Shown: in pieces, positions 1 through 64,000 of the stretch
Position numbering within the stretch: position 1 is the stretch's first letter
Layout: every line of letters begins with the position of its first letter
NCBI RefSeq assembly: GCF_006345805.1
Contig: NC_043000.1
Location: 97,154,001-97,218,000, forward strand
Reading direction: 5' to 3'
Length of the DNA: 64,000 nucleotides
DNA from: Octopus sinensis
Lineage: Eukaryota
Notes under the pieces: generated by a model
What the model was told of the DNA's origin: nothing
What the model saw: only the letters and a program-made list of their open reading frames with translations
The model's database searches: none
Program-made: the position numbers and the translations under genes

Positions 1-610
1 TTATTTTTCACCCTTTCTGGTTTCTTCTCCTCTCCCTTTCACCGTTCCTCCTCCTCCTCCCTCTCGTCGCTGACCAGAGGGCTACTAACTTTCTTTCTGT
101 CTACTGCCTTCAACAAGTCAATATCAGCTTTTCTGTCCTCGTAAGCCGTTCTTCATAATGCGTTCAAATGAATTTTTCCAGCGTCTAGGCTTTAAAAAGC
201 CCTTATTGTTGGTTTTCTTGTCCTGTCTTTTACTGTTTTCAACTTTATTTGTACTATTTTTTTCTTTATTTGTATTGCTTTTACGTCCTGTTCTTGTCAC
301 CTTTTTTTATCCCTCCGCAAAAAAAAAAAAATATTTAATTCGCTTTGCGAGAAGGACTGTTTCAACGTAGTCGTGTTATGCCCTTACCTTCGAAACACGC
401 AATGAGTCGAAACAGGGGCAGCTGAAGAAGGGGAATGTTCCTTGTGTTGTTTGTCTTGTACTCTGTTTTTTCGTTGTTAAAAAAGCCCGTTTCCTTGTTT
501 TGTTTTTATCTTTTCGTTTCTCGTTGTGTTCTACGTTTATTTGTGGTGTCCTGTACCCATATATGCATGTATATATACATATAGATGTAGGTATGTACAT
601 ATATGTATGT
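1..610 (+). mobile_element. Penelope-like terminal repeat (pLTR-like), family A, running into a (TA)-rich tract
   Basis: Pyrimidine-rich 5' part, CTGAAGAAGG motif at 422 and T-rich tail ending in TA repeats. Homologous to the minus-strand copy at 26820-27365 (shared TTTGCGAGAAGGACTGTTT and GTCCT(G/C)TACCCATATATGCATGTATAT). Same layout as the GIY-YIG-bearing element at 32225-33415; no ORF here. Confidence 0.55.
357..433 (+). ncRNA. Candidate permuted/pseudoknotted hammerhead ribozyme
   Basis: Stem III CGTGT(372-376)/ACACG(395-399) following GAA at 392; GUU triplet 375-377; stem I TGCCC(379-383)/GGGCA(416-420) with an A378.G421 mismatch; CTGAAGA 422-428; stem II CTTC(388-391)/GGGG(430-433) with two G.U pairs; outer helix CTGTTTC(357-363)/GAAACAG(409-415). 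Confidence 0.5.
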
Positions 611-649
611 ATTTATGCATATGTTTTATTTATTAACTTGTTATATATA

Positions 650-870
650 TTTATATATAAAAGTAAGGTTGTGTGTCTGTCTACTCCGATTTAGATTCAT
701 AACTACTCCCACATTTTGCGGTGCAGTTTAACCAAAACCGGGTATCTTATAGTCGTGATTCATATCAAGCCCTTCTACGATGAGTCTACGATTTTAAAAA
801 TAATTTACCATAATTTTTTTCCATTTTAATGCATATTTTTTTTAATATAAGGGAAGTAACTCTCTAAAAA
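650..870 (+). mobile_element. Non-autonomous Helitron-like element, 5' fragment
   Basis: TATATATAAAAG..GTTGTGTGTCTGTCT start. Highly similar to the minus-strand copy at 58910-59227, which begins TCTATATATATAAAACTG, a Helitron-type 5' TC end. No 3' hairpin/CTAG seen. Confidence 0.45.
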
Positions 871-871
871 T

Positions 872-1058
872 AACTAACCCATAATTACATTGTCGGGTAC
901 AGTGTATTTCGGATTGCATTATTTTGTCTTTTTAAAAATGTAATTTAAAGGCGATTCAGCTATTATTTCTAGCAAGCTGAGCGAATATGTACGGATAAGA
1001 GGATATCTATTCCACATAAAACCACTGGCTGATTTGTTAACCCACGAATAAGAAGTAA

Positions 1059-1102
<44 letters not shown>

Positions 1103-1123
1103 TTACTTCTTTATTCGTGGGTT

Positions 1124-1192
<69 letters not shown>

Positions 1193-1389
1193 CATTACTT
1201 CTTTATTCGTGGGTTAACAAATCAGCCAGTGGTTTTATGTGGAATAGATATCCTCTTATCCGTACATATTCGCTCAACTTGCTAGAAATAATAGCTGAAT
1301 CGCCTTTAAATTACAGCCTACCTTTTTTAAAAAGACAAAATAATGCAATCCGAAATACACTGTACCCGACAATGTAATTATGGGTTAGT
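872..1389. repeat. ~190-bp inverted duplication centred on (TA)n
   Basis: 872-1063 is the reverse complement of 1191-1389 with a few differences. An extra ~30-bp piece (1099-1130) lies between two (TA)n tracts. Confidence 0.9.
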
Positions 1390-2949
1390 CACGGTTCATA
1401 TACAATCAGAGTTGAGCTGAGGTTAAATAATTATTTACAAAAGACACAAAATAATCTACTATCACGTTTCTGAAGAGTACGTCTTCAGATTCAGTTTTAT
1501 CACACATTCAAAAATCATGAAGGAATGTAGCGAAACACTACGAGTAGAGAAATGTCAATGTCAATTGCCTCAACAAAAAGGTGAAAGGTACGAGGACAAA
1601 ATATTAAGTGAAATGACAAATATGTGTTTCGAAACTGTTCGTAACTTTTCTTTCTTTCAGACACTATCAACATCTCTTACTTGCATTTTCTCTCATGCAC
1701 TGGAATATGTTGAAATACTTTACACCAGTAGTTCCGAAACGTCTTCAGGTTGTTGCCCTCTTGGCACTCAGGTGTCCCCACACACACACACATACTCACT
1801 ACCACAAACATAGACCACTTTCTGCAACAAATTCTAAACAACTATTTCACAATACTTAACCTATTTAACCCATTGTTATGTTGCTTTTACATGGCCCCCC
1901 TTTTGGCCACCCTATTGTCACCCCACTTTTTTCCATCGACCTGCCTCCCCCCATATCTCTTCGTCCAGGGTGGTGTGGGGACAGAGCCGTCCACTTTGGT
2001 AATCACTGTTTTACAACAATATTAAGTGAAATGGCACGACTGTGATTTGAAACCGCACTCGACTTACCGAGTGCTTATGGCACAGGTACAAGGTATTCAA
2101 CGAGCTCCTTTTGACTTTATATGCAATAACGTTTCACAGTTATCTTCGTAAACTGTGCAAATACAAAAACAAAACTTTCACCAGGCAATACTGGATTCAT
2201 TCCTTTATTGATTTCATCTCAGAGCTTCCTCCGGTTCCGTGGAGAGTGGAAAGTAACGTTTCTTTTATTGGGTTGGATATTTTCCAATAAAGCTATTGGT
2301 TCTACTTGAAATGGTTTCACTCTTCTCTGAAAGAGTAACCACAGCGAGTCACTACTTAAATATCTTCATCTTTTCTTTTCCTTTCTTTTCTTTTCTTTTA
2401 CTCTTTCATTCTGATTCCATTAATTTTGTCTGCTATATGCCTCAAAGGTTAATTTTTAGAACCTGTATAAATTCAATATAAATTTTAGAGTTTTACTTGT
2501 TTGGCAAAGGATTTGATCTGAGATCGGGTGTTGAAACTGAACAATTACAAAGGTATACGCCTGTTTTAAATAGATATTAGAATAGATTCTACCACGATAC
2601 AATAGCGTCAATATAAATTGTTTTCTATTATCTCTAACTCAGGTTTACAGGTTACTCCTTAATAAAAATGCTTCAATTGATCCTGCTATTACATCTTTTA
2701 TATATTTATTTATTTATTTACTTCTCTTTATACATTATATTTGTCTGTATAGAAGACTACTGCAGGTTTATTAGATTCAGAAAAGGGAAGTACTATTTCT
2801 TCCTCAAGTTTAATAAATATGAATGTCTATATATTAACTAAACATCCACCCACCTCTGCAACTTCTCAGACTCTTTGGGTATGTTACTAATTTTAGGAAA
2901 TCTTGAGTCGTTTTTCCTTTAATTACACCGTGATTTTGCTTGTTTTTAA

Positions 2950-5290
2950 ATTTTCTAATGACTTAAATGAGAAAGACTAACGCTCAGGGACTATTTAATG
3001 ATCTTCGAATCTCTGAGACAAGTAGTAAGAAGAAAGTTATCCTGACCAAAGACCTGTCCCGAATTCTAACAATAGTTTACAGTCCGCTAAAAAGCTGTCG
3101 CAGAAAGAAACGTTCACGCTTACTGGAGTATACAATATTTACTATTCCAGCCGTATCTTTAAACCTAATGTCAAGCTCCCTTCAAACAGGGGTCCCTTGT
3201 TTCCTAATCAATATTACTTATTTTTCCCGATATAGTAGAGCGAAACCTAATGGTTCAACAGTGTTTGATAAAATAATTATGCTAGCACAGGTTATAAGCA
3301 TTGTATCCTATCGATGCTGTTGTTGCACTGAGCCATTACTGTAGCGACATAAACTGAATGGTCATTTCTAAAATGGACATCAATTTGTTCAATGCTGGAG
3401 TAACCTTCATAAATGAAAAGGGCAAAAATGCACCAGTTCCCCAAGAGCTAGGAAATATCCATTTCTACTCTAGGAACAAAGCCCGAAATGTTGGGGATAG
3501 GGCCCAGTCGATTAGATCAACCCCTGTACGCAACTAGTACTTAATTTATCGATCCTGAAAGGATGAAAGACAAAGTCGATCTCGGCGGAATTTGAACTCA
3601 GAGCATAACGGCAGACAAAATACCTATTTCTTTACTACCCACAAGGGACTAAACACAGAGAGGACAAACAAGGACAGACAAACGGATTAAGTCAATTATA
3701 TCGACTCCAGTACGTAACTGGTACTTAATTTATCGACCCCGAAAGGATGAAAGGCAAAGTCGACCTCGGCGGAATTTGAACTCAGAACGTAGCGGCAGAC
3801 GATATACCGCTAAGCATTTCGTCCGGCATGCTAACGTTTCTGCCAGCTCGCCGCCTTAAGAGCTAGGATATATAATCGGAGATGTTTTGCTGCGTTGCAA
3901 CACTTGTTGATTCACTTTCTGCGGAAATTAGCAATGTTGTGCGCATTAAATGTCTTGGTCTGGAGTGGACAGTAGTGAACACTTCAATCTATTTCCAATT
4001 TCATGCTGTCTAACCAAGGTTTGGAAGTTTTCAACCTCTGTTCCTCGTTTTCTCTAATTAACAAAGCCACACTTGCTTTTGTATCCTCTTCATAACTGAC
4101 GACCATTTGGTGTATTTGTCATTTTTCATGCAAGGCCAATTACTGTTGAAGGTACCACCGAAAGTATAAACCATCTCGGGTTGAACAATATAGTAGATTT
4201 CTATGTTTCTACTAGGGCCTAAAAGTACTGATGATTAAATAAAATCATATTAACTGGAATGAATTTAACTTGTTGACCAGATCGAGTTGTAAGCAAGTAG
4301 CAATCCACTTTTTAGCTATTATTTTGGTATACATATGGCACTCGACAGATTAAAATAGTTGCCATTCGATAACCAAATTCATTCAACCCACCTCAATTTT
4401 AAATGCAAAGCCCTAGCTTTGAAATCATGCCTGTGAATATATGTTTGACCTGAATGGATCTTTTCTTAAATTTCTTTTCATGTATGGTTTCAAGTAAGTT
4501 ACAAAGAGATATAGGCGACTACAACAACGAACATTCATTACATCCTCTGTTTATTCGTGGATGCATCGAGAGTTACCAATAACACTTGAAATAATTCTGG
4601 ATTGACCAAGATCTCCTGCTACATTATTATTGATTGTATCTGGTAAATGCACGCAAGAGTGTGCTCTAAGTTGTTTTTTCTACAAGTTCTAATGTAGCAC
4701 ACTGTCTCAGTGTCATCTTAGTAAACACCTTGTGCAAAAAGCTGAGACTATCCGTTCAATGTAAGTGATCGAAAACGCATAGGAGTTTAGATTTTGAAGT
4801 TTAGATGTTGAAGAATTTTATCCAACCGAAGTGTTAGCCATTTTCACCATTAGCATATAGAAGATTTTTCCGTCTCTTTCGCCATTTGATTTTTTTTCAC
4901 TTATGATGATAGCAACATCATTGCATTCAGCTTTATTAAAACAGTAGGTCTGATTTTCTGTTTTCGAGAGGTTTTTTTTGTTTTCATCAATAGTAATTTG
5001 AAACTCCTTGGAGGATGCAGACTCCAATGCATACTAAAAACTTTTGACAGAACTGTTCTTTACATTATCATTTGCGGTTTAAGAATCAAGTCAAACCTAA
5101 AGAGATAGTGTTATGTAACTGATCTGTTTCTGAAGTCACCAATGCATTTATTGAGGAGAGGCTAAAGTAAACAAAGTTATTGTAGATTTCGCTTTCTACT
5201 TTAAAGGTTAGCATACATTTCCCTTTCTTGAGATATTTCCACAGGAAAACATTTGGAAAGTAGAACTGCATATTCTGATGTTCTGCCAAG
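2950..5290 (-). mobile_element. Highly decayed Gypsy/Ty3-like pol (RT-RNaseH-integrase order), interrupted by a SINE
   Basis: Minus-strand translations in order: FPNVFLWKYLKKGKCMLTF...ISLGL (resembles RT SPxVLVxKKDGxxRLCVD...SxLDL); ALESASSKEFQ (GLxSAPxxFQ); ILVNPELFQVLLVTLDAS (RNase H VTxDAS); VVPSTVIGLA and LLNH*VSLY (integrase-like). Many stops and frameshifts. Confidence 0.4.
3458..3857 (-). mobile_element. Dimeric tRNA-derived SINE (Meta-SINE-like core) with a 15-bp target-site duplication
   Basis: Head AAGGCGGCGAGCTGGCAGAA, box B GAGTTCAAATTCC, core CTTTCATCCTTTCGGGGTCGATAAATTAAGTACC present twice. Flanked by AAGAGCTAGGA(A/T)ATA at 3443-3457 and 3858-3872. Confidence 0.85.
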
Positions 5291-8200
5291 AATGAGATTC
5301 CTTAGTTGTGACAGTAACAAGTACTTTTGAGGCATAGATTGATCATCAAGGGCTAGGAGGTTAGCGCTACTATTAAAGTAACATATTCTGTTATTCTTTT
5401 ATTCTTTTGCCTGTTTCAGTTATTTGACTGCGGCCATGCTGTAGCTTCGCTTTGAAGGGTTTTAAACGAACAAATCGACATGACTTATTTTTCAGAAGCA
5501 TAGCCATGTCTTGGATCGTAGTTTCATTGTTTCTCAATGTATACCCCAGAGCTGACCTGTCTTACTCTTTAAGGTTTCTGCCTTATATGACGCTTCTATG
5601 GGGTTTTATTGTGTCTATGTGTAACCTGTCTAGCAGCATTCTGTTCGAGGCAATCCTCACGATATCAGGTGCCTCCAGAAGTCTGTCTGTCGGTATTGTA
5701 TTCAAGATGTGTCTCTGGTTAATCAGACAATCCCAGTTGTCTATTTGCATCTTGTCAAAATGATTCTTTTAATGTTGATCCATTCTTACATTTTTAGTCT
5801 CAACTCTTTTCCAAGCTGCATCATTGGCAACAGTGAATGTAAATGCAAGACATTTTTTACGTGGAATTCTGACGGAAATATCATTAATTCAAACCAATTA
5901 TAAGTGGTAAGAGACAGACACAAATGATTTGTGAATATGAACACTTTCTAAGTTTAGCAACAATGGGAACAGAAGTATAAACATGGTGATTAATTAGGAA
6001 ATAGAAAGAAGCAGATGAAGAAGAAAAATTGTGAGGAAACAACCGCTATAAATAAATAATATTTCATCTTTTATGGGGGGTCCGAAAATATCTATATATA
6101 ATCAGTCAACATATTTAACCAAACATTTTGTGTGAAGGAATTATGTTTAAAAACGAGCATTCTGTATTCTTTTTAAAGCTGGCTCTAAGTCTGACATCCA
6201 CTCATTTCCTTGCATGTTCACGTGTGTGCGTGCAAGAAGCGGGACAATTTTCTATTTTCTTTACTTCATTTTAGTGTGCTATTTCTAGACACGTCAAAAA
6301 TTGAAGTTTTGGCTATGTAAGTCACGCATGTAACTGTAATGACTAGTCGTAGACTTGTGAAAAGTTGCAAACATAAACCAATTTGTAACTGGCTAGGTAC
6401 AGCCTGTTTGGAGAAGATGCGCTTATCTTAAGCTTCTCCATTTTAACTCTCATGTTATTGTTGATTTTCAACAAAACTATGGCAAAATGATCGAACAAAA
6501 CTATGGCAAAATGCTGTCTGTGGCTGACTTCGGAGTCGGAGAAGGAAAATAAAGAAGATATGTTAAAACATTGCTCTAGTGATAGAGGCAAGTGAGAGGA
6601 AATAAGAGGGGGGATTAGAATGAGTGTCTTTAAGATGGGTTAAAATGATTAGAATAGCAACGGAAGAATAAATATAAACAGTAGTGGAGTTGTTAAAACT
6701 TTCAATGACGTGCAAGAAGATGCAGAAACATAAATCGCAGAGATTCAGCACTGCAAGGGAAGCGGAGATGTGGGCGATAGTTACATAAAAAAAGACTGAG
6801 ATGAGATGAAAGTGAGTTGATGTGCTGGAAGAGATACTTAGAGCACTATGAAAGGTGTACGTACACAGACACACACTTTCTCAAATATACGTGTGTGTGT
6901 GTTTGTACGCGCGCATGTGTGAATGTTTTCCTGTGGTAATGCGTGTGTGTGAGCGAGAAAGAGTGAGAGAGAGGTGGTTTTTCTTGTAAACGTTTTTCAT
7001 TTGTCAGAATTATCTAAATATTCATAGATTCTTGCCTCGGTGATGTAGTGAAATCGTTCGTCGTGTTTTAATTAGACATTATATGGATATATGTTAATCT
7101 CTCTATGTTGTTATTAGTGTTTTAAATTGCAGTACGTTCCGTCGCTATTCTACAATCCACGTTATCTAAATCAAAGTGTCAAAGTTTGCTCTGTAATATG
7201 TCAATAGGCCAATATTAATAAGCGCACGCTAAGACTTTTACTAATGATCTATAAATATTTTCGTGGCATTTATCCAATAGCTATTTGAAAGCATTTTTCT
7301 TTTCTTCCATTCCTATCAAAATCTCGAATACATTAGCTGACTCGAAAACGAATGATTATTTTCAAGCAGTAGATATAGTGACAAATCTTTCTTTTATTAC
7401 GATTCCAGTTATTGGAATGCGCTTTTGGTTTATCTCTTGCCGTTTAGGTGAATAGACATATTCAAACGCTACAATAATAATTTGTTATTCAGCAGCTTTT
7501 ATTTCTTAGTTTCTAGAATCAATCACATCGACTACTCTAATACTTTGATACCAAACGAACAATAATATTTTGTTCTTTGTTGTTCTTCTGTCTAGTATTT
7601 CTTTCCCCAACACTGAAATTCTTATAGCCATCCTTTAGATACCATTTTGGTGTTCATTCATCAAAAATGAGAAGCAAAATGGCGACTAACTGACCTCCAG
7701 TTTTACACATCTGCTTCAGTGAGGTATAACAGACTATAGTAGTCTAGAAACGAGATAACACTTATATTGATAAAGAGCACAGATAGATATTTATTCTTTG
7801 TGTCATGGTTTGATATATTCAGAAGAAAACATATCGATGGAACTGAACTAAAATTACAAACTTATTTTGTGGGTTTCGATTCTCGATTATAAACTCTTCA
7901 TTTTATTATTTAAAAAAAAAAGATGTATAATAGGTGCTGAAAACAAATTCAAGGTTCATAGAAAGTGCATCGTTTATCAGACTTTCAACATCTAGAAAAT
8001 AGACAGTTTGGATTGAAGTGATATCAGTTTATTCTCTGACGGTTTGTCGTATCTGTTGTACTTATGAACGTTGGCATAACACACTTGTTCTGTTATCTTC
8101 ATATTACGACACAGACGAGAACAACTACTTTTGCCCAAGAATATAAAAACATCGAAAAGAATATTGTGTTGAATATGGTCCGAGCAAATCAAAATATCAA

Positions 8201-8294
8201 CTCATAAAATATGATGATAACAGTAACAACAATACTATACACTATTCAAAAAATAGAGGTACCAAGGATCAACTCCTGATAGGCAAAAACTTTA

Positions 8295-10147
8295 CATAGA
8301 GACTGCAAGAGGAGGGAAAGTAACTTAGCCATCGACTATCGTAAGGCGTACGATATGATCCCACACTCTTGGATTATGGAGTGTATGAACCTATTTGGTA
8401 TTGCATCGAATGTTGAGCTATTGCTTGGAAAAAGTATGGCGAATTGGAGGACGAACCTGAGAGCATACAGAAGAAGTTTAGGGACTGTAGATATCAGGAG
8501 GGGCATCTTCCAAGGGGACTGCCTGTCCCCACTGATCTTTGTACTGTACTTGATACCACTAACACTGATTCTGAGGAAAGCAAAAGCTGGATAAGTATTC
8601 AAAAGCCGCCAACAAAATGTCAACCATTTGTTATTCATGGATGACCAAACTTTATGGTAAAGATGAAGCCCAAGTCAGTTCCCTCGTTGATACGGTGTAT
8701 ACTTTCAGTGTTGATATCAGAATGGAGTTCGACTGAGAAAGTGTGGTGTGATAGTCTTGAAGCGAGGCAAATTCAAATGTATGGACGGGCTATCAATACC
8801 GTCGGGGGAGGTTATGAAGCAGATAGAAGAGACGGGCTATAAGTACTTGGGGATTCTGGAAATGGATAAAATGATGGAGAAAGAAATGACAGAAAAATTT
8901 AAAGTGGAGTACTTGCGCAGACTGAGACTGATACTTAAGTCGAAATTAAACGGACGGAATAAGATCGAAGCTATCAACACCTGGGCGGTTTCACTCTTTA
9001 GATATGGAGTAGAGGTAATCAAATGGACAGTAGACGAACTAAACAGCTTAGACAGAAAGAGAAGGAAACTGCTAACTAGAAATGGAACACTCCACCCATA
9101 AAGTGACGCAGACATACTATATGTACCAAGAAAAAGAGGGGGAAGAGGGCTTATTGGATGCGAACACAGCATTAGAGCAAAAGAAAACAACATAGCATAG
9201 TATGTAAAAATGCCAAACAACCGCTATTATTAGAAGTAAGAAGGTCAGGCTTGTGTAGGATGAAAGATTGAAAAGTTAAAGCAATGTACAAGCAATTGAA
9301 AACGAATGAAACTGAAAATAGGTGGATAAAGAAGAGAATGCATGGACAATCTCATAGGGATGTTGAAGATAAGACATACAAAGAAAAAGGATGGCTGTAG
9401 ATGACTAAAAGTGATTTAAAACCGGAATCAGGCTCTAATCTGTGCTGCCCAAGTGTAAGCACTAAGAACAAATTACATAAAATACAGAATAGACAACACA
9501 TCAGAAAGTGATAAGAGCAGATTTTGTGGACAAAATGGTGAAACCAGTCAATGAATGCCACTAACCCAGAAGGAATGTAAGAGACGCCACGACAATATAG
9601 CAAGGCTTGTCCATTGGACACTTTGCAACAAGTATGGACTTAACAGAGCAAAAATTGGCACGACCACAAACCTGAAGGCATCATTGGAAATGATAATGCA
9701 AAGATCCTGTGTGATTTTATGATTCAGTGCAACCATGGGATAGAAAATAGGAAGCCAGACATAGTAGTAATTGAGAAAGAAAGCAAGCTATGCTGGATCA
9801 TAGATATAGCATGCCCAGCTGACAACAAGGTAAGCGATAAAGAAGAAAGAAAAGTCGATAGATATGACAGGTTAGCTTGGGAAGTTAAGCAGTTGTGGTC
9901 GATGAAAAAGGTGGTAGTAGTACCAATAATCGTTGGAGCCCTGGAAACAGCGAGTAAAAATCTTGAGAAGTACATAGAACAAATAGGGGCTGCAATAAGG
10001 GTGGAGCATTTGCAGAAAACAGCACTTCTTGGAGTCGCTCGAATACTCCGGATGGTGCTCCAAAAATAAGGGGTGTTACCTTAGTTCACTGGTAGTGAAC
10101 AGCTGACACCGTAGTACGTCTCCGGCGTTAGAAGCTGTGCAAATGCA
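8295..10147 (+). mobile_element. 5'-truncated R4/Dong-like RLE LINE, degenerate
   Basis: IDYRKAYDMIPH, RRGIFQGDCLSPLIF, HLLFMDD, YKYLG (RT); RHD and KPDIVV..IIDIACP (PD-(D/E)xK restriction-like endonuclease); stop at 10069, short 3'UTR, then (TAA)n. Confidence 0.9.
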
Positions 10148-10406
<259 letters not shown>

Positions 10407-12105
10407 AAAGACGATAATGAATTTGAAGGCCTATTGCGCAGTGTGAAAGCATTCAGCGATGACATCGGGATGGAGTTTGGGCTTGAGAAGTGTGCCAAGG
10501 CCACTTTCCAGAAAGGGAAAGTGAAGACCACAAATTCAGTCGTGTTAGATGTTGATACAGTCATAAGAGAGCTTGAGCAAGAATAAACATACAAATATTT
10601 ATGGATAAATGAAGACTCTGGTATTCAGCGTGCAAGCATGAAAGAGAAGATCAGGAAGGAATGTTATAGGAGAGATCGTGCAGTCCTGAAATCTGAACTA
10701 AATGCACGTAATAAGGTGTTAGCTATAAATTTCTTAGCGGTTCCAGTTGTTACTTATAGCTACAATGTGTTGAACTGGAATATGAGTGAAGTAAAGAATA
10801 TAGATAGGAAAATACGCAAGCTGCTGAGTTGTAATAGGATGCACCACCCAAAGGCAAACGTAGATCGCCTTTACCTTCCCAGAGTCCAAGGAGGTCGGGG
10901 TCTGATCCAATTTGAACTAGCTTACAAAACAACCACAATTGGACTGGCTAAATATCTTGAAATAACGAATGACTGGATGCTAAAGCTCGTGGAAAATCAC
11001 GAGAGACGAAAGAAGCTTTATTCTATCATAAAGGAAAGCAAAAAATTTGCTATTGATCTCGTGCAGGATACCCAAACTAAACAACCCGAGGGAAGTACAG
11101 CAACTATTGTTGCAAAGAAGGTGAAAATAATGGCAACGAAAAAAGCGCACGAGCAATTGGCTGATAGGTGGGAGGAGAAACCTCTGCACGGCAACTATGT
11201 GGCCCGTAGCAAACAAGCTGATGTTGACCAGAAGCAAACCCATCAGTGGCTACGGAGCTCAGGGCTAAAAGCAGAGAGCGAAGGTTTCATCCTGGCCGCT
11301 CAAGATCAAAGCCTATTAACCCGGAACTACCAGGCCAATGTGATGAAAAATGGAGCAGACCCAAAATGCCGATTCTGCAACGACATGATTGAAACAGTGG
11401 ACCACCTAATCTCTGGATGTGAAGTCTTAGCACCAGTGGAGTATAAATTAAGACATGACAGAGCTGTCCAATATCTACACTGGCTAATAAGTCGGCATTA
11501 CAATATCAAAACTGCCGACAAGTGGTATAATCACCACCCTGAAGCTGTAACTGAAGGAGAAAATGTAACGATTCTGTGGGACTTTCCAGTACATACAGAC
11601 CGAACCATCAAAGCCAATAAACCAGATATTGTTGTGAAAGACCAAAACAATAAAGTTTGCTTATTGATCGACATGAGCATCCCCTGTGATCATAATATCT
11701 CGGCGAAAGAGTTTGACAAGCTCAGAAAATATAAAGACCTGTTCATTGAAATTGAGAAAATGTGGCATCTCAAGGCGGTTATAATACCAGTGATCGTAGG
11801 AGGACGAGGAATGATCAAGAAGGGAACCGAAAATTATATGAGAATGATCCCTGGCTTACCATCCCTGCAAGAAGTGCAAAAGATTGTCTTAACTGGTACA
11901 TCACACGTATTGAGAAGAGCATTGTCGATGTGAGAACTATTACTACCCATGTATTTTAATTTAACTTTATTCCTATAAAAAAAAAATGAACGAGCTAGTG
12001 AGTTTAGTTTAATGGCCTACCAATGTAAACTATGAGTTTCTTTGCCCTAGGAGTCGGGAAGACACTCGGCAAGAAATGGAAGCAAATTTGAAAGAAGAGG
12101 AAAAA
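10407..12105 (+). mobile_element. 5'-truncated R4/Dong-like RLE LINE, young copy
   Basis: Begins inside RT (FSDDIGMEFGLEKCAK), continues through the 431-aa ORF and 3'UTR, and is flanked by TAA repeats. Near-identical to 50661-52035. Confidence 0.92.
10638..11933 (+). CDS. C-terminal part of a LINE ORF (RT thumb, CCHC zinc knuckle, RLE endonuclease); N-terminally truncated
   Basis: RLYLPRVQGGRGL, CRFCNDMIETVDHLISGC, RHD, KPDIVVKD..LIDMSIP..KLRKY motifs in an open 431-aa frame. Confidence 0.8.
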   Translation: MKEKIRKECYRRDRAVLKSELNARNKVLAINFLAVPVVTYSYNVLNWNMSEVKNIDRKIRKLLSCNRMHHPKANVDRLYLPRVQGGRGLIQFELAYKTTTIGLAKYLEITNDWMLKLVENHERRKKLYSIIKESKKFAIDLVQDTQTKQPEGSTATIVAKKVKIMATKKAHEQLADRWEEKPLHGNYVARSKQADVDQKQTHQWLRSSGLKAESEGFILAAQDQSLLTRNYQANVMKNGADPKCRFCNDMIETVDHLISGCEVLAPVEYKLRHDRAVQYLHWLISRHYNIKTADKWYNHHPEAVTEGENVTILWDFPVHTDRTIKANKPDIVVKDQNNKVCLLIDMSIPCDHNISAKEFDKLRKYKDLFIEIEKMWHLKAVIIPVIVGGRGMIKKGTENYMRMIPGLPSLQEVQKIVLTGTSHVLRRALSM

Positions 12106-12269
12106 AAAGATAACAATAATAATAATAATAATCGACCATTTACTTGTGACAAGGAAGTGGATAGGGAAATTATAAAGTGGATTGCAAAAAATCTTTTGGA
12201 GATATGCAAAGTGAAAAGCTATGTTGAAATGAAGGAAAGTTACATATAGCAAGCAAATATATATCTTTT

Positions 12270-12502
12270 ATCTTTTATTTGTTTCAGTTATTAGGCCACG
12301 GCTATGCTGGGCACCGCTTTGAATATTTTTTGTCGAATGAATCGACCCAGGACTTAGTGTTTTTATGCTTTGTACTTATTCTATCGCACTCTTTTGCCGA
12401 ACCGCTAAGTTACGTGGAGGCAAACACACCAACACCGGTTATCAAGAGGTTATCAAGAGTTATACATACATACATACATACATACATACATACATACATA
12501 CA

Positions 12503-12533
<31 letters not shown>

Positions 12534-12905
12534 CGTGGGTATTATGCAAAAGTGTCGTAAGTCCAAAACGTTGCTTTTTCAGAAAACGTAAAAGGTGTTT
12601 CACCATTCCATAGCAAAACCGTTGTACTAAACTGCGACAATTTTTGATATTTTGGCTTCTGAAGCAGCTGGAAATGCGATAGTTGGACAAAAAGAACCGG
12701 CTATTGCATGCAAAAATAAATATTGAAAAAACGCATTTGGCCAAATTTGGACATACAGCAGTTTAACATAGTCTATCAAATTCACTCACAAAGCTTTGGT
12801 CGGATCGACGCTAAACTAGAAGACACTTGCCCAAGGTGCCATGCAATGAGACTGAGCCCGGAACCATGCGGTTGGGGAACAATCTTTTTATCACACAGCA
12901 ACACC
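12270..12905 (-). mobile_element. tRNA-derived CORE-like SINE (family 2), split by (TACA)n and an insertion
   Basis: Matches the full copy at 30848-31292 (GGCACCTTGGGCAAGTGTCTTC, AACTTAGCGGTTCGGCAAAAGAG). Confidence 0.7.
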
Positions 12906-13264
12906 TGGAATATATGTATAATATATGTTCCAAAAAAGAGACTGTCAATGAAGGTATGATAGGGCATGGCGTAAGCCTCTAAATTCCTTTCAACACTAAA
13001 GCATGACTCTACTTGAAAATTGAAAATTACAAACGAAAATTGAGATCAAAACCCTCTAGTTACATAAAGTCACCACTCTAATCCATCTTTCAGCAAATTT
13101 ACTTGAGGGCATCATTTCTAACCTCCACTCTTACTCTACTTTTAAAGTGGTACTTAAAATGTATGTATGTATGTATGTATGTATGTATGTATGTATGTAT
13201 GTATGTATGTACGTATGTATGTATGTATGTAGACAGTGGAAAACTAATACTATTTGTCACAAAA

Positions 13265-14095
13265 AAGAAACGAGCAAAAGATTTATGCTTTCAAGGAAAT
13301 CAGCAAATTGACAGGCAGTCGTAAGGAGAAATACGAAACCACAGAAACTGCGAAATAAGGTAACAAAATGCCATCCTGAAAGTATTTAAGAAAAGTTCCT
13401 GTATGGCCAATATCCAGTAAAAATAAAGAGGGTGAAAATAAACGACTATTGCTGTACTTACTAAGAAGTATATAGCTCAAAGCTGTGACTGATTGTGACA
13501 AAAGATCAAAGCCTTCCAATACAAAGCACCAAAATCATATACACGAAACTTATTAAGTAACTGTGGAACATACAATGGTTAGGAAGAACCAATTAAATAC
13601 ACTGTATTTGGTTGCCCAGTCTTAGCCAAGACAGAAAATTCTTACAGACATAACATAATTGGGATTTCATACACTGGAAATTATGCCGGCATTATGAACT
13701 ACATATAAAAAGAGATTAATTCCTATAATGGTTACGGAAAAATGACAAAGGGTCAAATGCGGGTGTGTATCAACTGACACGATAGGAAGCCCAAGATAAA
13801 TAGGATGGATGCTGTAGTAAAAGACCAACAGGAAAACAAAAGTAACCTGAGAGAATTCTCGATCCAAACAGATAATAACGTATTGCTAAAAGAAATATAG
13901 AAAATAATTCAGTATATAAAATTCTGGAAAATAGATATAACCAGAATGTGAAGAGTGAAAGCAAGAACAACCCTAGCAAATGTGTAAAAATCCCCAAATA
14001 ATTATACAAACCAAACATCGGGACTTAAAAATATGCAGAGAATAGAGAATATAACACTATTAGGAACTATACATATTTTATAATAGAGCATGTAA
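13265..14095 (+). mobile_element. Very degraded R4/Dong-like LINE 3' fragment
   Basis: Remnants such as LKAVTD, QDQSL, GCPVLAKTE..RH and IH.WKLCRHY are collinear with the 10638-11933 ORF. Confidence 0.65.
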
Positions 14096-15270
14096 AATCA
14101 AAACAAACCTAACAAAATATAAAAACGGTCGTATTCCAATGATCGAAGCTAATGTTAGAATACGACCGTACGTGAGAAGTTTCGGTGACATATTTCTCCT
14201 CTTGTACGACAGCGTCCGGCCGCATCCCAACATAACATAACATAATGTTATATATGCCATAATACATGTTTAATATACAGTGCCAAAGTAAATGTATAAA
14301 GGGACGCCAAAAACCGTTCTACTTTTATAAAGAGAAGATAGATTTTATTCACAGTGTACAAAGTGATTTTTTATTATTAGCGTAGTGTTGTGTCATGAAT
14401 GCATGCTTATAATATTTGTGTCTGTGTGTTCGTGTGTGCGACAGATGTACAGAATAAGATATGCAAATACAACAGAGCATAAGAGAAGTCTCAACATTTT
14501 GAGTTAAAATGAAGTTATTTTACCAGTTCATGTAGTACACGATAATGAGTTCTATACAAGATTTGAGTCTCAGAGCTGAGATTAGTTGAATCACTTGTTG
14601 TGCATATTTTTCTCTTGATATAGATATTCTTTTAGATATATATACTGCAACTGTTTTTCCGTGGTGAGATTTTCACACTAACAGCATGAGTTGAATCTGT
14701 ATTTATCTTGTGTACAAGTTGAAATATTCGTAGATGGAGACGATGTTGGTGATGACGTTACGTCTGTCGCTTGGTTTACAATAGCGTCTTCATAGTATGG
14801 TTGGCTTGGTTGTCGTCTGCCTTTCGAACTGGAACATGGTTGAGTAAGATCTGTGTGGTCTCCGACCAAGACCTTAAAAGGTCTTAAGCCGAAAGACGTT
14901 GAATCGTGATATGATCAGCCTATTTAAAGAGTTAAGATGGCTCAAATGAAAAGTCCTATCCGAAAGCCGTGTTTGGTCAGTTTACACACTGGCGCGAAAT
15001 AAGTAGAGAGACAGACCGCGCTTAGATGCTAACCAATCAGAATAGTGGACACAACAAGGTTAAACTAGCCAAAGATGTTTGTAATCTAAAACGAGATCAT
15101 TTCTAATGTTTTTCTCAAACAGTGAAGATAGCAATATTGCTACACTAATAATAGAATAAACGAATAAAAATCACACATATATGTGTGTGTATACATATCT
15201 ATGTATCTATACACACATATACATGCATACACACACACTCTCACACATACATCCAGACACACACATACGC

Positions 15271-15304
<34 letters not shown>

Positions 15305-15408
15305 ACAAAACACACGCACACACAAACACACACACATTTTTCTCTGCTATATGCAGTAGCCGAAAATCCTATTTTTTCGATTGGCAAAGCTAAGGAAATC
15401 CAGTATAT

Positions 15409-15454
15409 TTCATCTGATGAGCGGTCACTAGACTACGAAATGGTCTGTCAAGAA
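15409..15454 (+). ncRNA. Degenerate minimal type I hammerhead ribozyme
   Basis: TTCAT-CTGATGA-GCGGTC-ACTA-GACTAC-GAAA-TGGTCTG-TC-AAGAA. Stems I and II have one mismatch each; GUC triplet. Confidence 0.55.
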
Positions 15455-16191
15455 TCTCCCCACCCTCTTTTTTATCGCACTCGAAGTTATATGAATGTAT
15501 TTAAATTCACATAATTCCATTCCACAGCTGAAGCTTCCAAGTACTTGCACTTATTTTCATTGATCTGCACTGTGTTGTTATGCATAAAGAATATAAGTTG
15601 ACTTAATAACAAACTGTCTAAAGCACAAATGTCTAAATTAAGCTTCTACCACTTAGATAGCTTAATTTCTGCTTGCTTTATAGAGTAAAACTTCAGTAAA
15701 TAACAAGCAAGAATTACATGAGGCAGACTTGTTGCTATTACAATACATGTCAACGAATAGTTTGCTACCCTCCCCATGCCACACTCACACACGACACATC
15801 TCTGTGCAGATATGATCGCTCTATACTATCTACTATTTCTCCAAGTGCTCTGATGAAGAGTTATTAACCCCGAAATATTGAAGAAAGTCTTCTTTATCTC
15901 ATTCATTTTGCATTGATTTTGTCTTTTAACACATTTTAATCTAATTAGATATATATAATTAGATTCCGGCAGGAAGTGGGATTGAAAGCACCAGAATCAA
16001 ACTCCCTCATTGTCCAAATGCCAACTATTAAAGGAAGATTAATGAAGGTGCAGCTGCAACACCAGCTGGTGGTACCCCAGAGTGGCCACAGCTCTTGAAC
16101 TGAAACTAATAGAAACTAATATACGTATATAGATATATACACACACATACATACATACATACATACATACATACATACATACATACATACA

Positions 16192-16222
<31 letters not shown>

Positions 16223-16483
16223 TCATGAATAGATATGCGAAGTAGTGAGTGCGAGAAAACACATCTAATACCAATTCAAATATATTTGAGAGATACGCGA
16301 ACCCGCAAAAAGCTTTTCGCTTTCAGTTTGAGTCGGAGAAAAAAATTTACTTGAGGCATAAAGATGTAAAACGTCATAAGTAGTCAGCTCAGTGCACGCA
16401 CCGTCTGACTGATTGATAATGTATGTTTATTCTGATATGTATTTCGAACTCCCTAGTTCACACCAGCACAAGATACCAAAATA

Positions 16484-17102
16484 GACCTGAATGCATAATG
16501 CTGACTTGTGAAGAATTAAGAGTTCCAAGCACGTATAATCTATTTGTCCAATAGGGTAGTGCTCTGAACTGACTATGGCGTTTTCAAACTGTTTAGTCCC
16601 CAGCGAGAATTTTTTCTTTCTTCTTGACAAATTGCAGTGATAAGCCTTTTACGAGTTCGAATATCCTTTAGACATTTTTGAATTAGCATTATGTGTGTTT
16701 ATTCTCAGTCATTGCTTCGGGCATTTACTCACAACTTTATCGCTGCCCGGTAGCCAACATATACCATCAGCCAATAGTTTTCTTTTATTTGTTATATGAA
16801 GCATCATTTCTTAATCAGTTCAGAGTATATTGGCTACCAGGAAGCAATAAATTTGTGAGTAGATGCACGAAGCAGTTACTGAGAATAAACATACATTATA
16901 CCAGGTCAAAAAGATTTGAGAGATATTTGAACACGTAAAAGGCTTATCACTGCAGTTTGTCAAGGGAAAGGAATTTTCGCTTGAGAGTAAACAGTGTGAA
17001 AACGCCATAATCATCAGTTCAGAGCACTATCCTATTAGACTAATGGGTTACATGTACTTGGGACTCTTAGTTCTCCACAAGTCAGCATTATGCATTCAGA
17101 TC
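16484..17102. mobile_element. Foldback MITE with ~280-bp imperfect TIRs and a TA TSD (Tc1/mariner-type)
   Basis: TA|GACCTGAATGCATAATGCTGACTTGTG ... CACAAGTCAGCATTATGCATTCAGATC|TA. Arms ~16484-16763 and ~16825-17102 are visibly diverged. Confidence 0.8.
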
Positions 17103-17651
17103 TAAAGTTTTCAACATTTTTTTTTTTAAAGGACGGAGATTGACGATTGATTCTAAGCAACTACATACATAAAAAAAAAGCATCTAATCGAGACACATTT
17201 ACAACACTTAAGAATACTTAACTACAACATCTGTCAAATAAAACTCTGAGAATCTCAGACTGGATGACCAGAGCTGAAAATATCTTCTTTAATTATAATA
17301 AGTCTACTCGATCAGGATTGACCTAGGGGCGAAGTCACACATTCAAACAGCTGTACAGACAGACAAGTGAAAACGACCAGACAGTCAGGCCACCAGACAG
17401 TCAGTCATACACTCAGACAGCCAGCAGCATAAACAGTCAAAGAGAGGGGTGGTACTTATAGCGTCTTTTCGAGCGCAAGTATAAGTATTTGATTTATAAT
17501 TTCCTTTCCACCCAAGTTCGCACCAAACAATTGCCACAAGAAGGTAAACAATACCAGTTGTTTATACAATGATTATCAAATTCTCCTCGAGGCATTTCGA
17601 TTGATTTATTTATTCATTTGTTTAAAGTTTTTTTTAATCGTAGGTGTTCGT

Positions 17652-17674
17652 ATGTGTGTGTGTGTTTACATATG

Positions 17675-17733
<59 letters not shown>

Positions 17734-17762
17734 ATATGTATGTATATATACATATGTGTGTA

Positions 17763-17795
<33 letters not shown>

Positions 17796-17850
17796 TGCAT
17801 ATATATATGTATATATGTATGTATATATGTATGTATGTATGTATATATAT

Positions 17851-17889
<39 letters not shown>

Positions 17890-17892
17890 CAT

Positions 17893-17932
<40 letters not shown>

Positions 17933-17969
17933 GCATATATATATGTATATATGTATGTATATATGTATG

Positions 17970-18000
<31 letters not shown>

Positions 18001-18113
18001 CCATACATACATATATACATACACATACATACATATATACATATATATATGCATATATATATAATATATATATGTATAATATATATATATATATACAACA
18101 CATATGTATATAT

Positions 18114-18175
<62 letters not shown>

Positions 18176-18180
18176 GTATG
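17652..18180. repeat. Compound (TA)n/(TATG)n/(CA)n microsatellite; similar tracts at 19255-19540, 37400-37880, 43390-45120, 63180-63620
   Basis: Direct reading; source of the spurious YI/IY ORFs. Confidence 0.95.
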
Positions 18181-19252
18181 TTTGTATGTCTTTGTGCATG
18201 TGTGTGTCTGTTTTACTGGTACTTGTTGCTATAGTTGTTGGCTTCATTCCTTTTTGTAAGCTTTTTTGTTAATTTTTTTTTTTTTTACCATATAAAACCT
18301 CCTACCGTTATTGCTACTATTATTATTATTATTATTGCTGTTGCTACTGCTATTATTATTATTGTTATTATTATTATTATTATATTATATATTTTATTAT
18401 TATTATTATTAATTATTATTATTATTATTATTATTATCATTATTATTATTACTATTGATCAAAAACATTTTCAACACAGCTGTTAAAACATTGCAATACT
18501 TGAAATGAACTCATTTGAAGTTCGTTTGCTTTCCTTACATCTCTTCCTCTCTCTGTCTCTCTCTCTCTCCTTCGCTCTCTCTCTCTCTTCGCTCCTCTCT
18601 CTCTCTCTCTCTCTCTCTATCTGTCTGTCTGTGTGTCGACCACAGCGTACCAGCCAGAAAACAGCTAACCAAAGGCTAACCACAGACCCTCAAGGCAAGC
18701 ATTTTCAGTTACCCCACTACCCCTCAAAATAAATTAATCGATTTAGCAACTCAGATCTTCATTTTTTCATTCTCATTTCCTCTTCCTTTTTCCCTGTCTC
18801 CTTCACATTTTACTGTTCTCTCTCTCAATACCTATGTACCTATCTATATGTCTGGTTATTTTTCAATCTAGAATCCTACCTGCTTCACACACACACACAA
18901 CACGTATGTATATATATATGTATATACATGTGTGTGTGTGTGTGTGTTGTGTGTGTATGTTTATGTATGCATGTATGTATGTATGTATGTATATATGCAT
19001 ATACATACATGTATATATACATCCATATTCTTATCTTTTATCATTTCATTAGGCTACGGCCATACTAGGACACCGCCTGAATCGAGCCCAATACTGTTTT
19101 AAAGTCTGGAGCTTATTCTATCGGTTTCTTATACAGAACTGGTAACTAGCGGGGATGTAAACACCCCAACACCGTTGTCAAGAGATGTTGGGGGACATAC
19201 GCAGATATAAAGACGCACACACACACACGCGCAAATATACACACACATATGC

Positions 19253-19291
<39 letters not shown>

Positions 19292-19318
19292 TCTCTCTCT
19301 CTATATGTATATATATAT

Positions 19319-19355
<37 letters not shown>

Positions 19356-19356
19356 T

Positions 19357-19389
<33 letters not shown>

Positions 19390-19426
19390 CTATATATATA
19401 TATATAATATATATATATATATACAC

Positions 19427-19457
<31 letters not shown>

Positions 19458-20344
19458 CATATATAACATATGTATATATATGTATGTATATATGTATGTA
19501 TATATGTATGTGTGTTAGTGTGTGTGTGTGTGTGTGTATGCACACCACACACTCAATCATCCTCAATGCTGCACCAGTCAACCTCTACTTCTACATCTGT
19601 TTCGCATACTTGCTGTCATCCGTATCAACATCACCGTCACCATCATCACCATCATAACCATCGCCAGCAGCAATGGCATCTCTGTTACTTTTGATTTGCT
19701 CAGAGTTATTGGTATTTTCCGTATTATCTATTTCATGTTTTGTTTTTGTACTCTGTCTGTTCCTCTTTGTTTTCTTTGTCCTGCCACTTCTGTTCTTTTT
19801 CTTTTTCTTCATTTTGTTGATGCTGTTGCTTACTTCTGCCATTGTTGGGCGCCTTTCACTTTAATATCAATATTTCTGGATTTCAGTACAAAATCTTTTA
19901 AAAAAAAGTAATGCTGTTTTATTGTTTGTGAACAAGACACTGCTGGAATGTTTTAAACCTAAGCCCCATTATATCGGGATCGACGAAAAGCCTATGTTTT
20001 AGGCCTTTTATTTAATCTTTTTGTTACTGTTTTGTATTCTTCATAGGATATTAGTGAGAGATAATAGCCGCAAACACTGTAGATAGATAGATGCATAGAT
20101 TCAAAAATAGATAAATCATGGTTTCCAAGCACAGAAAAATTCTAGCACGAGGCTAGCAATTTTGGGCAAGGGTGTAAGTCGATCACATCAACCTTAGTGC
20201 TCAGCTGGTACTCATTTTATCGACCCTGAAAGGATGAAAGGTAAAGTCAGCCTTGGCGGAATTTTAACTCGGACGGACAAAATTCCGCTCAGCTAAAATT
20301 TTGGCCGGCTAACGATAACTACCAGCCTTATATTGATTATTATT

Positions 20345-20651
20345 TTTTATGAGCCCTTTTCAAGCCTAGCCTGACTCATGGGCCTGGTTTCCCGGTTTCT
20401 ATGGCGTATATGTTCCCCCCAGCTAGACGGGCCGCCAGTCCATCGCAGCGTTACTTAAGAATCAGGAAGAAAGAGTGAGAGAAAGTTGGGGCGAAAGAGT
20501 ACAACAGTGATCGCCACCAGCCCCTGTCGGAGCCTCGTGGAGCTTTAGGTGTTTTCGCTCAATAAACACACACAACGCCCGGTCTGGGAATCGAAACCGC
20601 GATCCTCCGACCGCGAATACTCTGCCCTAACCACTGGGCCTTGCGCCTCCA
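20345..20651 (-). mobile_element. tRNA-derived SINE (family 3)
   Basis: Minus strand reads GGAGGCGCAAGGCCCAGTGGTTAGGG (box A) ... GGTTTCGATTCCC (box B) ... GCGATGGACTGGCG ... A-rich end. Confidence 0.8.
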
Positions 20652-21800
20652 TAAAAATAAATGCGCCCTTTTAAAGCCAAAATGATAAACAGAACAAGTA
20701 AACGCAGGTGCAATTATAAACACAAAATATTAGCTGTTTCAAACGAAGAATATGTTTGTAATATGAGCACAGATGCTGGTAGTGAAAAATGACAGCGTAG
20801 ACAATAAGAAACGTAGTTTTGCAAAGAAAACCTTTGGATATGAGATTGCACTTAAAGAAAAAAATAAAGAAAGAGTATAGAAGTATAAAAATTCCGCTTC
20901 GTTGCCGGAGAATTTTATATCTCAAAAGATAGGAAAATTACATATCTCTGCTTCTCGAAAACCAGAACGACATTCTGTGTCTCCACGAAGGAGTAATGAT
21001 CGGAACTCCTAGCCAGTATGTGGGACAATATGGTTTCAGTCAAACAGAGGAGGACATATAGGACACTTGAATATCAAAAGCGAGGATGTCACTAGAAGAC
21101 AAGACCTCTTCTAGACAGTTGGTTGGTGCACCGCAAACTTTTCTATAGTCTGGTGTCGCAATATATAAAGCAGCACAATATAATGGTCACGACTAGAAGC
21201 AGCATCGAAAGCATAAATGCACACATTCTCAGAGAAACTCGCTCAAAACTTAGACTGCACGCACTTACACATACGTCTACTCTATTAAAATTCTACTTTT
21301 AATAAGCAAGCCTCATCCTTTCCTTCAGCTCACATTGATACCATTGTTTCCTACTCCTTCTCATCCTCGCTCTCCTGCTGGTAAAGCGCACAGCTACCGT
21401 TACCCAACCCATCCCTCTCAACCAACACCGTCACTTGACCTTATTATGAAATTCCTACTGTCGTCACATCCCGGACCGCATCCTCCCACATTGTGAGACG
21501 ATGTAATCGATTGATCAGCCCTTTCCCTCAAAACTGTTGGCCTTGAGCCTAAATTGAAAAAGGAATTCAAGGAGGCGAACTAGTGTATCACTAAAGCGCC
21601 GGGAAAATGTTTTGCGATATTTCTTTAAGTTCTTATCATACTGAATTCAAATCCCTTCGAAATCAACTTTGCGCTTCATCTTCGTGGATTTTATAGTTTA
21701 AAGCATCAAATCTGATATTGTTGGTGTCAGTTCCCCTCGAAACTACTGGCCTTGTGTCCAAATTGAAAATATTATTATTATTGTTCTTGTTGTTACTATT

Positions 21801-22205
21801 AAGGCGGCGAGCTGGCAGAATTATTAGCACGCTGGACGAAATGCTTAGCGGTATTTCACTCGTCGTTACGTTCTGAGTTCAAACTCCTTTGAGGCTGACT
21901 TTACCTTTCATACTTTCGAGGGTCGATTAATTAAGTACCAGTTACGCACTGGGGTCGATGTAATCGACTATTCCCCTCCCCAAAATTTCAGGCCTTGTAC
22001 CTATAGTAAAAAAGGACCACGCCAGGCAAAATGCTTAGCGGCATTTCACCGTCTTTACGTTCTGAGTTCAAATGCCGCAGAGGTCGACTTTGCCTTTCAT
22101 CCCTTTCGAGGTCGATAAATTAAGTACCAGTCAAGTACTAGGGTCAATGTGATCGACTATCCCCCTCCCTACAAAGTCCCGGCCTTGTGCCTATTGTAGA
22201 AAGTA
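21801..22205 (+). mobile_element. Dimeric Meta-SINE-like SINE; other copies at 20135-20330(-), 22240-22430(-), 28201-28415(+), 48682-48892(-), 50392-50600(-), 53770-53915(-), 56118-56335(+), 56525-56760(-)
   Basis: Same head, box B and core as 3458-3857. Confidence 0.85.
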
Positions 22206-22544
22206 TTTTACTTAATCATGTTATTGATTTCAGATTTTGGCTCTCGGCCAGCAATTTCGGGGGAGGGATAAGTCAATTACATCGACCCCAGTACTCAACT
22301 GGTACTTATTTTACCGATGCCGAAGTGATAAACGACAAAGTCGACCCCGACGGCATTTGAACTCAATGAAAATTCGGAACAAATGCCGCTAAGCAGTTTT
22401 TCCGACGCGATAACGATTCTGCCAGCTCTCCTTTTCATGTTATCATATTATTATCATTATTATTATCGATGTAACACGAGCGAATTGCCCTGTAGTGCTA
22501 TTTTCAGTATGAAGTATATGTTATATGGGTTATCGAGTTTTAAA

Positions 22545-22629
<85 letters not shown>

Positions 22630-23708
22630 GTGTGTGTTTGTGTGTTTGTCAGTATCACATTTTATCAATCACATTCACGTATTATTATGGGAGTTGACTC
22701 TGGTTTTAATTCTGGCTATCTCTCTTTCTATGTTTTATATCTAACAAAAATAAATAAAACATAAACAGCGAAAAATTTTAAAGGAAAATAGCATTCAAAC
22801 TACAAAGACACAAAACAAAAAAAAAACAGCAAAACAGCAAAGGACAGAAATAACAAAAACCTCACTAAATCTAACCCCCAAAATTCCAAGAGAATACCGA
22901 TCAACAAAAGCCGAACCAGAACAGCACCAATGAAAATAAGAAAACGAGTGATTATAAGAAAGATCTAAGAATAGAAAGTTCTAAAGCTGGAACTTTCGAA
23001 AACGACAATGATCTAAAGGTGGAAAGTATTAAATCGATATTTTCTTACTATAATCTGGTCTTTCTATAGATATGGGTTTCTTTATTATGGACCAACGAAA
23101 TACCATAAGAAAAGATAAAACTTTACTATGAAATAGTGACAATAAAAAACGCAAACTTGGCCATCATAGACATACTGGAAACAGATGAAAACGTCAATAT
23201 CATCCCTTGGATAATTCAATTAATCCATGCAGAAGTGGTGGTGGTCACAGAGAAAACGTGTACTTCCTCAAAAGTTCTGATGTAGAAACTTCTGCACACA
23301 AGTAAAACAACGAAATGTATGTGAAAAATAATCATTCAGAGAAATATAAAATACGAAATAAAAGGGGTTTTCTCTACAATTATTTTCTTTTTTGTTCACA
23401 GGATATGGCCGTTGTAAGAAGCTTGCTTCCCAGCCACTTGGCTCTAGGTTCAGTCCCTCTACGTGACACCTTAGACAAGTGCAATCTGCTATGGCTTCGG
23501 GCCGACTAAAATGAGTGGATTGGCAGGCGGCAACTGAAAGAACCCGTCGTATAAGTGTTGTATATATTATATATATATATATATAATATATATATATGGC
23601 GGGGTTGTGCCTTTGTCTCCCATTAGCGCTTGCCTGCCAGTGTCGCTGTGTTTACGTCCCCGTAACACAAACACACATACATACATACATGTACATATGC
23701 ACACACAT

Positions 23709-23753
<45 letters not shown>

Positions 23754-23795
23754 TAGTTATAAAATGTCGAGAAGGGATAGAGTAGTAACATATAC

Positions 23796-23962
23796 TAAGC
23801 AGAAAAGCGATAGCCACATCTAAGTGGCAGATGAATGTTACTACTAGTTTAATCCCAGGCGGATTCTCCGCTTGCAACGAAAACCAGCTGGTGGAGAATC
23901 TGCCTGGGGTTAACTAGTAGTAACATCCATCTGCCACTTAGATGTGGCTACTCGCTTTACTG

Positions 23963-23966
<4 letters not shown>
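23796..23966. mobile_element. ~170-bp hairpin MITE-like element in (TA)n
   Basis: TAAGCAGAAAAGCGATAGCCACATCTAAGTGGCAGATG...GGATTCTCC / GGAGAATC...CATCTGCCACTTAGATGTGGCTACTCGCTTTACTGCCTA; ~75-bp arms, ~23-nt loop. Confidence 0.7.
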
Positions 23967-24004
<38 letters not shown>

Positions 24005-24008
<4 letters not shown>

Positions 24009-24620
24009 AATACAAAAATGGGACAAGAATGCAACAGGCGAAAAAAAACATCCAGTCAGTTAGAGGATACAAAAAGGGGCAAGAAAAAACAAGGACGGGT
24101 CATTCGGAGATTTCCTTCCTCAGTCGTGTTCTAAATCATCTTTGCAGTTTCGTCTGGTTATACTCGAGACTGCTCCAATCTGGCCAACTCCAAAGAAAAA
24201 CTAAGCTAAGAGTACTAGATTCCTTGGCAGAAAGCAGTGAATGTATACGAAACAAGGACGAAAAAAACGGAGAAATGGTACACAAATACAAATGCAGACA
24301 ACAGGACATAACAAAAGGTGGCTTTCGACTAAGGACAAATTAAATTAAGCTGGTGTGTGTGGAAGTGAAGTCTTACGGCCGGGACATAAGAGATGACAGG
24401 CATGGGAAGGAATATAGATGTCGCACGGATGGTAGTCAAACCAAGAAAGAAAGGTCAGGCCTAGCAGAACACCGGTCACGTAGAAGTAGAGGCGAGAGGT
24501 AGAGGCAGAGGGATAGAAGAATTAGGGAGGGAAGAGAAAGAAAGAGAAAAGAAGAAAAGTGACAGAGTGAAGTGAAAGAGGAGAGAAGACGAGAATGAAG
24601 GGAAGGCCAAGGTGCGTGTA
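24005..24620 (-). mobile_element. Penelope-like terminal repeat (pLTR-like), family C
   Basis: Minus strand: CT-rich region, structured motif containing CTGAGGA, T-rich tail ending in (TA)n. Layout matches the other pLTRs; no ORF. Confidence 0.5.
24114..24183 (-). ncRNA. Candidate permuted/pseudoknotted hammerhead ribozyme
   Basis: Minus strand: CCAGATT-GGA-GCAGT-C-TCGAGT-ATAACCAGAC-GAA-ACTGC-AAAGAT-GATTTAG-A-ACACGA-CTGAGGA-AGG. Stem III is a perfect 5 bp, GUC triplet, stem I 5/6 pairs, outer helix 6/7 pairs; stem II is only ~1 bp in this copy. Confidence 0.55.
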
Positions 24621-25030
24621 AAGTAACTAGGCATTAGAAATTGCTTATAGAATGTTTAGTATCACTGAAGTCATGACGAAAATATTCTTTAAACCGACAA
24701 CACTAATATATATGTAGGTATGTACATGTATGTAAATGTGCATATATATATATATATATTCTGTATTCCTAGCACATATTTCGCCTTAATGTACTGATAT
24801 ATGAAAAATATATGGCTTGTGTTAGTAATACCAGCGATTATAATTATTTTTATTTTATCGCAATTTGATTTGTTTACATATTTCTCGATAAATTATGAGC
24901 GCCAGGCGATATACCAGAATTCCCTAGTGTTGTCGGGACGTTCGGAGTCTCGCAGTGATATGATTAGTTAGGAAGAGTAAATCATTAGACGCACATGCTT
25001 CTAGTGAGTTAGGATCCCAGAAAAACAGGG

Positions 25031-25100
25031 TCTCACTGAAGATTCTCCCTGGGCAAATAAATTATCTTATTGCTGAAAAGAAAGAAACTGCAGTCTGAGA
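25031..25100 (+). ncRNA. Type I hammerhead ribozyme with palindromic loop 3
   Basis: TCTCA-CTGAAGA-[long stem II TTCT..GCAAATAA/TTATTGC..AGAA]-GAAA-C-TGCA-G-TC-TGAGA. Perfect stem I; predicted GUC cleavage after 25095. Confidence 0.8.
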
Positions 25101-25424
25101 ATTTACCGGTTTAGTAAATGTTTTTATCTTCATTTCACTTAATTTATCAAGCTTCTGTATTCCTAGCACATATTTCGCCTTAATGTACTGATATATGAAA
25201 AATATATGGCTGGTGTTAGTAATACCAGCGATTATAATTATTTTTATTTTATCGCAATTTGATTTGTTTACATATTTCTCGATAAATTATGAGCGCCAGG
25301 CGATATACCATAATTCCCTAGTGTTGTCGGGACGTTCGGAGTCTGCGCAGTGATATGATTAGTTAGGAAAGTAAATCATTAGACGCACATGCTTCTAGTG
25401 AGTTAGGATCCCAGAAAAACAGGG

Positions 25425-25496
25425 TCTCACTGAAGAATTCTCCCTGGGCAAATAAATTATCTTTATTGCTGAAAAGAAAGAAACTGCAGTCTGAGA
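25425..25496 (+). ncRNA. Type I hammerhead ribozyme with palindromic loop 3 (second unit)
   Basis: Same motif: CTGAAGA 25430-25436, GAAA 25480-25483, predicted GUC cleavage after 25491. Confidence 0.8.
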
Positions 25497-25686
25497 ATTT
25501 ACCGGTTTAGTAAATGTTTTTATCTTCATTTCACTTAATTTATCAAGCTTCTGTATTCCTAGCACATATTTCGCCTTAACGTACTGATATATGAAAAATA
25601 TATGGCTTGTGTTAGTAATACCAGCGATTATATTATTTTTTATTTTATATCGCAATTTGATTTGTTTATATTATATATATATAAAT

Positions 25687-25733
<47 letters not shown>

Positions 25734-25740
25734 ATATATA

Positions 25741-26726
25741 ATATTGTGTAACCTCACAGGTAAAAATCACATGGAGTGAGATCTGAACTGGACTTCTGCG
25801 GTCACAGTCTTCAGGTTTTAGCGCCAGCATGTAACGGGGTTTCTACGAACGAAAATTCAGTTCTTTATGCAACATTGTACGTATTGTGTGTCTTGTTAGT
25901 CCATTTTCAAGCTGCTTGACGTGTTGTCTTTGCGGGCTGCGATTAAACATTTTCTGCACTGTTACCACGTTCTACACTGATTAGGATGTGGTTGGACGGC
26001 CACTTCTCCTTGCATCGTTTACAGAGCCCGTGATCATCAGCTTTGCATGACAACTTTTTATTGTTTCCAGACGTAGCGTTGCATGCTTACCTATTTATGT
26101 ACACCACCGTCTCTGAACCAAAACAATAGAATTCCACACTTCATAGCATGCTATCTTAGCTCGCTCCTGAACAGTCAAGCAACTGGCCACTAGGAAAATA
26201 AGAAATAAGATATAATGCATGAAAATAAAATATCCCCTATTTTATTTTCATGCCTTATTTCTTATTTCTTATTTTCCTAGTGGCCAGTTGCTTGACTGTT
26301 CAGGAGCGAGCTAAGATAGCATGCTATGAAGTGTGGAATTCTATTGTTTTGGTTCAGAGACGGTGGTTGTACATAAATAGGTAAGCATGCAACGCTACGT
26401 CTGGAAACAATAAAAAGTTGTCATGCAAAGCTGATGATCACGGGCTCTGTAAAAACGATGCAAGGAGAAGTGGCCGTCCAACCACATCCTAATCAGTGTA
26501 GAACGTGGTAACAGTGCAGAAAATGTTTAATCGCAGCCCGCAAAGACACACGTCAGCAGCTTGAAAATGGACTAACAAGACACACAATACGTACAATGTT
26601 GCGTAAAGAACTGAATTTTCGTTCGTAGAAACCCCGTTACATGCAGGCGCTAAAACCTGAAGAGTGTGACCGCAGAAGTCCAGTTCAGATCTCACTCCAT
26701 GTGATTTTTACCTGTGAGGTTACACA

Positions 26727-26730
<4 letters not shown>
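25741..26730. repeat. ~990-bp near-perfect palindrome bounded by (TA)n
   Basis: ATATTGTGTAACCTCACAGG... / ...CCTGTGAGGTTACACAATAT; centre GAAAATAAAATA-TCCCC-TATTTTATTTTC near 26235; a few substitutions and indels between arms. Confidence 0.92.
26280..26680 (+). pseudogene. Tc1/mariner-superfamily transposase N-terminal (DUF4817-like HTH) fragment; mirror copy on - at ~25795-26190
   Basis: Frameshifted translation ASCLTVQERAKIACYEVWNSIVLVQRRW..KHATLRLETIKSCHAKLMITGSV.DARRSGRPTTS..MFNRSP..GLTRHTIRTMLRKELNF..KPRYMQALKPEECDRR. Confidence 0.7.
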
Positions 26731-26795
<65 letters not shown>

Positions 26796-26819
26796 TATAT
26801 ATATATGCACATTTACATA

Positions 26820-27365
26820 CTGTACATACCTACATATATATGTTATATACATGCATATATGGGTAGAGGACATCAAAAGACATGAACAAATGAGAAACGA
26901 AAACATACAAAAACAATATCATAGAAAACGAACTTTTTTTCGAAAAACGAAAGTAAAATTAGAGAAACGAGACAGGCAACATAAAGAACATTCCCTTCAT
27001 CAGTTGTCCACTGTTTTATCTACTCCGCGACTTAGTTAAAACAGTCCTTCTCGCAAACCAAATTAAATAAAATTTGGGATTTTTGGGGGAGGGTTTAAGT
27101 GGTAACAAAAAAAGGACAGTAAGAACAAAACAGTAAAAACAAACGGTGAGGGTTAAGCCAAGACGGTGTGAAGTGGTGAATGCTGGAAAAACGAGCTTTG
27201 AGGAGAGAGGTAAACGCACGTCTTGTCTTTTGGAAGGAAGTAGAAGCAAGAAAGATAGATAGCCGTTGCTCACGTGTGAGCAACGAGAGTCAAGGAGGAG
27301 GAGTGAGAGAGAGAGAGAAGCGGGAGAACGGTGAAGGGGAGAGGAGAAAAATAGGGAAAGAGTGG
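26820..27365 (-). mobile_element. Penelope-like terminal repeat family A, second copy with internal deletion
   Basis: Homologous to 1-610. Keeps the helix ACTGTTTTA/TAAAACAGT and GGACAA-CTGATGA-AGGG but lacks the ~26 nt carrying the UH and GAAA strands. Confidence 0.6.
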
Positions 27366-28924
27366 GATATATATATGCACGACATCAAAAATACAGACCC
27401 ACACATTCAAGACTGTGCGCTTCATATACATACATACATACATACATACATACATACATACATACATACATACATACATACATACATACATACATACATA
27501 CATACATGCATATAAACATAGATAATTGCATGTACTTATATACATGCAAGGATACATGCTAGAATAAAGCATACGTACATACATACATACATACATACAT
27601 ACATACATACATACATACACACATGTACGCATTCATGCACCCTTGCATACATACAAAAATGCATGCATGTTTGTGTGCATTCATTCATGTATACTTATAT
27701 ACATGCGGAATTAAATGTGTTACTCTCCCCCATAGAAGGAAACAATTCAAAAATCTGAGCACGTCCATAACTTGGCCATACCTATGTGTACCAATGCATA
27801 TTTCTTCAATCATATTCAGAAACTGTCAACGCCCCCATTGACAGCTCAGTAGATGGGTACTGAAAACACATATTGCCAGTTTTTTTTTTTAACAATCATC
27901 CACTTCCTTTTGCCGATACTTTTTTAAACGCCTTCAGGCTGCGATTCAGCGGAATTAAATGCATCGCATGTACACGTGCATATGTTCATGAGTAAAGTGC
28001 AACAGCCTTCCAAATTGTCAGCATGAAAATAACCACTTTTGACAATGTCTTATGAATATAATTTACATGCGTTGCTGATATATATTCGAGTTTGTTTATT
28101 TAACTTACTGCATTTGAAAGATTTTAAATATTGCTGAAGTTAATAGTATTCTTGTTGTGTTTGTTGCTATGAAACAAATGATAATATTTCATTTAATTTT
28201 AAAGCGATGAGCTTGCTGAATTGTTAGCATGCTGGGCAAAATTCTTAGGGTCATTTCATCCATCTTTACGTTCTGAGTTCAAATTCCGCTGAGGTCGACT
28301 TTGCCTTTCATCCTTTCGGAGTCAATAAAATAGGTACCAGTTGAACACTGGTGTCGATATAATCGTCTTTCTCCCTCCCCCGAAGATACTGTCTTTGTGC
28401 AAAAATTTGAAATCAATATTACATTTAAATTTCAATATTTAAATAGGAGACAAAACCAAAGAAGTGTAGCACTGCATCTATCACCCTCTCCTGGACCAGT
28501 TTCCATTTGTCCCCAGCATCTTATAAAATTTTTTCCCCCGCCTTTGAAAAGCTCTAAACTAGAATATGATGTTGACATTGAAAATTGCCATGAGCATTTG
28601 GGACTATTGATCAAAACTACAGACCTCTAGCAACCCAGAGTTTGCATCTTAATTGGAATGATTACAAAAACTGGACGACTTTAGTTACTAAGAACGCCTT
28701 TGTGTATAACACATTTACTCTTGGAACTCCGTCGGGAACAATAACCAACATAAATATGTGAAAGATTTTCTAATATGATATTCCACCTTTGATATTGGTG
28801 AAAGAAAACTATGAAGAACGGATGATACTAACAGGTCCTTATACTTTTTCACTCCCCGAGCGTTAAACTAATACACCACCTGTCTTCGTCTTTTGTATAT
28901 TGTGAATTCTCCTGATATATATAT

Positions 28925-28995
<71 letters not shown>

Positions 28996-29299
28996 TATAT
29001 ATATATATATATATATACATACATACATACTATATACATACATACATACATACATACATACACAACACGTATATATATTCATTATATTATATAATATTAC
29101 ATGATGTATATGCATATGTTCTTTCGTTCTGTTATTTGCTTTAGATATCACAGACAAGGTCATGATGCTGCACTGCCTTCACGGTAGACTCGCAGAATTT
29201 TTTGTAACCAAGAAATCTCCATGTTCACTGTAATTAAATGTCAAAAGTACCTAATGGAAGGAATATATGGAAATAATAATAATAATAATAATAATAATG

Positions 29300-29332
<33 letters not shown>

Positions 29333-29790
29333 TACAGCAAATATTCTGCTCAATACCACAGATTTGCTTGTCAGTTGTTTGACCTTAACCAGTTGAGCAT
29401 GTCCCTTAGTGGCTGACGATATGTGCATCTCTGATCACGAGCAGAAGTAGTGGGGGAGCATCATAGCCATGTGTTGAGAGGGATTCTTTGGGGTTTGAAT
29501 AGTTCACCTCTGGAAACATGGGTGGTTCTTTCAACATCCTTAAGCAACCCTTATTCAGGGACCGTTTGAGCAGGATGGGCTACTCAACCTGAAGAAAATT
29601 CTAACTGGGCCCCACCTCGCAAGGTCATGTGCTGTTTATCTTGATATGAGATCACCATGTCGCGCACATATGGTTGTGATGCATGTGCCTGGTGTACCTT
29701 TATCAGACGGGTAGTCATGATGGGTATATTGGGCTTCGTATATTTTACCCCAGTGTCACTTTGATGGCATGAACTGCTCTCTCACTCAAT
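29333..29790 (+). mobile_element. Non-coding repeat embedded in (TAA)n; second copy at ~52150-52540
   Basis: Two similar copies (AACCAGTTGAGCATGTCCCTTAGTG, GCAAGGTCATG), both ending CTCACTC-(AAT)n. Confidence 0.7.
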
Positions 29791-29852
29791 AATAATAATA
29801 ATAATAATTAATCACAGCACCACCAGTAGTCGTTGTCGACGTCGTCGTCGTG

Positions 29853-29906
<54 letters not shown>

Positions 29907-30180
29907 ATAGTAGTAGTATATGATATATAATATAATAATACGTATTATAAATAATATATTATTTATGTAAGATCAACATATTACCAATAACAAATACCAA
30001 TAACGAAAGTAAAAGTTTGCTTTGCTAAAGAAAAGGAAGAACTGAAAAAGAGCAGAAATACAAAATTTAGTTGAATGTAAATACACAAACATAAAGATAC
30101 ACACCTTGTATGTGCATGTATGCGTGAATACATACATACGTACATATATACATACATACATACATACATACATACATACA

Positions 30181-30207
<27 letters not shown>

Positions 30208-30211
<4 letters not shown>

Positions 30212-30707
30212 TAGTATGAAAATAATAAGACTAGAAAATTTAGAGAAATTCTACCAGTGGCCAGCATGCGTAATAAAGTCAATAGACAACATATTTTTCA
30301 TATAAATTAGTGTACATTCTTATACCCAAACCAGTTGGATTTGAAAAATTATGTTTACGAATGGAATACGTGTGTCTTCAGTGTTGTATAAATATACATT
30401 AATATTAGCGCTCTTACTGATGATGCACGAATGGCAAATTATTTTATTTGCACAATGATGTTAAAACTCGAGTATAAGGGTAAATACTGAAATGTTTTTA
30501 TTTTCATTCCCTTTGAAATTACTCTTATTCATGGTTTGGGCTTTAACTGCCCTTTCCTGCATGTAAGGTATCCTGTTAAGATCACCACTTTTGTGTATAA
30601 AAATGTAGACTAATTTATATGAAGAATATGTTGACTTTATTACGCATGCTGGCCACCGGTAGAATATTTCTCTAAATTTTCTACCCTTATTATTTTCATA
30701 GTAATAT
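30208..30707 (+). mobile_element. pLTR-like element with a decayed HHR and an inverted ~115-bp copy of its 3' tail
   Basis: 30208-30325 is the reverse complement of 30595-30707; HHR relic at 30411-30480. Confidence 0.6.
30411..30480 (+). ncRNA. Decayed type I hammerhead (G12 mutated)
   Basis: CTCTTA-CTGATGA-[GCAAAT/ATTTGC stem II]-AAAA(for GAAA)-C-TCGA-G-TA-TAAGGG; 6-bp stem I, palindromic ACTCGAGT. Confidence 0.6.
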
Positions 30708-30847
30708 TTTCGAAATTTTGAAGAATTTTGGTGCACAGTTTTAATTCTTCTTACTATTTGCTGCCGATTTTAGCAAATAACTAAAATAATGATATGCAAA
30801 TAGAAAGCAAATACTATATACTTGTGCTTATAATTTTCCATATATAT

Positions 30848-31047
30848 ACTCTTTTACTTGTTTCAGTCATTTGACTGCGGCCATGCTGGAGCACCACCTT
30901 TAGTCGAGCAAATCTACCCCAGGACTTATTCTTTGTAAGCCCAGTACTTATTCTATCGGTCTCTTTTGCGAACCGCTAAGTGACGGGGACGTAAACACAC
31001 CAGCATCGGTTGTCCAAGCAAGCTAGGGGGACAAACACAGACGCACA

Positions 31048-31134
<87 letters not shown>

Positions 31135-31292
31135 TCGACAGGCTTCTTTCAGTTTCCGTCTACCAATCCACTCAGAAGGCATTGGTCGACCCGAGGCTAT
31201 AACAGAAGACACTTGCCCAAGGTGCCACGCAGTGGGACTGAACCCGGAACCATGTGGTTGGTAAGCAAGCTACTTACCACACATCCCCTCCT
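30848..31292 (-). mobile_element. tRNA-derived CORE-like SINE (family 2), near full length; other copies ~19030-19200, 23400-23665(+), 41940-42460, 45590-45990, 60715-60920
   Basis: Minus strand: TGTGGTAAGTAGCTTGCTTACCAACCACATGGTTCCGGGTTCAGTCCC, GGCACCTTGGGCAAGTGTCTT, tail ATGACTGAAACAAGTAAAAGAG. Confidence 0.85.
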
Positions 31293-31601
31293 GTATATAT
31301 ATATTTGTTGCTAGGGTTTCGGCTCACAATCGTGAGATGGCAATCTCGATTCCGTAGGCGCATTGTGTTCTTGAGCAAGACACTTTAGTCCATGTTGCTT
31401 CAATTCACTCAGCTGCCAAATGTAATAGTCCTGTATGTTGAAAAGGCCAGCTTCGTCACATTCTGTGTCATGCTGAATCTCCCAGAGAATTATGTTAAGG
31501 GTACCTGTCTGTGGAGCGCTCAGCCACTTGCACGTTAATTTCACGAGCATTTGTTTCGTTGATCGGATCAACTGGAAGTACCGGTTAATATATATATATA
31601 T

Positions 31602-31648
<47 letters not shown>

Positions 31649-32110
31649 TACGACAGGCTTCTTTCAGTTTCCGTCTAACCAATCCACTCAGAAGGCATTG
31701 GTCGACCCGAGGCTATAACAGAAGACACTTGCCCAAGGTGCCACGCAGTGGACTGAACCCGGAACCATGTGGTTGGTAAGCAAGCTACTTACCACACATC
31801 CACTCCTGTATATATATATTTGTTGCTTAGGGTATTCGGCTCACAATCGTGAGATGGCAATCTCGATTCCCGTAGGCGCATTGTGTTCTTGAGCAAGACA
31901 CTTTAGTCCATGTTGCTTCAATTCACTCAGCTGCCAAATGTAAGTAGTCCTGTATTTGAAAAGGCCAGCTTCGTCACATTCTGTGTCATGCTGAATCTCC
32001 CAGAGAATTATGTTAAGGGTACCTGTCTGTGGAGCGCTCAGCCACTTGCACGTTAATTTCACGAGCAGTTTGTTTCGTTGATCGGATCAACTGGAAGTAC
32101 CGGTTAATAT
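31133..32110. repeat. Tandem duplication of two SINE pieces (~460 bp unique, ~515-bp period) between (TA)n tracts
   Basis: 31133-31590 is repeated at 31648-32110, differing mostly by single-base indels. Confidence 0.85.
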
Positions 32111-32139
32111 ATATATATTAGATAGATAGATAGATATAT

Positions 32140-32193
<54 letters not shown>

Positions 32194-32224
32194 GATGTGG
32201 TAAACACAAGTATATATATATATA

Positions 32225-33415
32225 GTTGAAATTTATAGAAAAGCAAAAGACGAAGACAGATGTAGGAAAAACAAGCAAGTGTGTTAGTGTAACGCTCGGG
32301 CAAATGAAAAAGCATTTTACACTTCGAGCCTACGCTCTTGAACATAAAGAAATAAAAGAAAATAAACAGAGAGGATGAAAAATCTTGTGGATTTCAGCGG
32401 TCCGGTGAATGATTGGAAATGAGAGGTTGAAAGAAAGGGAGATAATAAAATAGATAGAATGAAAGAGAGACAATTAAGTGCTACTGATTCTAAGAGATGG
32501 TGCTCGTGCGTGTGTGCATGAGAGAATTGAATGTGAGTGTGTGTGTGTGAATAGGGGTGAGTGACTCTGACGTGTGAGTGTGTACGTTTGTAACGCGCGC
32601 GTTTGTTTATTTGTGTGTGTGTGTGCGTGTCTGTGTTGTGTGCGTCTGTGCCGAAACAGTGTGCGTATGTATGGTGTATATATTGGGCGAAAAGCTATCT
32701 CTGTCTATGTTGCGTGTTGCGTGTCTATGTAAATAGCCTTTGTCCAGATATTATGTGCTTGTGTGGGGTGCGAGTGTGTATGATGTGTAGTGTGTGAACG
32801 GAGTTAAACAGTGTGTGTGGCTGCTCCTATTGAGGTATGTTGGTGACGCTATTGAAAACTGTGGGTGTGTGGATGATGGTGTGCGGTGTGGATCCTGGGC
32901 AGTGATCAGTGCTAGTGTGCGTGAAGTTGTGTGGAATTGGTATCAAAGGAAGAGAGGAGGTGAGGTTGGTGTCAGATGAAGAGAGGAGGTGAGTTGGGCC
33001 CATGTGGCGCAAAGGAGCGAAGAGAGAAGATTAATTCTGTTCACGGCGAAGGCAAGAGTCCGAATGGCTCCTGTGCAAAGACAGTCCGAACACAAGCAGA
33101 TGATGTAGCGAATAACTGGTAGAGTAAAAATGGCGAGAGACCGGGGTTTGATTGCCGAGTCTGATGTCTCGGAGGTGCTCTCCGAACCAGTCAGCCAAGC
33201 GGCCTCCCGTTTCACCGCTGTACAGCGAAGGAAAAAGAGAGCAGGATGTGCGGTAAATGACGTTACTGGAAGTGCAAGTAAAGGAGTCGGTGATGTGATA
33301 GGGACGATGATGGGTGGGCATGGGGGTGTTGGAGAGGATGGGACATGCACGACAGCGTGGGCGGAAGCAGGGGAACGAGCCAGGCTGTGAGGTGGGGTTA
33401 GGGAAGAAACTGTGG
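32225..33415 (-). mobile_element. 5'-truncated Penelope-like element: GIY-YIG endonuclease end plus pLTR
   Basis: GIY-YIG remnant followed by a CT/CA-rich UTR, a decayed HHR (AGAGC-GTAG-GCTC-GAAG near 32320-32345) and a tail homologous to 36005-36192. Confidence 0.85.
32975..33410 (-). pseudogene. Penelope-type GIY-YIG endonuclease fragment
   Basis: CFRPRCRACP...FTCTSSNVIYRTSCSLFPSLYSGETGGRLADWFGEHLRDIR...VSRHF...LRREQN*LIFSLRSFAPHGPN. Confidence 0.85.
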
Positions 33416-33447
33416 ACCAGGAGGTATACACACACACAAACACACAC

Positions 33448-33481
<34 letters not shown>

Positions 33482-33600
33482 CATACACCCCACACACTTA
33501 TACACAAGTTTACCTGTATATATGTAAACTTATTTGCATTACCTAACACCTTTGAGTCTTCTTGATACCATTACTTCTCGTAACCTATATATATGTAGTA

Positions 33601-33707
33601 AGGAGAATGGAGAATTGGAACATTCAAACTTTATGTTTATTTCCAGTTAGTTTATTCATAACTGGAAATAACCGTAAAGTTTGAATTTCAAATTCTTCAT
33701 TCTCCTA
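33601..33707. repeat. ~50-bp imperfect hairpin
   Basis: AGGAGAATGGAGAATT...TTATTTCCAGTTA / TAACTGGAAATAA...AATTCTTCATTCTCCT. Confidence 0.8.
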
Positions 33708-33844
33708 ATTATCAATATTATATTTTACACTCTAAGTAACCAATAAATAAACTGTAACATGGAAACTAAAGGAATTTTACCAAAAAGTACGCACCATCTG
33801 AAGTAATTTTACCCAGAGAAATTCGATATCTGCTTCTTCTTACT

Positions 33845-33882
<38 letters not shown>

Positions 33883-35199
33883 GGCCGTGCTGAATTAGAT
33901 TAGCACCATGGTGGATAACCTATTTCGCATATTTGTATTTTTGTCAGATCGTCATTAATTAAATATTATCCATTTTAAGTGCAACACAGCATAATGTTAA
34001 AATTTAAAATCGGTTCTAATTTACTCTGTATTGTGCATGAAATAGATATAACTTAATTTACGACTAAATTTGAATAATTACAATTTCAACCCCATTTTCA
34101 CAGAAGAGAAGTAAATTAACTGAAGGGGATAACTCTAATATCCCTAAGTGAAATGACAGTAATTAACATCAAACTAAAATTGCTATTAATTATTTAAGTG
34201 AGCCAGCGAAAAATGGAGCAAATTAAATGTTATCGTAATTTAAGAAGGAATAACATAAATATTATAGAAGTAAATGAAACTAATTTAGAATTATTAAAGT
34301 AGAATTACTGAAAAGAGGATAGTTTCAATCCCACCAAATGACAATCAGGATAACTTCCAGTCATGCTAATCAAACAGAGATGTTTAGCTCAAAGACGTGT
34401 AATTATATTCACGTACAGACTTAAATTAAAATATCAAGTTTCAAGTCGTAAAATAGAATACTTACAAAAAGGCAGTCTGTACTATTTCTTACCCAGGGTG
34501 AGTTACCGTAGAGCAGGAAGGACTTCTTTCAATGCATTAGTATGAAAATTTGTTGGGCAAACTCTTTGCAAATTACAGTGACGTTAGGAAATTTTTTCCG
34601 ATCGACGGATAGAATTCTACAATGTCGAGCTGCAGAAATTTGTATAACTTTCGTTCGTTATATTTCGTTATATTGTTAATCCAGTCGGTGGCAGATGTGT
34701 TAGCGTTCCATTGCTGAAAGTGCAGACAAGTAATTAAATGAAAATGCAAATATACAACAATTTTGAATTATTTGAAAGATAATGTAAGGCATAAGAAGAA
34801 TAGAAACTAGTCCAGTCAATTCTACTTACTTTTCTCATAAAAAGGTAAAAACCAGAGATGTAAACCTTTGGGTTTTTTTTGACATCGAGGTAAATATTTT
34901 GTCTTTCAAAACAGGTTAATGTTATATTACATACATTACGCAAAATTACATATCTATCAATCTATCAATCTAGAGAAAGAGGGAGCGAGAGTGAGAAAGA
35001 CAGACCGACTGACGAATGGTATAGAAATGCACGCCCCTACGGAGAAAGGTTTTGTTTCCAATGTTGTATTGAAAACACGACGGTCTATGTTCAAGTGTAT
35101 TAACATCAATAAAATACGTTAAAGTAAAACACAGTCGTATCTTCATTGTATGAATATCTATGTATGTCTATATGTATTGCGTTGTGTGCATGGCAGGGC

Positions 35200-35251
<52 letters not shown>

Positions 35252-35262
35252 CATACACACAC

Positions 35263-35317
<55 letters not shown>

Positions 35318-35948
35318 CACATATGTACATGTTAGAGCCTTTCTATTGTTGCTCAGTGAGTTAGTATTCGGGCCACTAAGAATGCTCTACCCAGTCCATC
35401 AGTCCATGCTGTGCTGCTTCACGTATAAAACGAACACGACAGGACACCAGTCAGTGCATAGGCAAAACCTAAAGCGTATTGAATATTATTGACATCCATA
35501 TTCCAAACAAGAGTAGAATATTAAAATTCGAAAAATAAAGAATCTAAAACAGTTATAGTGTTCATAATGATGATGATGATGTTGATAGTGGTAATGGTGG
35601 TGGTAGCGACGACAACGATGGTGACGATGATGACGATGACGACGATGATTAAACGATATTATTCCTTCCACTTTTTTGCCCCTCTCTCTCTCTCTTTTCC
35701 TCACTTTCTCTCCCTCTCTGTCTGTCTGGCTCTCTTTCTCTCTCTCTTTCTCTCCATCTCTGTGCTCTTGCACTCATACACATACACGCACATGCAGACA
35801 TACACATACATACGTCAATTACCTTAAGTAGCGGACTGAACTTATCGGTAGAGCTGTACTTCTAATAACTATATCCACTGTATGTTCCATGTGTATGGAA
35901 TGATCATTTGAACAAATCTTCCCAATTCCATACTGATGATAGATCCAA

Positions 35949-35983
<35 letters not shown>

Positions 35984-36004
35984 GCACATATATATAATTT
36001 CGCC

Positions 36005-36188
36005 ACGATAGATCGGTAGCCACTACACACATTTTTTCTCTCCTTGTTTCTTTCTGTGTTCCAATCTGTAGAAGAGCGTAGGCTCGAAACGTTAAAGACT
36101 TTTTCAATTCCCGAGCATTATACTAATACATCTGTTCGTTGTCTACACCACCTGTCTTCGTCTTTTGCTTTTTGTTTTCGTGAATTCT

Positions 36189-36192
<4 letters not shown>
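36005..36192 (+). mobile_element. Solo Penelope pLTR with a variant minimal HHR; a further tail fragment at ~28845-28915
   Basis: CTGTAGA-A-GAGC-GTAG-GCTC-GAAA-CG-TT-AAAG at 36066-36097; homologous to the pLTR of the GIY-YIG element; ends in (TA)n. Confidence 0.75.
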
Positions 36193-36225
<33 letters not shown>

Positions 36226-36402
36226 CCAATGAAAAGAAGCCCAGTATTCGAGTCGAGTGCTTCCCTGGACATATCTCAATTTTACATCCAGCCTGAGCCC
36301 TTCTAGCTGCAGTCCTATTTTTATTTCTGTTCTTTGGTTTAACGAAGTTATAAAATTTTCTTCTTATATACATATATTCATATGTGCGTGCGTGCGTGCG
36401 TG

Positions 36403-36433
<31 letters not shown>

Positions 36434-37128
36434 CTGTGTGTCTGTGTGTAATGGGGTATATATTCCATATTTTTTTGTTCCATATAAAGGGTCATTCTTC
36501 ATATTTGCCCAAAGCACATAGACATGGAATCATAATACCACTAAACTATAGTGCACTCTCGGTGATTAACCTAGATGAACTAAAACTGTGTTTCCTAGGT
36601 TCATATGCATCTATTTACTATATTATACCTGACATGTATTCAAGCAACCCAAACTATATTTACCCTGTATTGCACTTTACACATATTTCCCACTGCTTTC
36701 TGAAGTAGCTGTTCTTTCACAGTGATATATATATATATATATAAAGTGTTTGCTTCGTTTCGTTGTCTGTTCCTAGTCGGTTTCTATACCAACCACTTGC
36801 GATGTCGGCTAATGCTATATGCTTTGGCTAAAGAAGTAGCTGCCTTAAATTTAGCATTGGCCGTTGAGAAGGATTTTCACTGAGACATCTAGAGGTAACT
36901 GGTGCCATATATACTATATTTTCTTTGTGTGATACACATAGACATAAAGTCATAACCCTGACTACCTAATAAGTCAATGGGTATTCTCAATGATTAAATA
37001 TCTTTCTAAGACGAACAAAAGCCGCATCGTTTAGATTTTATGTGCGTTTGTCTTCAATATATATAAAATTCTTGCATTTATATACCTATTTGCATTAATG
37101 CACATGTTTGTATGTAAATATAAATATA

Positions 37129-37184
<56 letters not shown>

Positions 37185-37400
37185 ATATATATATATATAT
37201 GTATGTATGTATGTATGTATATGCATATACACATACATATATGTGCGTATGTTCGGGTGCAGCGAGTGCTGTTGAAAAGAATGTAAGCTTCTGACGACAT
37301 TAGTTCGCCAGCCGGTTTTAAGTTTCAGCTGAAGGCAATTCATATAATTTAAACCCTAATGTCCTTAAGAAATTGCTCACATAAATATAAAACGTCAAAC

Positions 37401-37431
<31 letters not shown>

Positions 37432-37776
37432 CATACATACATACATACATACATACATACATGCATGCATGCATGTATGCATACATACATACATATATAT
37501 ATATATTCATATATATGTATCCACATATATGTATGTATACATATATACATACATATATATGTATCCATATATGCATATATATATATATACATACATATAT
37601 ATATATATACATACATATATATGTATACATATATACGTACATATATATACGTATTCATATATACATGCATATACATATATAAATATATACATACGTATAT
37701 ATATAAATATATATATATACATATACATACATAAGTATGTATATCTATATATATACATATATGTACATACATATAT

Positions 37777-37837
<61 letters not shown>

Positions 37838-38391
37838 TATATATACACATATATATACATATATATGTGTATGTATGTATACATGTACCAAAGTACTAAT
37901 AAGAATAGCTTCAAATTCCTTCGCAAAATTTGCGCGACTTAAAAAAAAAAGTATAATGGATTACGCACTGTTAAACATATTTCCAGGCACGTTAGTAGAC
38001 AGAAATACAGAAATAAATCAACTCAAAAAAATTAAACGACATTCTGCCGCGAGGGAAAGCACAATGCACTTACAAAATATACCTGACATCAAACAAATAA
38101 ATACCGATTATAAAGCTGGTGAATGTTTTCTCAAGAAAAATCTTATAAGACTTATTGCAGAATGTATCAACTCTTATACATAAATTAGTGTTTGTAATAG
38201 CAATAGAAACATGTTTTGCATAAAAAGGTAAAAAAGCATCTATGCTTTTAGATCAATAACGGTTTCCTGGTTATTTTTTTCTTTTCCCGATGGAAAAGGT
38301 AGCATATCCTTTTATATTAATTAATTGGGTATTTTAAATATGTTATTATATAAATGATGTTTCATGTATTTTAAATATGTTATTATATAGT

Positions 38392-38680
38392 GAGGAAGCG
38401 TGGCCTAGTGGTTTGAGCGTTGCACGTGAGATCGCGGTTTCAGTTTCCTAGACCGGGTGGTACGTAGTGTTCTTGAGCAAAACACTTCCTTTCACGTTGC
38501 TCTGCGAACACTTCGAGACCTGACTAGTGGTACTCTGTGCACCTGTTCATGCAACGTTGATTTGACGGAGGAAGTGAGCTTAATGTACAGGATATATATT
38601 TGTTCACTATAAACAAGTTATTTGTGCAGGTCGTTCGGCAACAGCTGAACACCCATACGTCGTCTTCGACGGGAGAATTC
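38392..38680 (+). mobile_element. tRNA-derived SINE (CORE-like)
   Basis: GCGTGGCCTAGTGGTT box A, GGTTTCAGTTTCC box-B-like, GTGTTCTTGAGCAAAACACTT core. Confidence 0.7.
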
Positions 38681-41600
38681 ATTACTATATAAAAGTTTTA
38701 TATATTTGAAACAGCTGTTCAGCACAACTGAATTATTACCTATGTATTAAATGTATGAGAATTGCCTTAAGATACAGGTACCTGTAGAATGCTCTGGAAT
38801 ATAAGCGTTAATTCGGAAGCAGGTAATTCAGTTGAACCATCCTTCCATAGTATTGACTTGAGACAATCATCCTGTTTTCTTGTGTTCTCTTATCTGTCAT
38901 GTGCATTTAAGACCACATTATCTGATATGTCTCTCTTTTTGTTCTGTTGTTTTAGGCCCTGTGTAAATTCTGACCGAGTACGATCAAAAAACATTCGGAA
39001 AATGGCGATTCCGTTTTATTATATTTTTATCTGTTTTTATGCACAGTGAATCCAGTATTACATTACCCACCAAGCCGTCATCCTTTTATAAGACGGTATG
39101 GTGTGACTATGAGGTTTGAAGGTGATTTAATTACCATTTTCATCGTGTACAGTGACTGCGTGGTAGCTCCTTCTCGCTTTCATGTGGATAGAAATAGTCG
39201 TCGTTGTCGCCAACATAGTAGTAGTAATTTGTTGTCGCTTCTGGTGGTGGTGGTGGTGGTGGTGGTGGTGGATGCTGCTAGTGATGCGGGTGGTTGTGAA
39301 GGGTTCTCCTGATACAATGTATCTAGAACTATATTATCCCGTCTGTGCTTTCTTTTGTGAGATTGCAGAGTTTGAGTTGCAAAAGATTTGGATGATATTT
39401 TTAGCAAATCGAGCTATCACGTAAGAAGTAAGAGATTTGTTGAAGTTGTAATCTTTCTCACTGCCTTTGTTTTGTGCTATTGTTTCACTAACGGAATCAA
39501 TGAGTGATTTGTGAGTTGTGACCGTAGTCATTACTTCAGAGAGTGATCAGTCCCAGGCAGACAGACAGTACTTCCCTCCGACAGACAGTACTTGCCAATA
39601 ACTGCCGTCCAAGATTAGTGCTTTCAGCTGCAGGTAAATAACCTCACTACTTTATATGACAAAGTTAGCAGGTCAATCTTAGAATAAGTCTAGAATGGGG
39701 CCATGGAAATAGTCTAGTGTTCAATCTGGCTCTCTTCTGACAACTCTTACAGCCAAACTAGCACCAAACGTACTACTCTGCATTCCTATCTACCACACTA
39801 GCTAGGCTGAGAAGGAAATTCTGGCATCTAAGTAACTTAGGCTCCTAATACTCCTGTTCATGTTTGTACACTGGTGAAGTCACTTCACTGACTGACAGTG
39901 GTGTAAAACTCCGTTGTCCTTCAAATCAAACGGACACCAAAGGTGCTGTTTCAATGATTCCTTTACGACGATACCAGCGTGATGTATTTTATATAATAGA
40001 ACATCGGGGATTGTTTGGTATCAATAAGTTCGATTGCCATGAAGGGTGAAATAATAATCGCCGTTTCGAAACCTGACACTTCGACGATTCCATCGAAAAA
40101 TTAGAGCACGAAACGTCAGCCTTCTCCACGCTTCTCCAAACCCTAACGAACTATACTCACCAAACTCTCCTGCATGTACTAACACTATTGTTACCAACGC
40201 ACACCTTAATCGCTTTATTTAGATTCTTTACAATATAGCAGTAGTAGCAGCAGTTAAATTCAATAACATTATAAATAACATGTTTTACAATTGAATGTTC
40301 TATGTTACATTGATCTTCATATTAAGTTAATTTGCAGGCTTTCAGACTTACAGTTTGCAGTAGCTGAGGATTTTCATAATTTTCACGCTCATGCAATATA
40401 GTTTATTAGTTTTATATAACGCATAATTCTCTTCTTTTTTTTTTATTAACGAGATTATTCCTTTGATAATATTAATCTATATTCTATACTATGAGTACAT
40501 TTGGTTCATATAATAATCCGTGTGTGTGATTTATTTAAATTATTTACTTATTTTTATTGCTTGTTGCGGTTATTTGCATTTGTGTTTGTGGTGCAAATTA
40601 TTTATTGTTTTATAATTAATTTACAGAATTGTTTAAATATCTATTATTGACTAGCGTTTGCTTTTATTAAATTGATGTTATATTGCTGCATTTGAAGAGC
40701 AAAATCCAAATTTCTGAGTTGGTTTTGTATTGTTATCATTGTACATGATTGGGCATTGTTGCTGTTGGTGGTGGTGGCTGTGGTGGTAATCACGAGCATG
40801 ATGATGATGATATTTTGCTTGAAGTGGACTCAAATAAATCGGGTGATCCAGACATGGTCCTATTGGTCATCTGTTGGTGGGAGCTTTCTAGAACTATATT
40901 ATTTAATGTTCTTTTTCTTTTCCTTTTTTTTTTAAGATTATGGATTCTGAAATGAGGGAGAATTTACTTCTATTTCTAGCAAATCGAGCGACCACGCAGG
41001 TTTGTTCTGTTGGTTTGATGTGTAAGCATTAGTCCGTATTTAACTATTGATATTGTTCAATTTACTATTGCCTATTTTTAAAAAAACAATATTTTCGTCT
41101 ATGCCTATTTCTATATTTAATTTCATTGATATATTGGAACAGACATGATAATGTGATTAAGAAGTTCATCTTGCAGTCTCGTGGCTATGAGTTCGATTTC
41201 ACTGTGAGGCATCTTGGGTCAGTGTTTTTCTTTGATAATAGCCTTGTTCGTAAAACTGAATTGACGTAAAAACGGTGGACTATATGTATTGAGACGAGAT
41301 TTCTTCTCTTTCTGTTAACATTACAAAGAATGTGAGAGGAACTGAGGTGAAAGCTATAAAAAAACATCAAATCAGAGAACTTTTAGAATCATCAGAAGCT
41401 TTAACTTTAACCAGGTCATGATCATTTAGTCCCAGGTCTGCTTCACATCAAAAATATACGATCACATCCATCCTACCTTAGGCCAGAGGTCTTTAATCCA
41501 TACATAGTGGTATATAGAACTATTTTAATCCAATGTCTCCTTCAAATAAGATGGTGGGTTTGGAACGACCACAAAGAGGACCATTATTAGTCTGTTGCAT

Positions 41601-42836
41601 TTCTGCCTCGATAAGCTCTCTGGGTCGATTAGGAAACATTCTCTTTGCTAAGCATGATTGCTGTAATAGTTTAGCCTAAGGTCAATCGTGTTACAGCTGA
41701 AATATTTTTGATTGTAACTTTTATCAAAGACGTTCCAACAGTACCGCATACATTCTATTTGAAAGTGTTATAAAGACTACATTTTCTAACTGTACATCAT
41801 AAGTTTTTTAAAGACTGTAGGAATATTTTGCTGATATTTCTAACAGGTCATCTATGATCGAAGATATGTTTTCTTATGAGGCTGAAAAATCAAACGAGGA
41901 AAAATTTAGTTCTTTTCAAATACTCTGCAATATCTGTACCTTTTATTACTGGTTTCAGACATTGGACAGCGGCTATGGTGGGGTACTGCTTTCAAGACTT
42001 TCAGTTGAACAAATCGACCTCAGTATTTATCTTTTAAAGTCTGGTACTTATTCTATCTTCTCTCCTGCTGAACCGTTACGTTACGGGACGTAAACAAACC
42101 AACAACTTGGTTGTCAAGTGAAGATGAGGGCCAATAACAAAACAAATACACATAGACAAACATACAAACACACACACATATGTATGTATACATTTATATA
42201 TACATTTGTATGTATAGATATTCATATATATATACATATATAGATATTCATATATGTATACATATGTATGCATGTATGTATGTATGTAGTATGTATGTAT
42301 GTATGTATGTATGTATGTATGTATGTACATAAAATTCGGTCACAAGACTTTGTTAACTTGGAGATTTAGCAGAAGATACTTGCCAAAGAAGCTGCGCAGT
42401 GGAACGGAACCGAAGCCTGCATGGTTGAGAAGCAAGCTTCTTGTCCACACAGCCATGCCTGTGCTTAAATGAATGAATAAATAGATAAATAGACGAATCA
42501 ATGACTCAATAAACTTCAATATGAAATGTCATTTTAAATGTCTTCACGCAGAAGATAAAACTAGGAAAGGTCTTGAAACAGCGATGTTACAAAGGATCTT
42601 AACATATTTTTATTCTCAACGAATAAATAAGCAGATAAGCAAATACGAAAAATAAAAGCAGAACGATAAAATTTCCTTTTTTCAAATAAATAAAATCTCG
42701 AACAGATATCGTTTCCGAAAGAAACTGTATGTTTAAAGGAAAAGTTCCCATCCTATATGAATATATACTTGTAAGCACAGACACAAACATACTCGTGTGC
42801 ATAAACTCATTCAAACTCATACTACATGCACCATAT

Positions 42837-42877
<41 letters not shown>

Positions 42878-42959
42878 GGTCCCGGGTTGATTCGGGGTAA
42901 CCACAGTAAATAAGGTACTCAATACATAGCAGAGTAAAATTAATTTATTATATAGAAGG

Positions 42960-43010
42960 AGCTTCTACAGGACTAGAACTGTTTCATTCAAGAGAAATCT
43001 TCAGGAAGCT
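42960..43010 (-). ncRNA. Type I hammerhead ribozyme
   Basis: Exact reverse complement of 45330-45380. Confidence 0.75.
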
Positions 43011-43149
43011 AGTTACAAGAATTGTACTGGCATTTATACATTTAGGCAGGTTTAAAGGGGGTTGGTGGGGGACTTTTTGGGGGTAGGCATAGCGCAAAAA
43101 AATCATACTTGGGGGAGTGGTCAAGGAGTCAGTGTTAAATAGATAGGAG

Positions 43150-43295
<146 letters not shown>

Positions 43296-43762
43296 AAAAA
43301 TAAAAATAAAAAAATAAATATATTATATATAATATATATATATATAAAGGGGGGAATAGAGTTTTAGGTAAATAAGGAGATTCTCACTTATACCTCTACA
43401 CATACACACATATATATACATACACATACACATACATATACATACACATACATATATATATATATACACATACACACATATATACACTCACACATACATA
43501 TACATACACATATATATACATACATACACATACACATACATATACACACAGAAAAATATATATATATATATACACGTACACACACATACTCACATACACG
43601 CATACACACACAAATCCATACACACACATGCACACACAGCACACTAGTCCCTATATACACATATATATACATACACATATATATACATACACACATACAC
43701 CTACATATACACATACACACATATATATACATACATACACATACACATACATACATATACAT

Positions 43763-43805
<43 letters not shown>

Positions 43806-44233
43806 TATACATATGTGTACCCATGCATACCTACACATACACACATATATATATATATACATATACAAATACAGACCCATTCCCTAATTTTAATTTTATT
43901 ATCTTCGTTTATTACTTTTGTTATCTTTGGCCGCTTGGTCACAAACATCTTGGCTATGACAGCCAGACCATTTATCCGTCTACTGGAAAACATTACTCAT
44001 TCACTCACGCACACTCATTAGCACGTACACTCACTCATTCGTACACTCATACGCATACACGCACGCACGCGTTATATTCATACATACGTACATCTACATA
44101 CATTCACGTATATACACATACGTACGCGTACCTACAGATTCATGTCTACACTCTTAGAAGGCTAGTCTATACATATACACCAATAAATATAAATACACAC
44201 ACATACATGTACACCTACATACAAATACATACA

Positions 44234-44292
<59 letters not shown>

Positions 44293-44419
44293 GCGTACCT
44301 ACAGATTCATGTCTACACTCTTAGAAGGCTAGTCTATACATATACACCAATAAATATAAATACACACACATACATGTACACCTACATACAAATACATACA
44401 TGTACTTATATACATACAT

Positions 44420-44459
<40 letters not shown>

Positions 44460-44678
44460 TATATACATATATACACACATACATACATATACATATATAT
44501 ACATATATATATTCATACTAACATGCATACTCAAAAAATAAGTAAATAGTAAATATATATACACGCAGTTATTCATACATGCATACTCAAAAAATAATAA
44601 ATATTAAGTATATGTACGTGCAGTTACCTATTATATAGACGGATACATACATATAATAAACTTACACACATAGATATA

Positions 44679-44712
<34 letters not shown>

Positions 44713-44787
44713 CATATATACACACATATATATATAAATAAATATAAATATATACATACACACATACACCTACATATACACATACAC

Positions 44788-44842
<55 letters not shown>

Positions 44843-44929
44843 TATATATATATATACACACACACACACATATATAAATATAAATATAAATATATACATA
44901 CACACATACACCTACATATACACATACAC

Positions 44930-44988
<59 letters not shown>

Positions 44989-45329
44989 TACACATACATA
45001 TACATACACATACATACATATATATACATACTTACACATGTACATATAAATACACACATAGATAACTCTACGTACCTACACATACATAAACACACGAGCG
45101 TACGCGCACATGTACATATACATATTTTTATTTTTTATTTTTTATTTTTTATTTTTTATTTTTTTTTTTATTTTTTTTTTTTTTTTTTATTCTCCTATCT
45201 AATTTAACACTGACTCCTTGACCACTCCCCCAAGTATGATTTTTTGCGCTATGCCTACCCCCAAAAAGTCCCCACAACACCCTTTAAACCTGCCTAAATG
45301 TATAAATGCCAATACAATTCTTGTTAACT

Positions 45330-45380
45330 AGCTTCCTGAAGATTTCTCTTGAATGAAACAGTTCTAGTCCTGTAGAAGCT
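45330..45380 (+). ncRNA. Type I hammerhead ribozyme
   Basis: AGCTTC-CTGAAGA-TTTC-TCTT-GAAT-GAAA-CAG-TTCTAGTC-CTG-TA-GAAGCT; 6-bp stem I, 4-bp stem III, GUA triplet, U.U at 10.1/11.1. Confidence 0.75.
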
Positions 45381-45395
45381 CCTTATATATAATAA

Positions 45396-45463
<68 letters not shown>

Positions 45464-45465
45464 CG

Positions 45466-45503
<38 letters not shown>

Positions 45504-45759
45504 ATACACACATATATAAATACATACATACATCTCTTTTCACAAACATACTATATTTTCATAAATGAATATATTTCAGCGTTTCCGTGGTTCGGTCTCT
45601 AGACTGCGACTATGCTGGAGCACTGCTTTGAGTAATTCTAAACCTGGTACTGATTCTATGGATCTCTTTTTGCCGAATCGCTGTTATGGGGACACACCAA
45701 CACCGGTTGTAAAGCGACAGTTGAAGAACAACACAGACACAAAAACATATGCACGAATA

Positions 45760-45812
<53 letters not shown>

Positions 45813-46072
45813 TGTGTGTGTGTGTGTGTGTGTGTGTAGCTATAGATATACATTCGACGATGTTCGATTTCTATCAAATCCTCTCAGATGCCTTTATTCG
45901 AGCCGAGGCTATAGTAGAAGACGCTTGACCAGAGTACCATACATGTGGTTGGAAAGCAACCTTGTAACCTAACATCCACGCCTGCACCTATATATATATG
46001 TTGTGTGTGTGTGTGTGTAAGTGTGTGTGAGAGTGGGTGGGTGTTTACATAGTATACATAGACATACACATG

Positions 46073-46104
<32 letters not shown>

Positions 46105-46428
46105 CTCATGTACTTGTGTATGTTTGTGTATGTCTTTAAGTCACACCTATATATCTGCGTGTCTGTCTGTGTGCTAATGTACAAACGCACGCACACACAA
46201 ACACTGAGTAAAGCTCACGTTTTGTAGTTATGAACAAACTTCCTTCTCATCTTCCAATCAAAATAGACCTTAGAAGATTATTTGTAACCAATGAGATCTC
46301 ATACATAAACTAAACACGTCCGTAAAGTGTGCATGGATTCATGATGTACGTATTTATGTATATGTGTATCTACATGCATACATTTATATATATCCATGTA
46401 TGTGTGTATGCGTAGGGATAGATAAATT

Positions 46429-46503
<75 letters not shown>

Positions 46504-48613
46504 GCGATTTAACATCGTGTGGTCTGGCAGTGACCTCGCTATTACGTTCTTTTAGGCTCAATTTACTTCATAACTACATATAGCATAGAAAATTATAAGA
46601 AATATAATTTCGAAATATTTAGCTGAGTTGTTTACTTTTAGATGTTTCTGCTGTACTATTGAACGAACATAAAAAACATGTTTATCCTTGAAAATGAGGA
46701 AGGACAGAAAGGTTATGTGCGATTAAGGGTGATTAAATTGATGAATGAGGTAACATTATAGACAAGAGAAGTGGAAGGTAGGTGTAGCTAAGGATAGAAG
46801 ATAGAAATCTAGAAGAAAGAGCAAAAGACGGGTAACTAAAAGCAACATTAAATATATTACATAATACGTGGTGTTAGTCGAGTGAAAATGAGGTTTCCGG
46901 GATACAAAATAGAAGTTTTTCGAAATGCCAATATATCTTTTATCTGTATTTAAATAGCTTTTTTTTATTTTTAGGAATTTTATTTTCTCTTCTGTGCACA
47001 GATTACAGTTTTTACTTCCAGTTTTGTAGGATCTAAATTTTTCTAGAATTTTCCATTTTATATTGCAGTCTTCAGATTTTCTTTCAATTTCCAGACATGT
47101 TCTTTTTATCTGTCAATTTGATTAAAGGAACACAATTTTAAATTATTTGCATAAATTGTTCTGCTGCTCGTTCATATAAGGCATGACAAGAACGTTTTAG
47201 ACTGTGATTGTATCCTTTTTTTAACACTTAACTTCCCCATCCCCACTGTTATGGCCATCCTTTACGGAGTGTAATTTCTATTAATTACATTTAACTCCTT
47301 CCTCCTTTCAGTTTCAAAGAAATCATGTTTTTTTTTTCTTTTCAACTTGTTTAATATTTTACCTCCTAACGCCAAATTATTCAGCTTGATGCAAGTTTTA
47401 AAATTTTGTCTCATAATTTTGTATATTATATGAAGTTAAGCAAGGCCAAAAAGTCACCACTATACAAACGGCAGTACACACGATACGTTAACTCGTATTG
47501 CTTTATAAATACGAATTGACATCTGTTTCGAGTACTGTATATTTTAGTATTTGTTTATATTATTTATCAAGTAAAATAATTCAGTGTATACACATCGTAC
47601 ACACACATGTACATAATTTATTCATTATAAATAATTTAGATATTATTTATCAAATATGACACGATGTATGTGTGTGAGTGAGTGCGTTTATGTATATATG
47701 TATATGAATGCATTTCTCTATATATTTATGTGAATGTAAGTCATTGTATACGCATATATGCATGGAAGTTTCTATGTGTAATTCTATTTGTATTTGCCTT
47801 TTGTGTGGCTGATACTTAAAGTCTTTATAAGCGGAAAAAATATGAGAACTATCTCTACTATTTCTTTTCTCTTTAATAACTGACACACTCATGCGTCATT
47901 ATCTCTTCACCACCACCGCCACTATTACCATCAAAATCAATTGACTATGAAAGGTTCTAAATAAACCATTTGTTTTGGTTTGGAGCCCCACCACATATTT
48001 TGTCTGGTTCGTAGCCTTACTTTTCGGCGTCATCATGATACAGTTTTGTTAAAGTAATTGCCATTTAATCGTTAAACATCTTTATAGCGCGTTGTACTCT
48101 TCATGTTATTGATCTTGTTGTTGTTATCGTTGTTGTTGTTGTTTAATACCAGGTCATCTCAGACAGAGAAAACCTGGTAACAAAGGCAGCATCTCACTAA
48201 TGACCATTCCGTTGTCTCTTTAAAGATATAGTATATCCAGGACTGCTAGATTTTTTTAGGTAACACCTTCACATTTTAAGAGGATATGCTGTGAATTGAA
48301 TGAGATTTGGCAGCCATTTCTAGCATGTTGAGTAACTGCATTGAATTTCCGCCTTTCATTCGTAAGAGTGTGTTACTGATATTCTTTTCGTTTACTCTTT
48401 AGTCATCCCTGATCAAGTTTATTTATGATAAAAGACTTTCCGGTCGTGATTATCCCGTGTCATTTTTTCTTCTTTAGGAGTACACAGGTCAACATTATCG
48501 AACGCGTTGTTTTCTTATTTAAGTTGGAAAGGGTCGGATTTGATAGGAAAATGGTTTCTGTTTCTCTGTTGTCGCCAGCGGTGATCTAATTAAAGATTTC
48601 AAACGTACTATAC

Positions 48614-48681
<68 letters not shown>

Positions 48682-48896
48682 CCTTGTTATAGGCACATGG
48701 CCTGAAATTTGGAGGAGAGAGATAGTCGATTACATCGACCCCAGTACTCAACTGGTACTTAATTTATCGACCCCCGAAAGGATGAAAAGTAAAGTCAGCC
48801 TCAACGGAGTTTGAACTCAGAACGTAGCGACGGGTGAAATACCGCCAAGCATTTCGTCCAGCGTGCTAACAATTCTGCCAACGCGCCGCCTTAATA

Positions 48897-50145
48897 ATTG
48901 TAATAATAACGGAAAATAAGCTCAATGGGAAAAACACGATCAGGGCAATGAACACATGGGCTGTTTCTTTAATGCGATATGATGCAGTCGTTGTTAGGTG
49001 GACAAAGAGCGAGCTTGAGTAAATAGACAGGAAAACTAGAGAAGGGATGACAATTAACAAGGAAGTACACCCACAAGTGATACTGAGGGGTTGTATATGC
49101 CTAAGAACAGGAGAGGAAGTGGCCTCATAGGGTGCAAGATCTGTGTTGTCAACGAGAAGGTCAACAGAGTGAATCCTTGCTTGCCGCTGTCAGAATTAAC
49201 AATACGATACCTACTGAAATTGTGATGCCCCCACAAATATTTCAGAAACAAGATGAAGAAGAAAGAGTAAACAATTGGAAAATGAAATCACTGCATGGAT
49301 AATACCTCAGAGAAATTGAAGGAAAAGACAGGATCAATACTTGGAGATGGCTGAGAGAAAGTGATCTGAAAGGATGCACTGAGGCATTGACATGAAGCAC
49401 CCAGGAACAAGTTCTGAGAACTAATTACACCAAGTTCCAGTTAGATAAGAGCAGCGAACCAGCCCTTTGTACGATGTGTGGTCGCAAAAAAGAAACACTC
49501 TCGCATATTTTGAGTGAGTGTCGCAAGCTGGCCCAAAAGCACTACAAAAGGGGGCACGATAACGTGGATAAATTCGTCCACTGGAGAAAAGTATGGCTTG
49601 GACAGAGCATGGAAATGGTAGGAACATGAACCAGTAGGAGTCACCAAGAACAAGGAATATAAGATACTGTAGGATTTTACAATCGAATGTGACTCTCTAG
49701 TCGATGCATGGAGACCAGATATTGTTGTGGTAGATAAAGGAAACCAAGATTATGGATATTGCAATACCTAGAGACGTACGCATAAGTGACAAAGAACTAG
49801 AAAAGATCGAAAAGTACAGACTACTAAAAGATGAAATTGCAAGAATGTGGACTATGAGGAGAGTGTCTGTCATCCCAGGAGTTGTAGAGGCACTAGGAGC
49901 ACTAAGAACCAAGTTCGAGAAATATATCAAAGAAATCGGAATAGGCATGAAAACAGAACAAGTCAAAAATCTGCTAGGATTTTGAGATTGGTACTTGGAT
50001 GCTGAATGTCTTCTACGATAATTCACAACCAAGTATCTAAGCTTATAATGTGCGGAAAGCGACTCTGTGAGACCTCTGACAGCAGGCTGCTGTCCGCTCT
50101 CACAGAATCTACCAGAGCGAACAAGACCCATGGCTCTGAGAAGTA
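48897..50145 (+). mobile_element. Degenerate R4/Dong-like LINE 3' fragment
   Basis: KLNGKNTIRAMNTWAVS, LYMPKNRRGSGL, C..C..ETLSHILSEC, RPDIVV, DIAIPRD..EKIEKY. Confidence 0.85.
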
Positions 50146-50237
50146 ATACAACAACAACAACAATGATGATGATATAATAATAATAATAATAACAACAACA
50201 ACAACAACAACAACAACAACGATAATAATAATAATAA

Positions 50238-50373
50238 TTACAAAAGGTTTGTCTCCTTGGCACAGCCAGAATAATTAGGAAAGTATTAGATAGCTGAAAA
50301 ATGGATAGCATGGTACCAACCATGCTACGCATGTAAGACTCCCGGAGCTCCAGCAAAACCTGTGATAAAGAGA
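50238..50373 (+). mobile_element. Extremely 5'-truncated R4/Dong-like LINE (last codons plus 3'UTR) in (TAA)n
   Basis: LQKVCLLGTARIIRKVLDS*, flanked by TAA repeats. Confidence 0.7.
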
Positions 50374-50600
50374 AATAATAATAATAATAATCCTTTCTAA
50401 TATAAGCACATAGCCTAGAATTTTGGGGGAGGTGACTAATCGCTTTCATCGACTCCACTGATTTACTGGTACTTAAGTTATCGAGCTCGAAATGATGAAA
50501 GGCAAAGTCGACCTCGGTGGAATTTGAACTTAGAACGTAAAGACAGGCGAAATGCTGCTAAGCATTTTCTCCGGCGTACTAACAATTCTACAAGTTCGCC

Positions 50601-50660
<60 letters not shown>

Positions 50661-52035
50661 TCCTCAGCAGTCCCAGTTGTTACTTATAGCTACAATGTGT
50701 TGAACTGGAATATGAGTGAAGTAAAGAATATAGATAGGAAAATACGCAAGCTGCTGAGTTGTAATAGGATGCACCACCCAAAGGCAGACGTAGATCGCCT
50801 TTACCTTCCCAGAGCCCAAGGAGGTCGAGGCCTGATCCAATTTGAACTAGCTTACAAAACAACCACAATTGGACTGGCCAAATATCTCGAAATATCGAAT
50901 GACTGGATGCTAAAGCTCGTGGAAAATCACGAGAGACGAAAGAAGCTTCATTCTATCATAAAGGAAAGCAAAAAATTTGCTATTGATCTCGTGCAGGATA
51001 CCCAAACTGAACAACCCGAGGGAAGTACGGCAATTATTGTTGCAAAGAAGGTGAAATAATGGCAACGAAAAAAGCGCACGAGCAATTGGCTGATAGGTGG
51101 GAGGAGAAACCTCTGCATGGCAATATGTGGCCCGTAGCAAACAAGCTGATGTTGACCAGAAGCAAACCCATCAGTGGCTACGGAGCTCAGGGCTAAAAGC
51201 AGAGAGCGAAGGTTTCATCCTGGCTGCTCAAGATCAAAGCCTATTAACCCGGAACTACCAGGCCAATGTGATGAAAAATGGAGCAGACCCAAAATGCCGA
51301 TTCTGCAACGACATGATTGAAACAGTGGACCACCCAATCTCTGGATGTAAAGTTTTAGCCCCAGTGGAGTATAAATTAAGACATGACAGAGTTGGCCAAT
51401 ATCTACACTGGCTAATAAGTCGGCATTACAATATCAAAACTGCCGACAAGTGGTATAATCACCACCCTGAAGCTGTAACTGAAGGAGAAAATGTAACGAT
51501 TCTGTGGGACTCTCCAGTACATACAGACCGAACCATCAAAGCCAATAAACCGGATATTGTTGTGAAAGACCAAAACAATAAAGTTTGCTTATTGATCGAC
51601 GTGAGCATCCCCTGTGATCATAATATCTCGGCGAAAGAATTTGACAAGCTCAGAAAATATAAAGACTTGCTCATTGAAATTGAGAAAATGTGGCATCTCA
51701 AGGCGGTTTCAATACCAGTGATCGTAGGAGCACTAGAAATGAACAAGAAGGGAACCGAAAATTATATGAGAATGATCCCTGGCTTACCATCCCTGCAAGA
51801 AGTGCAAAAGATTGTCTTAACTGGTACATCACACGTATTGAGAAGAGCATTGTCTATGTGAGAACTATTACTACCCATGTATTTTAATTTAACTTTATTC
51901 CAATAAAAAAAAAAATGAACGAACTAGTGAGTTTAGTTTAATGGCCTACCAATGTATACAATGAGTTTCTTTGCCCTAGGAGTCGGGAAGACACTCGGCA
52001 AGATATTGGAAGCAAATTTGAAAGAAGAAGAAAAA
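50661..52035 (+). mobile_element. 5'-truncated R4/Dong-like LINE, same young family as 10407-12105
   Basis: ORFs 50697-51059 and 51097-51861 are near-identical to the 431-aa ORF but broken by 1-nt deletions; starts directly after (TAA)n. Confidence 0.92.
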
Positions 52036-52052
52036 CCCATAAATAATATTAA

Positions 52053-52090
<38 letters not shown>

Positions 52091-52538
52091 ATAATAATAA
52101 TATAATAATAATAATAATAATAATAATGATAAATTTCCTGGTGCAATACCATGTAGTGGCCCTCATGGCCTCTGGTTTTAACTGATTGGAAATGATATCA
52201 TTTACATATTTTGTCTTTGAGTAACAGATGGGCTACAGCAAATATTTTGTTCAATATTGTAGATTTGTTTGTCACTTGCCTAACCTTAACCAGTTGAGCA
52301 TGTCCCTTAGTGACCGATGCTATGTGCATCTCTGATCATGAGCAGGAATAATAGCTTCATAGCCATGTTTTTTGAGAGGGATTCTTTAGGTTTGAATAAT
52401 TCACTCCTTGAAACATAGATGTTTCATTCATCACCCTCAAATACTTATTCGGGGATCTTTTGAGCGGAATGAGCTACTCGACGTGAAGAAAGTTCTAACT
52501 GATCCCCGCCTGCAAGGTCATGCGCTGCTTTCTCACTC

Positions 52539-52628
<90 letters not shown>

Positions 52629-52637
52629 GATGATGAT

Positions 52638-52669
<32 letters not shown>

Positions 52670-52688
52670 AATAATAATAATAATAATG

Positions 52689-52739
<51 letters not shown>

Positions 52740-52766
52740 GTAATAATAATAATAATAATAATAATA

Positions 52767-52804
<38 letters not shown>

Positions 52805-52827
52805 TAATAATAATAATAATAATAATT

Positions 52828-53755
52828 TACAAAGCCTTTACTGTAATAATATCGCAGAGAATGAACAAGCATCTGGAAGAAAACAGCCTGTTTCCAGAAG
52901 AGCAGAAGAGATGCTGCAAGGGCTCATTCGGCTGTAAAGATCAAATAATGATCAATAAAGCCATAACTGAAGACAGCCGCAGAAAGAAGGGTCTAAGTAA
53001 GACCTGAATCGATTACCGAAAGGCTTTTGATAATATTCCCCACACATGGATCCAAGAAACACTAGCCATGAACAAGGTAGCACCAATAATCATAAAATAT
53101 ATAAAACACTATGAATAAATGGCCGACACTGCTACAGCTCCAAACAAAAAAGGGACTCATAAAAACCAAAGCCATCCCGATTAGGAGAGGAATAATCCAC
53201 GGAGACACGCTCTCTCCACTCCTTTTCTGCTTGGCACTGATACCTTTATCTTACATGCTAAACAGAACTGGATGCGGATACAATTGTTACGGCAAATAAA
53301 TCAGCCACCTCTTATATATGGATGACCTAAAACTGTACGCTACAACGCGAATACAAAAGACGACATGACAATGTGGCAAGAATGATCCATTGGGAACTCT
53401 GTAGAAATCATGGCCTACAAAGAGCAAGGACGTGGTATCAGCAAACCCTAGAAGGAGTCACTGAGAATGAAAAGTGCAAAATCCTGTGGGATGCAATAAT
53501 TCAGTGCGATCATTTGACCAGACATCGGAAACCGGACACTGTTGTGGTGAATAAATAAGAAAGAACATGTACGTTAATCGACATAGCATGTCCAAGTGAC
53601 AACAGGATCAAAGAGAAAGAAAAAGAAAACCTGAACAATTTCGACAATTTGAAGTGGGAAACGCGAAGGTTGTGGTCAATGACGAGAGTAGCCGTGGTAC
53701 CAATAGTAATTGGCGCACTTGGAAGTAACAGCACTCAGATACCAGCGTGGCTCAA
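52828..53755 (+). mobile_element. R4/Dong-like LINE with RT fused directly to RLE (internal deletion or chimera)
   Basis: EEQK..GCKDQ, IDYRKAFD.IPH, GIIHGDTLSPLLF, HLLYMDDLKLYA, then immediately QREYKRRHDNVAR..KPDTVV..IDIACP. Confidence 0.8.
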
Positions 53756-53959
53756 AAAATAAAAAGAAGAATTTGAAATTTTGGTGCAAGGCCAACAATT
53801 TTAGGGTAAGTAACTAGTAATTATTTTATCGATTCCGAAAGGGATGAAAGGCAAAGTCGACCTCGGCAGAATTTGAACTCAGAGAGTACGGATGGATGAA
53901 ATGCCGCTAAGCACACTGTTCGGAGTACTCTTGCTATCCAAATAATAATTATTTCTCGT

Positions 53960-54290
53960 ACTTTAATTCCACGTTCCTGCTGTAATACATATGATGGGGC
54001 TTCCTCTGCTTTTCTCAGCAGTTCTGAAACCGCTTCCCTGATACTACAATCCGAAGGCCAATCAGATGGAACACTGGAGAACAAGTTAAAAATGCACAGC
54101 ATCCCAACCTTTATTGGAAGTTTTGTATATTATCATTCCAATACTTCACATAACTCATTGAGATTCTCTTATTGTCTTCCCAAAGCACCGTCAACTGGAC
54201 AGCCTGGATTATTTTTCCCATCAGGTCAGGCCTTGTCATAAGATCGAGACGTTGTTTCGTTATGGCAAAATGGCTTCGTAACTTCCTTGT
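53960..54290 (-). mobile_element. HERO/NeSL-like RLE LINE C-terminal relic
   Basis: TRPDLM..IQAVQLTVLWEDN (RPDxV..ELTVPWE) and REAVSELLRKAEEAPSYV (AExASxWLW-like). Confidence 0.55.
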
Positions 54291-54522
54291 AACTTGATGA
54301 CACTCATATACACACATACCTATGTGTTAGTTTGGCTGACGTGCTTATGTGTTAATATGAAATATAAGTTTCGTTCCTGTGTGAAAATATGTACGTGGTT
54401 GTATTTGCGAGATAAGGAGCGATAGAAATAGAGAATGACATTGATGTGTGTGTGTATGTGTGTGTATCTGTGTGTATATGTGTGTCTGTTTGTGATTGCG
54501 TTAGTGATTTTGAGTATATATA

Positions 54523-54553
<31 letters not shown>

Positions 54554-54931
54554 CATACACACATACACATATATATATACATATATGTGTAAATATATAT
54601 ATATATATACACATATATATATACATATATGTGTAAATATATATATATATATATACATTTACACATATATACTTATGTGTGTGTGTGTGTGTACATATGT
54701 ATAGTGAGAGTGAGAAAACAGAAATTTATATCTACGATCAGGATATATTTCCCTGTATATGATAATCCTATTATAATGAGGATAGTTTTATCTCTGCGCA
54801 ATCTGTTATTTTCTCTATCAATCTATCTGTCCGTACGTTTCCTATGCTTTCCTACTTGCTACTTCCTAGTATTACTCCTCTTCCCTATTCTCACCTTAAC
54901 TTTTATACTTGAACGCACAAGCTTTCTCTCC

Positions 54932-54982
<51 letters not shown>

Positions 54983-55094
54983 TCTCTCTCTTTCTCTCTT
55001 ACATTCTCACTTCTTTCTCTTAATAACATACTTCCTTTTATTTCTCTTACTCAGTCATTTTTTTGTCTCTGTTTTCGCCTCTAAATTATTAACT

Positions 55095-55163
<69 letters not shown>

Positions 55164-55248
55164 TTGTGTGTAGATAGATAGTCACATACATAATTATATA
55201 CGTTTGTATATACGGGTATATCTATGCTTGCATACATACATACATACA

Positions 55249-55282
<34 letters not shown>

Positions 55283-57084
55283 CATACATACATACATACA
55301 TACATTTCAGAAAGAGAAATCGGTCGGCTAATTCGGATATTACAAGTGCAATCTGTGAGTGGAACAGTAAAAATATGCAAGAGTTTTCTCGAGCTCCAAA
55401 TGTGAATTTGTCTGTGTTAACTACATCCCAAAGATGGAGCCTTGTATCTTTGTAGGAAATCGGCTCCTTCCTCAATGGAAGATTTATAATTAAAAAATAG
55501 AAGAGATATGCATATATGTATTTAGCTGTATTAACTAGAGATGCGAGCAGATTTAGACTCATACATATTTTTTCTTTACTGCCCACAAAGGGCTAAACAT
55601 AGAGGGGACAAACAAGGACAGAGAAAGGGATTAAGTCGATTACATCGACCCCAGTGCGAAACCGGAACTTTACTTTTGGTGTAGTTTTAATGAGATTTCA
55701 TTAGGTTTCCTTTCACGTTCTGACCTTAAATTTCTTGGAAACTGTTCTTAAGTTCACTGTATTTACCATAGTTTCCAAGAAATTAACCGAGGATTATACA
55801 ATGATGATGCTCTGCTAATTGCATGTAAAAGACTATAAACCTTCTGCCTTAAAAGGCTTTGTAATAGACTATTTAGATCCTTTCAGAAATTATAAACTTT
55901 CTTATCTTTTGCGCTACTTATACCAAAAAGACAAATTTTCTCTAAGTTACTATTGACATAACTAGTAGCTACAAACTAAGTGAAAATACACACTACATTT
56001 ACAGATTATCTAATCGTCCTAGCTTAACAAAAGACAATTTAATTAGGATTATTTTTCCTAAGAATTTCTTTATTCATCAGCAAAAGAAGAAATTTTCAAA
56101 AACATCTACAATGAGGAAAGGCGGTGGTCTGGCAGAATCATAAGCACGCCGGGAAAAATGCTTAACGGCATTTCGTCCGTCATTACGTTATGAGTTCAAA
56201 TGCGGCTGAGGTCGACTTTGCCTTTCATTTTTTTTCGAAATCGATAAAATAAGTACCAGTTGAGTACTGGGACCGATGTAATCGACTTACACCAACACCA
56301 CGAAACTGCTGGCCTTATATCAAAATTTGAAACCAATGTTACGGTGAGATACTGGAATATAATTAAGTACATAATTAAGTACATTTACCTCGATGTATAG
56401 CGGCATTATACCAGCAGAGCTGATAATCCTCATTGAAGGGGAAGCAGTAGTTAGATTCAACAAGCAGAAACAACATAGAACGCAAACTAAAAAGTAATAT
56501 GCATAGTATGGTGGGTGCTAGTTTCTTATTTATTTACTGCCCACTAGGGGCTACACACAGAGGGGACAAACAAGCTAAGACAAAAGGATTAAGTCGATTA
56601 CATCGACCCCAGTGCGTAACTGGTACTTATTTAATCGACCCCGAAAGAATGAAAGGCAAAATCAACCTCGGCGGAATTTGGACTCAGAACGTAACGGCAG
56701 ATGAAATACGGCTAGGTATTTCGCCCGGCGTGCTAACGATTCTGTTAGCTCACCGCCCTTGGTTAGTCCTGGTTTCTGCATCATCATCTGAGTGATGTTA
56801 CCGAGATCCCTAGCGCAACCTGATAAGTAAACTGTTAAGAAATTTATAGTTTAAATTGCATTATACGAATATATGTGTGCGTGTATGCTTATAAGTATAT
56901 ACGTGAGTGAATTGTGTGCAGATACATGCATTTATGCATGTACATAAGTGTTCATGTGTATGTGCGTGCATTATATATATATATACATACAAGCATGTAT
57001 ACATACATGCATACATACATACACACATACATACATACATGCATACATACATACATACATACATACACATACATACACGCACAC

Positions 57085-57918
57085 AGAGTGCATTCTAGAA
57101 AGTTTGAAACTTTTTCACGAGAGTTATTTTATTAATTTCAAAGAATTACAAAACACTAATCCCCTTCAAACTCTAATCTACTTCAATGCACTTGTGGTAG
57201 CTCACCAGCCACTTCGTGAAAGCTCCATCGAATTTCTCCAATGTGAAAGTGTCCTGAACATTTATCACAGCTTTTCTCATCATATGACGCGGCTTGGAGA
57301 ACAACCGAAAGTCACAGGAAGCAAGGACTAAACTGCAGGGTGGAAGGCCTATTTTCGTATCCATCTCTATCAAGTTGGTGGTTATAAGAATAGAATTATG
57401 GACTGGTGTACAATTCTGATGCAGGTGCTCTAATCTTTTTCGACAAAATCCCTTCCTGTATTCCCTGAAAACTTCCACAAATTACATTTCTTATTGACCG
57501 TCTGGTGAGGGGTAACCATGTAGATGTAGATGATGCTCTTGCTGTCGAGAAAGGCGATCATCATGAGATTCTCCGTGGACTTGCTTTGCCTAGTCTCTTT
57601 TGCCATCGAAAAAAATATGCTCGACTCATAAAAGTTAGTCCATAAACAATATAGAGCAATTCATAAGTTTCTGTAGCGTTTTTACCCAGTTTAGCACGAA
57701 ACTTTATTGCATAGCAAGCTCCCAAATTGTCTTCACCTCCTGACTGTATTCTGAAAACTAGTCAGTTGTGATAAGCAGTGTATTCAAAGCGCTGTTACAG
57801 CCGTCTTCTTCAGTCTAGAATAACGAAAGTTGGCAGATAAGCTTATTAGATGAATAATAATGATACACTAAAATCACAATAATCTAGGACAGTTATAACT
57901 ACTTCTCCTAGAACGCCT
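57085..57918 (-). mobile_element. Decayed mariner transposon
   Basis: RQSKS..LMMIAFLDSKSIIY..QTVNK; LPPCSLVLASCDFRLFSK (HPPYSPDLAPxDFxLF); FTKWLVSYHKCIEVD. Ends are approximate. Confidence 0.7.
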
Positions 57919-58504
57919 CAAAACGTCTGTAATTCATCTCGTCTATATAAATGTGCGTTCGAGTGTTTGTATGTGTGTGTTGTGTGTTGTTGTAGGTGTG
58001 TATGCGTGTGTGTGTGTATGTGTGTGTGTTGTGTGTGTGTGTGTGTGTGTGTGTTGTGTCTATGTATAAAGGTATTATATGCAAGTGAATGTGAATTTAT
58101 CTCTGTTAGCATCAGTAATTATAATGTAACCACATTAATGTTTATGCACATGAGATATAATCTTGTTTGCATATTTACGTTACAACTTTTAGTAAACATA
58201 AAATGGATTTAGACAAACATATTTACGTAAATAATATCGAATAAAAGCATTTCTTCCAATAGCTTTCCTTGTAAAGGAGAAATAAAAGTTTGATGTAAAA
58301 TGCAATGCCACCACACAAACTTGTGTATGTATATACGATTGCTTCCTCTGTGTGTGAAATTATATTTAATTGGTGTTCGGGATAAATTTGACAGTTTGCA
58401 TAAAAAGCAAAACACAATTTCCCATCCAAACATAAGAATACTTTAAAAAGTCATTTTAAAACTTCAAAATATATCAACTATATTATGGTTGGGAGATAAC
58501 AGCT

Positions 58505-58900
58505 TACTGAAAATCAAAGAGCTGCCCTCAGTTTACATCACGGCCTCAAGACGGCTCTGGTAACAGGCGCATGCATTCCTCACTTTGTCCCTGGCAAGAT
58601 CTTCGAACACCTCCTTGATCTTGGCCACTAGCTTGGCTTTGGTGTTGCAGGCACAGTGGATGGTATCTTTCTCAGCCGCGCTTTACACATAGTGTCCGGT
58701 GGGATTACAAAGGAGAGAAATTTAGGGACCAGAAACTGGGGCGTGAAGTTGTAGAAATACTCAGACAACCATTTCTGACTTTTTCCGGAGGTGTGGCAAT
58801 GAGCTGAATAATGTTTCTACACATATTACCTTTCAGCAACAACTCTTTCCAGCCAGGATTTGACTACAGTCTCCAGCAGCTTCACATAGCCGTCTGTGTG
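58505..58900 (-). mobile_element. Tc1/mariner (maT/DD37D-like) transposase C-terminal relic
   Basis: YVKLLETVVKSWLERV, SAHCHTSGKSQKWL, FWSLN..CNP..YV, NTKAKLVAKIKEVFEDL..VRNAC..SRLEAV. Confidence 0.7.
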
Positions 58901-58909
58901 ACGTCATCA

Positions 58910-59226
58910 GCACCGGTGGCATATATCCGAGGGAGGGAAGAAGGGGGAGAAGCAAACACAGGTGCAGGTGTTTGAGCGTGGACGCCAACTCCGCCGCCAT
59001 CGACACACGAAAAATTATGCATTAAAATGGAATAAAAAATGATGTTAAATTATTTTTAAAATCGTAGACTCATCGTAGACGCGCGCTAATAGCCAGACAG
59101 GCTCGATATGAATCACGACTATAAGATACCCGGTTTTGGTTAAACTGCACCGCAAAATGTGGGAGTAGTTAGGAATCTAAATCGTAGGAGACAGACACTC
59201 ACACAACTACAGTTTTATATATATAG

Positions 59227-59227
<1 letters not shown>
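58910..59227 (-). mobile_element. Non-autonomous Helitron-like element, 5' part
   Basis: Minus strand starts TCTATATATATAAAACTGTAGTTGTGTGAGTGTCTGTC; homologous to 650-870. Confidence 0.5.
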
Positions 59228-59264
<37 letters not shown>

Positions 59265-59454
59265 ATTTATGTATGTATGTATTTATGTATGTATGTATGT
59301 ATGTATGTATGTATGTATGTATGTATGTATGTATGTGTGTATTTAAATAAGGATAAGATCGTTAATTTAAATTAAATAACGATCTTATCAAGTGGCCAGC
59401 ATGGAAATAAAAACCTTCAAAGGTAATAATATTATTAAAATAACTTACCCTAAG

Positions 59455-59532
<78 letters not shown>

Positions 59533-59749
59533 ATATATGTAAGTAGGTAGGTAGTATACATAGGTATGGTTGTATGTGAGCATACATGATGACCATGTGT
59601 TAACCTATGCATGTTTATATGTGCGTGTCTGCGTGTCTGCGTGTCTGTGTGTACGTGCGTGTGTACCTGTGTGTGTATGTGTCCGAGCGTATTTATACTA
59701 AGCTGCCAATAAAATGTAGAGGATAAGCCGGATGGATTCTAAGAATTTT

Positions 59750-60250
59750 CAGAACAAGAAGGCAAGAGACCTTGATAGTCAATGAGGAACATAAGTCTAG
59801 ATCATTGACCTCAGTTGTGGTCACCAGATACTGTAAAAGTTAATGGTTCCACTTGAAATAATCCAACGCTACCACACGAAGACTGCTACAATGCATCAGA
59901 ACAGTGACTAAGAAAGGTTGAAAAAGTTAATATTCTAAGTTTTAGAGCGAAGACGAGAAAGGTATGCAGTAATACATGTAGGAAAGATGCTAGAAGAACT
60001 GCCACCAAACTTTAGTCTTGAAAGATCATTGTAACCCTCAAATAGGGCGCTTCTACTTAGTGGCAAATATCCCATCCTTGCCATCCAGGTTTAAGACCTA
60101 GTAGTCCAAAAATTTAGGGGTCAAAGCTCCAAAGCTTTCAATAACCTAACGAAAGGCTTAAGAGACCTATATAGTGTTAATTTAAATGTATTCAAAATGC
60201 AGCTGAACCTTCCACTGTCAAGAATTCCGAGTAGCCTACTTCGTGACGGA
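59750..60250 (+). mobile_element. CR1-group LINE 3' relic; a weaker similar piece at ~28590-28800
   Basis: QLWSP..LEIIQR..ERLKKL..SLERRRERYAVI..FNNL..LRDL..FKMQL motifs. Confidence 0.7.
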
Positions 60251-60279
60251 AACACAACTGAGGGGAACACACACACACA

Positions 60280-60310
<31 letters not shown>

Positions 60311-63174
60311 CACAGTGCAACTAGTAAATAAATTTTTCCAAGTGTAAGTATATAAAAATAATTATAAATACCTTCAAGACACGAAACCGTGTCTCTGCGG
60401 GACTGCTGGATCTGTAAACAGTCCAACTTTTACAGATTTGTACATGCGTGATATTTATATTATCTTGGCATATTTACACTTCAAAATGTTCTTTGGCCAA
60501 TTACACTGGGTGCGCACGTGTGCGAGCGTTCCTATACTTGTGTGTATGTTTGTGTGGATCTATGTTCCAGTGAGAAGATACATACATATACATAGATACA
60601 CACTGACATACACACTCACATACATACATACATACATACATACATACATACATACATACATACATACATACACACAAGCATACATACATATAAATGTATA
60701 TATCATATTCTTTTTTTTTGTCGTTTACTTGTTTCAGTCATTTGGCTGCGGCCATGCTGGAGCACCGCCTTAAAGGGTTTTAGTCGAACAAATCGATACC
60801 AGGGCTGGAGCTTTTTAAGCCTAGTTCTTATTCTAGCGGTCTCTTTTGCCTAACCGCTAAGTTACAGGGACGTAAACACACTAACATCAGTTGTCAAGTG
60901 ATGGTGGGAAGACAACACAGACACACAGACAGACATGCACATAAATATATACGTACATATATGATGGAGTCTCCCTTCGTTAGACGACGTATGAGGGACT
61001 AACAATATCTTACCGAACAACCACACAGATGATTTGTTTATAGTGATCCTTCCATCAGATCGACATTATGTGTACACGTATGACGGGGTGTCACATGTCA
61101 GATGTTGAAATGATCGCACAACAACGTGAAATGAAGTGTTTTGAGTGAGTGAGTGAGTGAGTGAATGAGTGAATGAGTGAATGAGTGAGTGAGTGAGAAG
61201 TGAGTGAGTGATTAAGCGCTTGATTGATAGAATCATTGTAGTGCTGAGATTATTGTTTATAACCACTTACAGTTTCTATCACTGATCACAATAATCCGAA
61301 AAACGATAGCTGATCACGAAACTTTAACAGAACGTAATATCAGCACCACGCTAATTGCACTCTTCTTTTGTACTGGGTATTTTTTTCTCTCTTGTTTGTA
61401 AACTCTAGCTCACACATAGATGCATATAAATATACATCTATACATTATGTATGTGTGTATATATTTACACACACACATATATAAATATGTGTGTGTTCGT
61501 GTGCGCTCGTGTTTATGTTTATACATACTTATATCCTTATGCACACACAAAGGGAAAGCTAAAGCTTAAACAAACGTATGACGCTAAGTACGTCATCCGA
61601 ATGAATAAATAATATATTTGACATAATGGAAAGTATACCTTGCACGCTATTCCGGCGAAAAACGCCATTTTGAAATACGATCTAATGATACATCAACTTT
61701 CTTTTATAAATCTTGCTTTCAATATTATGAAACTAGCATTGAATGATTGAAGTTTCCGATTTACTGTAGCTGCATGTTTCTCATATTTGTTCATGTTCAC
61801 AATATTTGCTCATCAACTTGTTTCTGTGCAATGTTTTTTATTGAAGAAAAATATATAATCTGTACAAAAAGGTAAGATTTATTCTGGCTGTTGGTTTTCA
61901 TCTTTCATTCTTTGTCCTATAATTGAATGCATTCCAGCTGTATACATTTCCCAGTTTACTCATACATAGAGTAATCAAGGGCTATTTATTATCCAGTGTG
62001 TCATTCGGTTTTTTTTCTTTCTTTTTTTGACGTTGAAATGGCTTCTATTTCTAGTATATTGATCGATTGATTGGGGATTCTTTCGTTAACTTGTTGTTCA
62101 TTAGCCCCAGACCATATGTGATGAAACAGATCTCCGATAAAAAGTATTCCAGCCAAGAATATCCGATCATTCAGACACCTAAGACAAGAATACATTATCT
62201 AATGCACCGTTTCCTATTTTTATGAGAGTAGAGTTTTAGTTGAGGTAAAATTGGTTGCTATTTCTTAAAAGTCCAGTGATTATTTAGCGACTCGTTCGTT
62301 GACTCAAAGGAGACATTTTGTCAATTCGATCAGACTTATGATCAAAGATGGTTCAGTCATAATCATCTCGTACATTAATCTGATAGTACAAAGAGGACGG
62401 CGATATACACTGTAACATATTTGCTCTTTCTTCAGACTTGACCAGTCTTTACTCAAAACAGATTTATATGCTTGCTACGTCATGATCTGTGGTTTACAAG
62501 TTAAACATTCGACCTCAGTGCGCGTTGTAAGCTTGGGCAACTATTTTCTGCATAACTTCATGTCGCTCAATACGTTATGAGCGTTGTTTGTTGGGCGCAT
62601 ATGTTTGTACGTGTATATATATGTTTGTGCGTTTGCGTGCGGAGGGGTTGGTTGTGTTTCTATTAATGTTTCAATTAAATAAGTACTGGGGGTGATGTGA
62701 TTAACAATGTCCTTCAAGGTGATACCCAATTATGACCGTAGTTGCATGATTGAAACTCATAAAAGAATAATTGAATATATTGGGTTATCAGCATCCCAAA
62801 CAATAGTTATTCGTTGAAATTCATGTATTCCTTCCATTACTTTAAACATTGTAAAAAAAAAAGAAGAAAAAAGAAAAGAGAACAAGTATAAAAATTTGAA
62901 TGCCAGTCTATTCGTCGGACTCCGGGGATCGTTTTTAAAACTTGATCAATATAATCTATAAGTTTTCTGAATGTGTAGGTGCGTTTATGTGTCCGTAGTG
63001 AGCGCTTATGCGGCTGTTTGTGGCAGTGCTTTTAGGAATGTATCTAAAATTGTATATGTTTGGGTATATGATACGGAAATTTTTTTAGAAGCAGCAAAAT
63101 AATACAAAATAAAAGATTCGTAGGATTCGGTTTCACCCCTCTGAATTCTAATTCTGTTACAGTATCTACACGCA

Positions 63175-63234
<60 letters not shown>

Positions 63235-63386
63235 CATACATACATATATACATATATATGTATAGCTACATATATACATATGCATATATACACAAAAAAA
63301 CATATACATATACATACATGATACATATATACAAATATATATGTGTGAATATACCTATATATATATTGTGTGTATGTATGTACATA

Positions 63387-63435
<49 letters not shown>

Positions 63436-63451
63436 TATATATATAATATAT

Positions 63452-63496
<45 letters not shown>

Positions 63497-63532
63497 ATAT
63501 ATATATATATTATATATATATATATATATATA

Positions 63533-63595
<63 letters not shown>

Positions 63596-63877
63596 ATATA
63601 CAAATATATATATATATATGATATCTCGACTGACAGACTGATGTAATTTGCTACATAGAATTTCACCAGACGGATTACATACTGATACTCTCTTGAGGTA
63701 CATTTCCTTGTTGTTATATGATACTTTTGTTGATATTTTTAAGTAGAAAGTCGCATTTGTAAACTGCATTATGTATTATATTAATACATTGCTCCACAAT
63801 GTATTTAGTTTTCTATACTCCAGACCTCAGTATGTATGTATATATGTATGTACACACACACACATATATACGCACAC

Positions 63878-63944
<67 letters not shown>

Positions 63945-64000
63945 AACATATATACATGAACTTTTATAAATAATTAAACCTCTATACATACATAATAAAA

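What the first reader, a model, noticed from the sequence alone, without database searches (positions are those of the whole stretch)
357..433. Second, unrelated family shows the same permuted hammerhead layout
Seen: the primary sequence differs from family C, yet order and spacing match: outer helix CTGTTTC/GAAACAG, stem III CGTGT/ACACG directly after GAA, GUU triplet, stem I TGCCC/GGGCA just before G-CTGAAGA, stem II CTTC/GGGG after an extra A. Spacings are H17-to-GAAA 14 nt (16 in family C) and stem III-to-CUGA 22 nt (20 in family C). Inference: different helix sequences with a conserved core and geometry argue for structural selection rather than chance. The first stem I pair is mismatched (A378.G421), so this copy may be inactive.
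Basis: partly seen in the sequence, partly recalled or inferred. Interest (0 to 1): 0.85.

Follow-up and report, generated by a model that had tools for sequence, protein, structure and literature searches.

The report
Split scrambled hammerhead in Naiad retroelements
Thousands of jumping-gene copies in this octopus-like genome carry the parts of a hammerhead self-cutting RNA in a scrambled order that I did not find described in print, and copy ends pile up right at the predicted cut, so it likely cuts the element's RNA and would be the missing ribozyme of Naiad retroelements.

Summary
The motif is real. Its block order (cut site, GAAA, CUGAnGA) is that of the non-circular "type-SGC" hammerheads of Eckert 2023, known only from metatranscriptomes. 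The chain therefore appears opened between A9 and G10.1, outside Eckert's six arrangements. Stems I, III and the I-II helix covary (154 two-sided cells vs 57 shuffled). A378 is copy-specific (C in 45 of 48). The motif lies in an ~800-bp non-coding Penelope-like element and in the 3' UTR of published Naiad retroelements, reported to lack hammerheads; read by eye, the same form occurs in coral, box-jelly and acanthocephalan Naiads and type-CSG in nematode ones. Insertion 5' ends pile up just 3' of the predicted cut (25 vs 3, p=2e-4; family C 10 vs 1, p=0.015; Naiad copies 0 of 30). Cleavage is untested. This scan earlier noted type-CSG hammerheads near Penelope-like elements on other DNA, not this split form.

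The parts
1..650 (+). Family A non-coding Penelope-like element (unit begins about 130 bp upstream of the window; ends at about 650 in TA-rich repeat)
   Evidence: Copies share a fixed 3' end near 650, are 5'-truncated, form partial tandems and 5' inverted copies; 11 of 29 loci L002-L030 carry a ~40-bp tail beyond the 3' end; no long ORF
351..355 (+). Strand a: proposed 5' strand of stem II, starting with G10.1
   Evidence: 5 Watson-Crick pairs with 387-391; 95.7% of cells paired in 47 sequences; equivalent helix with other sequence in family C (92%) and Naiad copies (95%)
357..363 (+).
   Evidence: 6 of 7 pairs have two-sided changes across subfamilies
372..377 (+). Block S: stem III strand, U16.1 (376) and H17 (377); predicted cut between 377 and 378
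   Evidence: 3 of 5 pairs with two-sided changes; 377 is U or C in 48 of 48 family A copies; 5' ends of insertions stop at 378
378..383 (+). Strand d of stem I (A378 is a copy-specific change)
   Evidence: C at 378 in 45 of 48 copies; 5 of 6 pairs with two-sided changes
387..399 (+). Block G: strand a' of stem II (387-391, C11.1=391), GAAA (392-395), stem III strand c' (395-399)
409..415 (+). Strand b' of the interaction helix
416..428 (+). Strand d' of stem I (416-421) and CUGAAGA core (422-428)
   Evidence: core letters kept in 47-48 of 48 BLAST-selected copies except N7 (426), which varies
429..433 (+).
   Evidence: 0.0 kcal/mol; no two-sided change
24117..24189 (-). Family C copy of the same architecture, unrelated helix sequences
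26967..27065 (-). Family A-related copy with the S and G blocks deleted

Best explanation
This is likely a self-cleaving hammerhead ribozyme folded as a four-helix pseudoknot, in which the stem II strand that normally follows the CUGAnGA core is instead predicted to come from a strand upstream of the cut site, and it would cut the RNA of Naiad-type Penelope-like elements between 377 and 378. Order: a-b, linker, stem III strand-UH, cut, stem I strand, short linker, a'-GAAA-stem III strand, linker, b'-stem I strand-CUGAnGA. It is a circular permutation of the type-SGC/CSG ring opened between A9 and G10.1. Shown: the strands, their complementarity, covariation, the host elements, the pile-up of insertion ends. 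Inferred: the 3D fold, cleavage, and that reverse transcriptase runs off the 5' end of the cut RNA to give short insertions starting at 378-390, while uncut or circularised RNA gives longer and tandem copies.
For: (1) 47 sequences across subfamilies: 91.9% of cells paired, 154 two-sided cells vs 56.8 +/- 8.8 shuffled, 0 of 500 shuffles as high; slid controls 39-49%. (2) Family C: pair 16.2-15.2 is A-U in 28 and G-C in 8 of 38 copies, Fisher p=2e-7 (13 vs 12 of 29). (3) Upstream stem II is complementary with four different sequences: family A, family C (6 bp), Naiad (6 bp), L169 (5 bp), always opening with G-C. (4) Full motif lies downstream and sense of Naiad-like RT remnants in 5 of 30 loci, antisense in 0, and about 80 nt from the 3' end of published Naiad_Obim and Naiad_Ovul. 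(5) First 100 copies chosen by a pattern 3' of the motif: 25 5' ends in 378-399 vs 3 in 356-377 (p=1.8e-4); 17 in 378-388, 3 exactly at 378, 4 in 330-377. Family C: 10 ends in +1..+22 vs 1 in -21..0, p=0.015, one at +1. (6) Type-SGC and CSG RNAs with the same helices cleave in vitro (PMC10085705). (7) PLE hammerheads keep an extra base between positions 9 and 10.1 (PMC4209133), so that junction tolerates a bulge.
Against: No cleavage assay and no RNA-end data. Stem II does not covary inside any one family (helix 1; Naiad set shows no covariation above shuffles), only between families. Copies are related, so cell counts overstate events, and 'pairs with a change on both sides' (14) is reached by 33 of 500 shuffles. 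0 of 30 Naiad copies start between the cut and GAAA (by eye). 7 of the 17 ends in 378-388 had already been seen when the idea arose; one end at 378 (L353) is an inversion through stem I complementarity; one pair at 397 is a duplicate. Nested folding favours other hairpins and gives z=0.15; it cannot score pseudoknots. In family A 427-431 can also pair with 387-391 and would bury G8 and A9. In another PLE, ribozyme mutants did not affect insertion in vitro and no RNA ends were seen at the cut (PMC11167929).
Confidence: 0.72

Rival explanations
1. It is an ordinary type-SGC hammerhead: G10.1 comes from the bases after the core (one extra base, then GG), stem II is only 1-4 pairs, and the upstream strand is a folding switch or a helper stacked on it.
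For: Family A keeps four pairs (two G-U) in 96% of cells; A, Naiad and L169 all have WGG after the core; stem II can be as short as two pairs (PMC3088659); Eckert's SGC-1 oligos show one extra base then GG.
Against: 27% paired in family C, 68% in Naiad copies; 0.0 vs -4.6 kcal/mol; coral, box-jelly and acanthocephalan Naiads have no G in the two bases after the core (by eye); helix b covaries with the upstream strand, and by eye not with the 3' tail. WGG was required by the pattern.
Confidence: 0.13
2. The fold is hammerhead-derived but does not cut in cells; it is a binding or pausing signal for the element's reverse transcriptase, and 5' ends cluster because the enzyme stalls or finds TA microhomology near 385.
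For: Many ends lie at 385-388 next to TTA; an upstream hairpin ending near 381 is predicted in copy L049; Naiad copies show no pile-up; PLE ribozymes can be slow or dispensable in vitro.
Against: All catalytic letters are kept while helices change; only H17 (U/C/A) and N7 vary; all four helices are already unwound when the enzyme reaches 378-388; the edge falls at the predicted cut in two unrelated families.
Confidence: 0.12
3. A nested hairpin beside an incidental CTGANGA, copied by a repeat.
For: No Rfam hammerhead match; folding z-score 0.15.
Against: Covariation in three mutually crossing helices, same layout in unrelated families and in other phyla. Rfam models are nested and cannot match this order (own knowledge).
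Confidence: 0.02

Closest known systems
Type-SGC hammerhead ribozymes (HRIMA-1 and variants; Eckert et al. 2023, PMC10085705)
   Same: Block order S-G-C, short linker between stem I and stem II strands, a helix joining the far ends of stems I and II, full core.
   Different: There the stem II strand and interaction strand follow the core; here both lie 5' of block S, which splits 'block C' that the paper assumed indivisible. Theirs were found only in metatranscriptomes, none in genomes of known organisms; here thousands of genomic copies in an animal retroelement.
Type-CSG hammerheads (CSG-1, CSG-2; same paper)
   Same: Same pseudoknotted ring, opened elsewhere; by eye it is the form in nematode Naiads.
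   Different: Core stays joined to stem II; two metagenomic examples only in the paper.
Naiad Penelope-like elements (Craig et al. 2021, PMC8557442)
   Same: 5' truncation, partial tandems, inverted 5' copy, 30-40 bp tail, (TA)n targets; identical stem I (CTGCCC/GGGCAG) in family A and the octopus Naiad consensus.
   Different: Reported to lack canonical hammerheads, with unexplained 'core' and 'half-core' notes; family A has no ORF and no alignable 3' UTR outside the motif, so its mobiliser is inferred.
Type I hammerheads of Penelope-like elements and non-LTR retrozymes (PMC4209133; bioRxiv 10.64898/2026.07.22.740005)
   Same: Ribozyme inside the repeat of a PLE or of a non-autonomous tandem unit (813/816-bp tandem).
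   Different: Those are canonical C-G-S order, often minimal and dimeric; this one is monomeric and pseudoknotted.

Membership tests
Hammerhead ribozyme | Core CUGAnGA, GAAA and UH flanked by stems I, II, III | tested here: met
Hammerhead ribozyme | Stems supported by compensatory change | tested here: met
   stems I, III and interaction helix within the A superfamily; stem II only between families
Hammerhead ribozyme | Self-cleavage 3' of H17 | not testable with these tools
   indirect only: 5' ends of insertions stop at the predicted site
Canonical types I, II, III | Circular order C-G-S without pseudoknots | tested here: not met
   order is S-G-C; no Rfam hammerhead hit
Type-SGC (Eckert 2023) | Block order S, G, C with short stem I to stem II linker | tested here: met
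   3-nt linker 384-386
Type-SGC (Eckert 2023) | Stem II strand directly 3' of CUGAnGA (intact block C) | tested here: not met
   27% paired in family C, 68% in Naiad copies; only a weak G-U-rich option in family A
Type-SGC (Eckert 2023) | Helix joining far ends of stems I and II | tested here: met
   357-363/409-415, covarying, but supplied from the 5' side
Penelope-like element insertion | 5' truncation, partial tandem, inverted 5' copy, 30-40 bp tail, (TA)n target | tested here: met
Naiad (autonomous) | ORF with N-terminal GIY-YIG and C-terminal RT | tested here: not met
   family A unit has no ORF; Naiad-like RT remnants in G000 carry a sister motif, not family A
Non-LTR retrozyme | Abundant circular monomer RNA | not testable with these tools
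   tandem of 813/816 bp seen; no RNA data for circles

The most novel reading that the evidence does not exclude
Naiad retroelements across animal phyla are the genomic home of non-circularly permuted hammerheads: a seventh, core-split arrangement (chain open between A9 and G10.1) in cephalopods, cnidarians and an acanthocephalan, and type CSG in nematodes; it cuts in vivo and sets the 5' ends of thousands of octopus insertions.
Probability: 0.6. Interest if true: 0.9.

Novelty: new variant of a known kind. Interest (0 to 1): 0.82.

Why it matters
It would explain why the Naiad clade seemed to lack the hammerheads of other Penelope-like elements (the searches used canonical order), give the rare non-circular hammerheads a host and a job in animal genomes, and show that the catalytic core need not be covalently joined to stem II. 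The pile-up of insertion ends at the cut is genomic evidence on an open question, whether PLE ribozymes cut the RNA that gets copied. All of it can be tested with a 100-nt transcript.

Tried and rejected
Rfam scans: whole window, top 150 of 321 rows shown, all microsatellite-driven miRNA matches below threshold; 250-540, 3 weak unrelated hits. Repeat finders were swamped by microsatellites. Pfam gave nothing for the L170 RT remnant or the window ORF 33034-33570; a PLE Pfam accession I recalled was not in the library. No autonomous element with family A or C sequence was found: no RT motif tied to those loci, no family A similarity to the Naiad 3' UTR outside the motif, and none of 30 Naiad-RT loci carried an A or C motif. 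Runs: no RNA holder on record was listed; contigs of 4 runs guessed to be RNA cover related copies, mostly with C at 378 and higher depth 3' of about 385, but without a DNA comparison and from contigs this says nothing on expression or ends. A 3'-tail version of helix b was considered and dropped: by eye it fails in subfamily B. A dimeric canonical fold from tandem copies was dropped because it needs the same weak 3' stem II. The first 5'-end count was confounded by microsatellites; one search collapsed 13 copies and was redone on all 100. A read of Forgia 2023 passages showed no matching variant.

Full report
Observation. An S-G-C descriptor finds 2 sites in the window and at least one in 5 of 100 shuffles; adding two upstream helices leaves the 377 site and 3 of 40 shuffles with a hit. 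In 48 BLAST-selected family A sequences position 378 is C in 45, A in 2, so the stem I mismatch belongs to this copy; 377 is U (39) or C (9); the core is nearly fixed except N7.

Known kind. The order cut site, GAAA, CUGAnGA is type SGC of Eckert et al. 2023 (PMC10085705; I read parts 2-5 of 8 of the text and supplement passages). They validated cleavage, described a helix joining the far ends of stems I and II, assumed that CUGAnGA stays joined to its stem II strand, and found SGC only in metatranscriptomes and CSG in two metagenomic sequences.

What differs. The strand before GAAA (387-391) is the perfect complement of 351-355, directly followed by the 'outer helix'. The same upstream pairing, with other letters and always opening with G-C, is present in family C (6 bp, 92% of cells in 29 sequences), in Naiad 3' ends (6 bp, 95% in 24 of the 30 loci held) and in single locus L169. 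The strand after the core pairs in 27% and 68% of cells there. So the layout is a-b, S, G, b'-d'-core: the SGC/CSG ring opened between A9 and G10.1. The two linkers face each other between helix b and stem III, bridging the same two helix ends that the 0-44 nt linker bridges in type SGC (inference). In family A alone the weak 3' helix remains possible (96% paired, two G-U, no two-sided change).

Covariation. I aligned 47 sequences picked to span subfamilies out of the 161 pattern hits plus family A loci; 5'-truncated and near-identical ones were left out, and for pattern-derived rows the core is fixed by construction. Result: 91.9% paired, 154 two-sided cells against 56.8 +/- 8.8, 0 of 500 shuffles; slid controls 39-49%; 14 of 23 pairs have two-sided changes (33 of 500 shuffles reach that); stem II itself has none. 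Relatedness inflates such counts. Family C switches one stem III pair between A-U and G-C. The Naiad set shows complementarity but no covariation above shuffles.

Host. Family A copies share a 3' end near 650, vary at the 5' end, lie in (TA)n, form partial tandems and inverted 5' copies, and 11 of 29 carry a ~40-bp tail: the insertion anatomy of Penelope-like elements in Craig et al. 2021 (PMC8557442; section 6, passages, supplement parts 12 and 24 whole and search passages). No ORF is present. A subfamily B tandem has 813/816-bp units. The GAAA..core half has 7,209 matches (control 136); a pattern 3' of it 3,184 (control 0); family C 689 and 294. Craig et al. report that Naiads lack canonical hammerheads and mark some as 'core' or 'half core'. 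The published Naiad_Obim and Naiad_Ovul carry the split motif about 80 nt from their 3' end with the same stem I as family A; its pattern has 318 matches in G000, control 0, which also suggests an octopus genome. The full motif lies downstream and sense of Naiad-like RT remnants in 5 of 30 loci (a sixth degenerate), antisense in none, with a 1.5-kb flank that often falls short of the UTR end.

Other phyla, read by eye from supplement passages and not computed; names come from adjacent headers and table order. Split form with four good helices: Naiad_Amil, _Aacu, _Anas (corals), Naiad-2_Movir (box jelly), Naiad_Plae (acanthocephalan), and unnamed passages in parts 9 and 19; weaker in Naiad_Bfor (short stem I) and a part 25 passage. 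Type CSG: Naiad-2_Nbra, Naiad-3_Nbra and unnamed passages in parts 13-16. No motif seen at the ends of Naiad_Dcar and Naiad_Omin. I saw only part of the more than 50 entries; unseen ones may differ.

Footprint of cutting. Taking the first 100 copies found by a pattern at 444-467, independent of the ribozyme, 59 had a mapped 5' end, 27 ran through and 14 had internal deletions. Ends per base per copy rise from 0.0014 (415-443) to 0.0217 (378-388) and fall to 0.0023 (356-377) and 0.0007 (330-355); three ends are at 378. Windows of 22 nt either side of the predicted cut hold 25 and 3 ends (p=1.8e-4). Ten of the 17 ends in 378-388 were new relative to the sample that raised the idea. In 59 family C copies, 10 ends fall in +1..+22 (one internal deletion removed by eye) and 1 in -21..0 (p=0.015), though 5 fall in -47..-27, two of them a duplicate. 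Against: 0 of 30 Naiad copies begin between the cut and GAAA. Boundaries are uncertain by a few bases where TA microhomology occurs.

Mechanism. Most likely the element RNA folds the four-helix pseudoknot and cuts after 377; the encoded-in-trans reverse transcriptase starts near 650 (internal start sites as in PMC11167929, passages) and runs off the cut end, giving ~270-bp insertions; uncut or ligated monomers give long and tandem copies (model of PMC4209133, part 2 of 4). Fold, cleavage and mobiliser are inferred.

Novelty. Searches 'type-SGC'+hammerhead, 'non-circular permutation'+hammerhead, Naiad+hammerhead+Penelope-like and searches listed no paper with this arrangement or with permuted hammerheads in Naiads; passages of the 2026 retrozyme preprint (its supplements are closed), the 2026 octopus repeat annotation, PMC13725137, PMC10162972 and PMC3088659 did not mention it. 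The library lacks most subscription papers. Earlier notes of this scan report type-CSG and permuted hammerheads near Penelope-like elements and a twister in a clam Naiad on other genomes; none by sequence or place here. Verdict: new variant of a known kind, high interest, cleavage untested.

Noticed in passing
L033:492-598 (minus; about 900-1000 bp upstream of the window start): Inverted subfamily B copy of the same element, 73% identical, with compensatory helix b and stem I but C3 changed to G; a 91-bp inverted fragment of the family A motif also lies 170-260 bp upstream.
   Followed up: partly
about 100 bp upstream of the window to window 77: GTAAGT donor-like site, pyrimidine tract and CTGACCAG acceptor-like site inside the family A unit, suggesting the retained intron typical of Penelope-like elements; not tested.
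   Followed up: no
L290 (G000:C224:8000-17000): Head-to-tail tandem of three subfamily B units spaced 813 and 816 bp, 97% identical: retrozyme-like array.
   Followed up: partly
L169:2916-3048 (minus): A fourth family with the split layout and its own helix sequences; only one copy examined.
   Followed up: partly
L353, L320/L273, L171: Inversion junctions fall at stem I or just before strand a', hinting that cDNA ends at the cut fold back through ribozyme complementarity.
   Followed up: no
window 25698-26773: Long inverted repeat (219-nt arms 96% complementary, near-palindromic interior) between (TA)n tracts, next to the deleted family A-related copy.
   Followed up: no
window 8715-11930 and 50583-51858: Fragments of RT-like ORFs of a non-LTR element (label by recall of motifs, not tested).
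   Followed up: no
Craig 2021 supplement, part 17 passage: A Naiad 3' region with blocks S, G and C in SGC order and a long insertion between S and G; stem II unclear.
   Followed up: no

What the first reader, a model, noticed from the sequence alone, without database searches (positions are those of the whole stretch)
24114..24183. Permuted (pseudoknotted) hammerhead ribozyme architecture in a pLTR-like repeat
Seen: on the minus strand all hammerhead core parts are present, in the order outer helix 5' (CCAGATT), stem III + GUC + stem I (GCAGT-C-TCGAGT), GAA + stem III (GAAACTGC), outer helix 3' (GATTTAG), stem I + CUGAGGA (ACACGA-CTGAGGA-AGG). Established: types I, II and III are circular permutations of one cyclic order, CUGANGA then GAAA then UH. 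Here the order is UH then GAAA then CUGANGA, the opposite cycle, so a monomer can only form as a pseudoknot linking the distal ends of stems I and II, which lie close together in the HHR 3D fold. The motif sits ~110 nt before the (TA)n end, where canonical HHRs sit in the other pLTRs of this window. Inference: a natural HHR topology that type I/II/III descriptors would miss, possibly used by Penelope-like elements. Caveats: stem II is only ~1 bp in this copy; a local GGA/UCC hairpin followed by GAAU is an alternative fold; I cannot check whether this is already published.
Basis: partly seen in the sequence, partly recalled or inferred. Interest (0 to 1): 0.92.

Follow-up and report, generated by a model that had tools for sequence, protein, structure and literature searches.

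The report
Four-way-junction hammerhead ribozyme of Naiads
The stretch is a worn copy of a rearranged self-cutting RNA (a hammerhead ribozyme) whose parts are wired in an order we found in no paper; it sits at the tail of a group of animal jumping genes that were thought to lack this ribozyme, though cutting itself has not yet been tested.

Summary
That order is published (type SGC, Eckert 2023). Two further helices (open helix IV, hairpin V) fill the A9|G10.1 break with almost no unpaired bases, a Holliday-like four-way junction that Eckert's six-permutation scheme excludes. Four unrelated repeat families of this genome share the six-helix plan. It lies on the coding strand 3' of Naiad-type RT genes in 15 of 80 metagenome loci, against 0 of 80 antisense and 0 of 1600 shuffles. 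Stem II covaries at 5 of 6 pairs in one clade. By eye, 9 published Naiad consensi (ctenophore, cnidarians, cephalopods) carry it; nematode and spider Naiads carry CSG and SGC forms. Naiads were reported to lack canonical hammerheads. The window copy is decayed and belongs to a non-coding ~790-nt unit with no ORF found. Cleavage and expression are untested.

The parts
24007..24611 (-). 5'-truncated copy of a ~790-nt non-coding Penelope-like repeat unit (family 1), ending in (TA)n
   Evidence: matches positions 181-790 of a full unit at 85%; core-to-core period 791-796 nt in 3 partial tandems; 3801 candidates, 40 scored
24228..24233 (-). helix IV, 5' strand (pairs with the bases right after A9)
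   Evidence: 184 of 197 cells paired in 34 copies; first pair broken in this copy
24190..24227 (-). hairpin V (arms 24227-24220 and 24197-24190), abutting helix IV and G10.1
   Evidence: 259 of 272 cells paired
24184..24189 (-). stem II, 10.x strand (G10.1 is A in this copy, G in 29 of 34)
   Evidence: 187 of 204 cells paired; covariation
24177..24183 (-). outer helix P, 5' arm (stem I-stem II interaction helix)
   Evidence: 225 of 238 cells paired
24168..24173 (-). stem III 16.x strand and cleavage triplet GUC; predicted cut between 24168 and 24167
   Evidence: position by analogy with the hammerhead core, not tested
24162..24167 (-). stem I, 1.x strand
   Evidence: 153 of 170 cells paired (5 pairs counted)
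24152..24157 (-). stem II, 11.x strand
24144..24151 (-). GAAA (G12-A15.1) and stem III 15.x strand
   Evidence: stem III 158 of 170 cells paired
24131..24137 (-). outer helix P, 3' arm
24117..24129 (-). stem I 2.x strand (24129-24124) and CUGANGA core (24123-24117)
   Evidence: N7 is the most variable core position
24111..24116 (-). helix IV, 3' strand, starting right after A9
291..452 (+). second, sequence-unrelated family (family 2) with the same six-helix plan; core at 422-428
   Evidence: no significant similarity to family 1 (best E 0.07)
26977..27073 (-). family 2 relic with an internal deletion; core at 27003

Best explanation
A self-cleaving hammerhead ribozyme of a permuted form, carried in the 3' end (pseudo-LTR) of Naiad Penelope-like retroelements and of short non-coding units that probably use Naiad enzymes. 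Order 5'-3': IV - hairpin V - II(10.x) - P - III(16.x) - H17 ^ I(1.x) - II(11.x) - GAAA - III(15.x) - P' - I(2.x) - CUGANGA - IV'. SHOWN by sequence comparison: six helices, an intact core, G10.1-C11.1, A15.1-U16.1, an NUH triplet, the coding strand, the place 3' of RT. INFERRED: one molecule folds the usual hammerhead core; P holds stems I and II side by side, as in type SGC; IV and V stack as one helix and stem II stacks under the A9-G12 pair, so the four meet in a strand-exchange four-way junction that replaces the missing A9-G10.1 backbone link; the RNA cuts 3' of H17 once CUGANGA and IV', the last parts made, are transcribed. In tandem pseudo-LTR transcripts this would cut out unit-length RNA. 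The products stay joined by helices IV, II, P and III, which may favour religation or circles (speculative). The window copy is probably dead.
For: Four families in the own genome, with different stems, fit the plan. Test that did not require stem II: asking only for core plus stems I and III in 80 Naiad-type loci gave 15 cores on the coding strand and 0 antisense; all 15 have a 5-6 bp Watson-Crick partner for the 11.x strand upstream and at most 3 downstream. Full form in 15 of 80 loci (13 after removing two near-duplicates), 0 of 80 antisense, 0 of 1600 shuffles. In 19 representatives helix IV pairs in 70 of 76 and V in 72 of 76 cells with four pair types; 17 of 19 have no unpaired base at the junction; all 19 allow a zero-gap IV+V, against 19% of flank shuffles, and 13 of 19 beat all 200 shuffles. 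One clade of 6: 94.9% of 276 cells paired, 10 of 46 pairs change on both sides, 5 of the 6 in stem II (only G10.1-C11.1 fixed), 0 of 500 shuffles as high, slid controls 33-44%. RT fragment and motif lie in one locus in L153, L157, L162; N-terminal GIY-YIG and C-terminal RT in L197, L200, L201, L213, L224. Types SGC and CSG, which share this cyclic order and the P helix, cleave in vitro (PMC10085705). Minizymes with a non-paired linker after A9 can cleave (PMC544870).
Against: No cleavage data for this form. The window copy is decayed, and only 10 of 34 family 1 copies keep core plus G10.1-C11.1. Within families the differences look like neutral decay (family 1 non-CpG: core 7 of 270, stems 3-10%, flank 263 of 3988), so the covariation comes from between families only. 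Pairing of I, II, III and P was required by the search and is no independent test. Helix IV is short in some families (3 bp in family 3) and showed no two-sided change inside the clade; L196 and L209 were matched by 22 and 44 of 200 shuffles. Seven of the 19 representatives come from one or two related clades. 65 of 80 Naiad-type loci lack the form (7 have CSG or SGC; most have no CUGANGA in view; 17 have under 300 nt of 3' flank). A de novo scan of 400 kb of random genome gave 2 cores, neither passing the full filter, and 1 of 10 shuffles also gave 2. No ORF is linked to family 1 (0 of 20 full-length loci). A Poseidon hammerhead needed protein to cleave and was not needed for insertion in vitro (PMC11167929).
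Confidence: 0.77

Rival explanations
1. The fold is real but does not cut alone: a hammerhead-derived structure that serves as a binding or start signal for the Naiad RT/endonuclease, or that cuts only with protein help.
For: The Poseidon PAc hammerhead cut only with protein, core mutants did not affect insertion, and no RNA-seq reads ended at its site (PMC11167929). The break at A9|G10.1 has no tested precedent that I found. Six helices with two pseudoknots may misfold (nested ensembles form only subsets).
Against: All catalytic core bases, G10.1-C11.1, A15.1-U16.1 and NUH are kept across 19 representatives while N7 and the stems vary, the pattern of selection for chemistry. Protein-assisted cutting would still be a ribozyme.
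Confidence: 0.13
2. The ribozyme works as a dimer or across tandem copies, as minimal Penelope hammerheads do: block C of one copy is completed by the stem II strand of another.
For: Family 1 forms partial tandems and inverted pairs. Penelope type I hammerheads are thought to cut as dimers (PMC6765202). Stem I of family 1 holds a palindrome.
Against: Helix IV closes the motif locally in ~100-140 nt, and all six helices can form in one copy. Stems in most other families are not palindromic, and stem III is 4-6 bp, not the minimal palindrome.
Confidence: 0.06
3. One reading: plain type SGC with an intact block C and a stem II of about 1 bp (or the G-run after A9 in family 2 acting as stem II).
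For: In family 2 the G-run after A9 could pair 4 bp (2 G-U) with the 11.x strand. True SGC with intact block C occurs in Naiads (L225 by eye; spider consensi by eye).
Against: In family 1 the base after A9 is A in 30 of 34 rows, facing C11.1. The upstream partner gives 5-6 Watson-Crick pairs against 0-3 downstream in all 15 unbiased cores and covaries. The family 2 G-run pairs better with an upstream C-run as helix IV.
Confidence: 0.02

Closest known systems
Type-SGC and type-CSG hammerhead ribozymes (Eckert et al. 2023, PMC10085705; seen: abstract, sections 7, 13-17, part 1 of 18, term search of the supplement)
   Same: Same reversed cyclic order of the core parts, same stem I-stem II interaction helix, two pseudoknots in the core.
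   Different: Eckert assumes CUGANGA and its stem II strand stay together (at most 1-2 inserted bases), giving six permutations. Here that block is split and two helices fill the break. Their SGC and CSG RNAs came from metatranscriptomes and metagenomes, none from genomes of known organisms, with no retroelement link stated (Octopus, Acropora, Metazoa 0 hits in the supplement text).
Naiad Penelope-like elements with 'HHR_core' / 'HHR_half_core' (Craig et al. 2021, PMC8557442; seen: passages, supplement parts 1 and 24, 3' ends of 53 of 54 consensi)
   Same: The motif is in the 3' UTR of Naiads; Naiad_Ovul, marked HHR_half_core, has it, and 190 exact pattern matches lie in this genome against 0 for the reversed control. 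Same (TA)n targets, partial tandems and inversions.
   Different: The paper reports no canonical hammerhead in Naiads and leaves the core-only cases unexplained. By eye 5 of 8 half-core and 4 of 9 core entries of the Naiad sheet resolve as split, CSG or SGC hammerheads. Family 1 itself has no ORF.
Type I hammerheads of Penelope/Poseidon/Neptune pseudo-LTRs and non-LTR retrozymes (passages of 10.64898/2026.07.22.740005, PMC6765202, PMC11167929)
   Same: Ribozyme near the 3' end of a Penelope-like unit; short non-coding units riding on an autonomous element.
   Different: Those are canonical or minimal type I, often dimeric, in head-to-tail arrays; this is a reversed-cycle, six-helix monomer in dispersed or partially tandem copies.
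Pseudoknotted type I/II/III hammerheads and core-insertion variants (Perreault et al. 2011, PMC3088659; passages)
   Same: [quoted passage not shown]
   Different: Canonical cyclic order; insertions are 1-2 bases at other places. A single extra A between A9 and G10.1 in a viroid hammerhead is recalled from memory, from no call.

Membership tests
Hammerhead ribozyme class | Core CUGANGA, GAAA and UH next to stems I, II, III | tested here: met
   NUH triplets GUU 5, GUC 5, GUA 5, AUC 2, AUA 1, CUC 1 of 19
Hammerhead ribozyme class | G10.1-C11.1 opening stem II and A15.1-U16.1 opening stem III | tested here: met
   G-C fixed in 6 of 6 while the other 5 stem II pairs covary; G in 29 of 34 family 1 copies, A in the window copy
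Hammerhead ribozyme class | [quoted passage not shown] | tested here: met
   helix P of 5-11 bp in 19 of 19 (required by the search); one two-sided change; predicted, not probed
Hammerhead ribozyme class | Site-specific self-cleavage 3' of H17 | not testable with these tools
   needs in vitro assay; only assembled contigs were on offer
Types I, II, III | Cyclic order CUGANGA - GAAA - UH, three-way junction without pseudoknot | tested here: not met
   order is reversed; no Rfam hammerhead hit
Type SGC (Eckert 2023) | 5'-3' order site, GAAA, CUGANGA with an interaction helix | tested here: met
Type SGC (Eckert 2023) | Stem II strand follows CUGANGA within 1-2 bases (intact block C) | tested here: not met
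   downstream 0-3 pairs, upstream 5-6, in 15 of 15
Type CSG (Eckert 2023) | Intact block C first, then site, then GAAA | tested here: not met
   same cycle, other opening point; true CSG found in 4 other loci by script and 2 by eye
Naiad Penelope-like elements | N-terminal GIY-YIG followed by C-terminal RT | tested here: inconclusive
   met for motif-bearing loci L197, L200, L201, L213, L224 and RT end for family 3; family 1 of the window has no ORF in 20 full-length loci, families 2 and 4 none in the loci held
Naiad Penelope-like elements | 5' truncation, partial tandems and inversions, (TA)n targets | tested here: met
Non-LTR retrozymes | Head-to-tail arrays with a type I hammerhead in each unit | tested here: not met
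   copies are dispersed or partial tandems and the ribozyme is not type I
Non-LTR retrozymes | Circular RNA form | not testable with these tools
   no raw RNA reads offered

The most novel reading that the evidence does not exclude
A seventh natural hammerhead topology, opened between A9 and G10.1 and re-closed by a Holliday-like four-way junction, is an active cleavage-ligation device of Naiad retroelements across ctenophores, cnidarians and cephalopods. It keeps its two products clamped by four helices, so unit-length RNA is cut late and closed into a circle that serves as retrotransposition template; Naiads as a whole hold a series of openings of one reversed cycle (CSG, SGC, split). I put the active, unpublished topology alone at about 0.65; the figure below is for the whole reading with circles.
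Probability: 0.3. Interest if true: 0.95.

Novelty: new variant of a known kind. Interest (0 to 1): 0.86.

Why it matters
It breaks the stated rule behind the six possible hammerhead permutations, and gives a natural case of helices grafted into the A9-G10.1 link. It offers a direct answer to why Naiads, among the most abundant Penelope-like elements of invertebrates, seemed to lack hammerheads: they carry reversed-cycle forms that descriptors and Rfam miss. It places SGC and CSG forms in named animal genomes. Six family hits in 400 kb of random sequence suggest very roughly 40,000 copies here, mostly decayed. The test is cheap: 100-140 nt RNAs. An exit port at A9|G10.1 would also be a new attachment point for ribozyme switches.

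Tried and rejected
Rfam on the window: the 150 listed of 321 matches were microRNA models on microsatellites; 171 weaker ones were not shown. De novo scan of 400 kb random genome: too few intact copies to be significant alone; a tolerant scan of all loci did reveal family 4. GIY-YIG search: top loci were mostly Neptune-type C-terminal endonuclease elements; family 2 copies behind L112 and L122 are separate insertions, so a Neptune link was rejected. Word-indexed protein search found nothing; the full HMMER search did. A broad alignment was too divergent for the locus scan; a closer one worked, so the 80 loci are the best 80 of 428 and lean towards the query's clade. Sequencing runs: no RNA holder listed; contigs of 4 runs guessed to be RNA cover the unit in fragments and show no start, end or circle joint; no evidence either way. 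One pattern scan of viral contigs: 0. RT tree: quick search only, 81 rows, L163 a long short row; split-form loci fall in three places on both sides of the midpoint root, so single origin with losses and repeated origin both stay open. The local GGA/UCC hairpin and the 1-bp stem II were rejected. Literature: 10 full-text searches found no report of this form or of permuted hammerheads in Naiads; Weinberg 2015 (cited for variants with additional helices) and Hammann 2012 were not held, figures are not visible, and subscription papers are not searched, so prior description cannot be excluded.

Full report
Observation. Alone this copy proves little: its nested fold is no better than shuffles (z +0.98). 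A genome search gave 3801 candidates, 40 scored, at 83-88% identity. In 34 aligned copies the majority letters make stems I, III and the outer helix P fully paired, and N7, the one free core position, is the most variable core site. The window copy is a decayed member.

What is published. The reversed order is type SGC of Eckert et al. 2023 (PMC10085705), which cleaves in vitro at 0.007-0.13 per minute and has the same outer helix. That paper assumes CUGANGA and its stem II strand stay together, which gives six permutations. It found SGC and CSG only in environmental sequence.

The departure. In family 1 nothing after CUGANGA pairs with the strand before GAAA. Its partner is a 6-nt strand just 5' of P (187 of 204 cells paired, G10.1 in 29 of 34). 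A second family in the window (291-452, plus strand), with no significant similarity to family 1, has the same order with other letters. A third was found through the published Naiad consensus (190 exact matches, 0 in the reversed control) and a fourth by a tolerant scan of random genome stretches. All four also have an open helix IV that starts right after A9, and a hairpin V between the 5' strand of IV and G10.1. Of 46 hits with upstream II and P in all loci then held, 45 had IV and V; the other is 5'-truncated.

Tests beyond this genome. An RT fragment from the own genome (L163) retrieved 1980 relatives; an alignment of 16 gave 428 metagenome stretches, of which the best 80 were kept. The full form lies on the coding strand 3' of RT in 15 of 80 (14 of 63 with at least 300 nt of flank; two pairs are near-duplicates), in 0 of 80 antisense strands and 0 of 1600 shuffles. 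Asking only for core and stems I and III gave the same 15 cores, each with 5-6 Watson-Crick pairs for stem II upstream and 0-3 downstream. In 19 representatives IV pairs in 70 of 76 and V in 72 of 76 cells, 17 have no unpaired base at the junction, and all 19 allow a zero-gap IV+V that arises in 19% of flank shuffles; 13 beat all 200 shuffles, L196 and L209 did not stand out. Pairing of I, II, III and P in that set was required by the search. In a MAFFT alignment of one clade of 6, 10 of 46 pairs change on both sides, 5 of them in the upstream stem II, with only G10.1-C11.1 fixed; 0 of 500 shuffles reach this, slid controls pair 33-44% against 94.9%; helix IV had no two-sided change there. Rfam finds nothing.

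The carrier. Motif-bearing loci L197, L200, L201, L213 and L224 encode an N-terminal GIY-YIG and a C-terminal RT, the Naiad plan. In the own genome, 9 of 20 loci taken at the Naiad ORF end have the motif 0.9-1.1 kb downstream, and 3 of them show RT by tblastn. Craig et al. 2021 (PMC8557442) report that Naiads lack canonical hammerheads and mark unexplained core or half-core cases. Reading the last ~300 nt of 53 of their 54 Naiad consensi by eye, plus wider views of six: the split form is in 9 (Bfor, Chem-3, Amil, Aacu, Anas, Movir-2, Obim, Ovul, and Esco with a stem II mismatch), type CSG in 6 nematode elements (one with an extra U after A9), type SGC in 2 spider elements and probably one ostracod; the rest show other motifs, unresolved cores or nothing in view. 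These readings were not scripted. Among the 80 loci, 4 are CSG by script, 2 more CSG and 1 SGC by eye. All share one cycle and differ in where it is opened. A quick RT tree puts the split form in three places; it does not settle the order of events. Family 1 itself is a non-coding unit of about 790 nt: full-length copies start at one place after (TA)n, often behind a partial copy of their own 3' end with a GTAAGT donor-like site, and no ORF lies upstream in 20 loci. That it uses Naiad enzymes is inferred from the shared ribozyme plan, target and tandem pattern.

How it most likely works. Shown: the six helices and their conservation pattern. Inferred: P holds stems I and II together as in SGC; IV stacks on V and II stacks under the A9-G12 pair, so a four-way junction with strand exchange stands in for the A9-G10.1 bond while keeping A9 and G10.1 in place. 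Backbone changes after A9 are tolerated in engineered minizymes (PMC544870); a viroid with one extra base there is recalled, from no call. The core is completed last, so cutting follows transcription of the element's tail, and in tandem transcripts it would release unit-length RNA. The products stay joined by four helices, which may favour ligation (speculation). Origin by tandem duplication of a CSG or SGC unit, using the front of one copy and the back of the next, is a simple route (inference). Against: no cleavage or expression data (searches were uninformative); within-family variation is neutral decay; a Poseidon hammerhead needed protein and was dispensable for insertion in vitro (PMC11167929).

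Novelty and verdict. Ten full-text searches found no report of this form or of permuted hammerheads in Naiads; two relevant papers were not held and figures are not visible, so prior description is possible. It is a hammerhead by every sequence criterion, not a member of types I-III, SGC or CSG: a new variant of a known kind. Structure real about 0.95, self-cleaving monomer 0.77, interest 0.86.

Noticed in passing
PMC8557442 File S5, nematode Naiads; L211:3435-3560, L256, L260, L264, L267, L269: Clean type-CSG hammerheads with intact block C in Naiad 3' ends; Eckert 2023 knew two natural CSG sequences, of unknown host. They form one group on the quick RT tree (support 90).
   Followed up: partly
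PMC8557442 File S5, Naiad_Smim, Naiad_Sdum, Naiad-1_Dst; L225:4620-4740: Type-SGC hammerheads with intact block C, some with 100-190 nt between the site and GAAA blocks; Sdum has a UUGAAAA core variant.
   Followed up: partly
PMC8557442 File S5, bivalve and hemichordate Naiads CGi, Sglo, Olur, Tgra, Pmar, Skow, Pfla: A different conserved 3' motif with a hairpin and an H-type pseudoknot shared across two phyla; a candidate structured RNA or ribozyme that I do not recognise.
   Followed up: no
PMC8557442 File S5, mussel and clam Naiads Mgal, Bpla, Mphi, Scon, Mmer: A shared 3' motif that recalls a twister ribozyme (resemblance from memory).
   Followed up: no
L171-L195 (family 4), e.g. L179:1540-1636 minus: A second, 7-bp perfect partner for the stem II 11.x strand overlaps helix IV and hairpin V, so an alternative, inactive fold or switch is possible.
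   Followed up: no
L122 minus strand, 3' UTR behind a C-terminal GIY-YIG ORF: Neptune-type elements here carry a type-I-like hammerhead with a UUGAUAA core variant, missed by a CUGANGA search.
   Followed up: no
window +45336 and -43004: Inverted pair of type-I-like hammerheads (stem I 5 bp, U-U at the first stem II pair) about 2.3 kb apart.
   Followed up: no
window 23800-23965: Near-perfect ~160-bp inverted repeat (MITE-like) directly beside the (TA)n end of the element.
   Followed up: no
window 24748-25740 and 25698-26773: A 394-nt tandem repeat (2.5 copies, 97%) followed by a ~1.07-kb near-perfect palindrome of two head-to-head repeat copies.
   Followed up: no
L213, L217, L224, L225: Naiad-type ORFs of about 1300 aa that run ~300 aa beyond the usual RT end; extra C-terminal part unidentified.
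   Followed up: no
L063:537-2384: Open 615-aa RT plus C-terminal endonuclease frame of Hydra-type Penelope-like look in a random stretch of the genome.
   Followed up: no
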